Shown piece by piece: positions 1-64,000 of a stretch of 64,000 nucleotides of DNA. Both the position numbers and the translations under genes were made by a program. How positions within the stretch are numbered: position 1 is the stretch's first letter; each line of letters opens with the position of its first letter. The DNA lies in contig JBBSVW010000073.1 in the NCBI GenBank assembly GCA_038046605.1, positions 11,023 to 75,022 of the forward strand, given 5' to 3'. The DNA is from Candidatus Micrarchaeota archaeon (GTDB lineage: Archaea > Micrarchaeota > Micrarchaeia > Norongarragalinales > SBBD01). A model generated the notes under the pieces. It was not told the DNA's origin. It was given only the letters and a program-made list of their open reading frames with translations, and did no database searches.

Positions 1-986
1 CAAGGCATCACCATGAAAGTTTCAGGACCGACCTCTGGTATGGCAAAACCCATCTTAAGGGCTTTTCCATCCATGCAAAAGTCCATCGGCCGGACATAAT
101 GGGCGGATCCCAAGTGATGGCGACATTTTTAGCCGAGCATCCGGAATATTACAAAGGCTTCCATGCGCTTGACATGGGCTGCGGCTCTGGCATCCTAGGC
201 ACGGTCATGGCGAAAAACGGGGCCTACAAAGTGGTGATGGCTGACAACTCCCGCCCAGCGGTTGCAAATAGCCAGGAAAACATCGAAAACTTCGGCCTTA
301 AGGATAGGGCTAGCGCCATTGAAAGCGACCTCTTTTCGAAAATCAAGGGCAAATCCCACCTAATCGTTTTCAACCATCCCTTCTTTCCCGGAGATCCTGC
401 GGATTATAGGGATAGCCCGGCGGCAGCAACCATGCTTGATGAGGGTTCCTTGCTCAAACGGTTCCTTAGAGATGCTCATAAGCACCTATTGCCCGGGGGC
501 AGAATCCTCATGCCCTTTTTCCACCTTGCAGGCGAGACCAGCAATCCCGAAATCCGTGCAAAGGAGCATGGCTATGATGTAAAGAAAGTATTCGGCACTA
601 ATTCGACGGATTCCATTCAAAAGGGGGAAATCTCAATTTACGAGCTCACCCTAAAAGCGCATTCCGACCTAGCAGCTGCAAGGGAACATCCCATAGTAAA
701 ATTGGCAATTTCCCCGATAAATTCGCGCACGCGCCTTTTTGCATCGGTGATTGGCAATGGCAGGAAGGCGATATTAAAGGTTGAATCGCCCGTTGCCTCC
801 GACCTGATTAAGGCATTGCATAGGAATGATATTCGATCAAGCGAAATTACCAGTACACTTAAAACCAAATACCATAGGATAATTGTCCATAATTTGGACG
901 AGCCTTCGGCTTCCCTGATAAATGCCCTGAGGGTAATTAGGGATGAAAAAAATATGTTGCGTCAAGGGAAAAAGAAGGAAAAATAA
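1..986 (+). CDS. Class I SAM-dependent methyltransferase (HemK/PrmC-like), 5'-truncated by window edge, with ~110-aa C-terminal extension
   Basis: LDMGCGSGILG motif I and VFNHPF (NPPY-like) motif. The frame is open from base 3 up to the ATG at 99, so the true start is probably upstream of the window. Confidence 0.8.
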   Translation, partial: RHHHESFRTDLWYGKTHLKGFSIHAKVHRPDIMGGSQVMATFLAEHPEYYKGFHALDMGCGSGILGTVMAKNGAYKVVMADNSRPAVANSQENIENFGLKDRASAIESDLFSKIKGKSHLIVFNHPFFPGDPADYRDSPAAATMLDEGSLLKRFLRDAHKHLLPGGRILMPFFHLAGETSNPEIRAKEHGYDVKKVFGTNSTDSIQKGEISIYELTLKAHSDLAAAREHPIVKLAISPINSRTRLFASVIGNGRKAILKVESPVASDLIKALHRNDIRSSEITSTLKTKYHRIIVHNLDEPSASLINALRVIRDEKNMLRQGKKKEK

Positions 987-997
987 TAAAGAGGGAT

Positions 998-1324
998 TTA
1001 CCTCTTCGAGGTCGCATCCTCCTTCATGATCATCTTCACAATCATGAAAACGACAAATGCCACGACCAGGAAATCGATCAGCACTCCAAGGAAATCGCCG
1101 TACTTGAAGGAATTTGTGACCGTCCCATCGGCGGCCTTTGCAAGCACAATCTCCCATGTTCTCCAATCGCCGCCGGGCGTTACGATGGAAACAAGGGGCA
1201 TGATGAAATCCGCAACCAGTGCGGTCACCAATTTCCCTGCTGCCGCGCCTATGATGAATGCAACCGCAAGCCCAAGCACCTGGTATTTTTTCAAAAATTC
1301 CTTAAACTCGCCTGTAAAACGCAT
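998..1324 (-). CDS. mscL: Large-conductance mechanosensitive channel MscL family
   Basis: EFKEFL..YQVLGLAVAFIIGAA..KLVTALVADFIMP and YGDFLGVLIDF signatures; start moved to ATG 1324. Confidence 0.9.
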   Translation of the reverse strand: MRFTGEFKEFLKKYQVLGLAVAFIIGAAAGKLVTALVADFIMPLVSIVTPGGDWRTWEIVLAKAADGTVTNSFKYGDFLGVLIDFLVVAFVVFMIVKMIMKEDATSKR

Positions 1325-1430
1325 TATTCCCCGCCTCAAGTATTGGATGTAACGGGAAGAACGTGGAAATTTATAAACCTAAAGCGTGTATTCAATTCCC
1401 CCTTCAATAAGCGAATATTTGGCGATTCCC

Positions 1431-1994
1431 ATGCTCGACCTCCAGATGATCCTCAAAATAAGCTTCCTGCTAAATCCCCTCTCCTCCATACCCGTTCTTT
1501 TTGTTGCCTACCACCAAAAACTCAATGTGAAATCAATTGCATTCAAATCGGTGCTGCTAGGCTTTGCGGTCGCAATTGCATTCGTTTTGATTGGGCCATA
1601 CCTTTTCAATATCTATGGGATCGATATCAATTCCTTCAGGGCAGCCGGAGGGCTTGTCATCCTCCTATTGGGTTTGAGCATGGCGCGCGAAAAGAAGGAC
1701 TATTCCTCCGAACACCCAGACGCCCTTGTTTCCCTCATAGCAACTCCCCTGCTAACGGGTCCAGCCACGATGTCATTCCTAATTCTCACTGCAGCTGAAG
1801 TAGGTGTAAGCTCAGTTCTTGCCAATCTTGTGTTCTCATTCCTGATAGTCGGCTCATTTTTCGTGGTAATTGCTTATATGATCCCGCATGTCAATTTGGA
1901 ATACGTGCGCTTTGTCAGCCGCCTCCTTGGCCTGTTTCTCATCGCGCTTGGATTGGAAATGATGGTTTTGGGGCTCAAGGCAATTGCGTTTTGA
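1431..1994 (+). CDS. MarC family integral membrane protein
   Basis: LLNPLSSIP, FRAAGGL, ATPLLTGPATMS and RLLGLFLIALGLEM motifs; hydrophobic throughout. Confidence 0.85.
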   Translation: MLDLQMILKISFLLNPLSSIPVLFVAYHQKLNVKSIAFKSVLLGFAVAIAFVLIGPYLFNIYGIDINSFRAAGGLVILLLGLSMAREKKDYSSEHPDALVSLIATPLLTGPATMSFLILTAAEVGVSSVLANLVFSFLIVGSFFVVIAYMIPHVNLEYVRFVSRLLGLFLIALGLEMMVLGLKAIAF

Positions 1995-2147
1995 AAAAAT
2001 TGGTGCAATGCTTTTCCCCAGCATAAGCTCGCTTTTACATTTTTTACGCGGTACACATTTAGCGCCTCCGACCCGGATTGGTTTTTGCTTACGCCCCCAC
2101 TTTAGAGTTACATATCGATTAAAAACGATCTCCGATATTACCTAATC

Positions 2148-2945
2148 ATGATAAAGTTACCTGCAATATTTGCGCTTGCTGTTTTTTCAATTCTACTCTT
2201 TGGCTGCACCCAAACTTCTCCGGACAACACCCCCAAGGGCTCCTATTTTGAAATCGTCCGGGAGGGCAAGGCGCTTGGGGATCTTGGCTCAAAGGAATAC
2301 CTCCTAACTGGCGAAGGCCTTCTTCTTCGCAAAATAAAGGTGGAATTTTCCGGTAGGCCTCCGCTCCCAACGGACATTTCAATTTGGCGCATTCCAAAGG
2401 AGAATGCAGTTCCTCTCATGCTGCAGGTAAGGGGTGAAACAAAATCCGTATTCGAGGAGTGCGACAATTGCGCAACCTACCATCTCTTCTATGGTGATTC
2501 GACCGGAATCAAGGTTTTTGAGGCGCCGGAATACAAGACGCCCAAATTCATAACCGATCTTCCCGGAAGGATGGAAGACATCATCAAAACGGCGGCAAGG
2601 GAAGAAACGTTTTTTGCCTCCATGGTCTATTCGAAAAGGGGGATAATTTACGATTACCACATTTTTGGTGACGGAACAGTCATTTATGAGGAATTTGGCT
2701 ATTCCCCCGCGACAATGGCAAATGCCAAAGTGCAAAGGATGAATACGGGGCAATTTTTCACCACAATCCCCGATGCATTCTTTGAGGAAAAGGATTCTGG
2801 GAATGGCTGCAACCGTGACGGCTTCGATTACGGCTATGTTGAGATCGCAAAGGGCGAAAAAACCAACTTCATTTTCACCTGCGGAAATGGGCAAAACCCT
2901 TCCGATCTTGTTTTTAATCAATTGATGAATTTGGTGGAAAAATGA
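2148..2945 (+). CDS. Hypothetical secreted lipoprotein-like protein
   Basis: Hydrophobic N-terminus ending LLFGC (lipobox-like); long ORF. Confidence 0.7.
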   Translation: MIKLPAIFALAVFSILLFGCTQTSPDNTPKGSYFEIVREGKALGDLGSKEYLLTGEGLLLRKIKVEFSGRPPLPTDISIWRIPKENAVPLMLQVRGETKSVFEECDNCATYHLFYGDSTGIKVFEAPEYKTPKFITDLPGRMEDIIKTAAREETFFASMVYSKRGIIYDYHIFGDGTVIYEEFGYSPATMANAKVQRMNTGQFFTTIPDAFFEEKDSGNGCNRDGFDYGYVEIAKGEKTNFIFTCGNGQNPSDLVFNQLMNLVEK

Positions 2946-2964
2946 TTGCAAATTACTTGGTGGT

Positions 2965-3969
2965 GTGCAAATGAGGCAATTAACTCTCGTTTCAATTTTC
3001 CTCCTTATCGCCATTAGTTTTGTTCATGCAATCGTAATCATCCCGCCGGTTGTTTATTTTGTGACCCTATCAATTAGCACCTTCATCTCAAGCTCGGTTG
3101 TTTCCCTCCTCCTCTTTGGCGCCCTTAAGGGCTTTGCTGATAGGAAATACTTCGGCAAATCCCTATTTGACATATTGCAAAAAATCAAGTCCGGAGTTTC
3201 AACATTCATCATGGCAATATCGTGCATGTTTCTTGCGCTTCTTGCCATTTATCCGATTGATTTGGAAAGCACCCTTATTGCGGCGGCCATTTCCGCGGCA
3301 TTGTTCCTCCTCCTAAAATTCGTTTTTTCACTTAGGGAATTTGGCGCTTTGGGAAGCTCCAAAAAGCGATCCCTTCTAATCAGCTGGCTGGCCCTAGCCC
3401 TATTCATCGGCATCGCGTTTTCATTTTCTGCCCTCCTTTCCATCCAATCCTATCGTGTAATTACCGGATCTGGCGGCGGCTATCCCTCCCAGCAGGCCGA
3501 AAAAAGCCCCCTTGCGCCGCTTGCAGAATTGCTAACCGGTCAAGGCGCGCCATCATCTGCGGAAAGCCAAAATTTGCTTATTGCCCCAACAGAAAGTAAA
3601 AAATCATCATCAGTGCCTTCTGAAGCGCAGGGTAGCGAATTAATTGGGGCCATTCAAGCACCTTCCCCATCCAAGGCAGCGGCATCCCCAACATCGGCTC
3701 CCGCTTCTTTGCCGGAGCAAAAAATATGGTTCATCCCCCAAAGCGCAGCGCCATGCACCATTTTTGCGGATTCTTCCGTGCAATCCTTCACTCCTTCCTA
3801 TTCGTGCCTCTCGGAGGAAAACGGCAAAAGACAACGCATCTTTTGCCCCGTTTATATTTCCCACGACCAGGTACCGATGAGAGGGGAAGTTGAATTCAAG
3901 GCAACGGGTTCATGCGTTGGGGTTGTCATGACAATTGTGGCTGAAAACGGATTTGAAAACATAAGGTAA
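2965..3969 (+). CDS. Hypothetical multi-pass membrane protein with Ser/Ala/Pro-rich linker and Cys-containing C-terminal domain
   Basis: About 5 hydrophobic segments, then a low-complexity linker; closely packed with its neighbours. Confidence 0.7.
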   Translation: MQMRQLTLVSIFLLIAISFVHAIVIIPPVVYFVTLSISTFISSSVVSLLLFGALKGFADRKYFGKSLFDILQKIKSGVSTFIMAISCMFLALLAIYPIDLESTLIAAAISAALFLLLKFVFSLREFGALGSSKKRSLLISWLALALFIGIAFSFSALLSIQSYRVITGSGGGYPSQQAEKSPLAPLAELLTGQGAPSSAESQNLLIAPTESKKSSSVPSEAQGSELIGAIQAPSPSKAAASPTSAPASLPEQKIWFIPQSAAPCTIFADSSVQSFTPSYSCLSEENGKRQRIFCPVYISHDQVPMRGEVEFKATGSCVGVVMTIVAENGFENIR

Positions 3970-3975
3970 TCGTAC

Positions 3976-5364
3976 ATGGATATCGGGCAACTTGATTTGG
4001 ACCTGGCAAATGCCGCCAAACGCAATATTATCTTCGGAAAAGAGCCCCTTGTGCTTGCACGAACCGAAAATTCCGACCTCCTATCGGCATCCAAGGAATC
4101 CGGAGTTGAATTCTTTGAACGCGTTTTTTCTTCAGATGGGCCGCTTTGGCGCATGTACCAGGAAGCCCGCCTTGGCTACCTCCCGGAAAATGCCTCCCAC
4201 CTCAATTTTATTGCGGGAAGGATGTATTTCCTTAGGAATGTTGAGAAAAAATACCTGCGATCCTCCGGCATGGAAAAAAATTATGCGTGGAGTGATGGAA
4301 AATTAACGGAATTTGCGCCCATCTCCCCCCAAAACGCCCTTCTGTTCATCTCATCGCCATTTGGAATGCTCTCGCAGGCGCTCGACATTTCCTTGCTTCC
4401 CCTCTATGTTGACGAAAAGATGCGCGAATTTGGCACCTTCAAGGAAAAAACCCTGCGCTATTATTCCGAGCACAAGGGTTCAACTGCGCATCCGGTGGAA
4501 CTGGCAAAAGAATCGCTGGCAAATGCCGTGCAATCGATGCACTATTCGTTTATTTCATCCCTTGCCGCCGCATTCAAAATCAAAATGCGCAATTCCGGGC
4601 AATGGGGGGTTTGCGAAGCCGAAACGCTATTTCATCTATTGGAGAAGGGCGATATTGATGGGGCAGCAAGGCAATACGGATTCCATTCGGTTTCCCCCTA
4701 CGACATATCCGCTGCAAGATTCCACGAGGATCTCAAATATGCCAAAAGAAAGCCCGTTCCCTTCCCTCTGGATCCCTATGCGCGCCTGCGTGAGAACGCC
4801 AAATTCCAATGCTCCCGCTACCTTGATTTGATGCGTGATGCATATGTTTCAATTGGCGAGGAATCCGGCATTGGCGGGCTTGTGTTCTACTTGAAAACCG
4901 ACGAATTGGAATCCACCATAGCCGACCCCCGCAAATGGAAGGAGGAGGCGCAAAGAAGGAAAAAGGAATATGATGGATGGGCGGGGCTGGATTTGCCTGA
5001 TACCTTTGTTTATGCAAATGGTGCTTGGGTCGAATACGCGGAGAAATCGCCCTCTATAGTTGGAATTCCGGCAGGCGCCCCGATGGAGGCAAAGGGCGAA
5101 GCTGTTTTCATCAACGAGGAAAAGGATTATTCCAAAAGCGTTGGCGGTAAAATCATCATCTCAAAAACTTTCTCCCCAAACCTTGCCTCGATCTTGAAGG
5201 GTTCAGCCGGAATAATCAGCTCATCCGGAGGGGTGCTTGCACATACGGCAATAATTGCCAGGGAGATGGGAATTCCGTGCATAGTTTCAGCTAAAGGCGT
5301 TGATGGCATAAAGGAAGGGCAAATCGTAACAATTGATGGAAAAAGTGGCAAGATTTCCATTTGA
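3976..5364 (+). CDS. Protein with C-terminal PEP-utilising enzyme mobile (phospho-His swivel) domain
   Basis: GGVLAHTAIIAREMGIPCIV...VTIDGKSGKI. Confidence 0.85.
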   Translation: MDIGQLDLDLANAAKRNIIFGKEPLVLARTENSDLLSASKESGVEFFERVFSSDGPLWRMYQEARLGYLPENASHLNFIAGRMYFLRNVEKKYLRSSGMEKNYAWSDGKLTEFAPISPQNALLFISSPFGMLSQALDISLLPLYVDEKMREFGTFKEKTLRYYSEHKGSTAHPVELAKESLANAVQSMHYSFISSLAAAFKIKMRNSGQWGVCEAETLFHLLEKGDIDGAARQYGFHSVSPYDISAARFHEDLKYAKRKPVPFPLDPYARLRENAKFQCSRYLDLMRDAYVSIGEESGIGGLVFYLKTDELESTIADPRKWKEEAQRRKKEYDGWAGLDLPDTFVYANGAWVEYAEKSPSIVGIPAGAPMEAKGEAVFINEEKDYSKSVGGKIIISKTFSPNLASILKGSAGIISSSGGVLAHTAIIAREMGIPCIVSAKGVDGIKEGQIVTIDGKSGKISI

Positions 5365-5476
5365 ATTCTAAAGTGTTTTGTTTGAGCTCAAATAAGTCCC
5401 ATCTGATCACTAATCTTGAATTTCCTCCTTCGCGAAACTCTTATTAATCGGCTTTTTCATATTCTCCTGATGCTAT

Positions 5477-5569
5477 ATGGAACTTGACAAGCTTGATAAG
5501 ATTTTTTGGGTTGGGCTGATACTGGCAGCAATAATACTGTACTTTTGGCTTAAGTCGTTTTTCGGCTAG
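5477..5569 (+). CDS. Putative 30-aa single-pass membrane microprotein (MELDKLDKIFWVGLILAAIILYFWLKSFFG)
   Basis: Read directly from sequence; below the ORF-track cutoff; fills an intergenic gap and has one clean TM helix. Confidence 0.5.
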   Translation: MELDKLDKIFWVGLILAAIILYFWLKSFFG

Positions 5570-5637
5570 TTAAGCTCCCACTTAAGCATTGCAAAACCGA
5601 TATATTCGCCCCTTTGGCTAACTATTGCGTGGTCTAT

Positions 5638-6318
5638 ATGGACATGAAACTTAACAAAAGGAAAGAAATGGGAAAGCGCAGCATAGGCATATTGCTATTG
5701 ATGCTTGTTGCAATAGGCGCCCTCTATTACCAGAACGTGATCTCATTTGATGCATTTTATACTTTACAAGGGGGGCAAATCCAGCCTCTTGATGGCCCGC
5801 CCCTCCTAAGCGCTAGCTCCAATTCGCAGGCGCAAAAGGATGCCATTGCGCAGGATGCGGCAATTGGGGCGGATCAGAAACGAATCGCAGCGCCACTTGC
5901 GGCTCCAGCCGCACTTGCAATTGAATCACAGGCGCAAACAATCACAACGGAAACCTACCGTGAAAAAGGCGCCCTTCAGGATCCGGGCCTATATTATGCG
6001 GCAATTGGGATCGTAGGCTTGCTGTTGTTCATGAGCATATTCAAGGTCTCATTCCAAAGCGCGGCGGTTTTTGATTCGGATATTTTCAAAACCCTCTCTT
6101 CGGAAACTCGCGTTGAGATGCTCTACGCTCTCCAGGAAAGAAGGAAAACACTCTCCGAGCTGGCATTGCAGGCGGGCATTTCCCTTCCCGGTGCAAAGCA
6201 GCACCTGGCCCTTCTTGAAACCAAGGGACTGGTTAGGAAAATGGATGAAGGAAGGAAGTGGAAGTACTATGAGCTAACGGATCAGGGAAAGAGCATAATC
6301 GCCGAGCGTTTTTCCTAA
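5638..6318 (+). CDS. Membrane-anchored ArsR-like winged-helix transcriptional regulator (start uncertain)
   Basis: Two hydrophobic segments, then FKTLSSETRVEML...TLSELA...KQHLALLETKGLV..KWKYYELT. Confidence 0.8.
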   Translation: MDMKLNKRKEMGKRSIGILLLMLVAIGALYYQNVISFDAFYTLQGGQIQPLDGPPLLSASSNSQAQKDAIAQDAAIGADQKRIAAPLAAPAALAIESQAQTITTETYREKGALQDPGLYYAAIGIVGLLLFMSIFKVSFQSAAVFDSDIFKTLSSETRVEMLYALQERRKTLSELALQAGISLPGAKQHLALLETKGLVRKMDEGRKWKYYELTDQGKSIIAERFS

Positions 6319-6415
6319 ATTAGGTTTGAATGGAAAAAACCCATAATTGAACTATTTTCCCTATTTGCGCCAAACCCTAGCCGTAAAATTTCTTCCCGCC
6401 TCCATAGCCAATTTA

Positions 6416-6667
6416 TTATTGGGAAGGTGCAAGCGCAAAGGGAAGCGTGAATTCCAGGTATATCTCAATTAGCAAAACCGCGATGAACACGGATACGAAG
6501 GTCACAATCAGCATCAATATCACTTTTGGCGCCTTCTCATACTTGTTTGCCAGCCAATCATAAAAAAAGCTCATCAGGAAGACAAGCGGGAAAACCAGGA
6601 ATGTGGCAACTACCGAAAGGAGGAATATGAGCCACCCCTGCGAGAGCATGAAGGTCAAATCTGCCAT
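6416..6667 (-). CDS. Small hypothetical membrane protein (2 TM)
   Basis: 83-aa hydrophobic ORF filling an intergenic gap. Confidence 0.65.
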   Translation of the reverse strand: MADLTFMLSQGWLIFLLSVVATFLVFPLVFLMSFFYDWLANKYEKAPKVILMLIVTFVSVFIAVLLIEIYLEFTLPFALAPSQ

Positions 6668-6796
6668 GAATTGGTTATTTGCGCCCGATATTTAATACCT
6701 ACTTTTAGGCGAAAAAAATGGTTTGGCAATATAAGCTCCCTTCGCGAACGTTTTATTAACAATTGCTGCATATCCCTATTCCTTCTTGTGGTAAAC

Positions 6797-7375
6797 ATGG
6801 TCGTATTCCAGATAATCGCATTCACCGTTGCTGTCTTCATTGCCAATGTGATTTCAGGGGGGTTAATCAACAATTATTTTGCCCTCACTCCCTCGACATT
6901 CCTAACGCAACCCTGGACAATAGTCACCTCCATATTTCTCCATGGCAATCTCATGCATATTTTCTTCAACATGTTCGGATTGTTCATGTTCGGCCCGTAT
7001 TTGCAGGCAAAAATTGGCACCAAAAACTTCCTTTATTTGTATTTTGCGAGCGGAATAGTTGGCAATATGGGCTATATGATCACTTCCGGCTTTGGCTCAG
7101 TTCCCGTCGTTGGGGCGTCAGGCGCAATTTTTGGCGTGCTTGGGACTTTGGCGATTTTGCAGCCAAACCTCATGATTTTCGTTGGATTCATCCCAATGCC
7201 AATATGGATGGCTTCAATCTTTTGGCTTATTACTGAAACAGTATATGGCTTTGGGCAGCTCCAGGCAGGCGTTGCCAATTTCGCGCACGTCTTTGGCCTT
7301 TTTGGCGGCTTGCTATTTGGGGGTATTTTCAAGAAGCAGATAATTGCAAAAGGCGGATGGCTCCACGATGAATGA
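6797..7375 (+). CDS. Rhomboid family intramembrane serine protease
   Basis: PWTIVTSIFLHG..HIFFNM, catalytic GASGA and AHVFGLFGG; probable start ATG 6797. Confidence 0.92.
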   Translation: MVVFQIIAFTVAVFIANVISGGLINNYFALTPSTFLTQPWTIVTSIFLHGNLMHIFFNMFGLFMFGPYLQAKIGTKNFLYLYFASGIVGNMGYMITSGFGSVPVVGASGAIFGVLGTLAILQPNLMIFVGFIPMPIWMASIFWLITETVYGFGQLQAGVANFAHVFGLFGGLLFGGIFKKQIIAKGGWLHDE

Positions 7376-7438
7376 TTTCTTTTTATCCAAGTAATGTGAT
7401 CCTTCCTTTGCCTTCTGAAATAATAAAAAAAGCGGAAC

Positions 7439-7696
7439 TCATTTGCTTTCCGGATATTTGATGAAGAGCAGCGTCAGGCCGATCACCATGAATATGAGCG
7501 GTAATGGTTCATAGGCGGGATTTGCAATACCGAGATTGTAATTGTTTCCTGCCAATTGATTTAGTATTGCCGACGTATCTGCAGAGTTTAGGTAATAAAT
7601 CGCCTTTATTCCTTCTTTGATGAATTCTGTGAATCCATAAACGAACAATCCGCTTCCAACCAATTTTCCGGCGATTTCAGTCATATTCCATCCCAT
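7439..7696 (-). CDS. Small hypothetical membrane protein
   Basis: 85-aa ORF with two hydrophobic segments. Confidence 0.6.
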   Translation of the reverse strand: MGWNMTEIAGKLVGSGLFVYGFTEFIKEGIKAIYYLNSADTSAILNQLAGNNYNLGIANPAYEPLPLIFMVIGLTLLFIKYPESK

Positions 7697-7821
7697 GCGA
7701 TCACCTATTCAACTAGGCTTAGCCGGTATTAAAACATGACGAAGGCAGGGATGTAATTTCTAAGGGAGCGCCCCCATCGCAAGATTCATATATCGCCCTC
7801 CTCTAATTGTTGTTGATTTCC

Positions 7822-9252
7822 ATGAGCATCTTCAAGGGCTATGACATCCGCGGGGTTTACGGTGAAACGCTAAACGAAAAGATCGCTGTGGGGATTGGCA
7901 AGGCGTTTGCAACGCTCCTGCTGAAAAAAAAGCTCCCAAACCGCAAATTATTCATCGGCAGGGACAATCGCAGATCCTCCCCTGGGCTTAGGAACGCAAT
8001 TGCAAATCCGCTCCATTTCGCGGGCTTTGACATTGTGGATCTGGGCGTGGCTTCCACTCCCCTAGTGCAATATGCCATCTCGCGGGAAAAATGCGCCGGC
8101 GCCGTGATTGTAACTGCCTCCCACAACCCTGCACAATACAACGGCTTCAAACTATACCTGAAAAACCTTCCCCTAATGGGCGCCGATATGCATGGGATGG
8201 AGCGGATTTTCAAGAGCGGAAAGTTCCTCTCGACAGGAAAGCAGGGGCATGAGCTAAGCCGGCCAATTGAGGGGGAATATATCGGGGATGTACTTGGGAG
8301 GGTGCGCCTTTACCGCAAAATGCGCGTTGTGATAGATTCCGGGAATGGCACATGCGGCGCTGTTGCCCGCGAGCTATTGACAAGAATGGGCTGCTCCGTA
8401 ATTTCCCTCTTCGAGGATATGGAAAGCGCGTTCCTCAACCATATTGCAGACCCCCATGACCCCAAAAACCTCAAATGGCTATCCGAAGAGGTCGTAAGGC
8501 AAAGGGCGGATTTAGGCATCGCCTTTGATGGCGATGGCGACCGCGCAGGCTTTGTTGACAATGCAGGAAAACCAATCAGGGAAGATGATGTTGCAATCCT
8601 GTTTTTGAGGCATGAGCTGGAAAAAGCTGGCCGGGATGGGGGCAAAAAAGGATCGATAGGCAAAAAGGTCAAGCTTCCCAAATCGAGCCGATCAATCGTC
8701 TATGATTTGCGCCTTAGCCGGGCAGTTCCCGAAGAAGTGAAAAAACTAAGAGGAAAGCCAATCATGAGCAAGGCCGGAAGGATTGCAATCAGGGAAAATC
8801 TCATCGCGCAAAAAGCGCTTTTCGGAGGGGAGGTTTCGGGCCATTACTTCTTTGCCGACCACTTTGGATTTGATGATGGCATTTACGCCGGCGCGAAAAT
8901 GTGCGAAATTGTCAGCGGGCTTGGAATGCGCCTTTCTGATGCCGTAAAATCCATTTCCCACTACCCGGCGACCCCCGAAATACGCCTCCACTGCGACAAT
9001 GAAAAGAAATTCAAACTGGTTGAAAATGTGAAAAAAATCCTCCGGAAGAAATACGGCTCGAAAATCCTGACAATTGATGGCGTCTACCTCAATTTGGAGG
9101 ATGCATGGGGCCTTCTTCGCGTCTCCAATACCGAGCCTGCAATAACCCTTCGTTTCGAGGGAAAAACGAAAAAGGACTTTAAGGATGTTTATGGGATTTT
9201 TGGGAAGCTACTGAAAGGTGAGGGGATAAAACTGCCTATTCTGCCTACTTAA
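7822..9252 (+). CDS. Phosphomannomutase/phosphoglucomutase
   Basis: IFKGYDIRG, TASHNP phosphoserine loop, FDGDGDR metal loop, GEVSGH, RVSNTEP. Confidence 0.93.
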   Translation: MSIFKGYDIRGVYGETLNEKIAVGIGKAFATLLLKKKLPNRKLFIGRDNRRSSPGLRNAIANPLHFAGFDIVDLGVASTPLVQYAISREKCAGAVIVTASHNPAQYNGFKLYLKNLPLMGADMHGMERIFKSGKFLSTGKQGHELSRPIEGEYIGDVLGRVRLYRKMRVVIDSGNGTCGAVARELLTRMGCSVISLFEDMESAFLNHIADPHDPKNLKWLSEEVVRQRADLGIAFDGDGDRAGFVDNAGKPIREDDVAILFLRHELEKAGRDGGKKGSIGKKVKLPKSSRSIVYDLRLSRAVPEEVKKLRGKPIMSKAGRIAIRENLIAQKALFGGEVSGHYFFADHFGFDDGIYAGAKMCEIVSGLGMRLSDAVKSISHYPATPEIRLHCDNEKKFKLVENVKKILRKKYGSKILTIDGVYLNLEDAWGLLRVSNTEPAITLRFEGKTKKDFKDVYGIFGKLLKGEGIKLPILPT

Positions 9253-10466
9253 TTTTTCTAACTATTCCTTTATTCGCATCCACTTCGAGCATATCGCCGT
9301 CCTTGAAAACCTTCGTTGCAATTTTTGTGCCAACAATGCAGGGTTTTCCAAATTCACGGCTCACAATTGCGGCGTGCGAGAGCAGTCCCCCTTCGTTAGT
9401 AACTATTGCGGCAGCCTTTTCCATCGCCGGAACAAATGCAGGCATCGTAGACGAGGCAACCAATATGTCCCCGTTCATTACCCTGCCTATTTCTGTTATG
9501 GAGTGGATTATAATTGCCTTTCCGATTGCATGACCCGCTGAAACCGCCATTCCCTTCAATTCTGAAATATGGGAGAATTGGCCTACAACCTTGCGTTCCT
9601 TCCGGTTATACCCCCTTAGCTCTTCCCCTTCGTATAATGTGATTTTGCCGCCCTCCCATACGATGGCGCAATCCTTATACCTATCCGCAATCCTTCTTTT
9701 GAACGCGCCATCGAAAACCACATTTTTTTCCAATGCTTCCTTAATTTCAGAACTGCGCATTTCAATTATTTCATTTGTGGAAAGGCCAAGCCTCCTCCCG
9801 ATTTCCTCGAAGAGCCGCTTGCTTTTGTGAGTAAACAAGCCGTAGGTTTCATCCCCTTCCATGGAAAGCCATGTCCAAAGCGATGCGGTCTCAATTTGTG
9901 TTTTCTCCTCCTTTGATAATAGCCAATCGCGCCTAAGTTGTTTACCGTATTCGTCTTTTTGCCTCTGATTTGCCATAAGCCCCAATTCAAGTTTCAGCCC
10001 CTTTTCCAGTATATCCCCTGCGCGTTTCCGGATGCTTTTTTCCGTGTAAGGTTCGCCGTAAAAAACATAATGCCCCAAATGGGCATAATTCGAAACGTGG
10101 GCCTTTATGGCAGAATCGACTGATTGGTCTTGCGCTTCCATCATCCCTGCAATTCCGACTAGGGATTTCCTTTCCTTCACCATGCCCGTTTTCTTTTCCA
10201 TGCTGGTGAGGGCGGAGAGCAGTTCCATCTGCTTGTGGGGGTCCTTTTCCCTCTTGGAGACAATTTCAATTATTAAATCGGGATAGAATCGGTTGATGAT
10301 TATGTATTGGTAGGCCGTGACGTAAACGCGCCTTTGCACATCGCATAGCCTCTCAAATTCCAAAGCCAAGGCTGAATTGGATAATTTATTCCAATTTGTT
10401 CCTTCCAACTTGTGGCATTCCCCCTTAAACGCCTTTATCCATTCCTCCGCGTGCCTGCCGGTCTTA
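9245..10466 (-). pseudogene. PEP-utilising mobile-domain protein, 3' part (interrupted by IS630)
   Basis: TNEGGLLSHAAIVSREFGKPCIVGT...VDANKG; reading frame runs up to the IS boundary. Confidence 0.85.
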
Positions 10467-10469
10467 TAG

Positions 10470-11000
10470 CTAATCTCTTAAATATTCATACATTTTAGGC
10501 ATGTTGTTAGGGTCGTCGAAAATCTTCCGTAAACGATACTTCACGCCTGCCACAGTTCTCAACGCACGGTTTGACAAATCCCTTCGCCCTGGCTTCCAGC
10601 AAGGCTCCGCCGGGTTAAGCTCAGGTGCGTACTTCGGAAAACGAATTAAACGAAAACTCTTGCGGTGATTGTGAATGAATTCGTCCACGCGTTTTCCTTT
10701 GTGGCAAGGCCCGCTGTCAACAAACAAAGCAACCTTGTTAAAACGCCCGACGACCTGTTTGCAATGCTGAACGAACTGCTTCTGTTTTTTTCTCTTGAAA
10801 AAAGTGTAAACCAACGCCCGCTTCGTACGAGTGGCAAACACGTTCGTATACTTCCGCTGGAAGTTTATGGGCGCCGTGGGGCGGCTCCCTTTGGGAGCCC
10901 AGCCTCGCGTGACGTTGGGAAGAAGTCCAAATGAGGCCTCATCCTCGCAGCCCACAACAAAACCTTTTTTTCGGTAGTACCGCGCGATTCGCCGCGCTTT
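10470..11000 (-). CDS. IS630 transposase OrfB (DDE domain), reached by -1 frameshift
   Basis: EDEASF, FVDSGPCH and YAPELNPAEPCW catalytic motifs; the -1 frame continues from TTTTAAAAAAAAG (minus strand, ~10997-11009). Confidence 0.88.
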   Translation of the reverse strand, partial: KARRIARYYRKKGFVVGCEDEASFGLLPNVTRGWAPKGSRPTAPINFQRKYTNVFATRTKRALVYTFFKRKKQKQFVQHCKQVVGRFNKVALFVDSGPCHKGKRVDEFIHNHRKSFRLIRFPKYAPELNPAEPCWKPGRRDLSNRALRTVAGVKYRLRKIFDDPNNMPKMYEYLRD

Positions 11001-11500
11001 TTTTTAAAAGCGTCCTGCTCTTCTTTGCCAGGCGATTTGTAATGCCTCGGCCTCGGTACAAGCAAGGAAAAACCGCAGGCGATAAGCAATCGCCAGACGT
11101 GTTGCGGCGTGTACGTCACGCCGAACTTTTTCTTGATTAACGCGAGGACTTCTTTCGAAGTCCATAAACGCGAAGGAGCGCGAGGGTTGCCTTTCTCAAG
11201 AATTTTTAGCAAATGCAGGCGCTGTCTTTTCGTAAGGTGCGGCGGGCGGCCTTCTTGTTTTACTGCGCGTGCAGCCTGTTGACCTTTTTCTGCGAAACGG
11301 TGCAGAATGCTTACGACGGTTTGCTTTGACGCGGCGCACGCTTCCGCAACGGCGTCCAAGGATTTGCCTTGTTTACGGTGGATGGCGATGAGCCATCGGA
11401 GTTTGGATTTTGCGTTGGTTTCTGCCGCCATGTGTTGTTTAAGCTCTTGAAGTGAAACGTGCGGCATGAACATTTCTCCACGAGCGAGATCCCAAGTCAT
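10865..11500 (-). CDS. IS630 transposase OrfA (HTH / winged-HTH part)
   Basis: EGRPPHLT, WTSKEV...KKFGVTYT..HVWRLL...GFS..VPRPRH..., then DAFKKK at the slippery site. Confidence 0.88.
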   Translation of the reverse strand: MTWDLARGEMFMPHVSLQELKQHMAAETNAKSKLRWLIAIHRKQGKSLDAVAEACAASKQTVVSILHRFAEKGQQAARAVKQEGRPPHLTKRQRLHLLKILEKGNPRAPSRLWTSKEVLALIKKKFGVTYTPQHVWRLLIACGFSLLVPRPRHYKSPGKEEQDAFKKKRGESRGTTEKKVLLWAARMRPHLDFFPTSREAGLPKGAAPRRP

Positions 11501-11539
11501 ACAATTATTAGGAAGTATGAATATATAAGTTATTCGCTA

Positions 11540-11829
11540 TTAATGAGAAAATCAGGATCCTTACCTAGCTCTATTTTCAGTAGCGAAATCCATTCTTTGA
11601 TCTCGTTTGAATCATGCCACCTTGCCCCGTTGAATTGCCTAAAGAATTTCAAATTGAAATCCACTCCTAATAGTTCCGAAAGGTAGCCTTCCTGGAACCC
11701 TTCACATGCAAGGTCCATTGCCAGAACCGCGTGGTTCCTTCCCCTCCTTGCTATTTCCTCCCAAATTGGAGCTGAATTTATCGACATAACCCACTTTTCT
11801 CCCTTAATTTTCCGGGCAATAATCTGCAA
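11540..11829 (-). pseudogene. PEP-utilising mobile-domain protein, 5' part (interrupted by IS630)
   Basis: Joining to 10463 after IS removal reads ...KDPDFLIKTGRHAEEW... in frame (1509 nt total). Confidence 0.82.
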
Positions 11830-11840
11830 TCTCCCTTAAA

Positions 11841-12545
11841 TCAATATCCCATCATTTCCAACTTCAAATTCAATATCCCCCCAAGCATCCTAGCGGTATC
11901 GGAAAACTTAACCTTCCCCTCCTTCTTGTGGTGCCATTCAATTCCGATTTCGGAAATTGCAAACCCGTGCTTTTTTGCCTTTGCAATCAGTTCCACATCC
12001 CATTCAAAACCCTTAAGCTTGATTAGTGGCAGGAGTTTTTTTGCGGCCTTTTTCCGGATCCCCTTAAAGCCGCATTGCGTATCATTGATTTTCAGGTTGA
12101 AAAGAAGGTTTACCAGCGCATTGAATGAACGGCTAGCAAGCTTCCTTCTTAATGGGATTTTGCCGTAAATGTCGCTATTCTTGTGCGCCCTGCTGCCAAT
12201 AACCAGGTCGTATTTTTCAAGTTCGCTAAGCATTTTTGGGATCTCGCGCGGAGGGATTGCGCCATCCGCATCATAGGTGATAATGGGATCCCCCTTTGCC
12301 AACCGGAAGCCTTCCATGAGCCCGCCTCCTTTCCCCAGCCTTTTTGGATAGTGGCAAATGCGGATTTTCCCCTCCCCGCTCCGGAATTGCCCGACTTTTT
12401 GGGCTGTCCTATCCAAGCCATCATCAATTACAAGAACCTCATATTCGCCCCTCTTGTAGCTCTTTTCAAGGAAGAAAAATAGCGCCTCAAGTGTCTCTTC
12501 TATGCGGTTCTCCTCGTTGTGCGTTGGTATTAGCATTGTGAACAT
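11841..12545 (-). CDS. GT2 glycosyltransferase, dolichyl/polyprenyl-phosphate hexose synthase-like (ALG5/DPM1 type)
   Basis: LIPTHNEE, VIDDG, GKGGG, YDADG, DTQCGFK, FEWDVELI. Confidence 0.9.
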   Translation of the reverse strand: MFTMLIPTHNEENRIEETLEALFFFLEKSYKRGEYEVLVIDDGLDRTAQKVGQFRSGEGKIRICHYPKRLGKGGGLMEGFRLAKGDPIITYDADGAIPPREIPKMLSELEKYDLVIGSRAHKNSDIYGKIPLRRKLASRSFNALVNLLFNLKINDTQCGFKGIRKKAAKKLLPLIKLKGFEWDVELIAKAKKHGFAISEIGIEWHHKKEGKVKFSDTARMLGGILNLKLEMMGY

Positions 12546-12614
12546 TTGATTCCAGGGATACATCTGAAAATTATCATATTAAAGGCTTGGGGTTCTATAA
12601 ATTCGCTGATAGAA

Positions 12615-13661
12615 ATGGCGGACATCACGGATCGGATCTGGGAAATGGAAGGGGGGAAGCCCAAAACATGGTGGTGGTGGTTTTGGCTATTTTACATTGA
12701 TAATCCCAAGGACCCCAAAAAGCCAAGGCAGCTCATGATCCTTTGGAGCGTGAAACGCGAAAAGCACATCCTTTGCAATGATGTCCTGCTTGATATGGAT
12801 GGCGATGTCGTGAACGAAGGGGGAAAGATTAGTTTCAAGGGCGCAACCGCAAGCTGGTTTTTCGATGGCAATAGTATGCATGAGGACTTCCTTGTGGCTC
12901 CATCGAATATTACAATCAACGGGAATGGAAAACGTAATTTGGATGCAGAAAAAAGTAAATTCGCCCAAAAAGGGAAGGAATTCCGCGTTTTCATTGATGG
13001 CAGGCAGGCGCAGGTGGATTTCAAGTGCCGTATGCTGCCAAATACCCCTCCAATCCACAAGGACCACAACTTCCTTGGCACGCTGGGCTACGATATTCTC
13101 AAAATAAATCGCCTATCCCTGACCGGAACAATAAAACAGAAGGGAAAAATCGAAAAAATCTCCGGCACCGCCTACTTCCAGAAGGTATTTGTGACTGGGC
13201 CGGTAATTCCCTGGCAGTGGGGGCTTGTGCACTTTGAAAATGGGAGCATTTTGAGCTACAACATAGGCCGGATTGGGGAGTCGTTTTTTGCAGAGCGTAA
13301 TTCGCCCCTTGATTTAAAACTACGAAGGAAGCTCGAGTTCTACGATTCGAAAACAAGAAAGCATTACCTGTTCGGGGATGTTAGAATCCATCGCACTAAA
13401 GGCGATCTTCCGGCTTTTATCCTGGAGGCAAAAAACAATGCGGCAGGAGGGCAAAATCTCAAAATCACCCTACAATCCTACTCGCGCGCGCTTTGGCGCC
13501 TCCAGAAATCAAGGCGGCATGCCCTTAACACCCTCTATTACCATGAATTCTGCGTCAACGCGGATGATTTCTCATTCACCACCGGTGGTAAAACCATTTC
13601 ATTAGGGGAGGTGGGGGAGGGGGTTGGCAATTGCGAGGATTCAAAAGGAATGCTTGTTTAG
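12615..13661 (+). CDS. Hypothetical protein (Trp-rich N-terminal motif, likely beta-rich)
   Basis: Long ORF; TWWWWFWLF...RQLMILWS and GTAYFQKV...PWQWG; sits directly upstream of dys on the same strand. Confidence 0.75.
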   Translation: MADITDRIWEMEGGKPKTWWWWFWLFYIDNPKDPKKPRQLMILWSVKREKHILCNDVLLDMDGDVVNEGGKISFKGATASWFFDGNSMHEDFLVAPSNITINGNGKRNLDAEKSKFAQKGKEFRVFIDGRQAQVDFKCRMLPNTPPIHKDHNFLGTLGYDILKINRLSLTGTIKQKGKIEKISGTAYFQKVFVTGPVIPWQWGLVHFENGSILSYNIGRIGESFFAERNSPLDLKLRRKLEFYDSKTRKHYLFGDVRIHRTKGDLPAFILEAKNNAAGGQNLKITLQSYSRALWRLQKSRRHALNTLYYHEFCVNADDFSFTTGGKTISLGEVGEGVGNCEDSKGMLV

Positions 13662-13681
13662 AACTTAATGGGTAGATTGCT

Positions 13682-14587
13682 ATGAAGGTTACGGATCATT
13701 CGCCAAATGGATCGCAAAGCGCAAAGGCGCTTTTCTCCCAATTCGAAAATTCCGGCTTCCAGGCATCCGAGCTATTCGCCGCATCAAATGCGCTAAATGG
13801 AATGCTATCCGACAAGGAATGCACGCGCTTTTTGGCATTCACTGGAAATATGGCGGCAAGCGGACTTCGTGGCATTTTTGCGGACATGCTAAAACGTAAA
13901 ATGTTCGATGCGGTGGTTACAACCGGGGGGGCAATCGACCACGACCTGATGCGCTCCTTTTCCAAGTATGAACTGGGCGATTTCCAGCAGGATGATGTTG
14001 CGCTGCACAAAAAGGGGATCAACCGCCTAGGAAACATACTCGTTGACAATAAAAATTACATCGCGCTCGAAAAGAAAATGCAGCCTCTCCTAAAGAAATT
14101 GCATTCGCAAAAGGGCATAGTATCCGGGCGCGAACTTATTTCCGAAATCGCAAAGGGAATCGATGACAAGAACTCCTTCCTTTACTGGAGCCAAAAAAAC
14201 AACATCCCAATCTTCTCCCCCGGGCTGATCGATTCGGCAATTGGCCTTCAGCTTTTCTTCTACAAGCAGGACCACAAGGATTTTGTCCTCGATGCAACCG
14301 GTGACATGAAGGAGCTTGCCAATCTTGTTCTGACGGCAAAGCGGACCGGTGCGCTCATTTTGGGAGGGGGTATTTCCAAGCACTACACAATTGCCAGCAA
14401 CCTCCTTCGCGGCGGGCTTGATTATTCCGTCTACATTACAACCGCAAGTGCATATGATGGCTCCCTTTCAGGCGCCTACCCCAAGGAAGCCAAAAGCTGG
14501 GGAAAAATCAAGGAAAAGGGGAAGACGGCGGTAGTTTACGGGGATGCGACGATTTTGCTTCCGCTTCTGTACTCGTCACTAATATAG
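13682..14587 (+). CDS. dys: Deoxyhypusine synthase
   Basis: GFQASEL, TTGGAIDHD, GINRLGNI, LGGGISKH, DGSLSGA.PKEAKSWGK, GDATILLP. Confidence 0.95.
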   Translation: MKVTDHSPNGSQSAKALFSQFENSGFQASELFAASNALNGMLSDKECTRFLAFTGNMAASGLRGIFADMLKRKMFDAVVTTGGAIDHDLMRSFSKYELGDFQQDDVALHKKGINRLGNILVDNKNYIALEKKMQPLLKKLHSQKGIVSGRELISEIAKGIDDKNSFLYWSQKNNIPIFSPGLIDSAIGLQLFFYKQDHKDFVLDATGDMKELANLVLTAKRTGALILGGGISKHYTIASNLLRGGLDYSVYITTASAYDGSLSGAYPKEAKSWGKIKEKGKTAVVYGDATILLPLLYSSLI

Positions 14588-14680
14588 TGCAGGATAGATG
14601 TGGGATTTGCGGATGGAATTTTCCGTATTGGGATGGCCGAGTATTGTTTCCGCCGGTTTTGGCCCCTTAAATCCGCGTCC

Positions 14681-15016
14681 TCATTTGTCAAAAACGCCCC
14701 TCAATATCCTTATGGCCCTTTTTTGCACCTCGAATTCCATGAATATCCTGCGCAGGCGGACCATTGCTGCAATAATTATGATGTAGGCGATAAGCGAAAG
14801 CAGGTCGTCCAAATCGCCCTTGGGGAAACTGATGTTCAAAACGCCAAGATCCTGCGCGATGCCAACTACTGCCTGCAGTACAAGCAGGAGAAAGCCGTTC
14901 AATAGGAGCCTTAGGGAAGCCTGCAGTTTCGTATCGCTCATCACATGGTAAAATCTGTAGGTGTAATAGAAAAGAAGGGAGCTTCCAAGGAAGCTTGCAA
15001 ATTCGAGCGCGAGCAT
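14681..15016 (-). CDS. Small 3-TM hypothetical protein (probable paralog of 15023-15361)
   Basis: 111 aa; three hydrophobic helices plus an amphipathic tail. Confidence 0.7.
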   Translation of the reverse strand: MLALEFASFLGSSLLFYYTYRFYHVMSDTKLQASLRLLLNGFLLLVLQAVVGIAQDLGVLNISFPKGDLDDLLSLIAYIIIIAAMVRLRRIFMEFEVQKRAIRILRGVFDK

Positions 15017-15022
15017 ATTTTT

Positions 15023-15361
15023 TCACCTAAGGAATTCATGAAGAATTTTAACGAGCTTGTTTTCGACACGCAGGATGTTGACAATCTTGTTCAACCTGAT
15101 AATTGCAACGGCAAAAAGAAGGTATGCAAGCGCCTGGAAGAGCTCTTCAACAGAAATGAAGTTGATGAATGAAATGGCTACGCCAGTAAGTGCCGCATGG
15201 ATGCCAAGCGCGCCCCTGAACGTATAGAGCAAAAATGCGGCAGATAAAATGTCCAGCTCTTGCTTTACCTTAGTCCCCCGGAAAATCCCATATAGGGAAT
15301 AGATTGCAAGAAGCATGAGGGCGCCAAGAAGCGTCCTAATTATCTCGAGCCAAAGTGCCAT
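15023..15361 (-). CDS. Small 3-TM hypothetical protein (probable paralog of 14681-15016)
   Basis: 112 aa; same layout; 6-bp gap to its partner. Confidence 0.7.
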   Translation of the reverse strand: MALWLEIIRTLLGALMLLAIYSLYGIFRGTKVKQELDILSAAFLLYTFRGALGIHAALTGVAISFINFISVEELFQALAYLLFAVAIIRLNKIVNILRVENKLVKILHEFLR

Positions 15362-15518
15362 TCAAATCGGAATCATTATCTCGTGGCCGTATTTATAGAT
15401 ATTGATTTGTTGCCATCCGCATCAGGTTTGCGTGGGCGCAATCAAAATGGTGGTTATCTGAATATTCCTAATCGTGGTTATACTTGCGGATTTTGGGAAA
15501 TTTTGCCGCCTTTTCTTG

Positions 15519-17825
15519 CTATTCTGCACTAAGCTCCTCCACAACCGCCCTATCGCCGGAGTCCTTGTCGCGCTCGAAATAGAACACCTTCGAGGATGCG
15601 CCCTCCTTAAGCGCCTCATCGTGCGTTATGATGAATGTCTGCTCGACAATTTTAGGGATCTCATCCCTAAGCGCGCGGTTTAGGAGGTTCACCGCCTGGC
15701 TGTCGAGGTTGTGGGTGGGCTCGTCCAGGATGAGCCAGGAAAGATTTGGCGTAAGCACCATGGCAAATGCCACGCGAAGCGTCAAGGCCGCGCAGCTCTT
15801 TTCCCCGCCGGAGCAATTCTCAATCCCGATCCACTGCCCATCCGGAGTTTGGAGCATCAATTCGTAATCATCGAAGCTTGGGCTTAGCATCAAGGCGCGA
15901 TAATCGCCATAAGGGTAGATGCTCCCCCAAAGCGAATTCATGGCTTCGTTCATCGCCTCAATTAGCTGCGAGCGCATCAGTGTTTGCGTTTCCAAAACAG
16001 CCTCCTGGAATGAGATTAATTTTTGCGCCTTTTTTGCGAGTTCCAAAAGCTCCTCCTCCCTTGCCTTCAAATCGGCAATTTTTTGCCTTAACTGCTTGAA
16101 TGCGCTTTCCAGTGTTAGCAAATTCCGCGAAATTGCCGCGTGCTGCGATTCGAGGCTTGCGGATTCCCGTTCTTCCTTGATCAATTCCATTCTTAAATGG
16201 GCAATTTTTTCGGGGCTGTGCGAAATCCTTGCAATTTCAGCATTCAAATCGATAATTTCCCCATCCAGCCCCTCGATTTCCACCCTGATTTTGGGCGCTT
16301 TTTGGGCATTCAAAAGCTCCCGTTCCAATCCTAATATTTTACCGGAGATTTCCGAGCCGTTTATTTGCGCCTCATCCCTCCCCCTTTTAAGTTTTGGCTC
16401 ATCCCCCCCGAGTTTTTCCAATTCATTGGAGCATTCCAAAAGATCCCTGGCAACATCCCCGAATTCCACGAGCCTAGCCTCATAAGTTTGCGCTTCCATG
16501 ATTAGGCTTGAGAGTTTTTCTATTTTCCCTCTTTCCTCCGATGCGCGCGAATGCAAGCGCTTGATTTCCTCCCCAAGCCTTGCAATGTGCGCATGCCTTT
16601 GCTCCTCGAGCTGCCTTTTCCTTCCTGGCGTTAAGTCCGATTCGCAAATCGGGCATTTCGCATCCGCATGATGAAGCGCTTGTTGGGATTTTTCAAGCTC
16701 TTTGTTTTGCGCCTCTTTTGTTGCAAGAAGGGATGTGGTTTGCGAAAATTCCCCCTGGGCAATTTCATGTGCAAGCTTTAGGGCGCTTGCCTGCCCAATT
16801 GCCTTTGCCTTTTCAAGCAGGCTATGCCTCTCCAAAGCCCTGCGGTCAAGTTTGCCCTTTTCTGCCAATAGTACCTTGATTCTTGCCAAAGCATTTGAGT
16901 GCTTATTGGCATTCTCCTGGCGCAGGCTCTCAATTTTTACCGCCTGCCCCCCTAGGGATTTGATTTCAGATATGAGTTTTTCCGCATCATTTGCCCCAAT
17001 CAATTTCTCCGCTTCCGCCAGTTCCCGTTTTTTTCCATTCAATAGCCCCTCTTTTCCAGCGAGCGTTTTTTCAAGGCGGGTAAATTCCCGCTCCGCCAAT
17101 TCGAGCTTTTGAAGTTGCTTATTCCCTTCGTGGATTTTTTCCTTCACATGCGCCAATTTTTTCCCAGCCTCTTTGATTCCCTCCTTCAATTTTGCAATTT
17201 CCGCCTCCTTTTCCGTTTCCTCCTGCCTCAATTTGGCAATTCCTGCCCCTTCCAGATACCGTTCCAGTTCTGATTTTTTCGAGGAGAGCTTTGATGCGGC
17301 AAGGCCGGCATTTTGCCTGGCGGCCTCAAACCTTGCAATTCCAAGCAGTTCATCGATTTGCCTTTTCCGCTCGCCTTTTTGCAGTGTCAGAATGTAATCG
17401 ATTTTATTTTGCTCTGCGTAAATGATGCGCGAAAAAAGGTCGTAATCCACCCCGAGGATGCTTTCAATCAGTTCGGTAACCCTGGAAGTTTGCGCTTCCA
17501 TTAGTTTGCCATCCTCGAATAGTTGCGCAGTTGTTGCCTTCTCGCCAAATTGCCTAACCGCCCTGTAGTTTTTCCCCACATGGGTGAATTCCAGCTCGAC
17601 TATCCCGGCGGAATGCTTTTTTGGCCGCTGCATCACCAGCTCTTCCAATTTCACCTTCCGGCTTTTGAGCGCAGGAAACGTGCCAAATAGCGCAAAGCTT
17701 ATCGCATCCATTACTGAACTCTTCCCGGATCCCATCTTTCCGATGAACAGGTTGCTCCCTTTCCCAAACCGTAGGCTGGTTTCCTCATGCGATTTCCAAT
17801 TCTTCAAAAGAAGGCTATTTATCAC
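15519..17825 (-). CDS. rad50: Rad50/SbcC-type SMC-like DNA repair ATPase
   Basis: Walker A GKMGSGKSS, coiled coils, central CPIC zinc hook, SGGE signature, LILDEPTHNLD, IITHD; probable GTG start at 17825. Confidence 0.9.
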   Translation of the reverse strand: MINSLLLKNWKSHEETSLRFGKGSNLFIGKMGSGKSSVMDAISFALFGTFPALKSRKVKLEELVMQRPKKHSAGIVELEFTHVGKNYRAVRQFGEKATTAQLFEDGKLMEAQTSRVTELIESILGVDYDLFSRIIYAEQNKIDYILTLQKGERKRQIDELLGIARFEAARQNAGLAASKLSSKKSELERYLEGAGIAKLRQEETEKEAEIAKLKEGIKEAGKKLAHVKEKIHEGNKQLQKLELAEREFTRLEKTLAGKEGLLNGKKRELAEAEKLIGANDAEKLISEIKSLGGQAVKIESLRQENANKHSNALARIKVLLAEKGKLDRRALERHSLLEKAKAIGQASALKLAHEIAQGEFSQTTSLLATKEAQNKELEKSQQALHHADAKCPICESDLTPGRKRQLEEQRHAHIARLGEEIKRLHSRASEERGKIEKLSSLIMEAQTYEARLVEFGDVARDLLECSNELEKLGGDEPKLKRGRDEAQINGSEISGKILGLERELLNAQKAPKIRVEIEGLDGEIIDLNAEIARISHSPEKIAHLRMELIKEERESASLESQHAAISRNLLTLESAFKQLRQKIADLKAREEELLELAKKAQKLISFQEAVLETQTLMRSQLIEAMNEAMNSLWGSIYPYGDYRALMLSPSFDDYELMLQTPDGQWIGIENCSGGEKSCAALTLRVAFAMVLTPNLSWLILDEPTHNLDSQAVNLLNRALRDEIPKIVEQTFIITHDEALKEGASSKVFYFERDKDSGDRAVVEELSAE

Positions 17826-17999
17826 AATTCCCCACAAGATAGGAATGGGCAAGGGAAATTAAAAAATGGCTGATAAGGCGGAAAATTGCGGATTTGTTGC
17901 TAGCAGCCACGAATATCCGCTGCACCCGATTAAATGCGCCCTTTACTAATATTGATACACAAATCAAAATTGAGGCGGAACGCCCAATCCGGGCAATGC

Positions 18000-18072
18000 C
18001 CGGATTCCCATAGAATACGGATATGCCTAGACTCGAAGTCTTGTGCAGGGGGAGGCACTCCCCCGTCGCGGA
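18000..18072 (+). ncRNA. Possible tRNA-like / structured element (non-canonical)
   Basis: Cloverleaf-like arm spacing over 73 nt, but the acceptor stem is poor and the T-loop non-canonical; see findings. Confidence 0.2.
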
Positions 18073-18077
18073 TTTCC

Positions 18078-18092
18078 AAAGCAATTTATATT
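18078..18092 (+). promoter_or_regulatory. Putative archaeal BRE/TATA box of the ATPase gene
   Basis: AAAGCAATTTATATT about 30 nt upstream of ATG 18121. Confidence 0.45.
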
Positions 18093-18120
18093 CAGGGGGT
18101 ATAACGCTTTAGGTAAGGCT

Positions 18121-20367
18121 ATGGTTGGCGAATTCGTTGTCAAAAGCGAGGGCGGTAGGCGCCAGCTCATCATCAATTACAAGGGCTCCCCGTATGGGGC
18201 AGACATTGCGCAGTATGCGCCTTGCATGAAGGATGTTGTCGAAAAACTAAGGGAAGTCGATGCGGATGAGGTCGTGCTCTCCGAATACTATGAAAAGATC
18301 TACAATGCCGAACAAGTCGGGCTTCTTAGGGGAATAAGCGATCTTATCCAAAAGCTCGAAGCGCAGGCAGTATGGTCGCCAAGCAACCTTGGAAATACGA
18401 ATGATTCCAAGCTACTGGCGCCAAGGCACGATGCCATAATGCAAGCCCTTGATTTGCTTCCGGGAGACCCCTTCCGCGCCTACCTGGCAATTTTACAGGA
18501 AATAAAAACCCAGATGGCGCGCGCGCAAGCCTCGAATGAAGCGGCGCTTGATGACCTCAAGGTCTATCTCAAAACGCTTGGATTCATGCGAAGCGAGCTG
18601 GAAAAAACGCAGCTAATCTCCTCAATGAAAAAATACCTGTTGCAGCTTGCAACAATCCCAACTGACCGCAACATCTACCGCACGCTTTTCGAAGCGGCAA
18701 TAAAGCCATCCTTCATAGGCTCGCGCATCTTCTTTACCGGCTCTGAAAACCTGCAGCTAATCGACCAGTATGATGTGATTGGCACGAAGGTTTACATCTA
18801 CAAGCACCCGGAAAAAGTCGAGCTTCTCTACTATATCAACCCTCCCGAATACACCCTTTCGCCCGAAAAATATTTCCTCCTGGAAAAGACAAAGGAGGTC
18901 GTTTCAACCCACCGCCCGGCGTCCGTATCCTTCCTTGACATGCAGCAGGCGCGCAAGTATTTCCGCAAGATTTACATGGCAACAATCAACGATTTGGCAA
19001 CCCAAAACAACATAAAAATATCCGCAGAGGAAAAAGATGAGCTTTCGACCATTGTCAGCAGGTACACAATTGGCTACGGAATCATGGAAATCCTCCTATC
19101 CGACAGGCAGCTCACCGACGTGTATGTTGATTCCCCGCTCGGCGAAAAGCCCATCTACCTCGTCCATAGCAAATACGGCCAGTGCCAAACAAATGTGATA
19201 TTTTCCCAGGAGGAGGCAAAAAGCCTGATTTCAAGGTTCCGCGCACTATCTGGGCGGCCCTTTGATGAAGCCCACCCCATCCTGGATTTTGATCTGCCCG
19301 ATTTGCAAACCCGCATTGCAGCAATTGGCAGGCCCCTTGCGGTTGACGGGACGGCCTTTGCCTTGCGTTTGCACAAGGAAACACCCTGGACGCTCACGCA
19401 ATTTTTGGATTTCCGCATGTTCAATCCCCTAACCGCCGGGCTTTTGTCATTCATGGTGGATGCTCAGGCATCAATGCTGATTGTTGGAAGCAGGGGCGCG
19501 GGCAAGACGTCGATCCTTCAAAGTTTAATGCAGGAAATTCCTCAAAACCTAAGGATAATTGTGCAGGAAGACACTTTAGAATTGCCTGTCCATTCCCTCA
19601 AGCGCCTTGGCTTTTCCATCCAGCGGCTCAAAACAAGGGCGCCCCTTGGGATGCAAAGCGAATCCGAGGTGTCCGCTGAGGATGCGCTTAGGACTGCCCT
19701 TCGTTTGGGCGATTCGGTATTAATTGTAGGGGAGGTGAGGTCCGTTGAAGCTAGGGCCCTATTCGAAGCCATGAGGGTAGGGGCGGTTGGAAACGTTGTA
19801 ATGGGGACCATCCATGGCGAGAGCGCGTATTCCATTTGGGATCGAATTGTTAATGATTTGGGGGTTCCAACTACCTCATTCAAGGCAACTGATTTTGCAA
19901 TTGTTGCAACGCAGATCAGGTTCAAAGGATCGCTCAAGCGCCAAAGGAGGCTTATTGAAATCACGGAAGTCAAAAAGCATTGGACGCAGGATCCGGATAA
20001 GGAGGATGGCTTCCTTAACTGGATGATGTTTGATGCTGCAAAGGATGATTTGGAGTTTTTTGAGGAAAAAATCAAGGAATCCGAATGGCTAGATAAGCTG
20101 CAAAAAACCCGTGGGCTAAAGTTGGAGCAGATTTGGGATGAAATCCATGCGCGGGCGGATGCAAAGCAATACCTTGTGGATCTCAAGCGCAAATACTCCA
20201 TTCCTAAGCTTTTAGAAGCTGAAAACACATTGCCGGCGCACAGCCGCTATATGCTGCTATCAGAAGCGCAGCGCGAGGAGAATGGCAGTGTCGATCACAA
20301 GCAGCTGCTTAAGGATTACCGGGCGTGGGTCGATGATTACCTTGCCAAACCATTACTGAAGAAATAA
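18121..20367 (+). CDS. Type II/IV secretion system ATPase (archaeal pilus-assembly/VirB11-FlaI-like)
   Basis: Walker A GSRGAGKTS, QEDTLEL, ALRLGDSVLIVGEVR, MGTIHG; long N-terminal domain; probable start ATG 18121. Confidence 0.92.
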   Translation: MVGEFVVKSEGGRRQLIINYKGSPYGADIAQYAPCMKDVVEKLREVDADEVVLSEYYEKIYNAEQVGLLRGISDLIQKLEAQAVWSPSNLGNTNDSKLLAPRHDAIMQALDLLPGDPFRAYLAILQEIKTQMARAQASNEAALDDLKVYLKTLGFMRSELEKTQLISSMKKYLLQLATIPTDRNIYRTLFEAAIKPSFIGSRIFFTGSENLQLIDQYDVIGTKVYIYKHPEKVELLYYINPPEYTLSPEKYFLLEKTKEVVSTHRPASVSFLDMQQARKYFRKIYMATINDLATQNNIKISAEEKDELSTIVSRYTIGYGIMEILLSDRQLTDVYVDSPLGEKPIYLVHSKYGQCQTNVIFSQEEAKSLISRFRALSGRPFDEAHPILDFDLPDLQTRIAAIGRPLAVDGTAFALRLHKETPWTLTQFLDFRMFNPLTAGLLSFMVDAQASMLIVGSRGAGKTSILQSLMQEIPQNLRIIVQEDTLELPVHSLKRLGFSIQRLKTRAPLGMQSESEVSAEDALRTALRLGDSVLIVGEVRSVEARALFEAMRVGAVGNVVMGTIHGESAYSIWDRIVNDLGVPTTSFKATDFAIVATQIRFKGSLKRQRRLIEITEVKKHWTQDPDKEDGFLNWMMFDAAKDDLEFFEEKIKESEWLDKLQKTRGLKLEQIWDEIHARADAKQYLVDLKRKYSIPKLLEAENTLPAHSRYMLLSEAQREENGSVDHKQLLKDYRAWVDDYLAKPLLKK

Positions 20368-20841
20368 TGGGGTAGGGGCGACACGCGTAGGGGAAATGTG
20401 TTCCCCTAGAGGTGTCGATTACAAGGAGTGGGTTGACAACTATTTAGCGAAACCATTGCTCAAAAAATGAGGGGGTAGAGGCAACACGAGTAGGGGGATA
20501 CTTCCCCCTGTAGGTGTCGATTACAAGCAATGGGTTGACGACTACTTGGCAAAACCATTATTAAAGAAATAATGGGGTAGAGGCGATGTTGGAGTTGAAA
20601 GACAACTACGACATAAGTAGAGGCAAGCTCTACGCTACACGAGTAGGGGAAATGTGTTCCCCTATGGGTGTCGATTACAAGCAATGGGTGGACGGCTATT
20701 TGGCGAAGCCGCTGCTGAAGAAATAAATTCAATTAAATTGATACGCAGAAGTAACTAGGGGGGAGGCGGCGACACGTGGTGGGGGCTTAGCCCCCATTGG
20801 GTGTCGATGATTATTTGGCGAAGCCGCTTCTGAAGAAATAG
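20314..20841 (+). repeat. Tandem array: ATPase 3'-end plus four variant copies (20417-20470, 20519-20572, 20673-20726, 20803-20841), each preceded by a conserved hairpin
   Basis: Copies translate DYRAWVDDYLAKPLLKK*, DYKEWVDNYLAKPLLKK*, DYKQWVDDYLAKPLLKK*, DYKQWVDGYLAKPLLKK*, VDDYLAKPLLKK*. Hairpins at 20379-20417, 20482-20519, 20637-20671, 20770-20806. Confidence 0.95.
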
Positions 20842-20968
20842 GACTTGCAATTAAGCTCACGTGTTTTACTATTTGCACCTTAACCCTTTTTATTCCTCAT
20901 TTCAAAAAAATTATAGATTTTGCAACAGTTTAAAAGCCTCTTTTCCTTCAATTTTGCGAGGGGTATAG

Positions 20969-22237
20969 TTGAAAATTGGGATACTGACAGGCACTAGGCC
21001 TGACATCATCAAAATGGCGCCGGTCTACTGGGAGGCAAAGCGCTGGGGGCATAGGCCGGTTCTAATCCACACCTCGCAGCACTTCCCCTACCACCTATTC
21101 GAGGGCGTTTACCGGGATTTGGATTTGCCCTTCCCCCCTGATTATTTGGTGCAGTATGGCATTGTAAAGAAGCTGGGCGTGCACGTTTCAAAGGCGGCCT
21201 ATCATTTGGATGAGGGCGCTAATCTAGGGCTCTCCAAAAAATTCGAGAATCTTGCAACCAAAATCACCTCAAGAAGGCCAAATCCCGCTGCAACGGTGGG
21301 GAGCATAATGCTGGAGCTTAATTCCCTTTTCCAGGGCGAACTTAAGGATCTTGACATCCTGCTTGTGCATGGCGATACCCTGACAAACATGGCCGGCGCG
21401 CTTGCTGCTTCCCTTAACCTCATTCCCGTTGGCCATGTGGAGGCGGGCCTTCGAACTTTTTCAAAAGAGCCCTTTCCCGAGCAGATAGATACGCGTGTTG
21501 CGGATGCATGCTCCGATGTATATTTTGCAGCAACGAAAACCAACGAAATCAACCTGATAAATGAGGGGTATCAAAGAGACCGGATCTTTGTTGTTGGCAA
21601 TACCGTAGTTGATGCGGCGATATTTGCTGCCAGGAAAGGGAAATCGAGCCGCGCCTTTTTTGAGAAATTGGGCTTTGATTTTTCAAAAAAGCTGGTGTAT
21701 TTCTCATGCCATCGCAGGGAGAGCCTCATGCATGAGCAAAGGTTTAGGGCAATTGTTTTTGCAATGGCTAATCTTAGCGATCTTGGCTACCAAGTCCTTT
21801 GGTCGGTTAGGCCCGGGACACAAGAAGCTATCAATAAATACGGCCTGAATCCCATGCTGAAGGACCATCCAAACCTTCGCCGGGTATCTGAAATTCCAAG
21901 GTATTCCGATATTATGTTTTTCATTTCAAAATGCCATCTAGTTGCAACCGATTCCGGAAGCATGCAGGAGGAAACTGCCGCCCTTCATGTGCCAACTGTT
22001 ACCCTAAGATTTGTCACGGATAGGCCAGAGAGCGTAGATGCGGGAGTAAACATATTGGCACCGCCAACATCGGAAAAGGCAATCCGGTCGATACTTGATA
22101 CTGCCTCCTCTCCCAAGGTTAATAAGCAAATGCGCCTAAAAAAGAATCCTTACGGGGATGGCAAATCCGCCTTAAAAATAATTTCGTCACTAGAAAAGCT
22201 GGAGGGCAAATTTATCCGGTGGGAGCATGGAAAATAG
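20969..22237 (+). CDS. wecB: UDP-N-acetylglucosamine 2-epimerase (non-hydrolysing)
   Basis: GTRPDIIKMAP, VHGDT, GHVEAGLRT, VGNTVVDA, TDSGSMQEE, NPYGDG. Confidence 0.93.
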   Translation: MKIGILTGTRPDIIKMAPVYWEAKRWGHRPVLIHTSQHFPYHLFEGVYRDLDLPFPPDYLVQYGIVKKLGVHVSKAAYHLDEGANLGLSKKFENLATKITSRRPNPAATVGSIMLELNSLFQGELKDLDILLVHGDTLTNMAGALAASLNLIPVGHVEAGLRTFSKEPFPEQIDTRVADACSDVYFAATKTNEINLINEGYQRDRIFVVGNTVVDAAIFAARKGKSSRAFFEKLGFDFSKKLVYFSCHRRESLMHEQRFRAIVFAMANLSDLGYQVLWSVRPGTQEAINKYGLNPMLKDHPNLRRVSEIPRYSDIMFFISKCHLVATDSGSMQEETAALHVPTVTLRFVTDRPESVDAGVNILAPPTSEKAIRSILDTASSPKVNKQMRLKKNPYGDGKSALKIISSLEKLEGKFIRWEHGK

Positions 22238-23708
22238 GGTGCTACTAGGGATTGCATTGTTTGCGGCAATTTCCCTAGCGGGCTTTTTCCTATCGCTCTA
22301 TGCAGTTTCTGGAAATGCGGCATACTGGTGGGATGAGGCTGAATACGGCATCCTATCAAGGAGCATGACCCAAAACGGCTACTTCGGGTTTTTTGGCGGC
22401 CCAAGCTATAGGCCCCCAATGCTCCCAGTTTACATCGCAATCCTGCGCGGCCTTGTTGGGGAATTGGCCTGGATATTGATAATTCCCCTCTTTTCCGCCC
22501 TAAGCGCCGGGGCAATTTTCATCCTTTCAAGGAAGCTGTTTGGCGAAACTGCAGCGGTCATCGCCTCAATTCTCATGCTCTCTTCTAGCCTTTACATCTT
22601 CTATTCCGGCAGGCTATTAACCGAGGTTCCGGGCATCTTCTTTAGCGCCCTATCCGCTTACTTTTTCTTCAAAGCCTTTGAGGAAAAGCGCCCGCGCGAT
22701 TTCCTCCTCCTCTGCCTTTTTTCCCTGACCGCGTTCCTGGTATACTATCGGTTTTCCATGATGCTTGTTTCGATGGCACTCTTTGCCCTATTATTCCGGA
22801 CAAAGGGCATTTTGGAAAATCTTAAGCCCATTTTGGCATCCCTGGCAATCTTTTTGATTTTGCTTGCGCCCCTCCTTCTCTACAGCAACTCCTATTTCGG
22901 ATCGTTCATCGGCCTATTTTCCTCCTCGTATTCCGGCCAGCAACCCGAGCCCCTTGATTGGTTTATTTCCAACATAGGGCACATTTTCTCAAACATGTAT
23001 GTTGTGGCATTCACAATTATTGCATTTATTTACGCTCTTGCATTTGGCCAAAAGCCAATCCGTTTCCTTGCGCTTCTTACAATTATCTCCTTCATTTCCG
23101 CAAGCGTGCTTCTTAACCACAAGGAGGATAGATACCTGATGCCCCTATTTCCAATCGTATTCATGCTTATTGCCGGCTTTTGCGCCGTGGTTTTGGAAAA
23201 AGCATATTCTGCAATAAAGGGCTTTTCGTCGGCGCACATGGAAAAGGGTGCAATCTATATTTCGGCAAGCATTCTTGTCCTTTTCCTGCTCTACCAATCA
23301 ACACTTGCAAATATGGGGCAGGGCCTTTCGCTTTTCGAATCGAAAAAAGCCTCATTTGGGGATGTGAAGGAAGCGGCGCTATTTGTCCGCGACTCGACCC
23401 TGCCTCAAGATGCCGTAATGTCGGATTCCGTAACCGCCATGTTTTATATGGATCGCTATAGCGCGGGCTTTTCGTCAAGCAACATATCCTATGTCCAGGG
23501 GCTTCTTGAAAGCAAAAAGCCCAAATACCTTCTCATCACTGCCTACGAATCCAGGGATGCGTACATCAACGCGATAAATAATATGAAAAATCTTAAGGTT
23601 GCAGCAAATTCGGTGGAATATGTGTTCCTCCATCCGGAAAAATTCCAGCTTGAGAAGGTATTCCCAACTGAAACTTCCCCATACGTGATGGTTTTCAAAA
23701 TAATTTGA
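22227..23708 (+). CDS. GT-C fold (ArnT/PMT-like) membrane glycosyltransferase
   Basis: WWDEAEY, RPPMLP, LLTEVP, HKEDRYLMP; many TM helices. Confidence 0.85.
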   Translation: MENRVLLGIALFAAISLAGFFLSLYAVSGNAAYWWDEAEYGILSRSMTQNGYFGFFGGPSYRPPMLPVYIAILRGLVGELAWILIIPLFSALSAGAIFILSRKLFGETAAVIASILMLSSSLYIFYSGRLLTEVPGIFFSALSAYFFFKAFEEKRPRDFLLLCLFSLTAFLVYYRFSMMLVSMALFALLFRTKGILENLKPILASLAIFLILLAPLLLYSNSYFGSFIGLFSSSYSGQQPEPLDWFISNIGHIFSNMYVVAFTIIAFIYALAFGQKPIRFLALLTIISFISASVLLNHKEDRYLMPLFPIVFMLIAGFCAVVLEKAYSAIKGFSSAHMEKGAIYISASILVLFLLYQSTLANMGQGLSLFESKKASFGDVKEAALFVRDSTLPQDAVMSDSVTAMFYMDRYSAGFSSSNISYVQGLLESKKPKYLLITAYESRDAYINAINNMKNLKVAANSVEYVFLHPEKFQLEKVFPTETSPYVMVFKII

Positions 23709-23718
23709 TGTGATTTCC

Positions 23719-25020
23719 ATGAAAATAGCATTCATTGGAGCGGGGTATGTGGGCCTAGTATCTGCCGTAGGCTACGCCCTTGCTGGAAACGATAGCGTAT
23801 GCATAGAAATTGATGAGCGCAAAATTGCGCAAATCAATGGCGGCAAGGCGCCAATTTATGAGGGGGGGCTTGATGATGCGCTGTTGAAACTAACCCGCGA
23901 TGGTAAACTTTTGGCAACCTCCGATTATAACGGCATAGCCTCCGCCCAGGCAATTTTCATCTGCGTTGGCACGCCTTCGGCGCAGGATGGTTCAATTGAC
24001 CTGCGGTATATTGAGGATTCCTGCGCTAAAATAGCCTCAATTCTCCCAAAAATGAAGGGATACCCAATTGTCGTGGTCAAGAGCACGGTAATTCCAGGGA
24101 CCACAAGCGGCCTTGTCAAGGGAATTTTGGAAAAGGGGAGCAAACTGCGCGCAGGAAGGGATTTTGGGCTTGCCATGATGCCAGAATTCCTTAGGGAGGG
24201 AACCGCACTTGCTGATTTCAAGCATCCGGATAGGATTGTCATTGGAACCATGGATGAAAAAACAAGGAAGGTGCTAATGGGTCTGCATTCAAAATTCCCA
24301 GGCGAAAAACTCATTGTCAGCCCCTCCGCGGCAGAGATGATCAAGTACGCAAGCAACTCATTTTTGGCAACCAAAATCTCATTTGTGAACCAGCTTGCGC
24401 TGCTTTGTGAAAAAACCGGCATTGATGTTGATGATGTTGCAAGGGGGATGGGACTTGACAATAGGATAGCGATGCCATTCCTTCGAGCGGGCCCGGGTTT
24501 TGGAGGAAGCTGCTTTCCTAAGGATGTTAGGGCCCTGATGCATTTTTCAGGCAAGGAAGGGGTTGAACCCACAATTCTCGAATCCGTAATGTTGGTAAAT
24601 TCCCTGCAGCCGCTTTGGCTAATTGGGGCGGCGCAGGAAAAAATGCCCCTTAAGGGCAAAACAATTTGCATCCTTGGCCTTGCATTCAAGCCGGATACCG
24701 ACGATGTGCGCGAATCGCCTGCGATCCCAGTCATTTCGCAGCTTTTGAAAATGGGATGCAAGGTTTTGGCATACGATCCCAAAGGAATGGCAAATTTCAA
24801 AAAGCTATTTCCCAAGTTGGATTATGCCAATTCAATGGATGATGCGCTTAAAGGCGCCGATGCCTGCATGATAATAACCGATTGGAAGGAATTCAAAAAG
24901 CCAATTGCCCATTATGAGAGGCTAATGAAAAATCCACTCATTTTGGATTCAAGAAGGATACTTGATCCAAAAACCGCAATTACTGCAAGTTATATTTCGC
25001 TTGGAAGGGGAATTGCATGA
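23719..25020 (+). CDS. ugd: UDP-glucose/GDP-mannose 6-dehydrogenase
   Basis: [52 protein letters not shown]. Confidence 0.92.
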
Positions 25021-25967
25021 AAGTATTTGTCACCGGAGGCGCGGGATTCATAGGGAGCCACGTATGCGAAAAATTGGTATCACTTGGGCATGAGGTAATT
25101 GCAATTGACAATTTCGATCCTTACTACGGAAAGGGGCAAAAGATCGCCAATATTTCCCCCCTTAAGAAAAGCAAAAAATTCCACTTTTTGGAAATGTCCA
25201 TCCTATCCCCCGAATTTCCCGCCTATCTGAAGGAATCCGGCGCGGATTCGATAATCCACCTTGCTGCAAGGCCCGGCGTTAGGCCCTCGCTTGCCGATCC
25301 ATTCATTTACCAGAAAATAAATGTGGAGGGCACCCTTAGGGTTTTGGAGGCATGCCGAATTGCGGATATTTCCAATCTTGTTTCCATTTCCTCCTCATCA
25401 GTTTATGGAAATTGCAAAACCAAGCCCTGGAAGGAAACTGATACCCCCCTTCCGGCTTCCCCCTATGGCGCATCCAAGCTTGCCGGTGAGGCCTACGTCC
25501 GCGCTTACCACGAACTATATTCCATTTCCGCCAAATGCCTTAGGTATTTTTCAGTATACGGTGAAAGGCAGCGGCCCGACCTTGCACTTGCGCTCTTCGC
25601 CAATGCAATGATGGAAAATAAGCCCATCAGGATGTTTGGGGATGGCTCATCTCTTAGGGATTACACCTATATCTCCGATGCCGTCGATGGCACGATTTCA
25701 GCCCTTTTGGCAAATCCGGATTTCGAGATTTTCAATATAGGCAATTCAAAGCCAGTTGCGCTCAAGCGTTTAATTAACCTACTGGAGCAAAATCTTGGAG
25801 TGAGCGCCAAAATTGAGCGCCTCCCGGAGCAAAAGGGCGATTTGTCGGATACGTATGCTGACATTAGCAAGGCAAAAAAAATGCTGAATTATTCCCCAAA
25901 GGTTGGAATTGAATGGGGGGTAAAAAAATACATCGAGTGGAGGAAAAAGGCATGGATTGGGAAGTGA
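25017..25967 (+). CDS. NAD-dependent epimerase (UDP-glucuronate 4-epimerase-like)
   Basis: [39 protein letters not shown]. Confidence 0.85.
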
Positions 25968-26063
25968 TTAATGCATTTCGTAGTCATATTGCGCAAATTG
26001 CAAAAAATCCAGGCTTACCATTTGAATTGCAATCCAACGGATGAAAAAGGCGAAAAATCAAAT

Positions 26064-27008
26064 ATGTTAATTTCAATAGTAATCCCGGTATTCAACGAAA
26101 AGGAAAACATCCAACCCCTGGTTGCAGAAATTGGCAAAACAGCTTTTTCCCTTCGTAAAAAGGGCATGCAAACCGAGCTGATCCTTGTGGATGATGGCAG
26201 CACCGATGGCACATTCAAGGAAATCCAAAGGCTAAAAGTGCAATCCCCAAATATCCGGGCCATAAGATTCCGGAGGAATTTTGGCCAGACGGCGGCCTTT
26301 GATGCGGGTTTTGCGCAGGCCAAGGGCGAGGTTGTAATCACAATGGATGGCGATTTGCAAAACGATCCTGCCGACATCCCCTTGCTTTTAGATAAACTGA
26401 ACGAAGGGTATGATGTTGTTTCGGGATGGCGCTTTGAACGCAAGGACGCCGCCTTTTCAAAAAAGCTCCCCTCATTGTTTTCGAACTATCTTGCAAGGTC
26501 CCTAACAGGCCTTAAGCTGCATGATTTCGGCTGCTCGCTTAAGGCATACCGACGCGAAGCACTCAAGGATCTGCGCCTATTTGGCGAAATGCATCGTTTC
26601 GTTCCTGCAATCCTGTTTACAAAGGGCTTTCGGATCGCGGAGGTAAAAGTCCGCCACAGGCCCCGGAAATTTGGCAAAACCAAGTATAATTTTACGCGCC
26701 TGCTAAAGGGCTTCCTCGACTTGCTCTACATCAAGTTCTGGTCCTCCTTTTCCACAAGGCCCCTTCACCTATTTGGCCTCATGGGCTTTTCCATGCTGTT
26801 CGTATCCGGCCTGATTGCGGCATACAAGTTTCTTGCATTGGTGTTCTTTTCGCAGCCAATCGAGGTCACCCCCGCACTATTGTTATCAGTTTTGCTTGCA
26901 ATCCTTGGCTTATTGTTCATAATGTTTGGCTTCCTTGGCGAGGTGCAGGTTAGGACCTACTACAACACTTCTAAGGAGCACGAATATGAAATCGAAAGGA
27001 AAATATGA
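26064..27008 (+). CDS. GT2 glycosyltransferase, ArnC/GtrB-like polyprenyl-phosphate transferase
   Basis: IPVFNE, VDDGSTD, RNFGQTAA, DGDLQNDP, GEMHRF; two C-terminal TMs. Confidence 0.9.
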   Translation: MLISIVIPVFNEKENIQPLVAEIGKTAFSLRKKGMQTELILVDDGSTDGTFKEIQRLKVQSPNIRAIRFRRNFGQTAAFDAGFAQAKGEVVITMDGDLQNDPADIPLLLDKLNEGYDVVSGWRFERKDAAFSKKLPSLFSNYLARSLTGLKLHDFGCSLKAYRREALKDLRLFGEMHRFVPAILFTKGFRIAEVKVRHRPRKFGKTKYNFTRLLKGFLDLLYIKFWSSFSTRPLHLFGLMGFSMLFVSGLIAAYKFLALVFFSQPIEVTPALLLSVLLAILGLLFIMFGFLGEVQVRTYYNTSKEHEYEIERKI

Positions 27009-27195
27009 GAAAAAAACGGAAAATAGGAGCAAATGGAAAAATATGAATCTAAAATAATGCATTGATTGGAATTCGATCCAAAATATAACGATACTTAAAA
27101 TTCAGCCAACTAAATAATGATAATTGATAATCTCACCAGGCAAATCCATCCAATATAGCATTCAAATCTGAAAACAAACCGATGTGTGATAATTT

Positions 27196-28278
27196 ATGCG
27201 TTGGGGACTGCTCAAACTTCTGGAATGCATCAAATGCAGATCTTCATTAAGCCTGCGCACTCTTGAAGAGGATGGGGATGAGATTGTTGAAGGTGCGTTG
27301 GAGTGCAAAAAATGCGGTGAAAAATACCCCATAATAAGGGCTGTCCCCCGGATGCTTCCGCCGCACTTCATGGCCGAGCTTGTATATCCCAAATACCCCG
27401 AATTTTTCAGCAAGCACAGGAAGCATTTTCCGCTTGCAAATTCCAGCGCAATTGTTGGATTTGAAAACAACGCAAAGGCAAAAACTTCCAAGAGCTTTGG
27501 GTATGAGTGGAAGAAATTCCCCCATTTCCACAGGATTTACAAGCGCCAATTCATCGACTGGCTATCCCCCAACAAGCCCTCCATGTTCGAAGGGAAATTG
27601 GTGCTGGACGCCGGCTGCGGCATGGGCCGCCACCTTGCGGTCGCATCCGATTATGCCCGGGAAATTGTGGGTATTGACTTAAGCGAGGCGGTTGATGCAT
27701 CCTACGGCAACTTGCGCTCAAGGAAAAACGTTCACCTGGTCCAGGCCGACATTTACAATCTTCCCTTTGGAAGGCCCTTTGATCTTGCCTATTCGATTGG
27801 CGTTTTGCATCACCTCCCAAATCCGCAGGCTGGTTTCAAATCAATCCTGACCCACATTAGGCGCGGGGGCCAAATATTTGTGTGGGTTTATGGCCACGAG
27901 GGGAATTTTGTGATGGTAAATATCATCGAGCCCTTCAGGAAGCTTTTCACATCCCGTTTGCCCCATGGCGCGCTATACCTTCTTTGCCATCCTGTGACAA
28001 TTGCCCTTGAGCTCTCCTGCCTCCTCTACCAGTTGCTTAATGCAATTCCTCTTGTCAACATTGCAGCAAAATACCTCCCAAGCAACACCTATCTTTTATA
28101 CATTGCAAACTTTTCCTTCCGGCACAAGCTGGCAATTGTGTTCGATTTCCTCTCTGCGCCCCTTGCGCGCTACTACCGCAAGGCTGAATTTGCCAAATGG
28201 TTTGCAAATGCAAAGCTTAAAGCAAAATTATATCCACATAATGGCAACAGCTGGAAGGCGCTTTCGCAGGTGAATTAG
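27196..28278 (+). CDS. Trm112-like Zn-ribbon fused to class I SAM methyltransferase
   Basis: CIKC...CKKCGEKYPIIRAVPRML; LDAGCGMGRH; SIGVLHH. Confidence 0.85.
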   Translation: MRWGLLKLLECIKCRSSLSLRTLEEDGDEIVEGALECKKCGEKYPIIRAVPRMLPPHFMAELVYPKYPEFFSKHRKHFPLANSSAIVGFENNAKAKTSKSFGYEWKKFPHFHRIYKRQFIDWLSPNKPSMFEGKLVLDAGCGMGRHLAVASDYAREIVGIDLSEAVDASYGNLRSRKNVHLVQADIYNLPFGRPFDLAYSIGVLHHLPNPQAGFKSILTHIRRGGQIFVWVYGHEGNFVMVNIIEPFRKLFTSRLPHGALYLLCHPVTIALELSCLLYQLLNAIPLVNIAAKYLPSNTYLLYIANFSFRHKLAIVFDFLSAPLARYYRKAEFAKWFANAKLKAKLYPHNGNSWKALSQVN

Positions 28279-30225
28279 ATGTGCGGCATTGCCGGGGTTA
28301 TTGGCTTATCTGATAAATCGCTCATCAGGAAAATGTGCGATATCATCGCTCATCGCGGCCCAAACCATGGCGGCTACCATATTGATAAGGATGCATCAAT
28401 TGGCTATCGTCGCCTGGCCATAATTGACGTAAAGGGCGGAAACCAGCCGATTTACAATGAGCAGGGCGATATCTGCATCGTCTTCAACGGCGAAATATAC
28501 AATTATTTGGATCTAAAGCCCGCGCTTGAAAAAAAGGGGCACAAATTTACGACCAATTCCGACAGTGAAACCATTTTGCATGGCTACGAGGAATATGGCG
28601 AAGGGATTGTTTCCAAGCTTCGCGGCATGTTCGCTTTTGCAATATGGGATTCGCGCAAAAAAAAGCTCCTGGTTGCGCGCGATAGGTTTGGGAAAAAGCC
28701 GGTTTATTTCACCCATGCAAATGGCGCATTCGGCTTTGCATCCGAAATAAAATCCCTCCTGCTCATGCCGGATTTTAGCAAGGAGCTTGATTATTCTGCA
28801 ATTGATTCTCTTCTAGCTTTCCGCTTCATACCTTCGCCGAATACGATTTTCAAGAATGTAAAAAAGCTTCCCGCCTCCCACTTTTTAATTTTTGAGAAAG
28901 GGAAACTTTTGCTTAAACGGTACTGGTCGCTGAATTATTCGCCAGTTGAGAGGACGGATTCCCTTGCTGCAAAAAAGGTGCGCACCCTATTGGAAGAATC
29001 CGTACGAATAAGGCTAATGTCCGAAGTCCCTCTTGGCGCTTACCTTTCCGGGGGGCTTGATTCATCGGCAGTTGTAGGCTACATGTCAAAGCTGATGGAC
29101 TCCGAAGTGAAAACCTTTTCGGTTGGCTTTGGCGTTGAAAAATACGACGAGCTAAAATATGCCAGGGAGGTCTCGGAGGCGTTTTCAACGGACCATCATG
29201 AGATTATCATTTTGCCGGACTCAATCAAGCACTTGCCGCAAATAATATGGCACCTGGATGAACCCATGGCGGATCCAACCGTTATCCCAACCTACCTCCT
29301 CTCTAAATTTGCAAAGAAAAAGGTCACGGTGGTCCTAACCGGCGAAGGAGGGGATGAGATGTTTGCCGGCTACGAGCAGTACAAATTCATGGACCTTGCA
29401 TTCCGCCACGGGAAAAAATTCCCAAAATTCATCCGCCGACACATAATTGCAAATGCCGTTAGGAAGGCGCCTAAAAAACTGCTTGATTCCTTGTTCAAAT
29501 ACTCCTCGGCGCTTGGCACAAAAGGGCTTGATCGGTTTTCGGATTTCATCTCCGACCTTGATTCCCCTGCAAGGAGCTATCTTGAGCTTGTGCAGGTATA
29601 TACCCAAAAGGAGAGGGATGCCCTATATGGCGCGCATCAGGATTTGCCAAAGGGTAAAAATATGCCCGCCGCTGTTGATTTTTCCAATAAATATTCCAAT
29701 TCGTTTTCCCCTTCATTTGCCCATGGCGATCTTCTTTCCCAAATGCAGCTTTTTGATGTTCAAACGCAGCTAGTTGATGATCTTCTGATGAAGGTTGATA
29801 AAATGGCAATGGCCGCTTCAGTTGAGGCAAGGGCGCCCCTTTTGGATCAGGAGCTTGCGGCTCTTGCCTTCACCCTAACTCCCGATCAAAAAATCCGGGG
29901 AAAGGTGGAAAAATTCATGCTAAGGAAGGCCACATCACAAATTCTTCCTAAAAGCGCAAAGGATAGGAAAAAAGCGCGCTTTTTTGTTCCGCTTGATTAT
30001 TGGTTCAAGGACGGGCTTTTGGATATTGCAAGCAACCTCCTAATTGAGGGCGATAGGGGCCTTTTCGACAAAACGCAGATTCAAAAGGTGATCGATTCAT
30101 ATTCCAATTCCAGGGCATATGCGGCTCGGCAGCTTTGGTGCCTCATATCCCTTGAGATGTGGATGCGAACCTACCTTGATAATGACGGTAAAGCGCCTCT
30201 TAATTATAATGAGCTCGTAGGTTGA
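28279..30225 (+). CDS. asnB: Asparagine synthase (glutamine-hydrolysing) family amidotransferase, probably glycan-modifying
   Basis: N-terminal [37 protein letters not shown]. Confidence 0.92.
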
Positions 30226-30316
30226 AATATTATTAAGCAGGAGATGGGAAAAGAAAATTTCAAATAATGCGCAATATTCAGGCATTTTTCATTCACAAAA
30301 TCGTGAAATTAATCTT

Positions 30317-31798
30317 ATGAAGAAATTTGATATCACAGGAAAAACATATGGGCGGATGCTTCTTTGCCTCCTGGCCATTTTGGCAATTGAGCTTGCCTTC
30401 CTCATGCTCCATCCGCTTGTGCATATCGATTCCGGCTGGACTGCTGAGGTATCCAATATGCTGGCATCGGAAGGAAGGATGGCCGCGCCCTCCTGGAGCG
30501 GCTTTCTTAACCAGGAGGATTACTTCTTTTGGAGGCCTCCGCTCTTTTTTGTTTTTGAGGCGGCAATTTTCAAGCTCCTTGGTTTTGGCCTGCTTCAAGT
30601 TGGCCTTTTGAATGCGTTCATCATCCTTGCAACATTTGCAATTGTCATAACGGAAGCAAAAAAACTTTATGGCAAGCCAGCTGCAATAGTTGCCAGCGCC
30701 GTACTAGCCTCTAATTTCATGTATCTTCTTCACGGCGTCTTCCATGGAAGGCCCGATCCATTGGTTGGCCTTCTCAATCTCATTTCCATGAAATACCTTC
30801 TAGAATATTCTTCAACAAGGGCGAAAAAAGCATTCCTTCTTAGCGCTTTTTTTGCATCCCTAAGCGCCCTAACCCACGAGCTTGGGCTTCTTATGGTCGC
30901 TACAGTAGCAATTGTGCTGGTTAAGGAAAATGGCATGAAGGATTTATTGCGCACCCTTTTGCAATTGGTGAAAATGGCTGCAATTTTCATCGCCGTTTTC
31001 ATTCCCTACCTCCTATACGCCTCAATGCAACCCGCAATTTTTTCCGAGCAGGTTGGCTGGCTTTTGGGCAGGCATGGCTCAATCCAGAATGTCATCCAAG
31101 ATGAGGTGATACGCTATTACTGGGCCTTTACCACAAATAGCGGTGCCATGGCCCCCTGGTTCGCTTTTTTCATGGCCCTCATGATTTTTACCGCAATTCG
31201 CAGGGATTTTTCGCCAATCCCCCTTGCAATTTTTATGCATTTGTTTTTGATGTTTTTTATCGGAAATAAGGCCACCTATTACTACATTGCAATTGTTCCC
31301 CTTGCCGCCCTTCTTGCCGGCAAAATCTTTTCGGAAATTTCAATGGATGAAATGAAAAGTAGGATTGCAATTGGAGCGGTTTTGCTAACCTTCCTTTCCT
31401 CAATTGCATTATTCGGCTATTTTGCCCTAAAGGTTTCGCCCCAATTCGATTTCTTTGCCCTAAATTCTGCGCTTGCATCTGAAAAATATGGTATGGTGGT
31501 TGCCCAGCCGGCCTATTACTATGCGATGCAGGGAAGGATGTACTCTGCATACGCCATATTCAACAGAATTGACCGCGGGGAAAGCCTTCCGTCAGTCATT
31601 TCCCAATTGAAGCCCGGTGCATTCTATTACGACCCCCTAAATCTGGAGGCTTCCTCCCCGCCGGAATTCAAGCAATATTTATTGGAGGAAACCGCCTTGG
31701 TAAAAATAGTTTGCGCAAGAAACGGCAGGGTTTATTATGATGCGGATTGCAAGGATGATAAGTACAGGGTGGAGATTTACAAGCCAAAACAAGCCTGA
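30317..31798 (+). CDS. GT-C fold (ArnT-like) membrane glycosyltransferase
   Basis: HIDSGW, WRPPLF, GRPD; multi-TM. Confidence 0.75.
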   Translation: MKKFDITGKTYGRMLLCLLAILAIELAFLMLHPLVHIDSGWTAEVSNMLASEGRMAAPSWSGFLNQEDYFFWRPPLFFVFEAAIFKLLGFGLLQVGLLNAFIILATFAIVITEAKKLYGKPAAIVASAVLASNFMYLLHGVFHGRPDPLVGLLNLISMKYLLEYSSTRAKKAFLLSAFFASLSALTHELGLLMVATVAIVLVKENGMKDLLRTLLQLVKMAAIFIAVFIPYLLYASMQPAIFSEQVGWLLGRHGSIQNVIQDEVIRYYWAFTTNSGAMAPWFAFFMALMIFTAIRRDFSPIPLAIFMHLFLMFFIGNKATYYYIAIVPLAALLAGKIFSEISMDEMKSRIAIGAVLLTFLSSIALFGYFALKVSPQFDFFALNSALASEKYGMVVAQPAYYYAMQGRMYSAYAIFNRIDRGESLPSVISQLKPGAFYYDPLNLEASSPPEFKQYLLEETALVKIVCARNGRVYYDADCKDDKYRVEIYKPKQA

Positions 31799-31808
31799 GT
31801 GTTTGGGA

Positions 31809-32351
31809 CTAGCCTTTTTTTATGGCCCTCATCTCGAGATGTATCGTGGATACGATGTTGTTCAGGTACCGTTTTGCGATCCCATCAAGCCCAACGAGCC
31901 TAAGCATCCAGTAAAGCCTGCCCCCCTCCAGTTCGAGCCTGTCAATCCTGTAGCGTGCCTTTGTGTAGTAATTCAGGCTCGAATACTCCCGTGCGCCATC
32001 TTCAGTGAAGCAGTCAAAGGAATTTTCCACGTATCCGCGCGTATGCTGGAGATCCGCGAAGGTATAGTATGAGTTCCAATAGGGGATGAACGCTGTAAGT
32101 TTTCCTCCCGGCTTCAAAATCCTGTGTATTTCCTCCATGGTAAAAAAAATATTGTCTACGTGCTCAAGGACAAAGCGTGCCAGCACCTCGTCCACTGAAC
32201 TGTCCTCTATAGGGAGCTTCTTGTTGAGGTCAGCTACGATGTCGACGCCAGGAAGCTTTACGCTATCGAGGCCAACATACCCCTTTTTCTTTGCTAGGCC
32301 GCAGCCCAGATCCAATTTTACAATCTTACTCTTGAACTTGTTTTTTTTCAT
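31809..32351 (-). CDS. Class I SAM-dependent methyltransferase
   Basis: KLDLGCG, VDIVADLN, FVLEHV, EIHRILKPGG. Confidence 0.85.
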   Translation of the reverse strand: MKKNKFKSKIVKLDLGCGLAKKKGYVGLDSVKLPGVDIVADLNKKLPIEDSSVDEVLARFVLEHVDNIFFTMEEIHRILKPGGKLTAFIPYWNSYYTFADLQHTRGYVENSFDCFTEDGAREYSSLNYYTKARYRIDRLELEGGRLYWMLRLVGLDGIAKRYLNNIVSTIHLEMRAIKKG

Positions 32352-33453
32352 TTCCTGCCATTTCCCCATAAAGCGCCAAGTACTTCGATATCACGGCATC
32401 CCGGGTAAAAAGCCGCTTCACCCGTGATAACGCCTTGTCGCTGTAATGCCTGTACTTCTTCTGATTGGTCAGCAACGTTTTTATTGCGTTCGCAAGCCTA
32501 GCTGAATCGCCTTTTTTTACCACGATGCCCCCATCGCCAATCGCGTCGGGTATGCCTCCATCATCGGAGCCTACAACTGGCTTTCCTTGGGCCATTGCCT
32601 CAATTATGACAAATCCCATCCCTTCGCGGCGAATCGAGGGCAAAACAAGTATGTCACAATTCCTATACAGCTTTGGGAGTTCCCCTTCACCAACAAAACC
32701 CAAAAATTTTACCTTGTCGGCAATGCAAAGCCTCCTTGCCTCATTTTTCGCCTTTTGCAATTCAATTGGCGGCCCTGCAATACTGAGTTGGTAATCCAAA
32801 CCCTTCAATCTGGCTAGCGCATCGAATAGAACGTATATGCCTTTGTCCTCCGATAGCCTGCCTGCAAAAAGGATGCGCCCCTTCCCGGATTGCGGCTTTG
32901 GCCTTGGGGCAATCTGAAACAAGGTGTCATCAAGCCAATTTGTGATAGTTGTCACCTTCCTAGAGGGGAATAGGCGCGAAACTTTCCTCTCGAGAATCCA
33001 GCTCAGGGTCGTTATCCGGCTGCTGGATTCAAAGGCCCACCTGACAAGGGGCCATTTCAGGCGGCTTGCCCTTTGCCAATCTAAAAGCTCCCATTCAAAA
33101 AGGGTGATCATATGTGGAAGCCCTTCGAGCGCGGATATGAGGGATGCGGAAATGATCGCAGGCATGGTGTAGAAGCTATGTATGGCATCTATTTTTTCAC
33201 GTTTGGAAATCCAAAGGCCGGCGAAGAAATATGCAAGGCTTCTGATGAAAAAGTTGCGCATGAGGGGCAGGTAGATCAGGTGGATGGTCAGGCACTTTTT
33301 GCTGTAGCTCCAATTCTTCTTCCCCTTCCAGTTTGGCGTTAAGACATGGACCTTATGCCCCTTTGCGCTAGCATATTCTGCAAGGCCCATTACATGCCTT
33401 TCAGTTCCGCCCTGCAATGGGTAGGAAAAATCAGAAATGAGCAATATTTTCAT
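32326..33453 (-). CDS. GT4 glycosyltransferase
   Basis: GGTERH, FAGRLSEDKG, EGMGFVIIEAMAQGKPVV. Confidence 0.9.
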   Translation of the reverse strand: MKILLISDFSYPLQGGTERHVMGLAEYASAKGHKVHVLTPNWKGKKNWSYSKKCLTIHLIYLPLMRNFFIRSLAYFFAGLWISKREKIDAIHSFYTMPAIISASLISALEGLPHMITLFEWELLDWQRASRLKWPLVRWAFESSSRITTLSWILERKVSRLFPSRKVTTITNWLDDTLFQIAPRPKPQSGKGRILFAGRLSEDKGIYVLFDALARLKGLDYQLSIAGPPIELQKAKNEARRLCIADKVKFLGFVGEGELPKLYRNCDILVLPSIRREGMGFVIIEAMAQGKPVVGSDDGGIPDAIGDGGIVVKKGDSARLANAIKTLLTNQKKYRHYSDKALSRVKRLFTRDAVISKYLALYGEMAGNEKKQVQE

Positions 33454-33499
33454 TTTACGAACCCTTTGGCGCAATTTGCTAGCATTGCCTAAAAATGGG

Positions 33500-33745
33500 C
33501 TATTTTTTCCTGGCATCCCTAACGGCTTCCTCTTGGAGGTCAAGGCACGTCACATCGTTGCCGTTGTCCTTGATGATGCTGCCGATGTATCCCCCGCCGC
33601 TACCGATATCCAATATCTTATGGCCAGTGCCGCATAGCTCAAAGAGCTTCCTCATCTTCTTGTAATCGTTTGACTTCTTGTATTCATCAATGGATATGCC
33701 TGAAATGTAGTGCAACTGTGCCCGTTCTATCTTGCCTTTCCTCAT
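33500..33745 (-). pseudogene. Truncated class I SAM methyltransferase (N-terminal fragment)
   Basis: ILDIGSGGG...VTCLDL then a stop at 81 aa; the next gene starts within ~50 bp, leaving no room for the remainder. Confidence 0.7.
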
Positions 33746-33851
33746 GCTATCACGATATTATTCGGTTGTAAATGTTTATATTCCGTTGCAACCCGTTGGC
33801 GATTTTTTTAAGATATTTAAACTCCAAGCGCATCTATTATCTCAATCCAAA

Positions 33852-34244
33852 ATGCTCTTTGACCCTGCCCACCGGCAGCTTTTGAAATTTGCGCTCGTAG
33901 GCGCCTTTGGGTCAGTTGTAAATCTTGCCATGCTCTACCTGATCAGGGAATTAGGTGGTGTGCATTATATCTTCGCGGCTCTATTGAGCTCACAAATTGC
34001 TCTGACCGTAAATTTCATTGCCAACGATGCCTGGACATTCAAGGGGAGCAAAAGGCACGGATATCTGGCAAGGTTTGGCCGCTACTGGCTGATCTCCCAT
34101 GGCACCATCCTCCTGGATCTGGGGATCTTGTATTTCCTTACAACATTCTTCTCGCTCTACTACATCATTTCTATGCTGATTGCTATCCTGGTTTCAGCCT
34201 CGATCAACTACCTGCTGAACATGAAGCATACCTTCCATGCTTGA
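33852..34244 (+). CDS. GtrA family small flippase-like protein
   Basis: KFALVGAFGSVVNL, NFIANDAWTF, NYLLNMKHTF. Confidence 0.88.
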   Translation: MLFDPAHRQLLKFALVGAFGSVVNLAMLYLIRELGGVHYIFAALLSSQIALTVNFIANDAWTFKGSKRHGYLARFGRYWLISHGTILLDLGILYFLTTFFSLYYIISMLIAILVSASINYLLNMKHTFHA

Positions 34245-34357
34245 GGTATATTTAGGGGGCTTGGGGCGCCCTATTTTTAGCCGAATTGGTTTTTCCATTC
34301 GCCCTCGACGCTAGTAGCGACCAATATCTGGCGAATTGATTTTCAATTACTTCCCAT

Positions 34358-35920
34358 TCATTTCATAAGGCTCTTGATTGGGCCAAGCTCTATGGAAAGC
34401 TTGCCTTCGATTGCTTCGACCATTTTAACATCCAGCGGATCGAATGCCTTGAGGGCAAAAAGCATGAGGGCATAAGCCGCGATAGTGGCAATTCCGATGA
34501 GGGCAAGATTGACAAGGCTTCCTCCAACGTCCAGGTAAATTGATGCCACAAGCGGTATGGCAAGGGTTACGGTCCCTGCAGCAAGGATCCTGAAGGTCGT
34601 TTTTGCCATTGGCCAAAAGCCAATGAGGCGCTTTACCTGATATGCGGAAATTGCCCCGTATGCCAGGAGGGATATTCCCGTGCCAAGCGCAGCTCCGGAA
34701 ATGCCGTAGGCGGGGATCAGGGCCAAGTTAAGTGCAATGCTCATAACGGCGGCAATGAGGCTATTTATGAGCAGGTCCTTTGACCTGCCTGCCGAGGATA
34801 GCACAAATGTTGCGGAAAGGGTCAGTGAATAAAACAGGTTGGCAACCGAAAGGATGACAAGGGATGGCCCGGCCTTGGCGTATTCCTGGCCAAAGAGGAT
34901 TGTAAGTGCTTGGGATGGGAATAGGGCCATCACCAATAGCGCCGGAAGGTTAAGGAGGAAAATCCATTTGTTTGCCGTCTGGTAGGTCCGCCCCAGCTCA
35001 AAGCGCTTCTTTTTGGCAAGCAGATCGGAAACCAGGGGGGCGAGCAGGGTAGTAAGCGCATTTGGGAACATGAGTAATAGCCCCGCTGTCGGAAGGGCAG
35101 TATTGTACACGCCTACTTCTGATACGCTCCTATAGATCCCAAGCAGGATAGAATCAGTCCAGTTGATGAAAAGGAAAACCACCCCGCTTAGCATGAGTGG
35201 AATTGAGAATTTCAATAATTCGAAGTGCCTGGGCTTTGCCTTGTAAGCTTTGCCAAAAAAAGGGAAAACCCTCTTTTCCATGAAATAAAACGACAGGAGG
35301 AAGGTGGCGAAGATGGAAATTAAGTATGCAACCGAGACGCCCAAAAGGCCATAGCCTAGCAATATCGCAAATGCTGCAAGGATCAAACGGATGAAGCTTT
35401 CGCCTATGGTTTTTGAAACCACGTCATACTGGTTCTTGAAAAACGAGTTGATAACGGCAAGGAACAGCCCCGTGAATGCATAGAATGGGAGGCCAATGGC
35501 CAGTATTTTGATGACAATCGATACCCTGCCGTCGTGGAACATGCTTTGCGCAATCCAATCCGAGAGGAAAAACATCAGGAGTAAGAGCAGGATGCTTGTC
35601 ACGCTGGCTATCTGCAGGGCTGATTTGAGGAAGCTTGCGATGCCATCCATCCTACCCCCTGCCCGTTCCTTTGGTAGGTAGCGATAAAGGCCAGTTGTCA
35701 TGCCTAAAAATGAGAGCATGCCGGCAATTGAAAAAATCGTAAACCCGAGCGAAAATACGCCATAAAGTTCCGCCCCTTCCCTGGCAATAAGCAGCCTGAA
35801 AATATATTGCGAGCCCTTAGTCAATGCAAGCCCAAGGAATGCAAGGCCAGCACCCTTTAGGAGTATTTTAAGGGGGCCAAGTTCGCTTAATTCAATCGGT
35901 TCATTTCCATTCTTTCCCAT
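34358..35920 (-). CDS. Wzx-like oligosaccharide flippase (MOP superfamily)
   Basis: YGVFSL, KFSIPL, WTDSILLG...VGVYNTA, LNLALIPAYGISGAALGT. Confidence 0.9.
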   Translation of the reverse strand: MGKNGNEPIELSELGPLKILLKGAGLAFLGLALTKGSQYIFRLLIAREGAELYGVFSLGFTIFSIAGMLSFLGMTTGLYRYLPKERAGGRMDGIASFLKSALQIASVTSILLLLLMFFLSDWIAQSMFHDGRVSIVIKILAIGLPFYAFTGLFLAVINSFFKNQYDVVSKTIGESFIRLILAAFAILLGYGLLGVSVAYLISIFATFLLSFYFMEKRVFPFFGKAYKAKPRHFELLKFSIPLMLSGVVFLFINWTDSILLGIYRSVSEVGVYNTALPTAGLLLMFPNALTTLLAPLVSDLLAKKKRFELGRTYQTANKWIFLLNLPALLVMALFPSQALTILFGQEYAKAGPSLVILSVANLFYSLTLSATFVLSSAGRSKDLLINSLIAAVMSIALNLALIPAYGISGAALGTGISLLAYGAISAYQVKRLIGFWPMAKTTFRILAAGTVTLAIPLVASIYLDVGGSLVNLALIGIATIAAYALMLFALKAFDPLDVKMVEAIEGKLSIELGPIKSLMK

Positions 35921-36041
35921 ATGGATATTCCTTGTTATTTCGGGTTGAAAAATGCATGCATTATTTGGAAAATGTGCGGGTTGGCGGTTAATTGGCATCT
36001 TTAGCCTGCCTGTTTTTGCCTCGGCGGTTATTTGCTAAACC

Positions 36042-37748
36042 CTACTTCAAATCGTATATGAAGATCACATGCCCGACCTTGGCAGTTGGTGTTATGCCCC
36101 TAAGCCATTTGTAGCAATCATGGTTGCGAAGGATATTGCCATTAAGGTTTGATGCGCTAATTGCAATAGTTCCTGTAGTTGGGCTGCATTCCTCTCCTCC
36201 CCTGCCAAAACCAGATGGGAGAAGTTCATGTTTGATTCCGTAATATTGCGGAGGAACCGATCCATAGTAACTATACTTGACCGATTGAATCCCATTCGCA
36301 TCAATATATTCCTTTAAGGCAAAATCCGACTGCCCCCAATCAAGGTCCGATTGCGAGAGGAATTTGTAGCCGTTATCCGCCCCGCCTGCAAGCTCGTTGA
36401 AATAAGGTATGTAAAATGGTGAAGCCGCCAGGGCGCTTATTGCATACCAGATGGCCAATATGGAAAATAAGCCGATATGGATTTTGCCCCCATTGAAAAG
36501 CCCATCTGGCTGCTTTCCTTGGAAAATCCTTCCCATGAATACAAAAAGGAAAGGGAATAGGCTCAGGATATAGCGGACTCCCGTATTGATCGGCACAAGG
36601 AAGCTGAAATAGATGAATATGAATATGATTGGGACAAGAAGGAATAGCTCCTCGAACCTAATTCCTGCTTTCCGGACCGAATAAACCGCGGCTATGAGGA
36701 AAATGATGAATGGGATTGGTGATTTGAGGAGGATCGCAATGATGTAGTAGTACCAAATGCCGCTTGTGTGGATTTCCCCGAAAAGGTAATTCACCTGGGG
36801 ATCCTTTTGGTGGATGAATTGGAGCGCAATATCCCTTATGTAGAAATTAAAGGGCACTGTGGCCTCCTCCAATGCAAAATGCACAATTTTGCCAACTGCT
36901 GTTGCGTTGCTGAATATCCCCTCATTTGGAACATATTTGTTGATTCCCTTTGGATAAACCGCCCCAACCTTGAACTGGTAGGTTGCAAGGACAATGAAAC
37001 CTGAAATAAGTGCAAGTAGGATGAATAGGCAAAGGGCGTATTTTGCCCCCCTCATTTTTTTCAATTTCCAGAATTTTGGGAGGGGCATTTTTTTAAGGTA
37101 GGCTGCCAAAAGGAGGATTCCATACATGGCAAATAGGTGCGTTCCTGCCATCTTGCTGGCAATTGCCATGCCCGTTGCCACTCCCATAAATGCAAAACTT
37201 CGCATCGATGGCTTTTCCCAAAATCTCCAAAACAAGAATGCGGAAAGGAAGACGAAAAAAGCCGTTCCCATGTCCAGGGCAGCAAGCGTTCCGTGCGCTA
37301 AAATGATCGGATAGAACGCGAAGAGGAAGAGGGAAAACAATGCCGCCTTCTCCCCATAAAGGCGCCTTCCCCAAACGAAAACCAAAAGCGCTGTCAGCAC
37401 CATCAGGATAAGGGCCGGCAGCCTTGATAGGAAGATCATGTCCTTTGGAGGGATAGTGGATTTGAATAGGATTTGGAATTCAACGGCATCTGGCTTGTCA
37501 AAGCCGGTGACATACTCATTTGGCAGGCGGATCCCCATGAGGTAAGGGAGCGTCCCGGCGAAATACTTCAAAAGCGGGGGGTTTCCCTTCCCAAAATCAA
37601 AATCACCGCTTTGATACTGTGCAATTCCCTGTGCCACATATGAGGGCTCATCGAAGGTAAGGGAATTCGACCTGATCGCATGCAGCCCCTGCACGATTAG
37701 CGCCGCAGCCAGAAGCACGACAATCGAATTTATTCCAGGAAATTTCAT
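36042..37748 (-). CDS. GT-C fold lipid-carrier-dependent glycosyltransferase
   Basis: SLTFDEP, NPPLLK, GVRYIL, YFNELAGG, SDLDWGQ. Confidence 0.85.
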   Translation of the reverse strand: MKFPGINSIVVLLAAALIVQGLHAIRSNSLTFDEPSYVAQGIAQYQSGDFDFGKGNPPLLKYFAGTLPYLMGIRLPNEYVTGFDKPDAVEFQILFKSTIPPKDMIFLSRLPALILMVLTALLVFVWGRRLYGEKAALFSLFLFAFYPIILAHGTLAALDMGTAFFVFLSAFLFWRFWEKPSMRSFAFMGVATGMAIASKMAGTHLFAMYGILLLAAYLKKMPLPKFWKLKKMRGAKYALCLFILLALISGFIVLATYQFKVGAVYPKGINKYVPNEGIFSNATAVGKIVHFALEEATVPFNFYIRDIALQFIHQKDPQVNYLFGEIHTSGIWYYYIIAILLKSPIPFIIFLIAAVYSVRKAGIRFEELFLLVPIIFIFIYFSFLVPINTGVRYILSLFPFLFVFMGRIFQGKQPDGLFNGGKIHIGLFSILAIWYAISALAASPFYIPYFNELAGGADNGYKFLSQSDLDWGQSDFALKEYIDANGIQSVKYSYYGSVPPQYYGIKHELLPSGFGRGGEECSPTTGTIAISASNLNGNILRNHDCYKWLRGITPTAKVGHVIFIYDLK

Positions 37749-37867
37749 TGAATTCTTCCCCCGTTTCCATGTTGACCTTTATTTTTAAGTCAAAATATAG
37801 TTTTTTAAGATACAATAACATTTAAATTGCTGGCTATTTACGAATTCTCTGGTTTTTAGGGTTTCAT

Positions 37868-38578
37868 ATGACGAAAAGAGTAAATTACCAGGATACAACG
37901 GTAATAGTGCCGACGCTAAACGAACGGAAAAACATCGGTATTTTGGTGCGCAGGCTATTTTTCCTCTATCCGAAAATACGGGTATTGGTTGTAGATGATG
38001 GTTCGAGGGACGGGACAATAGAATCTGTCAAGTCTCTCGCAAGAAGAAACCCCAATTTGCGCTTGCTTGATCGTACACAGGCAATGATTCACGGACTGAC
38101 GGCTAGCGTTATAGACGGCCTTCTTGCGTGCACAACCCGCTTCTCTACCGTGATGGATGGGGATATGCAGCATCCACCAGAGAAGGTGGGGGAAATCGTA
38201 GGGCTTTTACGCGGAAATGCCGAGATCGTCGTTGGTGTAAGGAAAGGAGAGATAAAAGGTTGGGCTTTGCATCGAAGGCTTATTTCAAATGCCGCGACCC
38301 TGTTGGGCAAACTGCGGTTATTATTTTCTGGCAAGGATGCTGCCGACGTATTATCTGGTTTTTTTGGAATTCGAAGCGCACTCGCAAAAAAGATAATCGA
38401 AAAGGGGAGGGGCCGTTTTGAGGAACGCGGATATAAGGTTCTATTTGATATACTTAAGCAAGTCAGTTCAGAAACAAAGCTCAGCGAGGTCGGTTACAGG
38501 TTTGGAATGCGCCAGGGCGGCAGTTCGAAGATACGGACAAAGCATATCCTTTTTTTCATCTATTCCTTGGTTAAATGA
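37868..38578 (+). CDS. GT2 polyprenol-monophosphomannose synthase-like (DPM1 type)
   Basis: VPTLNE, VVDDGSRDGT, MDGDMQHPP, SGFFG, GYKVL. Confidence 0.88.
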   Translation: MTKRVNYQDTTVIVPTLNERKNIGILVRRLFFLYPKIRVLVVDDGSRDGTIESVKSLARRNPNLRLLDRTQAMIHGLTASVIDGLLACTTRFSTVMDGDMQHPPEKVGEIVGLLRGNAEIVVGVRKGEIKGWALHRRLISNAATLLGKLRLLFSGKDAADVLSGFFGIRSALAKKIIEKGRGRFEERGYKVLFDILKQVSSETKLSEVGYRFGMRQGGSSKIRTKHILFFIYSLVK

Positions 38579-38640
38579 CCCATTATTCAGTTGGAAAGCT
38601 ATAGTATGTTTTTAAAAAATAAATTGGGTGTCGTTCCGAA

Positions 38641-39615
38641 ATGGAATCCGAAAAAGAATTTTCAAAACATGATTTGGTTTACACTAGTTGTCCACTTTGC
38701 GGTGCGAACGAGTTCCGAACGGAGCTTGCGAGCGGGCAGTTGAGGCTTGTGAAGTGCAATAAGTGTGGCTTTGTTTACCTAAACCCTCGTCTCAAAACCC
38801 CTACCTTGATGAAATTGTATAACGAAGGCGCATTTTCTTCTCCTGATTATTACGCGGAAACTTCCGAAGCGGACAAGAGAAGCTTTGAAGATAGGTTGGC
38901 AATGATCGAATCCTTCACAAACAAAGGGAAGATTTTGGATGCCGGATGCTCCGTTGGATCCTTTTTGGAGATCGCAAAAAATAGGGGCTGGAAGGTAACT
39001 GGTTTTGATATAAACCGGAAGGCGATAACGGAATGCCGCCGCAAGGGCATCGATGCGGTATGTACTACTCTAGAAGAAACGAATTTCCCTCCGAATTATT
39101 TTGATGCCATAAGCATGAATGATTTCATAGAGCACGTGCCGGATCCGCTTGCGACCCTGAAAGGCGCAAATCGCTTGCTTAAGAATGACGGAATACTTTT
39201 CATTTCAACCCCCAAGATAAACAGCCTGCTTTACCGGATTTTCAGAAAGCGTTGGATTCACCTGAAGCCGTGGCAGCATCTGTCCTTTTTTACCCCCATA
39301 ACGATAAATAAAATTCTTAGGAAGGCTGGCTTTAAGGTCGTCCGTTGCTTCACATTGGGCCGGCACAGGAGCGTAAAGATACTCATCAACAAATCCGAAG
39401 CCTATGTTGGAAAAATCCTGAGGAAAGTACTTTGGCGGATCGCACCTAAAAGCATTCGGGATCGCACAATATATTTCGACCCAGGCGATGAGATGGGCAT
39501 CATTGCAATCAAAACGAACCAATCTAGACAAAGAAACCGAACAGATCAAGTAGGCAGCGGAGGTATGCATCGCCCGCAGAAAACCTTAAAAAGAAAGCCA
39601 AACTTAAAAGCCTAA
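38641..39615 (+). CDS. Class I SAM methyltransferase with N-terminal Zn-finger
   Basis: CPLCG...KCNKCGFVYLNPR; LDAGCSVG; IEHVPDP. Confidence 0.85.
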   Translation: MESEKEFSKHDLVYTSCPLCGANEFRTELASGQLRLVKCNKCGFVYLNPRLKTPTLMKLYNEGAFSSPDYYAETSEADKRSFEDRLAMIESFTNKGKILDAGCSVGSFLEIAKNRGWKVTGFDINRKAITECRRKGIDAVCTTLEETNFPPNYFDAISMNDFIEHVPDPLATLKGANRLLKNDGILFISTPKINSLLYRIFRKRWIHLKPWQHLSFFTPITINKILRKAGFKVVRCFTLGRHRSVKILINKSEAYVGKILRKVLWRIAPKSIRDRTIYFDPGDEMGIIAIKTNQSRQRNRTDQVGSGGMHRPQKTLKRKPNLKA

Positions 39616-39756
39616 ATCTTTATCACCATTTGTGCGGCTTTTATTTATGTGGGCAAAGTGCGGGGTTAGGTCGGGTCTTTGGAAGGTTTGCTTTTTCGAT
39701 AGTTCGGCGCATTTTTGATATTTTGCCATTCTTTCAAATAATAGGGGAGTTGAAGG

Positions 39757-41529
39757 ATGAAATTCGACAGGGTAACTCTTATTTTGTTTGGCATTGCCGC
39801 GATATTCCTCTTCAATGTGCTTGCGAACTTCAATCCCGCAGTCCGATATTCGCCGATGCTGGACGAATTCCTCGCTTTGGGAACACTCGAAATTTTCAAG
39901 GATAACCTTCTATCCGGCAAAAACCCCCTCGAAAACCAGCAATGGTGGTGCGGCAACTATTCTCCAATCAATGACGGCCTTACCCAGTTGTGGTTTCTCC
40001 CATCGCCCATAATCTACACTTTGTTTGGGGAAATGACCTACGTCAAGCTTGCATACCTATTTGCCATGGCGCTTTCTGGCATTTTCTTTTGGTACTTCTC
40101 GAGGGAGTTAACGGATTCGGATAGCGCGCGCCTCTTTGGGTCCTTGATGTACATGCTTGGCGGAGTAGTTGTTGGGCTTATTTATTGGGGCCCGTGGGAG
40201 CACTTACTGGCATTCCCCCTGCTGCCCCTTTGCCTGATGTACGGCCTAAGGGCGCTCCATAAGGAGGACAATATAAGCGTCCTCAAGGCGGCGGCCGTAA
40301 TTTCTGTCATGATCTACCTTGGCACGCCCTATTTCACAGGATACATTTTCATGATCCTGACCTTTGCCCTCTTCTTTCCATTTGAGGACGAGCGCAAATG
40401 GAGCAGGGCAATAACCCTTGGAAAAATCCTCGCCGTGAGCCTGCTCCTCTCCGCCCCAAGGCTGCTTACGATCCAATACCCCGATATTCGCGTCGCCGAT
40501 GTGAACGGGCTTGATTTTGGCGAGATAATCAACCATTTTCTAGGAAGGCGCCAGGCGTGGTATGAGGTCCGTGCCCGCCAGCTCTACATGGGGTTAATCC
40601 CAATTGGCCTTGCGTTATTTGCCCTGCTTTCCGAAAACAAGAAAAAAGCCCTCTTAATTGTTTCCATGCTGTGGTTTTTGAATTGGGCTGAAGGCACAAA
40701 TAGCATCATGGCATTTCTCCCATTCAAAATCCCCCTCGAAAACATGCTAAGGGACTATCGCTTTACCATGTGGACTTTTCCCCTCCTCATAAGCGCGCTT
40801 GCGGTCATTGGCCTTAAGGATGTGGAATCAAAATTCAAGGTGAAATCGCCCCTTTTCATCCTCTTTGCGTTTTTCATAATTGCACAGGGCCTAACCTCCA
40901 TGATCCAGCCAACCGGCATATCCAGTTTCATTGATTACAAGCAACAATTCTATTTCATCCCTAATATGGCGGATCTTCTAAGCAATATCATTCCCCTCAT
41001 CGGTGTCCTTGCGCTTACATACGTTGCCCTGCGGGAAGTCAAGGCCTCGCCCCAGGTGATTGCGCTCACTTTGCTTGCGGTGTTTCACATCATCACAATC
41101 ACCCTGCCAATCCTTAGGCCCTATCCGGACTATGCGCAGGATCCAGATATCAAGGCGGTTGCGGCGGAAATAGGCAAGGACACGTGGGTGTATGTGAATC
41201 TCGACAGTTTTGGCTCGAGGATCGTCTACGGCCTTACATTCAATGACGTTAAGGTAGCCAATTTGCCCTTCCAACCCTCTTTCAAGGTGACCCAAACCAA
41301 TATGGCATGCGGCAAATACCTAATTTCCTCGCAAGAGCTACCTGAGGTGGTTCCGATAATAACCAACCTGCCCGCTCCCAACACATACGCCGTTAAAATC
41401 TCCAAATTCTCGACGCACGGAAAACTAATAGTCTACAAGATAGAGCAGCTTGGCATTGCACAAAATCCCCAGCAGGGTGTTGCTGTTTGGGACCTGAAAT
41501 ACGGCTCAAACCTGTACGAGAAAGCGTGA
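39757..41529 (+). CDS. Multi-pass membrane protein, possible GT-C/YfhO-like glycosyltransferase
   Basis: More than 10 TM segments, WWCGNYSP loop, LYMGLIP; glycan-cluster context. Confidence 0.65.
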   Translation: MKFDRVTLILFGIAAIFLFNVLANFNPAVRYSPMLDEFLALGTLEIFKDNLLSGKNPLENQQWWCGNYSPINDGLTQLWFLPSPIIYTLFGEMTYVKLAYLFAMALSGIFFWYFSRELTDSDSARLFGSLMYMLGGVVVGLIYWGPWEHLLAFPLLPLCLMYGLRALHKEDNISVLKAAAVISVMIYLGTPYFTGYIFMILTFALFFPFEDERKWSRAITLGKILAVSLLLSAPRLLTIQYPDIRVADVNGLDFGEIINHFLGRRQAWYEVRARQLYMGLIPIGLALFALLSENKKKALLIVSMLWFLNWAEGTNSIMAFLPFKIPLENMLRDYRFTMWTFPLLISALAVIGLKDVESKFKVKSPLFILFAFFIIAQGLTSMIQPTGISSFIDYKQQFYFIPNMADLLSNIIPLIGVLALTYVALREVKASPQVIALTLLAVFHIITITLPILRPYPDYAQDPDIKAVAAEIGKDTWVYVNLDSFGSRIVYGLTFNDVKVANLPFQPSFKVTQTNMACGKYLISSQELPEVVPIITNLPAPNTYAVKISKFSTHGKLIVYKIEQLGIAQNPQQGVAVWDLKYGSNLYEKA

Positions 41530-41535
41530 CCTACC

Positions 41536-42117
41536 ATGAAAATACCCCGGATTTCCGTGATCGTTCCAGTCGGCAAGCATCGCTTGGCGGAGCTGAACGG
41601 CCTTAGGGAATCACTCAGGTTGCAAACCTACCGGAATTTTGAGTTGATTGTTGAGCAGGGCAGTAACGTAGCGGCAAACCGGAACCGCGGGGCCAAAAAA
41701 GCCAGGGGTGCCATGCTGCTTTTCCTGGATAGCGACATCCGCATATCAAAAGGCATGCTGCAGCTGGTGGCGGATACCTTGGAGCAAAAGCAAATCCTTG
41801 TTTTCTGGAAAGCGACCGCATTCGCAGCCCTGTTTAAAAATGATTTTGTGCCCTTCGACGAAACCTTCAGGTATGCCGAGGATACAAAATGGTTCCCCGA
41901 ATTGGAATCCCGAGGCGTGAGGATCGTGGAACTTATAGAAAACACCGGCAACCCTTCGATTCAAACCATCCTGAAGAAAAGCTTCACGAATCCATTCGAT
42001 TGGCGGCGAACGCCGGGCATTAGCATGAGGCGGGCTTTCCTATCGGCCGCATTTGATATCCTAAAAAGGCTCACTACGATGGCGGGCATACTTTTATCCT
42101 TCGTAATCAGAAAATAG
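41536..42117 (+). CDS. Short GT2 glycosyltransferase
   Basis: ISVIVPV, QTYRNFELIV, NRNRGAKKARG, FLDSD, AED. Confidence 0.78.
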   Translation: MKIPRISVIVPVGKHRLAELNGLRESLRLQTYRNFELIVEQGSNVAANRNRGAKKARGAMLLFLDSDIRISKGMLQLVADTLEQKQILVFWKATAFAALFKNDFVPFDETFRYAEDTKWFPELESRGVRIVELIENTGNPSIQTILKKSFTNPFDWRRTPGISMRRAFLSAAFDILKRLTTMAGILLSFVIRK

Positions 42118-42183
42118 GGCGCGGAAGCATCGGGAATATTTGGCATCATTTCCTGGCTAATTGGGCTTAGTTCCCCCCTCGGA

Positions 42184-42685
42184 TCATTTTTTCACTTTGA
42201 GCTTAATTTCAATCTCATGGATGAAAATAGGGTAAAGGGGGTTTATCAGCCCGATAAGCCCAATTCCCCCAAAATTGGCCACCCTGCCATTAAGTTTTAG
42301 CCTGGATTCTATCAGTTCAAATTCGCCGGTAATGTCGCAATAATTATTCGGCTCGAGCCTTGTGAAAAACCTAAAGCTCCTCTCCGTGAAAAAGTGGACG
42401 TGGGTCGGCTCATCGTAGCAGTTCTGGTGGTTGAAATACGGCACCTTGATTTGGATCGTAGCCCCATTCCTGCCGATCCGGTGCAATTCCTTCATCACCG
42501 CGATGATGTCCGGCAGATGCTCAATGATGTGCTCCCGCGTTCACCTTCTCGACGGTGCTTTTTTTGAACGGGTATGGGAATTTGTTCAGGTCGTGCACCA
42601 CATCGACGCCTTCGCTCTTTACGATATCGAGGTTCACCCACCCTTCCTTTTGCTTGGTTATCCCCGACCCCCGGTTAAGTTTCAT
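42184..42685 (-). pseudogene. Frameshifted class I SAM methyltransferase (relative of 31809-32351)
   Basis: MKLNRGSG...VDVVHDLNKFPYPF...VNA, then one extra G (plus-strand CCC at 42534-42536) before EHIIEHLPDIIAVMKELHRI. Confidence 0.82.
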
Positions 42686-42814
42686 TTCTTTTCACCTTCA
42701 ATGCTTGAATTGCAATTATTTATCGTGCCCATGCCCAACTGGCCATTGTTGGGATCTGCCGTGCCAGTTTTCCCCCTTGGATGATGGCGCTTTGAATGGA
42801 TTAGCCTTTTATGC

Positions 42815-43678
42815 TCATCTCAACAATCCCCTGACGTATTCCTTCAATTCCCTTCCCATGTCCTTGCGGGCCATTCCCATCTTCACAAATGACTTTGCGT
42901 AATCCAGTTTATTGCCTATATCGAACCTTTCTCCTTCGAACCTGCAAGCATACATCTTCTGCTTCAATGCAAGGGAATTAAGCGCGTCCGTAAGCTGGAC
43001 CTCCCCGCCTTTTCCGGCTTTTGTGCGGCTTAATTCCTCGAAAATCTCGGGTGTCAATATATACCTGCCGATAATCCCCAGGTTGGATGGCGCCTTTTCC
43101 GCGGATGGCTTTTCCACAAGCGATTCGATCTCGAATGCGTCGTTTGTGATTTTCCTTCCCTTGACGATCCCATACTTGTGGATATTTTCCTTCTCAATCT
43201 CCTCGACTGCAATGATGCTGCCGTGGTACTTTTCATAATTGGCAATCAGCTGCTTTAGGCAGGGCACTTTGCTTTCTACAATGGTGTCACCAAGCAGAAG
43301 TGCAAACGGCTTGCCTCCGATATGCTCCCTTGCGCAGAGCACCGCATCCCCAAGGCCATTTGGCTCCCGCTGCCTCACATAATGTATCGATGCAAGGGAT
43401 GAAATGCGCTCCAGCTCATCAAGTTTATCCATCTCCCCCTTGCGCTTGAGGTACTCCTCGAGTTCATATGATTTGTCAAAATGATCCTCAATTGACCTTT
43501 TTCCCCGGCCAGTAATGATTAGGATGTCTGTGATCCCCGAATTGACCGCCTCTTCAATCACATACTGTATTGTTGGCTTGTCAATTATCGGCAGCATCTC
43601 CTTTGGCTGCGCTTTGGTCGCGGGAAGGAATCTTGTGCCAAGGCCCGCCGCCGGTATTACTGCATGCTTGATGGGCAT
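42815..43678 (-). CDS. galU: UTP-glucose-1-phosphate uridylyltransferase
   Basis: AVIPAAGLGTRFLPATKAQPKEMLP, GLGDAV, VEKP, GEVQLTDA. Confidence 0.95.
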   Translation of the reverse strand: MPIKHAVIPAAGLGTRFLPATKAQPKEMLPIIDKPTIQYVIEEAVNSGITDILIITGRGKRSIEDHFDKSYELEEYLKRKGEMDKLDELERISSLASIHYVRQREPNGLGDAVLCAREHIGGKPFALLLGDTIVESKVPCLKQLIANYEKYHGSIIAVEEIEKENIHKYGIVKGRKITNDAFEIESLVEKPSAEKAPSNLGIIGRYILTPEIFEELSRTKAGKGGEVQLTDALNSLALKQKMYACRFEGERFDIGNKLDYAKSFVKMGMARKDMGRELKEYVRGLLR

Positions 43679-43845
43679 ATGCCATGATTTATCACGGCGT
43701 ATATTTTATACCTTTGCCAGGATCCATTGGGCTGCGCGTAAAAATTAGCTGAATTTGAATGCAACTTCCCATGCGGAAATTTTAGGGTGCGTGGATTCCA
43801 CCCGATTTTTTCCCCATTCCGTTAATGGAAATTTGGCTTCATCGC

Positions 43846-44847
43846 TTAAAGGAGCTTGGATGGCTTACCATCAAGGAAATTGCCATACCACTCAATTGTG
43901 CGCCTAAGCCCGGTTTCGAGATCGTATTCGGGCTCCCAGCCAAGGACGCGCCTGGCTTTTTCTATGGAAAGGTACTGTTCGGGAATTTCCTTCCCAGCGG
44001 TATTGGTCCATTGGGGCTTAGCATTCGATTTGAGCAGTTTTAGCATCAAATCCACCACTTCCCTAACCCTGATTACTTTGCCTGAGCTGAAATTGAACGC
44101 CTCGCCCGAAACCCCCTTCCTTTTGGCCTCAGTTCCAAGAAGCATGTACGCCCGGACAATATCGTCGATGTAGACAAAGTCGCGTTTTGGGGATCCGTCG
44201 CTTCGCATTACAAGGGGAGTGCCGTATTTGACATACTTGATGACTTTTGGGATTAGCCTCTTGAAATTAAGATCGCCCCCCCCGTAAGTATTCCCACAGC
44301 GCGCAACCGTTACGGGCAGGCCGTACGTCTCGAAATAGGAACGCGCAATCAGGTCTACGCAGGATTTGGAGACTTCATATGGGAACGCGCCTTTCATGGG
44401 CATGTCCTCGGTGTATGGCAACTTGTCGGAAATGCCATATGCCTTGTCGCTGGATGCGACTACAACGGATTCTACGCTCGAAGAGTTCCTTGCGGCCTCA
44501 AGCACGTTGCCAGAACCAATGATATTTGCATAAAATGTGCCCATCGGGTCCGATAGCGCCGTTGTCACCTGGGTCTGCGCCCCCATGTGGTAAATAACCT
44601 GGATTTCGTATTCCGCAAGGGTGCGCTTGATTAGGTCGTAGTCCTCCAATTTGCCGTGGACCATTACCGTATCCTTGTAAAGGCCGGTTGCAAATAACTG
44701 TGATTTGGGCACGAAGTCGCGCACAAGTGAAACCGTGTTGGCGCCGCAATTTTCCAAATGCTTGAGGATGGCCCCGCCAATGAAGCCCGATGCCCCCGTT
44801 ATCATCACATTCTTGTCGTGCCAAAACTGGCCATCTGTTGCGCCCAT
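43846..44847 (-). CDS. NDP-sugar dehydratase/epimerase (CDP-glucose 4,6-dehydratase-like), paralog A
   Basis: FWHDKNVMITGASGFIG, ASSDKAYG, YEVSK, RCGNTYGGGDLNF. Confidence 0.85.
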   Translation of the reverse strand: MGATDGQFWHDKNVMITGASGFIGGAILKHLENCGANTVSLVRDFVPKSQLFATGLYKDTVMVHGKLEDYDLIKRTLAEYEIQVIYHMGAQTQVTTALSDPMGTFYANIIGSGNVLEAARNSSSVESVVVASSDKAYGISDKLPYTEDMPMKGAFPYEVSKSCVDLIARSYFETYGLPVTVARCGNTYGGGDLNFKRLIPKVIKYVKYGTPLVMRSDGSPKRDFVYIDDIVRAYMLLGTEAKRKGVSGEAFNFSSGKVIRVREVVDLMLKLLKSNAKPQWTNTAGKEIPEQYLSIEKARRVLGWEPEYDLETGLRRTIEWYGNFLDGKPSKLL

Positions 44848-44958
44848 GTATATCCCCCGTACTGCTCAATATTCCCCTATTTTTTAGGAATGTGGCATTT
44901 AATAAGTTTTTATGCCAGTTGAATGTTCCCTGCATTGCATTTGCCACTGGGCAATGGC

Positions 44959-45387
44959 TTACTTTTGGGCGCTTTTGAAGGTGATCTTGCTATTCATGAC
45001 GTAATTGTACATGAATGTCATGCCTATTGCAATGGCCATTGATAAAAGATAGAACATTTTTGCATATTCTGTCAGCAACAATAGGATGGCAATATTTGCA
45101 ACCTGGCTTGTTATGTATATGGCCTCAAAATTAAGGAACCTTGAAAGGACTGGCTTTGCCTTGTCCCTTTTTGCAAAAGTCCAGTTGTCGTGCAAAACAA
45201 AATTCCAAATTATCGAGATCTGCGTTGCCAAAGCAGCTGAGATCAGGTAATGGACCTTTAGGATGTCCGTAAACACCCAAAGAAGGCTAATTGTCAGGAT
45301 CGTTGCACTAAGCCCAACAAGCAAGAATTTTGAAAAATCCTCGCCATGTTCCTTGATTTTTGTTAAAGCCTTTGCCCGTATTGACAT
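44959..45387 (-). CDS. GtrA family small flippase-like protein
   Basis: KFLLVGL, WNFVLHDNWTF, NYVMNSKITF. Confidence 0.88.
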   Translation of the reverse strand: MSIRAKALTKIKEHGEDFSKFLLVGLSATILTISLLWVFTDILKVHYLISAALATQISIIWNFVLHDNWTFAKRDKAKPVLSRFLNFEAIYITSQVANIAILLLLTEYAKMFYLLSMAIAIGMTFMYNYVMNSKITFKSAQK

Positions 45388-45489
45388 GTTCCAATTCATC
45401 AGTTGGCGGCATTCAGAAATTAAGCGCCTGCCGATAACCATTCCGATATGTGCATTATTATTGCATTTGCCTGCCGGATCCAAGGCGGA

Positions 45490-46740
45490 TCAATCGATCC
45501 GGTATACCCTGAACTTGCCGGAATATACCGCCTTGAAGCCGCATGCGGCCAATTCAGCCTTCCCTGATATCACGTACCTAGATCCCGTATACCCCGAAAA
45601 TTCCCTAATTGATCCGCATTCCGTTGTTACTTCCATGTATTTTTCAATGAGTGCAGCATCCCCTGCCGGGTCATAATTCCCCAAGGGGCTGGAAAATCCC
45701 CTAGCCGCAAGGACCGAATAGGCAGTCGTTGGCACATCCCTTAAAAGGAAATACTTCCCATCCAATTCCAGGGCTGGAAAATCATCCCCCAGCTGCGGTG
45801 GGAAATATGCCGCCTTCCCAAGGCCATATCCTATCAGCAGCAGGGCAATCCCGATCGAGGCAACGGACCTGTATTTGATGATGAATAATCCCGCTGCAAT
45901 CAATATCAAAAGGCCGCCTACAAGCAAAATGTAGCCCGAAAGGGCAATGCCGACAATCGATGGCTTGTTGCTCGCTGATATGAAAGGGGCCCAGAAAAGA
46001 ATTGATGGGGCAAGGCCTGCTATCGATATTGCAAGCGCATTTTTTATCCTCCCATTCATCTTTCCCTTGATGGCAATGAGCGCTCCCCCCATTATGGCAA
46101 GAAAGCCCAGAAGGATGATTGATTCAAGGAAATGCGTAAGCGAGGCTAACAGGGATGCGATGAATACAAATGCAATGGACCGGTTTGACGGTTTCCTAAG
46201 ATATTGGGCAATGGCCAAAATCCAAAGGAACAGCATCACAAAGCCTGCAAATTCGCCGTACCTGCCGGAGTTGAAAAAGCGGCCAACTGATATGGTCGAT
46301 GAAAGAATCACGGCGCAGGCAAATGCGCCATCGATGCTTTCCCTTCCAAGGGCCCTTGCCAGTTGCAGGCAGATCCAAAGGAGCATGATTTGCAAAAGCA
46401 GCATCGATAACGCAAGCGCCAGCCCCAAATTCCCTACAGCGAAATAAGCAAAGGTATCTATCAGGACTGAAACCGGGGGATAGTACATGAAAAGGGATGT
46501 GCCATTGTACCATTCCTTTGTGTATGAGTAGTCCTCAAGGAAAAAATACGGCCTTATTGCATGGGAAGAAAAATCCGAATCGTTGGATAAAAGGTCGATT
46601 GAAAATAGCTGGTAATTTTTCAGGGCGATGATGCCAATTGCCAGGGCCATTATTGCATACATCGCAAACCTGTATGAGGCATTTTTTCCCATTTTACCAA
46701 CTGGATAAGATGAATTGATAGGTATTTTAGCTTTCGGCAT
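45490..46740 (-). CDS. Multi-pass membrane protein, possible GT-C glycosyltransferase
   Basis: DFSSH, WYNGTSLFMYYPP; lies between GT2 and GtrA genes. Confidence 0.7.
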   Translation of the reverse strand: MPKAKIPINSSYPVGKMGKNASYRFAMYAIMALAIGIIALKNYQLFSIDLLSNDSDFSSHAIRPYFFLEDYSYTKEWYNGTSLFMYYPPVSVLIDTFAYFAVGNLGLALALSMLLLQIMLLWICLQLARALGRESIDGAFACAVILSSTISVGRFFNSGRYGEFAGFVMLFLWILAIAQYLRKPSNRSIAFVFIASLLASLTHFLESIILLGFLAIMGGALIAIKGKMNGRIKNALAISIAGLAPSILFWAPFISASNKPSIVGIALSGYILLVGGLLILIAAGLFIIKYRSVASIGIALLLIGYGLGKAAYFPPQLGDDFPALELDGKYFLLRDVPTTAYSVLAARGFSSPLGNYDPAGDAALIEKYMEVTTECGSIREFSGYTGSRYVISGKAELAACGFKAVYSGKFRVYRID

Positions 46741-46789
46741 TTGCCTGTTCGATTTTTTTCCCGGGCTGGCCTGCCCCCTTTATTGGCCT

Positions 46790-47554
46790 TCATTTGGATA
46801 GGATAAACTTGCTGTTTTTGGCAATCCCTTTCTTGTGCAGCCAGAACTCCGCCATTTCGCTTAGGATGTTGAGGGAATACTTGACCAGCTGCATGGGCGT
46901 TGGCGAGTGCGCCTCCTTGCCATAATGCGTCGGGATTGGCATTTCAACTATCCGGAATTTGAGCAATTTTGCCTGTATCAGGATGTCGGTGTCGAAATGG
47001 TAATCGTTTGAGCATTTATCGAACCTGACCTTGCGCAATGCCTTGCAGCTATAGATTCGGTAACCCGAATGGTATTCAGAAAGGTCCATCCCAAGGACCA
47101 GGTTTTCCACCCAGGTCAGGAACTTGTTTCCCATATATCGGATGATTGGCATCCCTCCGCCTAGGGGGTTCCCCTTCATCCTAGAGCCAAAAACCAAATC
47201 CGCCTTCCCCTGCTCAATTGGCAAAAGGAGTTTTGGCAACAGTTCCGGGGCATACTGCGCATCGCCATGCAGCATCACCACGATGTCGTATTTCTTCCTA
47301 AGCACATATTCGTATGCCTTCTTTTGCGATCCGCCATAGCCCAGGTTATGCTCATTCCGTATTACATTCAGGTTCGATAGCCCCTTTTCCTGCTTATAGC
47401 CAATAGCCGTGAGGTATGTGTTGTCGGGGCTTGCGTTGTCAATCACAATGATTTCCTTTACGCGCTTTTTGATTTCCCTAGGTATGCGGTCAATCACCCT
47501 TGGCAATGTGTGCGCCGCATTGTATGTCGGTATGAATATTGCTATTTTTTTCAT
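46790..47554 (-). CDS. GT2 glycosyltransferase (polyprenyl-phosphate sugar synthase-like)
   Basis: IPTYNAA, NLGYGGSQK, HGDAQY, SEYHSGYR, FDTDIL. Confidence 0.9.
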   Translation of the reverse strand: MKKIAIFIPTYNAAHTLPRVIDRIPREIKKRVKEIIVIDNASPDNTYLTAIGYKQEKGLSNLNVIRNEHNLGYGGSQKKAYEYVLRKKYDIVVMLHGDAQYAPELLPKLLLPIEQGKADLVFGSRMKGNPLGGGMPIIRYMGNKFLTWVENLVLGMDLSEYHSGYRIYSCKALRKVRFDKCSNDYHFDTDILIQAKLLKFRIVEMPIPTHYGKEAHSPTPMQLVKYSLNILSEMAEFWLHKKGIAKNSKFILSK

Positions 47555-47667
47555 TCAAAGCACTTTTTTTTGAATTCTTGCCAAATTTATTTTATGGTAT
47601 ATTGCCGGCTTGATGATGCCTTATCCCGTGGTTGTTTTTTTTGCAATCCGCTTCATTCCATTTATTC

Positions 47668-48975
47668 TCATTTCTTGAGGAATTCGCCCATTTTTTTTAG
47701 CATGTAATTGCATTCAGCTTCGGCTATCCCCGGGTACACTCCGAGGAAAAACGAATTTTCCATGACAATATCGGAGTTTTCAAGCCCGCCTGATATGCGG
47801 TATTTTGCCTCCCTATATGCCGGCTGCTTTGTAAGATTGCCGCTAAACAGCCTCCTGCTCTCGATCCCCGCCCCATCCAGGAACAGCTGCAGCTCGCGTA
47901 TCTTAAAGCCCGATTCCTTCCTTATGGTTAAAGGGAATCCGAACCATGACACTTCCGCTTTTTTGTGCCATTTTGGCAGCATGAATGCTTCGGAGTGCTT
48001 TTGCATCCCCTCATATAGGCGCTTGAAATTGCGCTTCCTTGCCTCCACAAACGAAGGCAGCTTTCTTAGCTGCTCAAGGCCAATTGCCGCCTGCATCTCA
48101 AGGGGCTTAAGGTTGTAGCCGATATTATCGTAGATGTATTTGTGATCGTAGGGAACGCCTCCTATTTTGAAATCAAACCTTACGCCGCAGGTGTTCGATT
48201 TCCCAGGGTCGCACCAGCAGCTCCTGCCCCAATCCCTAATCGAGCGCAATATCTTATCCAGGAGTTTTGTATCCGTCGCAATCGCTCCACCCTCCCCCAT
48301 GGTAATGTGATGGGCTGGATAGAACGAGAATGTTGCCATCTGCCCAAATGAGCCCAGGGGCTTACCATCAAATTTCCCCCCAAGGGCATCGCAGCAATCC
48401 TCAATCAGTAGCAAATTGTGCTTTGCTGCAAATTCAGTTATGGCCTGCATATCCGGCGGGTTCCCAAGCGTGTGGGCAAACATTATGGCCCTTGTCTTAT
48501 CACTTACTGCCGCCTCAAGCTTGCTTATATCGATTGCATACGAGCCAAGCTCCACATCCACGAAAACGGGCACAAGATTGTTTTGTATCATGGGATTTAC
48601 TGTTGTTGGGAATCCTGCGGCTACGGTTATGACTTCATCCCCGGCATGCAGCCTTCTTGAGTACATCCAAGAGCAGGCGGCGCTGACCGCAAGCAGGTTT
48701 GCAGAGGAGCCTGAATTAGTGAGGACGCCGTACTTTAAGCCCAAAATTTGAGAAATCTCCCTCTCAAATTGCGCTCCCCTCCCCCCTAGCGTCAAATAGA
48801 ATTCCAATAAAGTATCAAGCGATGCGAGCATCTCCTTTTCATCAAAGACCCTCCCCGCATAATTGATTTTGGACTTGCCAGGCTCGAATTTCCCCTTTGC
48901 ATGCGCAATCTTATGGTATTCGATGAGCAAATCCCTCATCTCATCCCTTAGCTTTGCCTTCCTTATTTCATCCAT
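47668..48975 (-). CDS. rfbH: CDP-4-keto-6-deoxyglucose 3-dehydrase (RfbH/DdhC, E1)
   Basis: NSGSSANLLA, AHTLGNP, EDCCDALG, SFYPAHHITMGEGG, DWGRSCWC...NTC, YDHKY. Confidence 0.92.
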   Translation of the reverse strand: MDEIRKAKLRDEMRDLLIEYHKIAHAKGKFEPGKSKINYAGRVFDEKEMLASLDTLLEFYLTLGGRGAQFEREISQILGLKYGVLTNSGSSANLLAVSAACSWMYSRRLHAGDEVITVAAGFPTTVNPMIQNNLVPVFVDVELGSYAIDISKLEAAVSDKTRAIMFAHTLGNPPDMQAITEFAAKHNLLLIEDCCDALGGKFDGKPLGSFGQMATFSFYPAHHITMGEGGAIATDTKLLDKILRSIRDWGRSCWCDPGKSNTCGVRFDFKIGGVPYDHKYIYDNIGYNLKPLEMQAAIGLEQLRKLPSFVEARKRNFKRLYEGMQKHSEAFMLPKWHKKAEVSWFGFPLTIRKESGFKIRELQLFLDGAGIESRRLFSGNLTKQPAYREAKYRISGGLENSDIVMENSFFLGVYPGIAEAECNYMLKKMGEFLKK

Positions 48976-48976
48976 T

Positions 48977-49855
48977 TTAATTCTCCATTTTAGCTTTGAT
49001 AATTTTCAGGGCATCAAGCAAAGGCAAAGGTTCAATGCCAGTTTCCTTCAATAGTTTTTCGCAAACCAACCCCCCAAAAAGGGGCCTTTTTGCTGCTGTT
49101 CCTAGATCGGATGCCTTTACCCCGACTATTAATCCCTCTGGAAGGTTAAAAAACTTCGCAACCTGCATCGACAGGTCGTAGCGGCTGATGGTTTCCTTGC
49201 CAGCAACATTGTATGTCCCGCTTTTGCCAAGATCCAACAGCCTTCCGATTGCTCTTGCAATATGGCTTGCAAGGGTAGGCGTTGCGTAAAGGTCGGTTTG
49301 CGCTTTTGCTTCCTTTCCTTGCCTCAAATTGCCAATCAGCCTGACAACAAAATTCCTATCATCGTACCCATAATCGAACACATTCCCCGTCCTAATTATC
49401 AAGCATCCGAGAACTTTCAAAGCCTCCTTTTCTCCATCTAATTTCGTCCTTCCATAAACGCTAATCGGCCCAGTTTTTGCATCCTCTTTGTATGGCCCAG
49501 CCTTCCCGTCAAAAACGTAGTCCGTCGAGAGGTAAACTAATCTGGCAGCATTTGTTATGCAAGCATCCGCCACATATTGGACCGCCAGATGGTTCATCCT
49601 TTGCGCCTCATCCGGATGGATTTCACAATAATCCACATTGGTGAGGGCGGCGCATAGGATCACGGAAAAGGGCTTTGTTTTGCCAATCAGCTCCCTAACC
49701 TCCTTTTCATTTGTGAAATCCAATTTGATCAAAGTTGCCTTAGGGTGGGTATTGTATGTGCCAATCAGTTCGAACTGATCCCTTAAGGCCTCCATGCAAG
49801 CGCCCCCTATCTGGCCCGATGCGCCAATAACCAGCACTCTAGGTTTGCGTTCCAT
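48977..49855 (-). CDS. RmlD-like NDP-4-keto-sugar reductase
   Basis: GASGQIG, AALTNVDYCE, STDYVFDG, YGRTKLDGE. Confidence 0.88.
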   Translation of the reverse strand: MERKPRVLVIGASGQIGGACMEALRDQFELIGTYNTHPKATLIKLDFTNEKEVRELIGKTKPFSVILCAALTNVDYCEIHPDEAQRMNHLAVQYVADACITNAARLVYLSTDYVFDGKAGPYKEDAKTGPISVYGRTKLDGEKEALKVLGCLIIRTGNVFDYGYDDRNFVVRLIGNLRQGKEAKAQTDLYATPTLASHIARAIGRLLDLGKSGTYNVAGKETISRYDLSMQVAKFFNLPEGLIVGVKASDLGTAAKRPLFGGLVCEKLLKETGIEPLPLLDALKIIKAKMEN

Positions 49856-50000
49856 AATTCAACTAATAGTTTGGAATATACCGATTTTTAACCCGCTTGG
49901 GGCTAGGTGTAGATGCGGCGTTTTGCAATCAATTCGGGGAGTTCTTAAGCTCACAAAATATGTTATAAATGGGCGTGCACACAACCCTTCTGATGCAATT

Positions 50001-50867
50001 ATGGCAAAAGTGCTGGTAACCGGAGGCAGGGGGTTTATTGGATCACACCTCTCCAAATTCCTTGAGGGGAAGGGGCATGACGTTTCCATATTTTCCAAAC
50101 GCGATGGGAAGGGAGGCGGAGACATAGCAGATTATGACTCCGTACTAAAGGCAACAAGCGGCATCGATTGGGTCTTCCATCTTGCAGGTGTATCGAGCGT
50201 TTCAAAAACCGGGGAGGGGAGCGATGAGATTTTCAAAAGCAACATTGCCGGTACGCATAATGTCCTGCTTGCTTGCCATCAAAACAAGGTAGAACGGGTG
50301 GTTTTTGCCTCCTCATCCTACGTTTATGGAAAACCACAAAGCATTCCTGTCTCCGAAAAATCAGCCCTTGCCCCACGAACCCTCTATGGCTTAAGCAAAC
50401 TGGTTGGTGAGGAATATTGCCGCTATTATTCAAGGATTGGGCTCCAAACAATAATTGCCCGCCTTTTCAACGCTTTTGGGGAAGGCCAAACCGGAAGGGT
50501 GGTGCCCGACTTCATCTTGCGCTACAAAAAATCAAAATCCCCAGTTGAAATCCTTGGCAATAGCGCAGATTCAAGGGATTTCCTTTCCATTGATCAGGCA
50601 TGCCTTGCCCTTTTGCTGCTCGCTGAAAAGGGCAAATCAGGGGAGGCTTACAATGTTGGCTCAGGAGTCGAAACGCGCATTTTGGATTTGGCTAAACTGA
50701 TAGCGCAGGAAATGGGCTCTAAAAACGATGCATTAAGAAAGGATTTAAATTATGAATATGATGAAGGAAGCGCTCTTCGCATGTTTGCGGATATTGGCAA
50801 GTTAAAAGCCCTGGGTTTTACCCCAAAATCGCTTGATGAAAGCCAGCTTTCCGCTATGATAAAATGA
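50001..50867 (+). CDS. NAD-dependent epimerase/reductase (extended SDR)
   Basis: TGGRGFIGSH, HLAG, YGLSK, RLFNAFG; directly upstream of gmd. Confidence 0.85.
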   Translation: MAKVLVTGGRGFIGSHLSKFLEGKGHDVSIFSKRDGKGGGDIADYDSVLKATSGIDWVFHLAGVSSVSKTGEGSDEIFKSNIAGTHNVLLACHQNKVERVVFASSSYVYGKPQSIPVSEKSALAPRTLYGLSKLVGEEYCRYYSRIGLQTIIARLFNAFGEGQTGRVVPDFILRYKKSKSPVEILGNSADSRDFLSIDQACLALLLLAEKGKSGEAYNVGSGVETRILDLAKLIAQEMGSKNDALRKDLNYEYDEGSALRMFADIGKLKALGFTPKSLDESQLSAMIK

Positions 50868-50976
50868 TAATTTTCCCGTATTGGGATGGTTAGGCGAGTA
50901 TGCAGGCAGGATAATAAATTACGGAAAACCCATATTTGCGCAAAATATTCCGCATGGATGAAATTTTAGTGATAAA

Positions 50977-51936
50977 ATGGCAAAAAAGGCACTGATAACC
51001 GGAATAACGGGCCAGGATGGCTCCTATCTAGCTGAACTGCTTTTGAAAAAGGGTTATGAGGTTTGCGGCCTTGTTCGCCGCCAAAGCGCCCCAAATTATG
51101 CGCGCCTAGAGCACATTCTTGATAAAATCACCCTCATGGAAGGCGATCTTGCCGACCAGCAATCGATAAACCGCATCGTCAAGGAGGTATCGCCCGATGA
51201 GATTTACAACCTTGCGGCGCAATCCTTCGTATCCACCTCCTTCAAAGAGCCCCTCCATACCTCAGATATCACCGCCCTTGGCTGCCTTCGCATGCTGGAA
51301 GCCGTAAGGTACTATTCGCCGCATTCGAAATTCTACCAAGCATCGAGCAGCGAAATGTACGGCAAAGCGCTTGAAACCCCCCAAACGGAAACTACGCCCT
51401 TCCATCCAAGGTCGCCTTACGGCTTCTCAAAGGTATTCGCTCATTTCGCAACAATCAATTACCGCGAGAGCTACAATCTCTTTGCCGGCTGCGGCATTTG
51501 CTTCAACCACGAATCCCCAAGGCGAGGAATTGAATTTGTCACCCGCAAGATTTCGGATGGAGTGGCCAAGATCAAGAAAGGGAAAGCAAAAAAGCTCATG
51601 CTTGGGAATCTTGATGCCTCAAGGGACTGGGGCTTTGCGGGGGATTACGTTGAAGCCATGTGGCTTATGCTCCAGCAAAAGAAGGCGGATGATTTCGTCA
51701 TTGCTTCCGGGCAGACGCATACCGTAAGGGATTTTGTCGAGCTTGCCTTTGAGTCAGCCGGCATTGCGGATTACCAGAAATATATCGAGATAAACAAGGA
51801 ATTCCTAAGGCCAGCCGAGGTCGATTTGCTACTAGGGGATGCAGGGAAGGCAAAACGCGAGCTTGGCTGGAGCCCCAAAACGTCATTCCAATCACTTGTA
51901 AAAATGATGGTCGAGAGCGATATCGCAAGATACTGA
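50977..51936 (+). CDS. gmd: GDP-mannose 4,6-dehydratase
   Basis: [56 protein letters not shown]. Confidence 0.96.
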
Positions 51937-52059
51937 CGTTTGAATTTAAAGATTGGTAAAATAAAACTCGAAACAATTAATTGCAAAATATTAACTAACA
52001 CATCCCCATTTCTACCTCAAATATCTATATTTAAAAAAATCAATTTTGGTGTTCAATTC

Positions 52060-53250
52060 ATGCCCGAATTCAAGATTGGCGTTGGCACAGCCGACATAAC
52101 CGAAACAGAAAAGCGCTATGTGCTGGATGCTCTCGAAAACAAGCGCCTCTCCTATGGCCCTTACATCCGCAGGTTTGAATCGCAGTTCTCAAGGCTGCAC
52201 TCAAGGAAGCATGGCCTTATGTGCAACAGCGGAACTTCCGCCCTTCGCATCTCTGTTCTTGCATTGAAGGAATTCTACAATTGGAAGGATGGTGATGAGG
52301 TTCTGGTTCCGGCGCTTACTTTCATTGCGACCTCGAATGTTGTCCTACAAAGCAGCCTAAAGCCCGTATTCGTGGATGTCGATCCGCTAACTTATGGGAT
52401 AGATCCCAAATTAATTGAGGCAAAAATCACCTCCCGCACAAGGGCGATAATGCCGGTGCATCTGTTTGGCCTTCCCTGCGACATGGATCCCATCATGGAA
52501 ATTGCCAAAAAGCATAAGCTTGCAATAATTGAGGATTCATGCGAAACCATGTTCGCCAAATACAAGGGAAAATCCGTGGGTTCGTTCGGCGAGTTTGGTT
52601 GTTTTTCCACTTATATGGCGCATTTGATTGTGACCGGTGTTGGCGGATTGATTCTTTGCGACAACAATGAACTTGCGGTAATTGCAAGGAGCATGCTAAA
52701 TCACGGCCGTGACAACATTTACATGTCAATTGATGATGACGATAATGTAGGGAAAAAGGAGCTTACCATGATCATGGACCGCAGGTTCTCCTTTGTGCGC
52801 CTGGGTTACAGCTTCCGTGCAACAGAGCTTGAGGGAGCAATCGGCTGCGCGCAGCTTGAGCGCTGGGAGCAGATTATAAAGGGTCGGCAGGCGAATGGCA
52901 AATATCTTATCGAGGGGCTGGAGCACCTATCTGATCGCATCCAGCTTCCATCCGCTCCAGCCGGAAGGGAGCATGTTTTCATGATGTTCCCAATTGTTGT
53001 TAAGGATCCAAAGATTAAGCGCGATGAACTAACGCTCTATTTGGAGGAGCACGGAATCGAAACAAGGCACATGCTTCCCCTGATAAACCAGCCGATTTAC
53101 CGGAAGCTCTTTGGCAACCTTGACCGCCAATTCCCCAATGCCGCCTTCATCAACGAGAACGGCTTTTACATCGGCTGCCACCACCTGCTAAAGAAAGAGG
53201 AGTTGGATTATATCGTAAAGGTCTTAAATGATTATTTCGATGGAAAATAA
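52060..53250 (+). CDS. DegT/DnrJ-family PLP/PMP enzyme with His at the catalytic Lys position (ColD/E1-like)
   Basis: NSGTSAL, PVHLFG, IEDSCE, STYMAHLIVTGVGG. Confidence 0.85.
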   Translation: MPEFKIGVGTADITETEKRYVLDALENKRLSYGPYIRRFESQFSRLHSRKHGLMCNSGTSALRISVLALKEFYNWKDGDEVLVPALTFIATSNVVLQSSLKPVFVDVDPLTYGIDPKLIEAKITSRTRAIMPVHLFGLPCDMDPIMEIAKKHKLAIIEDSCETMFAKYKGKSVGSFGEFGCFSTYMAHLIVTGVGGLILCDNNELAVIARSMLNHGRDNIYMSIDDDDNVGKKELTMIMDRRFSFVRLGYSFRATELEGAIGCAQLERWEQIIKGRQANGKYLIEGLEHLSDRIQLPSAPAGREHVFMMFPIVVKDPKIKRDELTLYLEEHGIETRHMLPLINQPIYRKLFGNLDRQFPNAAFINENGFYIGCHHLLKKEELDYIVKVLNDYFDGK

Positions 53251-53296
53251 TCCAAACTTTTAAGTCTGATTATTTTAGGGATTTCCATCTGCAGAA

Positions 53297-53782
53297 TCAA
53301 GAAACAAGGGCGCATGTAAAATCATAATATGCCTTGATTGGGCTTAAGATCAAACAGATGATTATTATTGCGGCAATTACTATTCTGTTTCTTATTCTTT
53401 TTTCTTTGTAATTTACAATTATAGCGGATATGAAGTATAGGTAAAAAATATTAGCCAGTGTTCCAAAGATCAAGCTGGCATTCATCATTATGACCGCTAA
53501 ACTGTTGCTTGTATGATAGTTTACCTCACCAATTGAGTAAATAAATAGAACCGTGAGTAAAAAATCAAATAATTGCAGGACACCAGATCCTAAAAATAAG
53601 GAAAAGAATGAAAAAATATACCCGTATGCAGGTATCGATGCATCGCGTGTAATCTTGCAATTTTTTTTATTTTCATTGCCGAAGGAAATAGTTGACCAAT
53701 GAACAATTGCAGCTACAAAAATTAGGAATAAAGTCAGAATTAATGTATTTTTTACACTCTTGCGAACCATGTTCGACCTCAC
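53297..53782 (-). CDS. AT-rich hypothetical membrane protein
   Basis: About 4 TM segments; visibly more AT-rich than its neighbours. Confidence 0.6.
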   Translation of the reverse strand: MRSNMVRKSVKNTLILTLFLIFVAAIVHWSTISFGNENKKNCKITRDASIPAYGYIFSFFSLFLGSGVLQLFDFLLTVLFIYSIGEVNYHTSNSLAVIMMNASLIFGTLANIFYLYFISAIIVNYKEKRIRNRIVIAAIIIICLILSPIKAYYDFTCALVS

Positions 53783-53785
53783 TTC

Positions 53786-54793
53786 CTAGAAATACTCATT
53801 TCTCCTCTCCTTATAGAACTCGTACGTCCGTTTCAGGCCTTCCTCCAAACCCACTTTTGGCTTCCATCCGAGGGTTTTGCGGATCTTCCTTCCGGAAACA
53901 ACAAAATTGCCAATTTCAATGGCTTTGCGCTCTTCATCCCACTTTCTATGATTAATTTTCATTTTGCTTCCGGCGGCTTTCAAAATCATGTTGCAAACAT
54001 CAATGAAGCGCGTTTCCTTTCCGCTTCCCAGCATGAATACTTCCCCATCGGCCTTTTTGCTCGCAAGTGCGAGCGCAAAAGCATCGGCAATATCTGATAC
54101 GTACGTGTAATCCCTGGTCTGCAGCCCTTTCCCATTGATTGTAATCTGCTGATTTAACATTGCCATTTTCATGAACCAATTTACGATCCCATAATCCGCA
54201 TGCTTCATTTGCGATCTTATCCCATAAGCGTTGTTGATGCGAATGCTAGTTGCTCTCATGCCGTACAAGCGATTATAGAGCAAATAGTATTTTTCCGCCG
54301 CAAGCTTGTCTATTCCGTTCATATCCACCGGATTTGTGGGGTGCTCCTCATCTATTGGCGAATAAACCATCCTGCCAATTTCCCCTCTTGTCCCGGCATA
54401 AACGAATTTGATGCCATCATTTACTTTCCTTGCCGCCTCCAATATGGTAAGCGCGCCCCTGCAATTGATATCCAAATCCAGGAAGGGATCCTTTATTGAA
54501 ATAGTGTGTGAAATTTGCGAGGCGCAATCAATCACATACTCCTGATCCGGAAGCAGGTGCTTCAATTTTGCCATATCCCGAATGTCTCCCTTGATGAATT
54601 TCACCTTATCCTTGATTTCCTTGATATTCGCAAAATTCCATCCGTAGGGCGTAAGGCAAGCATCGTAAATTGTAACCTTGGCGCCCTTCGAAACAAGCGC
54701 ATGAGCGATATTGCTTCCAATAAAGCCAAGCCCTCCGGTAATCAGGACTTTTTTCCCACTAAGTGCCGGATTATTTCGTAGGGAGTTTGCCAT
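53786..54793 (-). CDS. NAD-dependent epimerase/dehydratase
   Basis: TGGLGFIGSN, PFLDLDIN, QTRDYTYV; NGIDK replaces YxxxK. Confidence 0.85.
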   Translation of the reverse strand: MANSLRNNPALSGKKVLITGGLGFIGSNIAHALVSKGAKVTIYDACLTPYGWNFANIKEIKDKVKFIKGDIRDMAKLKHLLPDQEYVIDCASQISHTISIKDPFLDLDINCRGALTILEAARKVNDGIKFVYAGTRGEIGRMVYSPIDEEHPTNPVDMNGIDKLAAEKYYLLYNRLYGMRATSIRINNAYGIRSQMKHADYGIVNWFMKMAMLNQQITINGKGLQTRDYTYVSDIADAFALALASKKADGEVFMLGSGKETRFIDVCNMILKAAGSKMKINHRKWDEERKAIEIGNFVVSGRKIRKTLGWKPKVGLEEGLKRTYEFYKERRNEYF

Positions 54794-54866
54794 GGTCAAA
54801 TACCTGTTAATATTTCGAATCGTCCTTTTTTCCTAATACTTCGTTCAATTTCCTTATTTTCCCGCA

Positions 54867-55865
54867 TTAAACGGTTTTAGCCAGCCCATTCTTCTTGAAA
54901 AAATCAGTATACCAGCCAATTGTCCTCTTAAGCCCTTCTTCAAGTGAATATTTTGGCTTCCATTTGAGCAGGCGATTTGCCTTTTCCGATGAAAGGTATT
55001 GCTTGCGTATCTCACCGGACGATTCGTTCCTAATATCCGGTTTCAACTTAGAACCCATGAGTTTTGACATTAATTCCGTAATTTCCATCACGGTTTTTGG
55101 GTCATTATTCCCAAAGTTGAACGCTTCCCCCATAATTTCCTTTTGCTTAACATTTTCCCCAAGCGTAATGTATGCTGATGCGGCATCCTCTATGTAAAAG
55201 TAATCGCGGATATATTTCCCATCCGATCTAATTACTGGCCTTTTTCCCTTTAGAACCGATTTGATCGTCCCCGGCACAATCCTATCGAAATTCAAATCGC
55301 CCCCTCCGTAGAAGTTGCCGCATCTGGTGATCCCGACAGGAAGCCCGTAGGTTTTGAAATAGCTTCTTGCAATAAGATCCGTGCAGCTCTTTGAGACATC
55401 GTATGGGTGCTCGCCTTCCATTGGTGTTTCCTCATTGTACGGAAGCTTGCTTTGGGAGCCGTATGCTTTATCAGTAGATGCAACCACTATCCCTTCTATT
55501 TGCTTGGATCCCCTGCATGCTTCTAGCATGTTCCATGTGCCCATGATGTTTGCCATGAATGTATCCGGCGGGTAGCGATTTGCCATCAGTACTTGCGTTT
55601 GCGCCCCCAGATGGAAAACATGGGAAATATTGTAATCATTAAGCGCCCTTTTAAGCAATTCCAAATCCTCCAGCCTTCCCCTAACCGTTACGCACTTCGA
55701 ATTAAGGCCATCGTAATAGTACATGCTTTTTGGGACTTCGTCCCGGACAAGGCAGATGGGATTTGCGCCTTTTGAGATTAATGATTTTAATAGCCATCCG
55801 CCAAGAAAGCCCGAAGCTCCTGTCACGAATACGTTCCGATCGCTCCAAAATCCATCGTTTTGCAT
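54867..55865 (-). CDS. CDP-glucose 4,6-dehydratase-like enzyme, paralog B
   Basis: FWSDRNVFVTGASGFLG, ASTDKAYG, YDVSK, RCGNFYGGGDLNF; directly downstream of rfbF. Confidence 0.87.
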   Translation of the reverse strand: MQNDGFWSDRNVFVTGASGFLGGWLLKSLISKGANPICLVRDEVPKSMYYYDGLNSKCVTVRGRLEDLELLKRALNDYNISHVFHLGAQTQVLMANRYPPDTFMANIMGTWNMLEACRGSKQIEGIVVASTDKAYGSQSKLPYNEETPMEGEHPYDVSKSCTDLIARSYFKTYGLPVGITRCGNFYGGGDLNFDRIVPGTIKSVLKGKRPVIRSDGKYIRDYFYIEDAASAYITLGENVKQKEIMGEAFNFGNNDPKTVMEITELMSKLMGSKLKPDIRNESSGEIRKQYLSSEKANRLLKWKPKYSLEEGLKRTIGWYTDFFKKNGLAKTV

Positions 55866-55949
55866 AAAATCAACTCTATTTGAGGTACCTGTTTGTTGGA
55901 TGTTCAAAACCCTCGTTCATACCCGCATACTGAAAATTCCCAATGCAAA

Positions 55950-56717
55950 TTAAAATTGCATCCAGGGGGGTTTCCCTTCCCCGTAAATCTTGTTCAATTC
56001 CTCGTAATCCTTGTATGTATCCATGCAGTGCCAGAATTCCTCATGGAGGAACACGGATAGCTGCCGTTTTGAGATGAGCTCCTTGAAAGTGATATCCTCA
56101 AGCATGCCCTCGTGGGGGATATGATCCAGCGCCTCGTTCTTGAATGCGAAAAAGCCCCCGTTTATCCAGTCATTGAGCACTGGTTTTTCCTCGAATTTTG
56201 TAACGATCCCCGTCTTGTCGAATTTGAGCGCGCCGTATTTGGAGCGCGGATGGACCGCCGTAAGTGTTGCAAGCTTTCCGGATTTTTTGTGGAAATTGAC
56301 CAATTTATCCAGGCCCACATTTGCTACCCCATCCCCGTAGGTGCACATGAAATCCTGCCCGTCAATGTATTTTTCGACCTTCTTTATCCTCCCGGCTGTA
56401 AGCGTCTCCAGACCCGTATCCGCAAAAGAAATAGTCCAATCCTCCATCTCGTTCACATGGGTTTTCTTCTCTTTCTTCCCGCTAAGCGACATGGTGAAAT
56501 CATTGAGCTTCCACTCGTAATTAAGGAAATATTCCTTGATCATCTCGCCCTTATAGCCAAGCGAGAGCACGAAATCCTTGTAGCCGAAATGTGAATAGAT
56601 CTTCATGATATGCCAAAGGATCGGCTGCCCGCCAATTCGTACGAGCGGCTTTGGCATGTATTCCGTCTGCTCCCTAAGGCGCGTTCCCGCCCCTCCGCAA
56701 AGAATGACTACCTTCAC
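55950..56717 (-). CDS. rfbF: Glucose-1-phosphate cytidylyltransferase
   Basis: VILCGGAGTRL.EQTEYMPKPLV, TYGDGV, WINGGFF, FWHCMDT. Confidence 0.95.
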   Translation of the reverse strand: MKVVILCGGAGTRLREQTEYMPKPLVRIGGQPILWHIMKIYSHFGYKDFVLSLGYKGEMIKEYFLNYEWKLNDFTMSLSGKKEKKTHVNEMEDWTISFADTGLETLTAGRIKKVEKYIDGQDFMCTYGDGVANVGLDKLVNFHKKSGKLATLTAVHPRSKYGALKFDKTGIVTKFEEKPVLNDWINGGFFAFKNEALDHIPHEGMLEDITFKELISKRQLSVFLHEEFWHCMDTYKDYEELNKIYGEGKPPWMQF

Positions 56718-56942
56718 ATTTACCCCTCCAAAGGTTGAGGGAAAAACGGTTTAATAACCATTTCTCCAACACCCTAAATGCCAAACAATCCTTAAATATT
56801 CCCAATATTGCTTTTTGGTTCGAAAATTGGCGGGGGTTGCCCTTTGCATGCTGCCCTTCCCCGGTGGAAGCTCAATTATGATTTTCATGGGCGCAATGCC
56901 ATTGAATATTAAACGGTTTGGCGCAATACTAATAAATGGCAG

Positions 56943-58055
56943 GTGAGAACTACGGAAATTGATCTGATAACCGCCGAGAAATGGGATGGGCAATCAAGGG
57001 TATTTGGGATAGGCCGGTACATCCGTGAGATTTTTTCGCGCTACCCATCATATGGAGTCAAGATAAATTCGATCAACCTTGGCCAAATAGCCCCCTCCAA
57101 AATTAAGCATTTTCGCACGTATTTTGAGCTTCCAATAAGGGCGGCTCTATCCGTTCGGGCCAAAGTCATCCATATCCCTTCGCAAACGCTTGCCTTCCTA
57201 TTATTGCTCCCGATATTCCGGCAAAAGAAAACCGTGCTGACCGTTTATGATATTGCCCCATTTATCAGGAAAGGGGAAATTTCGCTGATAAAAGGTGCAA
57301 TTGCCTCCCTAAACGCAAAGGGAATCCTCAAGGCGGATGGGATAGTTGCAATTTCGGATTACACAAAGCAGGAATTGATTTCGCAGCTGGGAATTGATAG
57401 TTCAAAAATTGCAATTGCCTACCCCGCAGTTGATCATTCCGCATATAAGAAAAGAAAGGCATCGCCTGCATTCAAAAAAAAATACGGCATGAATCCCCAT
57501 CTTCCAATTGTCCTATACGTCGGATCCGAAGAACCCCGCCAAAACCTATTGACCCTGATAAAGGCCCTCTCCTCCCTCAAGAAAAAGGGGGTGCATTTCC
57601 AGTTTGTAAAGGTTGGCTCCCCTGCCTGGCCAAATGGGCGGGAGCAATTCATTACCCAGCTGAAATCCCACGGAATATTTGATGATACGAAAATCATCGG
57701 CTATGTTGATGAAGCTGATTTGCCGGGCATTTATTGCGCAGCTAGGGTTTTTGCATACCCGTGCGAATACACCGGTTTTGGCCTTCCTCCGCTCGAAGCG
57801 ATGGCGTGCGGCGTGCCGGTTGTAACCAGCAATGCCTCCTCGCTTCCGGAAGTTGTTGGAAAGGCAGGAATCATGGTTTCACCCCATGACGCTGCAAAAT
57901 TTGCATCCTCCATTTCATCCCTTCTCAATAGCAAGGCACTTTGGAAAAAATACTCCAGGCTTGGCGAAATGCAATCGAAGAAGTTTTCCTGGGGCGCGGG
58001 GGCAAAACAAACTGTTGCTTTATATAAGCGATTGGTTTTAAATTTACCAAAATGA
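56943..58055 (+). CDS. GT4 glycosyltransferase (WbpY/MtfB-like)
   Basis: GIGRY, TVYDI, GFGLPPLEAMACGVPVVTSN.SSLPEVVG. Confidence 0.9.
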   Translation: MRTTEIDLITAEKWDGQSRVFGIGRYIREIFSRYPSYGVKINSINLGQIAPSKIKHFRTYFELPIRAALSVRAKVIHIPSQTLAFLLLLPIFRQKKTVLTVYDIAPFIRKGEISLIKGAIASLNAKGILKADGIVAISDYTKQELISQLGIDSSKIAIAYPAVDHSAYKKRKASPAFKKKYGMNPHLPIVLYVGSEEPRQNLLTLIKALSSLKKKGVHFQFVKVGSPAWPNGREQFITQLKSHGIFDDTKIIGYVDEADLPGIYCAARVFAYPCEYTGFGLPPLEAMACGVPVVTSNASSLPEVVGKAGIMVSPHDAAKFASSISSLLNSKALWKKYSRLGEMQSKKFSWGAGAKQTVALYKRLVLNLPK

Positions 58056-58079
58056 GTTATTTTTAAACCGGTGGAAAAA

Positions 58080-58646
58080 ATGGCCAATAAAATGGAAATA
58101 GCCCTCCTTGAGGGGGCAAAACTTAGGCAGGATACGGCAAAGGCCTGCATGAAGGATATGGAATTCGCCCTAACCCTGCTTGTAAAAAGCTACAAATCCG
58201 GAGGAAAAATGATCCTTTGCGGAAACGGGGGCTCAGCTGCTGATTCCCAGCACATCGCAGCTGAGATGGTTGGGAAATTCAACCGTGACCGAAGGGCGTT
58301 CCCTGCGCTTGCGCTTTCCACGGATACATCGGTCCTAACCGCGGTTGGCAACGATTTTGGCTTTGAGCACGTTTTTGAGCGGCAAATTGAGGCTAATGGC
58401 AACAAGGGCGATGTGCTAATTGCCATAACAACTTCTGGAAACTCGAAAAATATCCTCCTTGCGGCTAAAATAGCAAAAAGGATGGGAATCCAAGTGGTTG
58501 GCCTGACCGGCAATACCGGCGGCGCCCTAAAATCCCTAAGTGATGTTTGCATCTGCGTCCCATCTGATTTGACCCCCCGCATCCAGGAGCTTCACATTGC
58601 AATTGGCCACATCCTATGCGGGGAGCTTGAGGCTGCACTTTTGTGA
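58080..58646 (+). CDS. gmhA: D-sedoheptulose 7-phosphate isomerase
   Basis: CGNGGSAADSQHIAAE, GNDFGF, TSGNS.NI, RIQELH. Confidence 0.95.
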   Translation: MANKMEIALLEGAKLRQDTAKACMKDMEFALTLLVKSYKSGGKMILCGNGGSAADSQHIAAEMVGKFNRDRRAFPALALSTDTSVLTAVGNDFGFEHVFERQIEANGNKGDVLIAITTSGNSKNILLAAKIAKRMGIQVVGLTGNTGGALKSLSDVCICVPSDLTPRIQELHIAIGHILCGELEAALL

Positions 58647-58764
58647 TGGGAAAGGGGCATCTGGCATTTTATTTTATTGTGAAAAAATGTTTTTGCAAAA
58701 GTTCAAATTCCTAGGATTACTTTCCCCTTTGTTTTCGGCTTGCATTTAACGGGTCTTGCTTTTT

Positions 58765-59307
58765 ATGTCAAAGGCGGTTTTCATCGATAGGGACGGCACC
58801 CTAAACGAAGAGGTGCACTATCTTAGCGATCCGGATAAATTCTCCTTGATCAAGGGCTCCCTTGAAGGGCTCAAAATCCTGACCAAAGCCGGCTATAGGA
58901 TAATCCTTGTCACAAACCAGGCGGGAATTGCCAAGGGTAAGCTGACACTTTTGCAGCTGGAAGCCATCCATTCAAGGATGCAGCGCATCCTTTCGCGGAA
59001 TGGGATTGCCCTAAGCCCCGAAGAGATATTCTTTTGCCCCCATAGGGGCGAGGATAATTGCGGATGCAGGAAGCCAAATGTGAAGAATTTCAAGGAGGCG
59101 CAAAAAAGATTCAATCTGGATCCGGCAAAGTCATATGTTATTGGGGACAAGACATCCGATCTCGAGGCTGGAAGGAGGGGAGGCTATGCAACCATCCTGG
59201 TCAAAACCGGCTATGGCGGAACGGATGCAAAGTACGATGTGCTGCCGGATTTTATTGCAAAAGATTTATTAGAGGCGGCGAAATTCATTATAGAACGGGG
59301 CGCATGA
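58765..59307 (+). CDS. gmhB: D-glycero-D-manno-heptose 1,7-bisphosphate phosphatase
   Basis: FIDRDGTLN, VTNQAGI, CPH....C.CRKP, IGDKTSD. Confidence 0.92.
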   Translation: MSKAVFIDRDGTLNEEVHYLSDPDKFSLIKGSLEGLKILTKAGYRIILVTNQAGIAKGKLTLLQLEAIHSRMQRILSRNGIALSPEEIFFCPHRGEDNCGCRKPNVKNFKEAQKRFNLDPAKSYVIGDKTSDLEAGRRGGYATILVKTGYGGTDAKYDVLPDFIAKDLLEAAKFIIERGA

Positions 59308-59311
59308 TTGG

Positions 59312-59815
59312 ATGGCAAGTGGAAAAAATTCAAATTCAAAGGGGAAAATTGTGGGGATGAAAAAGCTCTCCCAAATTTGCGCCACTTTGCACTCCCGTGG
59401 AAAAACCATTGTCACAACCAATGGCGCTTTCGACATACTGCATATTGGCCATATCCGCTATTTGGAAAAAGCAAAGGCCCTGGGGGATGTCCTAGTTGTT
59501 GGGGTGAATTCGGATTCGAGCGTGAGGCTGCTCAAGGGAACTGGCCGCCCGATAAATGGCCAAAACGAGCGCGCATTGATTGTTGCGGCTCTTGGTTGCG
59601 TTGATTATGTTAGCATCTTCAATGGAAAGCTCCCCCTGGAATTCATTTCCAAGGTTAAGCCCTCTTTGCATGTGAAGGGGGGAGATTATAATTCGGGCAA
59701 GCTGCCTGAAAAAGCGCTCGTCGAATCCCTTGGCGGGTCAATCAAAATTGTTAAGTTTGAACGGGGCTATTCCACAACAAATATCATTGAAAAAATCAAA
59801 AAAGGCAAAAGGTAG
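59312..59815 (+). CDS. Heptose 1-phosphate nucleotidylyltransferase (RfaE domain II / HldC)
   Basis: TNGAFDILHIGH, VGVNSDSSV..LKG..RP, VKGGDY, GYSTT. Confidence 0.92.
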   Translation: MASGKNSNSKGKIVGMKKLSQICATLHSRGKTIVTTNGAFDILHIGHIRYLEKAKALGDVLVVGVNSDSSVRLLKGTGRPINGQNERALIVAALGCVDYVSIFNGKLPLEFISKVKPSLHVKGGDYNSGKLPEKALVESLGGSIKIVKFERGYSTTNIIEKIKKGKR

Positions 59816-59823
59816 GCAAGCGC

Positions 59824-60828
59824 ATGGATCCGCATCAACTGCTAAAATCATTCAAAACCGCCAAAATTTTAGTTATTGGGGATTTGATGCTGGATGAGTA
59901 TGTCCGGGGAGATATTTTGCGAATTTCGCCAGAAGCGCCCGTGCCTGTAATATTGGAAAAATCACATGAATGCACTTTGGGGGGGGCAGCCAATGTTGCG
60001 GCTAATATCCATTCCCTTGGCGGATCAGTTCATATGATTGGCGTAATTGGCGATGACGAGGCAGGGCGGATATTTCTTGGGATTGCAAAAATAAGGGGGC
60101 TTATTGTGAATAACTCAAATCAATCAATTTTCGTGGACAAAATCCGTCCAACCACCAGAAAGTTGCGCATTTATGCAGGCGGAGTCCAAATAGTCCGGGT
60201 GGACTTTGAATCATCAATCCCTATCCCGGCGGAATTGGAAGGGAAAATTCTGGCATCCTTCGAGGCGGGGATTTCCAATGTGGATTGCGTGATAATTTCA
60301 GATTACAATAAGGGTGTAGTAACAAAAAGTCTCGCAAAAAAATGCATCGATATTGCTTCCAATGCCAAAGTCCCGATCTTAATAGACTCTAAAAATTATG
60401 TCACTTACGCTATGAAGGGCGCAACAGTGCTAAAGCCCAACCTCAAGGAGCTTTCAAAGGAAACGGGCCTACCCTGCGGCTCGGATGCGCAAATCGAAAA
60501 GGCGGGTTTTGCGCTTTTTGCAAAACTTTCACCCAAGGCACTCCTTGTAACCGCCGGCGAAAAAGGGATGTTCCTATTCGTTGGGAAAAAAATCACAAGG
60601 ATTCCGGGTATAAAAACTAAGGTTGCCGATGTGAGCGGTGCTGGGGATAGCGTCATATCCGCCATGGCACTAGCTATTGCCTGCAATGCAAGCTTCCATG
60701 AGGCGGCAATTATCGCTAATTATGCTGCAGCAGCTGCCGTTGCCAAGGAAGGCACCGTGGCACCCACAATTGCTGAAATCGAAAGCCTAATATCGGCTAA
60801 AGCCCGACCAAAATTAGTTCGAGGTTAG
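59824..60828 (+). CDS. Heptose 7-phosphate kinase (RfaE domain I / HldA)
   Basis: GDLMLDEY, RISPEAPVPV, GGAANVA, SDYNKG, DVSGAGD. Confidence 0.92.
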   Translation: MDPHQLLKSFKTAKILVIGDLMLDEYVRGDILRISPEAPVPVILEKSHECTLGGAANVAANIHSLGGSVHMIGVIGDDEAGRIFLGIAKIRGLIVNNSNQSIFVDKIRPTTRKLRIYAGGVQIVRVDFESSIPIPAELEGKILASFEAGISNVDCVIISDYNKGVVTKSLAKKCIDIASNAKVPILIDSKNYVTYAMKGATVLKPNLKELSKETGLPCGSDAQIEKAGFALFAKLSPKALLVTAGEKGMFLFVGKKITRIPGIKTKVADVSGAGDSVISAMALAIACNASFHEAAIIANYAAAAAVAKEGTVAPTIAEIESLISAKARPKLVRG

Positions 60829-60841
60829 AAAATCATCCCGT

Positions 60842-61828
60842 TCACTTTGATGATGTCTTGGCCCCCAAGAAACCGGCAAGGAAAAAGAATGAGCGAATCA
60901 TCCTGAAGGGAACCATCAAGAGCGCATGGCCTAAATTTCCACCCATCCTAAGCGAGCGATAAAGTATTATTGCGCCATCAAGCATCGTTGCCAAATAAAA
61001 GATCAATACGGCAAGCAATAGCAAATTGAAGGGCCTAAATAAATAAAGTAAAAACAACGGAAGCCAAAGGGCCCTAGCAACAACTAGTGCCAACCTATAG
61101 ATGTGCCTTTTGGGGTCCGAAATAAATAATGAATAAAACCCTCCGCCCCAGAATTTTGATTGAGCGGCAATTTCCATGAGGGAATCCGGGTCGCGGTGCC
61201 TAAGAATCGCTTTTTTCAAACGCACGACTTTGATGCCGTTTTTCTTAAGCTTATTTACAAGGAGCAAATCCTCCCCATACCTAAACCCCGCCATATAGCC
61301 CCCAAGCCCATCAAAGGCCTTCTTTGTAAAAATATTGGGAAATGCCATTCCCCTGCCCCTTTCCACAAGGTAATCCGATGCCATTGTTTCGTGCTCCCGA
61401 AGGGATGCCCAGAGGCTTTTTGAGGGGAAGGATTTTACATTCGATGCGGCGGCTTCTAAACCCAACGGATGGGCCTTATCTGCATTTCCCCTTGCGAATG
61501 CGCCTGCAATTTCCCTCAGGTAATCCTTGTCAATCACAATGTCCGCGTCAATGAAGGTAACCACCTTCCCACGGGCTAGTGATGCTCCTTGATTTCTCGC
61601 ATTGGCCGCGGATTTGTTGACGCCCTTTTCCTGCGCCAATTTCAAGTTCCTTATTTTTCCCTCAAATTTACTGATTTGCCCTGTAGTGGCATCGGAGGAA
61701 TTGCCATCAATGATGATAGTTTCAAATTTTGCCTGTGGATATGTTTGCGCCTTAATTGCAAAAAGGCATTTTTGGATGTCCCGTTCCTCATTCCTGCATG
61801 CGATGATTATTGAAATTTCAATTGACAT
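60842..61828 (-). CDS. GT2 glycosyltransferase with C-terminal TM helices
   Basis: IIACRNEE, IDGNSSD, ARNQGA, FIDAD, GED. Confidence 0.88.
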   Translation of the reverse strand: MSIEISIIIACRNEERDIQKCLFAIKAQTYPQAKFETIIIDGNSSDATTGQISKFEGKIRNLKLAQEKGVNKSAANARNQGASLARGKVVTFIDADIVIDKDYLREIAGAFARGNADKAHPLGLEAAASNVKSFPSKSLWASLREHETMASDYLVERGRGMAFPNIFTKKAFDGLGGYMAGFRYGEDLLLVNKLKKNGIKVVRLKKAILRHRDPDSLMEIAAQSKFWGGGFYSLFISDPKRHIYRLALVVARALWLPLFLLYLFRPFNLLLLAVLIFYLATMLDGAIILYRSLRMGGNLGHALLMVPFRMIRSFFFLAGFLGAKTSSK

Positions 61829-61910
61829 GTTTTGCAACTCAATTAATTTTTTTAAGAGGATATTGATATTTCGATCCATCAATCTATTTATCCATTCTCC
61901 GTCGTTTGTT

Positions 61911-62981
61911 TCATTTTTGTTTTTCTTCCAGTAATTTTTCATATATTTTGGAATATTGGTGGGCTGCATTTTTCCAGTTGAAGGGTTCGAGGTATTCCTT
62001 TGAATGCTCCTTGATATGGGCTGATTTGAGCTTTAGCGCTTCGTTAGCCGCCCTTTTGAATGATTCGGAATTATCATCAAATACCTTTCCACAACCTGAT
62101 TTAAGTGCGTGCTCGATCATCGCTCCTCGCTTTCTTACGACAAGCGGCTTTCCGCAGGCAAGCGCTTCAATTGCTGGCAGGCAAAATCCCTCATAGGGTG
62201 AACCCGAAACAAAGGCGTCGCAGGCATTATAGTAATCATTGAGTTTTTCCAGGGGAATTTCGCCCAGAATATCTACGTGTCCCAAAAGTTTGCCCCCCTC
62301 AATTTTGCGCCTCATTTCACTTTCGAGAGTTCCCGTTCCCGCAATCATGAGGTGCGCCTTAGGCTTATCTGATAGGTAATCTTCAAACCAGCCAAGCATT
62401 TCCATCCAGCCCTTAACGGGATAGAGATTGCCAACTCCCAGGAATAATGGATGCCCGTGCAATTTCCCAATTTTTACAATTTTTTGATTCTTTGCCTTAT
62501 GGAACAATTTACGGTCCACGCCATTAGGGATCCAAATCGAATGATTAACGCCATATCTTTTCCTGACATCCTCCTGCCCAAATTTTGCAGCGCAAGTTAT
62601 CACATCAAAGCGGGACATCGTTGCCTTGTAAAGGGCTTCTATGGCATATGCCTTGGCATTTTTGACTGCGCCTCCATGCATGCTTGGCGGCGTTTGGCCT
62701 TGGAACGTGAATACGCTTGGCTTTTTTGAAAGAAGTGCTGGCACAACTAGTGTGGATCCGCCCATCACATGTACCACATCGAAACCCTTAAGCGCATTTA
62801 ACATTGCGGATGAATGTGCAGGGAACTCTATTATTTTTGCATCCTTGGATTTCGCGAGAGACTTTTTTGTAACTATGGTGTATTTGACGCCAAAACGCAA
62901 CGCTTCCTTTACCAGGGATCCTACAACAACCCCGATGCCTCCGCCGGTGTACGTTCCAACAACAAGTGCTACCTTGATCAT
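61911..62981 (-). CDS. GT4 glycosyltransferase
   Basis: GGGIG, IPNGVD, VGNLYPVKG, YEGFCLPAIEALACGKP. Confidence 0.9.
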   Translation of the reverse strand: MIKVALVVGTYTGGGIGVVVGSLVKEALRFGVKYTIVTKKSLAKSKDAKIIEFPAHSSAMLNALKGFDVVHVMGGSTLVVPALLSKKPSVFTFQGQTPPSMHGGAVKNAKAYAIEALYKATMSRFDVITCAAKFGQEDVRKRYGVNHSIWIPNGVDRKLFHKAKNQKIVKIGKLHGHPLFLGVGNLYPVKGWMEMLGWFEDYLSDKPKAHLMIAGTGTLESEMRRKIEGGKLLGHVDILGEIPLEKLNDYYNACDAFVSGSPYEGFCLPAIEALACGKPLVVRKRGAMIEHALKSGCGKVFDDNSESFKRAANEALKLKSAHIKEHSKEYLEPFNWKNAAHQYSKIYEKLLEEKQK

Positions 62982-63917
62982 TTAGTGATTTTCCCTGAAC
63001 CATTCAAAAGTAGTGGATAGGCCCTGATCGAAATTGACCCTGGGCTCCCAGCCAAGAAGTTTTTTCGCCTTTGTGGAATCCCCGATGCTTCGCATGAGTT
63101 CGCCAGGCCGTCCATCAATGTGCTCGATAGCTTCACTTGGAGTTTTTCCGGAAAGGGTTGCAATCCTTATTGCGATATCCCCGATGGAAAGGTCCTTTCC
63201 GGTTGCAAGGTTGATTGTTTCCCCATTCGGGACTGATTTTTCAAATGCATCGGCAATGCCCCTTGCGGTATCCTTGACAAAAACATAATCCCTAGTTTGG
63301 AGGCCGCCCCCAAATACCTTCATTCTCTCGCCCCGAAGGACGGATGTTATGAATTTTGGGATGACCGCGCCGAATTTTTCTCCCGACTGGCGCGGGCCAT
63401 ATTGGTTGAACCCCCTAATTATGCGTATCCCCATTTCCGGGTAAGTGGATGCATATGCAAGCACGTAGCGCTCCGCTGCGAATTTGCTCACGGCATATGG
63501 CGATCTGGGATTTAATGGATGATCCTCTGTAGCCAGCCCACTAGGGATATTTCCGTATACTTCGCAGGTGCTCATATGCAGGTACTTTGGTATTCCCTTT
63601 TGCCTAGCCGCCTCCATTACATTGACAGTTCCCCCGACGTTTACGTCAAGGAACCTAAGTGGCTCTTTTATGGATTGGTCCACATTGACAAGGGCAGACA
63701 TGTGGATGATTCCATCGAGCCCTTTGGCGATTTTTTCGGACACTTTTTCCCTATCCGTGATGTCCGCATTGTGGTGGGTGATTTCCCTATGCCCGAGTAT
63801 GTTTTGAAGCTTGCATTCGGGCCTGCTTAGCACTTCCACTTCCGTACCCCTCGAAATCAGCTCGTCCACGACATGGCTCCCTATGAAACCACATCCGCCC
63901 GTCACTAGGATTCTCAT
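62982..63917 (-). CDS. NAD-dependent epimerase/dehydratase (dTDP-glucose 4,6-dehydratase-like)
   Basis: TGGCGFIGSH, STCEVYG, PRSPYAVSK, FNQYGPRQ, TRDYVFV. Confidence 0.88.
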   Translation of the reverse strand: MRILVTGGCGFIGSHVVDELISRGTEVEVLSRPECKLQNILGHREITHHNADITDREKVSEKIAKGLDGIIHMSALVNVDQSIKEPLRFLDVNVGGTVNVMEAARQKGIPKYLHMSTCEVYGNIPSGLATEDHPLNPRSPYAVSKFAAERYVLAYASTYPEMGIRIIRGFNQYGPRQSGEKFGAVIPKFITSVLRGERMKVFGGGLQTRDYVFVKDTARGIADAFEKSVPNGETINLATGKDLSIGDIAIRIATLSGKTPSEAIEHIDGRPGELMRSIGDSTKAKKLLGWEPRVNFDQGLSTTFEWFRENH

Positions 63918-63969
63918 AATACCACGCAATAACAAGAAGATAATTTTTTACCTCTCAAGGCTTTTTAAA

Positions 63970-64000
63970 CGACACCTCTAGGGGGAAGTATCCCCCTACT
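63970..64000 (-). repeat. Inverted copy of the array hairpin (truncated by window end)
   Basis: Reverse complement AGTAGGGGGATACTTCCCCCTAGAGGTGTCG matches 20489-20519 at 29 of 31 positions. Confidence 0.9.

What the first reader, a model, noticed from the sequence alone, without database searches (positions are those of the whole stretch)
20314..20841. Array of synonymously recoded copies of the secretion ATPase 3' end: a possible record of serial gene-tail replacement
Seen: the final codons of the ATPase gene recur four more times downstream. The peptide LAKPLLKK* is invariant while its codons vary: L ctt/tta/ttg/ttg/ttg; A gcc/gcg/gca/gcg/gcg; K aaa/aaa/aaa/aag/aag; P cca/cca/cca/ccg/ccg; L tta/ttg/tta/ctg/ctt; L ctg/ctc/tta/ctg/ctg; stop TAA/TGA/TAA/TAA/TAG. 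The few amino-acid changes are RA/KE/KQ and D/N/G. Established: neutral decay of a local duplicate hits all codon positions, and elements that integrate into gene 3' ends bring a replacement tail and displace the old one. Inference: each copy was until recently the functional tail of an ATPase allele in a different lineage. Repeated incoming DNA, joined at the same point, stacked displaced tails at the left border of the glycan island. I recognise no named system with this architecture, and no integrase is in the window.
Basis: partly seen in the sequence, partly recalled or inferred. Interest (0 to 1): 0.9.

Follow-up and report, generated by a model that had tools for sequence, protein, structure and literature searches.

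The report
Gene-tail copies left by hairpin repeats
The repeated end of the secretion ATPase gene is real, and it is the most extreme case of a genome-wide habit: a small non-coding hairpin repeat of these tiny archaea lands at gene ends and leaves a second, protein-preserving copy of the gene end beside it.

Summary
The tail ...WVDxYLAKPLLKK* occurs five times (T0-T4, 20314-20841), with synonymous sites near saturation (pS 0.47-1.33) and pN 0.02-0.14.

Each gap holds one copy of a 50-105 nt G+C-rich hairpin element (E). E has 63 loci (nhmmer) or 84 matches (covariance model) in this 1.64 Mb Micrarchaeota genome. It occurs in 11 of 11 genomes of the taxonomic family and in 2 of 30 outside it.

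At 20 of 56 E loci here, and 24 of 62 in congeners, E is flanked by a 14-98 nt direct repeat of the neighbouring gene or tRNA end. Some repeats are identical. The diverged ones differ mostly at third codon positions (73 of 113 differences; pN/pS 0.17).

The genome holds no integrase, reverse transcriptase or TnpB. Its single Y1 transposase gene does not co-occur with E across relatives.

Best reading: serial E insertions with long target duplication at an insertion hot spot, the tails most likely coming from functional alleles by recombination. How the copies stay protein-preserving is unresolved. This scan has noted the same kind of element before, on other Micrarchaeota DNA.

The parts
18043..20367 (+). 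Secretion/pilus-type ATPase gene (774 aa), the working copy whose tail is T0
   Evidence: ORF; PF00437 T2SSE E=2.8e-21; orthologs in 41 of 41 genomes searched, G000 included
20314..20367 (+). T0, the working tail DYRAWVDDYLAKPLLKK plus TAA
   Evidence: closest to the G005 ortholog tail (4 of 39 nt differ)
20368..20416 (+). E1, type-A hairpin element (G-box GGGGTAGGGG plus hairpin CGACAC...GTGTC)
   Evidence: inverted repeat I3; fold -23.1 kcal/mol, z -4.0; matches the genome-wide family
20417..20470 (+). T1, tail copy DYKEWVDNYLAKPLLKK plus TGA
20471..20518 (+). E2, type-A hairpin element
20519..20572 (+). T2, tail copy DYKQWVDDYLAKPLLKK plus TAA
20573..20672 (+). E3, type-B element (type A with a ~55 nt insert of two small hairpins)
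   Evidence: fold -38.3 kcal/mol, z -4.9; type-B relatives at 9 loci in the regex census (E3 itself fell outside that pattern); several match array positions 200-305
20673..20726 (+). T3, tail copy DYKQWVDGYLAKPLLKK plus TAA
20737..20805 (+). E4, full-length type-A element with the 5' extension ...ACGCAGAAGTAACTAG
   Evidence: covariance-model match of 80.1 bits
20806..20841 (+). T4, shortened tail copy DDYLAKPLLKK plus TAG; shares the AAGCCGCT codons with T3 and with G003, G006 and G007
20842..20886 (+). About 45 nt present here but not before the T-rich stretch of the G005 spacer; possibly a collapsed fifth E (not verified)
   Evidence: read by eye only; inference
20969..22237 (+). UDP-GlcNAc 2-epimerase gene, the conserved downstream neighbour (not part of the element)
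   Evidence: PF02350; the same neighbour follows the ATPase in G003 and G005

Best explanation
The array is the footprint of four, perhaps five, separate arrivals of a small non-coding hairpin element (E) at the end of the ATPase gene. E is a repeat specific to this taxonomic family of Micrarchaeota. It has a 5' part (consensus ATTCGCAGAAGTAAATAA), a G-box, and a covariation-supported hairpin ending GTGTY followed by a purine.

Shown: E sits at gene termini. Each arrival leaves, right after the hairpin foot, a second copy of 14-98 nt of the target that spans the gene's stop codon, start codon or tRNA 3' end, so the gene stays intact. Young insertions have identical repeats, and relatives show empty sites.

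Inferred (mechanism): no dedicated enzyme travels with E. Insertion therefore uses host replication or recombination. I propose copying that enters E through microhomology at the stop-codon region, stalls at the hairpin foot, and re-anneals up to about 100 nt upstream. The ATPase tail GAAGAAATAA resembles E's GAAGTAAATAA, which would make this gene a hot spot.

Inferred (origin of the tails): the copies differ almost only synonymously, so they were shaped while translated. Most likely E reaches the same gene end in related lineages by homologous recombination with donor DNA and brings the donor's tail, while the resident tail is pushed downstream. Repetition of this stacks the tails.
For: E family: the array's hairpin parts, but not its tails, match 40+ other places in the genome (47 matches in all). 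nhmmer finds 63 loci. The covariance model finds 84 matches here, matches in 11 of 11 genomes of family f1 (this genome included), and matches in only 2 of 30 genomes outside it. Of 13 hairpin pairs, 7 show compensatory changes. There is no Rfam family.

Position: 20 of 63 E loci directly follow a stop codon of a same-strand ORF of 100 aa or more, against 5.6% of random sites. Only 8 of 63 lie inside such an ORF, against 78% of random sites.

Flanking repeats: 20 of 56 loci here and 24 of 62 in G001, G002, G003, G005 and G006. Four are identical (36, 29, 24 and 20 nt). Host ORFs end in E-supplied stop codons.

Empty sites: the ATPase in G002, G005, G006 and G007; single tails of the Hsp20, FKBP and C18-gene orthologs in most congeners.

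Selection signature: 34 repeat pairs, 380 codons, differences by codon position 22/18/73, pN/pS 0.17. Non-synonymous changes are 47 of 113 against 0.68 expected if one copy drifted (p=1e-8, array excluded).

Recombination: mosaic repeats have an identical left block and a diverged right block (C18, C9, L194, L213). Each array unit carries a different E subtype. The same gene ends are occupied in different species: ATPase, Hsp20 and archease in G000 and G003, FKBP in G000 and G005.

Precedents: C-termini brought in with mobile ORFs, synonymously diverged from the displaced native ones (PMC3630166, passages read); insertion with long, variable target duplication (PMC2853133, passages read).
Against: No donor was found. 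None of 6 congeners and none of 75 evaluable metagenome ATPase loci carries a DYKQ or DYKE tail or any tail copy.

Copies share lineage-specific residues with the resident tail: DY in T0-T3, NI..RK in both G003 copies, QT in both G005 FKBP copies. This fits local origin at least as well as import.

Synonymous sites between array copies are saturated. Donors would therefore be as distant as other species, yet protein-identical.

Even repeat pairs with only 1-2 differences lean synonymous, which import does not predict.

The two samples laid show essentially one sequence here (1 variant). However, contigs drop rare variants.

The template-switch route is inference only.
Confidence: 0.45

Rival explanations
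1. E inserts with a long target duplication, as above, but the downstream copies are kept protein-preserving in place by selection. They might serve as templates for gene conversion or repair of the working tail after breaks at the fragile hairpin. Alternatively, E plus one copy might be removed at the DNA or RNA level, so that both copies are used.
For: Both copies share species-specific residues. The same gene ends carry E plus a repeat in two species, with the same junction for the ATPase and for archease. Low-divergence pairs are already synonymous-biased. The one E-less tail duplicate, around the G004 subtilase cassette, shows 4 non-synonymous against 5 synonymous changes, as a decaying copy would. 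G-U pairs (12 cells) outnumber A-C (2 cells) on the E-sense strand, which suggests an RNA or single-strand role.
Against: No route to translation exists. Downstream copies are out of frame with the gene (spacings 103, 102, 154 and 115 nt), and E has stops in all frames. There is no BHB-like motif (read by eye). Some downstream copies carry 1-nt indels at their edge (C18; G003 Hsp20), and T4 is truncated. Conversion frequent enough to impose selection should also homogenise the synonymous sites, yet these are saturated.
Confidence: 0.27
2. E is not mobile. It is a conserved host 3'-UTR or terminator hairpin, and the tail copies come from local slipped-strand or unequal-crossover duplications at a fragile palindrome.
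For: E is present in the whole family and in every genome of it. It lies after stop codons. The structure is conserved with covariation. No transposase is linked to it.
Against: Presence and absence vary at orthologous sites. The repeats frame E exactly, as target duplications do. E occurs nested within E. Each array unit has a different E subtype, whereas local duplication would copy the same one. Local duplicates would also decay, which rejects.
Confidence: 0.12
3. One reading: serial site-specific integration of larger elements or islands into the gene's 3' end, each bringing a replacement tail, with the element bodies later deleted.
For: Stacked att-like repeats next to gene and tRNA ends are known for integrase-borne islands (recalled). 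G004 has a gene-sized insert with a tail repeat at this gene.
Against: There is no PF00589 integrase in this 90.7%-complete genome, while 14 of 14 control genomes ring. What lies between the tails is a 50-105 nt dispersed repeat. The repeat length varies from 14 to 98 nt across dozens of different targets. Synteny with the epimerase gene is conserved.
Confidence: 0.05
4. Assembly chimera of co-occurring strains.
For: The T1-T2 and T3-T4 links pass through repeated hairpins and are bridged by only 18-nt overlaps in the independent contigs.
Against: Single contigs carry T0-E1-T1 and T2-E3-T3 without error in the source sample, and T0-E1-T1 again in the second sample, where T2 is barely covered. 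The same architecture occurs in six other genomes, including assemblies of 7 and 20 contigs.
Confidence: 0.03

Closest known systems
Insertion with long and variable target duplication (Nobusato et al. 2000, cited as ref. 37 in Furuta et al. 2010, PMC2853133; passages read)
   Same: The inserts have no transposase or integrase. They are flanked by direct repeats longer than 30 bp and of variable length. The repeats align to a single copy in the empty-site genome and often overlap a gene's 3' end or a tRNA.
   Different: There the inserts are restriction-modification genes in bacteria, and no archaeal case passed that study's screen. The repeats are near-identical, and no hairpin repeat family or synonymous divergence is reported. 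Here the insert is a 50-105 nt non-coding hairpin present in dozens of copies.
Mitochondrial gene hybrids: mobile endonuclease ORFs that carry a replacement C-terminus and displace the native one (Glomus atp6/atp9/cox2/nad3, PMC3630166, passages read; the Allomyces atp6 case is cited there as ref. 48)
   Same: The working gene ends in an inserted tail. The native tail lies downstream as an orphan. The two tails are 64-81% identical in DNA but nearly identical in protein, which the authors explain by horizontal transfer.
   Different: Those elements encode a LAGLIDADG or GIY-YIG homing endonuclease that supplies the mechanism, they occupy one site per element, and no arrays are described. E encodes nothing, and it occupies many different gene heads, gene tails and tRNA ends.
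REP/REPIN elements with RAYT (Y1) transposases, and MITEs (recalled; MITE reviews seen only in the listing)
   Same: Short, G+C-rich, extragenic palindromic repeats in tens of copies per genome, lying near gene ends. One Y1 transposase gene exists in this genome, 1.1 kb from an E copy.
   Different: Y1_Tnp is found in only 4 of the 10 relatives that carry E. The flanking duplication is long and variable rather than absent or short and fixed.
Tandem accretion of integrase-borne islands at tRNA, tmRNA or gene 3' ends (recalled)
   Same: Stacked direct repeats of a gene's 3' end.
   Different: It needs an integrase and a constant att core. Here there is no integrase, and the inserts are hairpins.

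Membership tests
MITE (miniature inverted-repeat transposable element) | Terminal inverted repeats, i.e. a palindromic body | tested here: met
   A hairpin of 13 pairs, 7 of them with compensatory changes
MITE (miniature inverted-repeat transposable element) | Short target-site duplication of fixed length | tested here: not met
   The flanking repeats are 14-98 nt and variable
MITE (miniature inverted-repeat transposable element) | A parent IS with matching ends, or a transposase available in trans | tested here: not met
   No TnpB and no integrase. The single Y1_Tnp gene is not flanked by E ends and was not found in 6 of the 10 E-bearing relatives. Other transposase families were not searched.
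REP/REPIN with RAYT | Extragenic palindromic repeats in many copies | tested here: met
   63 loci; only 8 of 63 lie inside an ORF of 100 aa or more, against 78% of random sites
REP/REPIN with RAYT | A co-occurring single-copy Y1 (RAYT) gene flanked by the repeats | tested here: not met
   Y1_Tnp is present in G000, G004, G008, G009 and G010. It was not found in G001, G002 (77 E matches), G003, G005 (52 matches), G006 or G007. These genomes are 84-91% complete.
Insertion with long target duplication | Direct repeats longer than 30 bp that align to one copy in a genome lacking the insert, with no mobility gene in the insert | tested here: met
   ATPase: G005 is an empty site, against G000 and G003. 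FKBP, Hsp20 and the C18 gene have single tails in most congeners.
Integrase-mediated integration into a gene's 3' end | A tyrosine or serine recombinase and a constant att core | tested here: not met
   PF00589 gives 0 matches in the genome, with controls at 14 of 14. The targets and repeat lengths differ at every locus. Serine recombinases were not searched.
Homing-endonuclease gene hybrids (mORF with replacement C-terminus) | An endonuclease ORF between the inserted and the native C-terminus | tested here: not met
   The gaps are 48-100 nt with stops in all frames
Diversity-generating retroelement | A reverse transcriptase and adenine-specific differences between template and variable repeat | tested here: not met
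   PF00078 gives 0 matches. The differences are of all base types and are synonymous.

The most novel reading that the evidence does not exclude
E and the gene-end copy beside it form an enzyme-free homing module. The hairpin marks where copying stops, the carried gene end supplies the homology, and the module spreads between lineages by replacing gene ends with recoded ones. Alternatively, the downstream copies are kept in use in place, for example as repair templates for gene ends next to a fragile hairpin. Either reading would be a previously undescribed way for a non-coding repeat to colonise ultra-compact archaeal genomes without breaking genes, leaving readable stacks of former gene ends.
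Probability: 0.3. Interest if true: 0.85.

Novelty: new variant of a known kind. Interest (0 to 1): 0.7.

Why it matters
DPANN archaea have tiny, gene-dense genomes in which almost any insertion is lethal. A repeat that enters only where its long target duplication rebuilds the gene end would explain how such genomes tolerate dozens of mobile copies.

The protein-preserving divergence of the spare copies is the open point. If the copies are imported, the arrays are dated records of gene-end exchange between lineages and give a handle on recombination in uncultivated archaea. If they are maintained in place, non-translated DNA is under codon-level constraint by a mechanism not yet described.

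There is also a practical consequence. These structures will be mis-annotated as att sites, pseudogenes or assembly errors.

Tried and rejected
Rfam, permissive search of 20200-21000: only 3 sub-threshold chance hits.

DGR: no reverse transcriptase, and the differences are not adenine-specific.

CRISPR-like array: the would-be spacers are homologous to each other.

TnpB/omega-RNA idea: no PF07282 match.

RAYT/Y1 mobilisation: the enzyme does not co-occur with E.

Viral origin: two degenerate E patterns gave 0 hits in IMG/VR.

Donor alleles: 80 metagenome ATPase loci were fetched. Three were not evaluable (L106, L133, L164), and in two (L123, L141) my script picked the wrong ORF. None of the remaining 75 has a tail copy downstream, and the nearest is G005-like.

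Population variants: the laid contigs show one single-base variant and no alternative array form. Contigs drop rare variants, so this says little.

Read-through or in-frame translation: only T1-to-T2 is in frame (102 nt); the other spacings are not multiples of 3.

ATG in the hairpin loop: present in E1 and E3 only.

Codon-phase idea: the downstream copy seemed to start in phase with GGT GTC in about 10 of 14 loci, read by eye. This is largely explained by the purine that follows GTGTY in 90 of 93 copies, so I dropped it.

BHB intron motif: not present in the folds (by eye).

Nearest-relative polarity test: for Hsp20, FKBP and the C18 gene, both copies are about equally far from congeners' tails (65-82% identity), so the test is uninformative at this divergence.

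The automatic frame choice mis-assigns some loci (for example C42). This inflates the non-synonymous count, so the test is conservative.

Literature searches found no description of this element. Searches were malformed queries.
Full report
**1. The observation**

The ATPase ORF (18043-20367, 774 aa, T2SSE domain) ends DYRAWVDDYLAKPLLKK-TAA. The same 17 codons recur at 20417-20470, 20519-20572 and 20673-20726, and the last 12 codons recur at 20806-20841.

Over the last 12 codons the five copies need at least 17 synonymous and 2 amino-acid-changing steps. Pairwise pS is 0.47-1.33 and pN is 0.02-0.14.

Contigs built independently from two samples carry T0-E1-T1, T2-E3-T3 and T4 plus the downstream flank without a single difference. 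The two joins through the repeated hairpins rest on 18-nt overlaps, so they depend on the original assembly.

**2. What lies between the copies**

Each gap is a G+C-rich element, here called E. It has a G-box (GGGGTAGAGG or GGGGGAGGCGG) and a hairpin CGACAC-internal loop-G4-5...C4-5-GTGTC.

- E1 and E2 are short type-A copies.
- E3 is a type-B copy with about 55 extra nt forming two small hairpins.
- E4 is full length, with a 5' extension.

A BLAST of the array against its own genome matched only the hairpin parts, at 40+ other places (47 matches in all), and never the tails.

A profile built from 39 copies finds 63 loci. A covariance model finds 84 matches here. It finds 5-77 matches in each of the 10 relatives of the same taxonomic family, and nothing in 28 of 30 genomes of other families (G037 has 1 match, G040 has 2).

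Of 13 hairpin pairs, 7 show compensatory changes. G-U pairs (12 cells) outnumber A-C (2 cells) on the E-sense strand. Rfam has no such family.

E is intergenic. Only 8 of 63 loci lie inside an ORF of 100 aa or more, against 78% of random sites. 20 of 63 directly follow a same-strand stop codon, against 5.6% of random sites.

I did not test that myself.

**3. Tail duplication is a general property of E**

In this genome 20 of 56 E loci that keep the hairpin's 3' end have a significant direct repeat. The repeat starts at the hairpin foot and ends at E's 5' side. Four of these 20 are the array units.

The targets are of three kinds:

- gene tails: an Hsp20-like gene, two on C86, the C18 gene, a DPCxxCxxH hydrogenase-like tail, and others;
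- gene heads on the opposite strand: archease-like C90, C60, C50;
- tRNA 3' ends: C26 and C9.

Four repeats are identical (36, 29, 24 and 20 nt), so the duplication arises on insertion. Host ORFs often stop inside E: C18 ends ...DPQK*, C9 ends ...SQK*, C55 gains V*, and C86 stops at TAG in the G-box.

In five congeners, 24 of 62 sampled E loci show the same layout. G002 has it at a zinc-ribbon gene, with 10 synonymous and 3 non-synonymous changes in 22 codons (read by eye).

Empty sites exist. The ATPase has a single tail and no E in G002, G005, G006 and G007. G003 has one E plus one extra tail at the same junction as here, and its two copies differ by 4 synonymous changes.

G004 has a Peptidase_S8 gene between two tail copies and no E. 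That spare tail shows 4 non-synonymous and 5 synonymous changes.

The same gene ends are occupied in different species: Hsp20 and archease in G003, and FKBP in G005.

**4. The spare copies did not drift**

Pooled over 34 repeat pairs outside the array (380 codons, frames chosen automatically), differences fall 22/18/73 on codon positions 1/2/3. Sd is 66.3, Nd is 46.7, and pN/pS is 0.17.

If one copy were neutral and the other perfectly constrained, 68% of differences should be non-synonymous. Observed is 47 of 113 (p=1e-8). Some frames are mis-assigned, which only inflates the non-synonymous count.

Several repeats are mosaics, with an identical left block followed by a block that differs at every third base (C18, C9, L194, L213).

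**5. Enzymes**

The genome is 90.7% complete. It has no RVT_1, no Phage_integrase and no TnpB-type zinc ribbon.

It has one Y1_Tnp gene, 1.1 kb from a type-B E, with a tRNA and a LAGLIDADG ORF in between. Y1_Tnp occurs in only 4 of the 10 E-bearing relatives and is missing from G002 (77 E matches) and G005 (52 matches). I therefore do not take it for the mobilising enzyme.

**6. Mechanism**

Shown: the geometry. E has a sharp 3' end, a variably truncated 5' part and a repeat of variable length. GTGTY is followed by a purine in 90 of 93 copies. E's 5' part resembles stop-codon regions; the ATPase tail GAAGAAATAA aligns with E's GAAGTAAATAA.

Inferred: a host-driven copy route. Synthesis enters an E template through that microhomology, stalls at the hairpin foot, and resumes up to about 100 nt upstream on the original template. 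This would give tail-E-tail. It belongs with the published 'insertion with long target duplication' (PMC2853133, passages).

For the synonymous divergence I favour import. When the template is homologous DNA of a related lineage that already has E behind the same gene, the donor's tail comes along and the resident tail is displaced. This is what is reported for mitochondrial gene hybrids (PMC3630166, passages; its supplements were not seen).

Import fits the different E subtype in each array unit, the mosaics, and the recurrence at the same genes across species.

**7. What speaks against import**

- No donor allele was found in 6 congeners or in 75 evaluable metagenome loci.
- T0 is nearest to the G005 tail (4 of 39 nt differ), while T1-T3 are 8-12 away from T0.
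- Copies share lineage-specific residues with the resident tail.
- Even young repeat pairs lean synonymous.

Selection in place therefore remains a serious rival, although I see no route by which the spare copies could be read. G000 and its nearest relative, G005, are only 79% identical in this gene. Relatives are thus too distant to polarise the changes.

**8. Verdict**

The agent, however, is a dispersed hairpin repeat and not island integration, and the glycan genes are bystanders.

My searches found no description of this element in print. This scan has noted the same kind of element before on other Micrarchaeota DNA.

Noticed in passing
relatives G001, G004, G006, G008-G010 and others (table): In many relatives the ATPase ortholog matches in two or three pieces inside open frames of 1000-1800 aa. 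This suggests one or two inteins near the P-loop region. G000's own copy has none.
   Followed up: no
L053 (G004:C53) 1-1400: A secreted Peptidase_S8 subtilase gene sits between two copies of the ATPase tail, with no hairpin element. It is a gene-sized insertion with a ~70 nt target duplication at the same hot spot.
   Followed up: partly
L032 (G000:C9:22797-26150): The genome's only IS200-like Y1 transposase gene (148 aa) lies beside a free-standing LAGLIDADG ORF (277 aa), a tRNA gene and a type-B E element whose flank repeats the tRNA's 3' end.
   Followed up: partly
G000 C26:~14367, C76:~12953, C89:~30624: Compound elements: one E copy appears inserted into, or recombined with, the hairpin of another.
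   Followed up: no
L197 (G002:C73:3752-4954): Three tandem, nearly identical units of 65-71 nt, each ending in the start of an E element. This is an E-associated array whose repeated segment I did not check for coding.
   Followed up: no
window 20468-20572: T1's TGA stop is in frame with T2 through E2 (102-nt spacing). Read-through would give ...LLKK-x-GGRGNTSRGILPPVGVDYKQWVDDYLAKPLLKK. None of the other units is in frame.
   Followed up: partly
G000 C42:~4900-5200 (L057): The duplicated tail AYDPCMSCATHFLKVKW carries the DPCxxCxxH motif, which I recall from [NiFe]-hydrogenase large subunits. The upstream open frame found by my script was short, so this may itself be part of a longer stack. 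I did not resolve it.
   Followed up: no
93 E copies in G000 and relatives: The base after the terminal GTGTY is a purine in 90 of 93 copies. It pairs with the pyrimidine before RACAC, so the hairpin foot is one pair longer than first assumed.
   Followed up: yes
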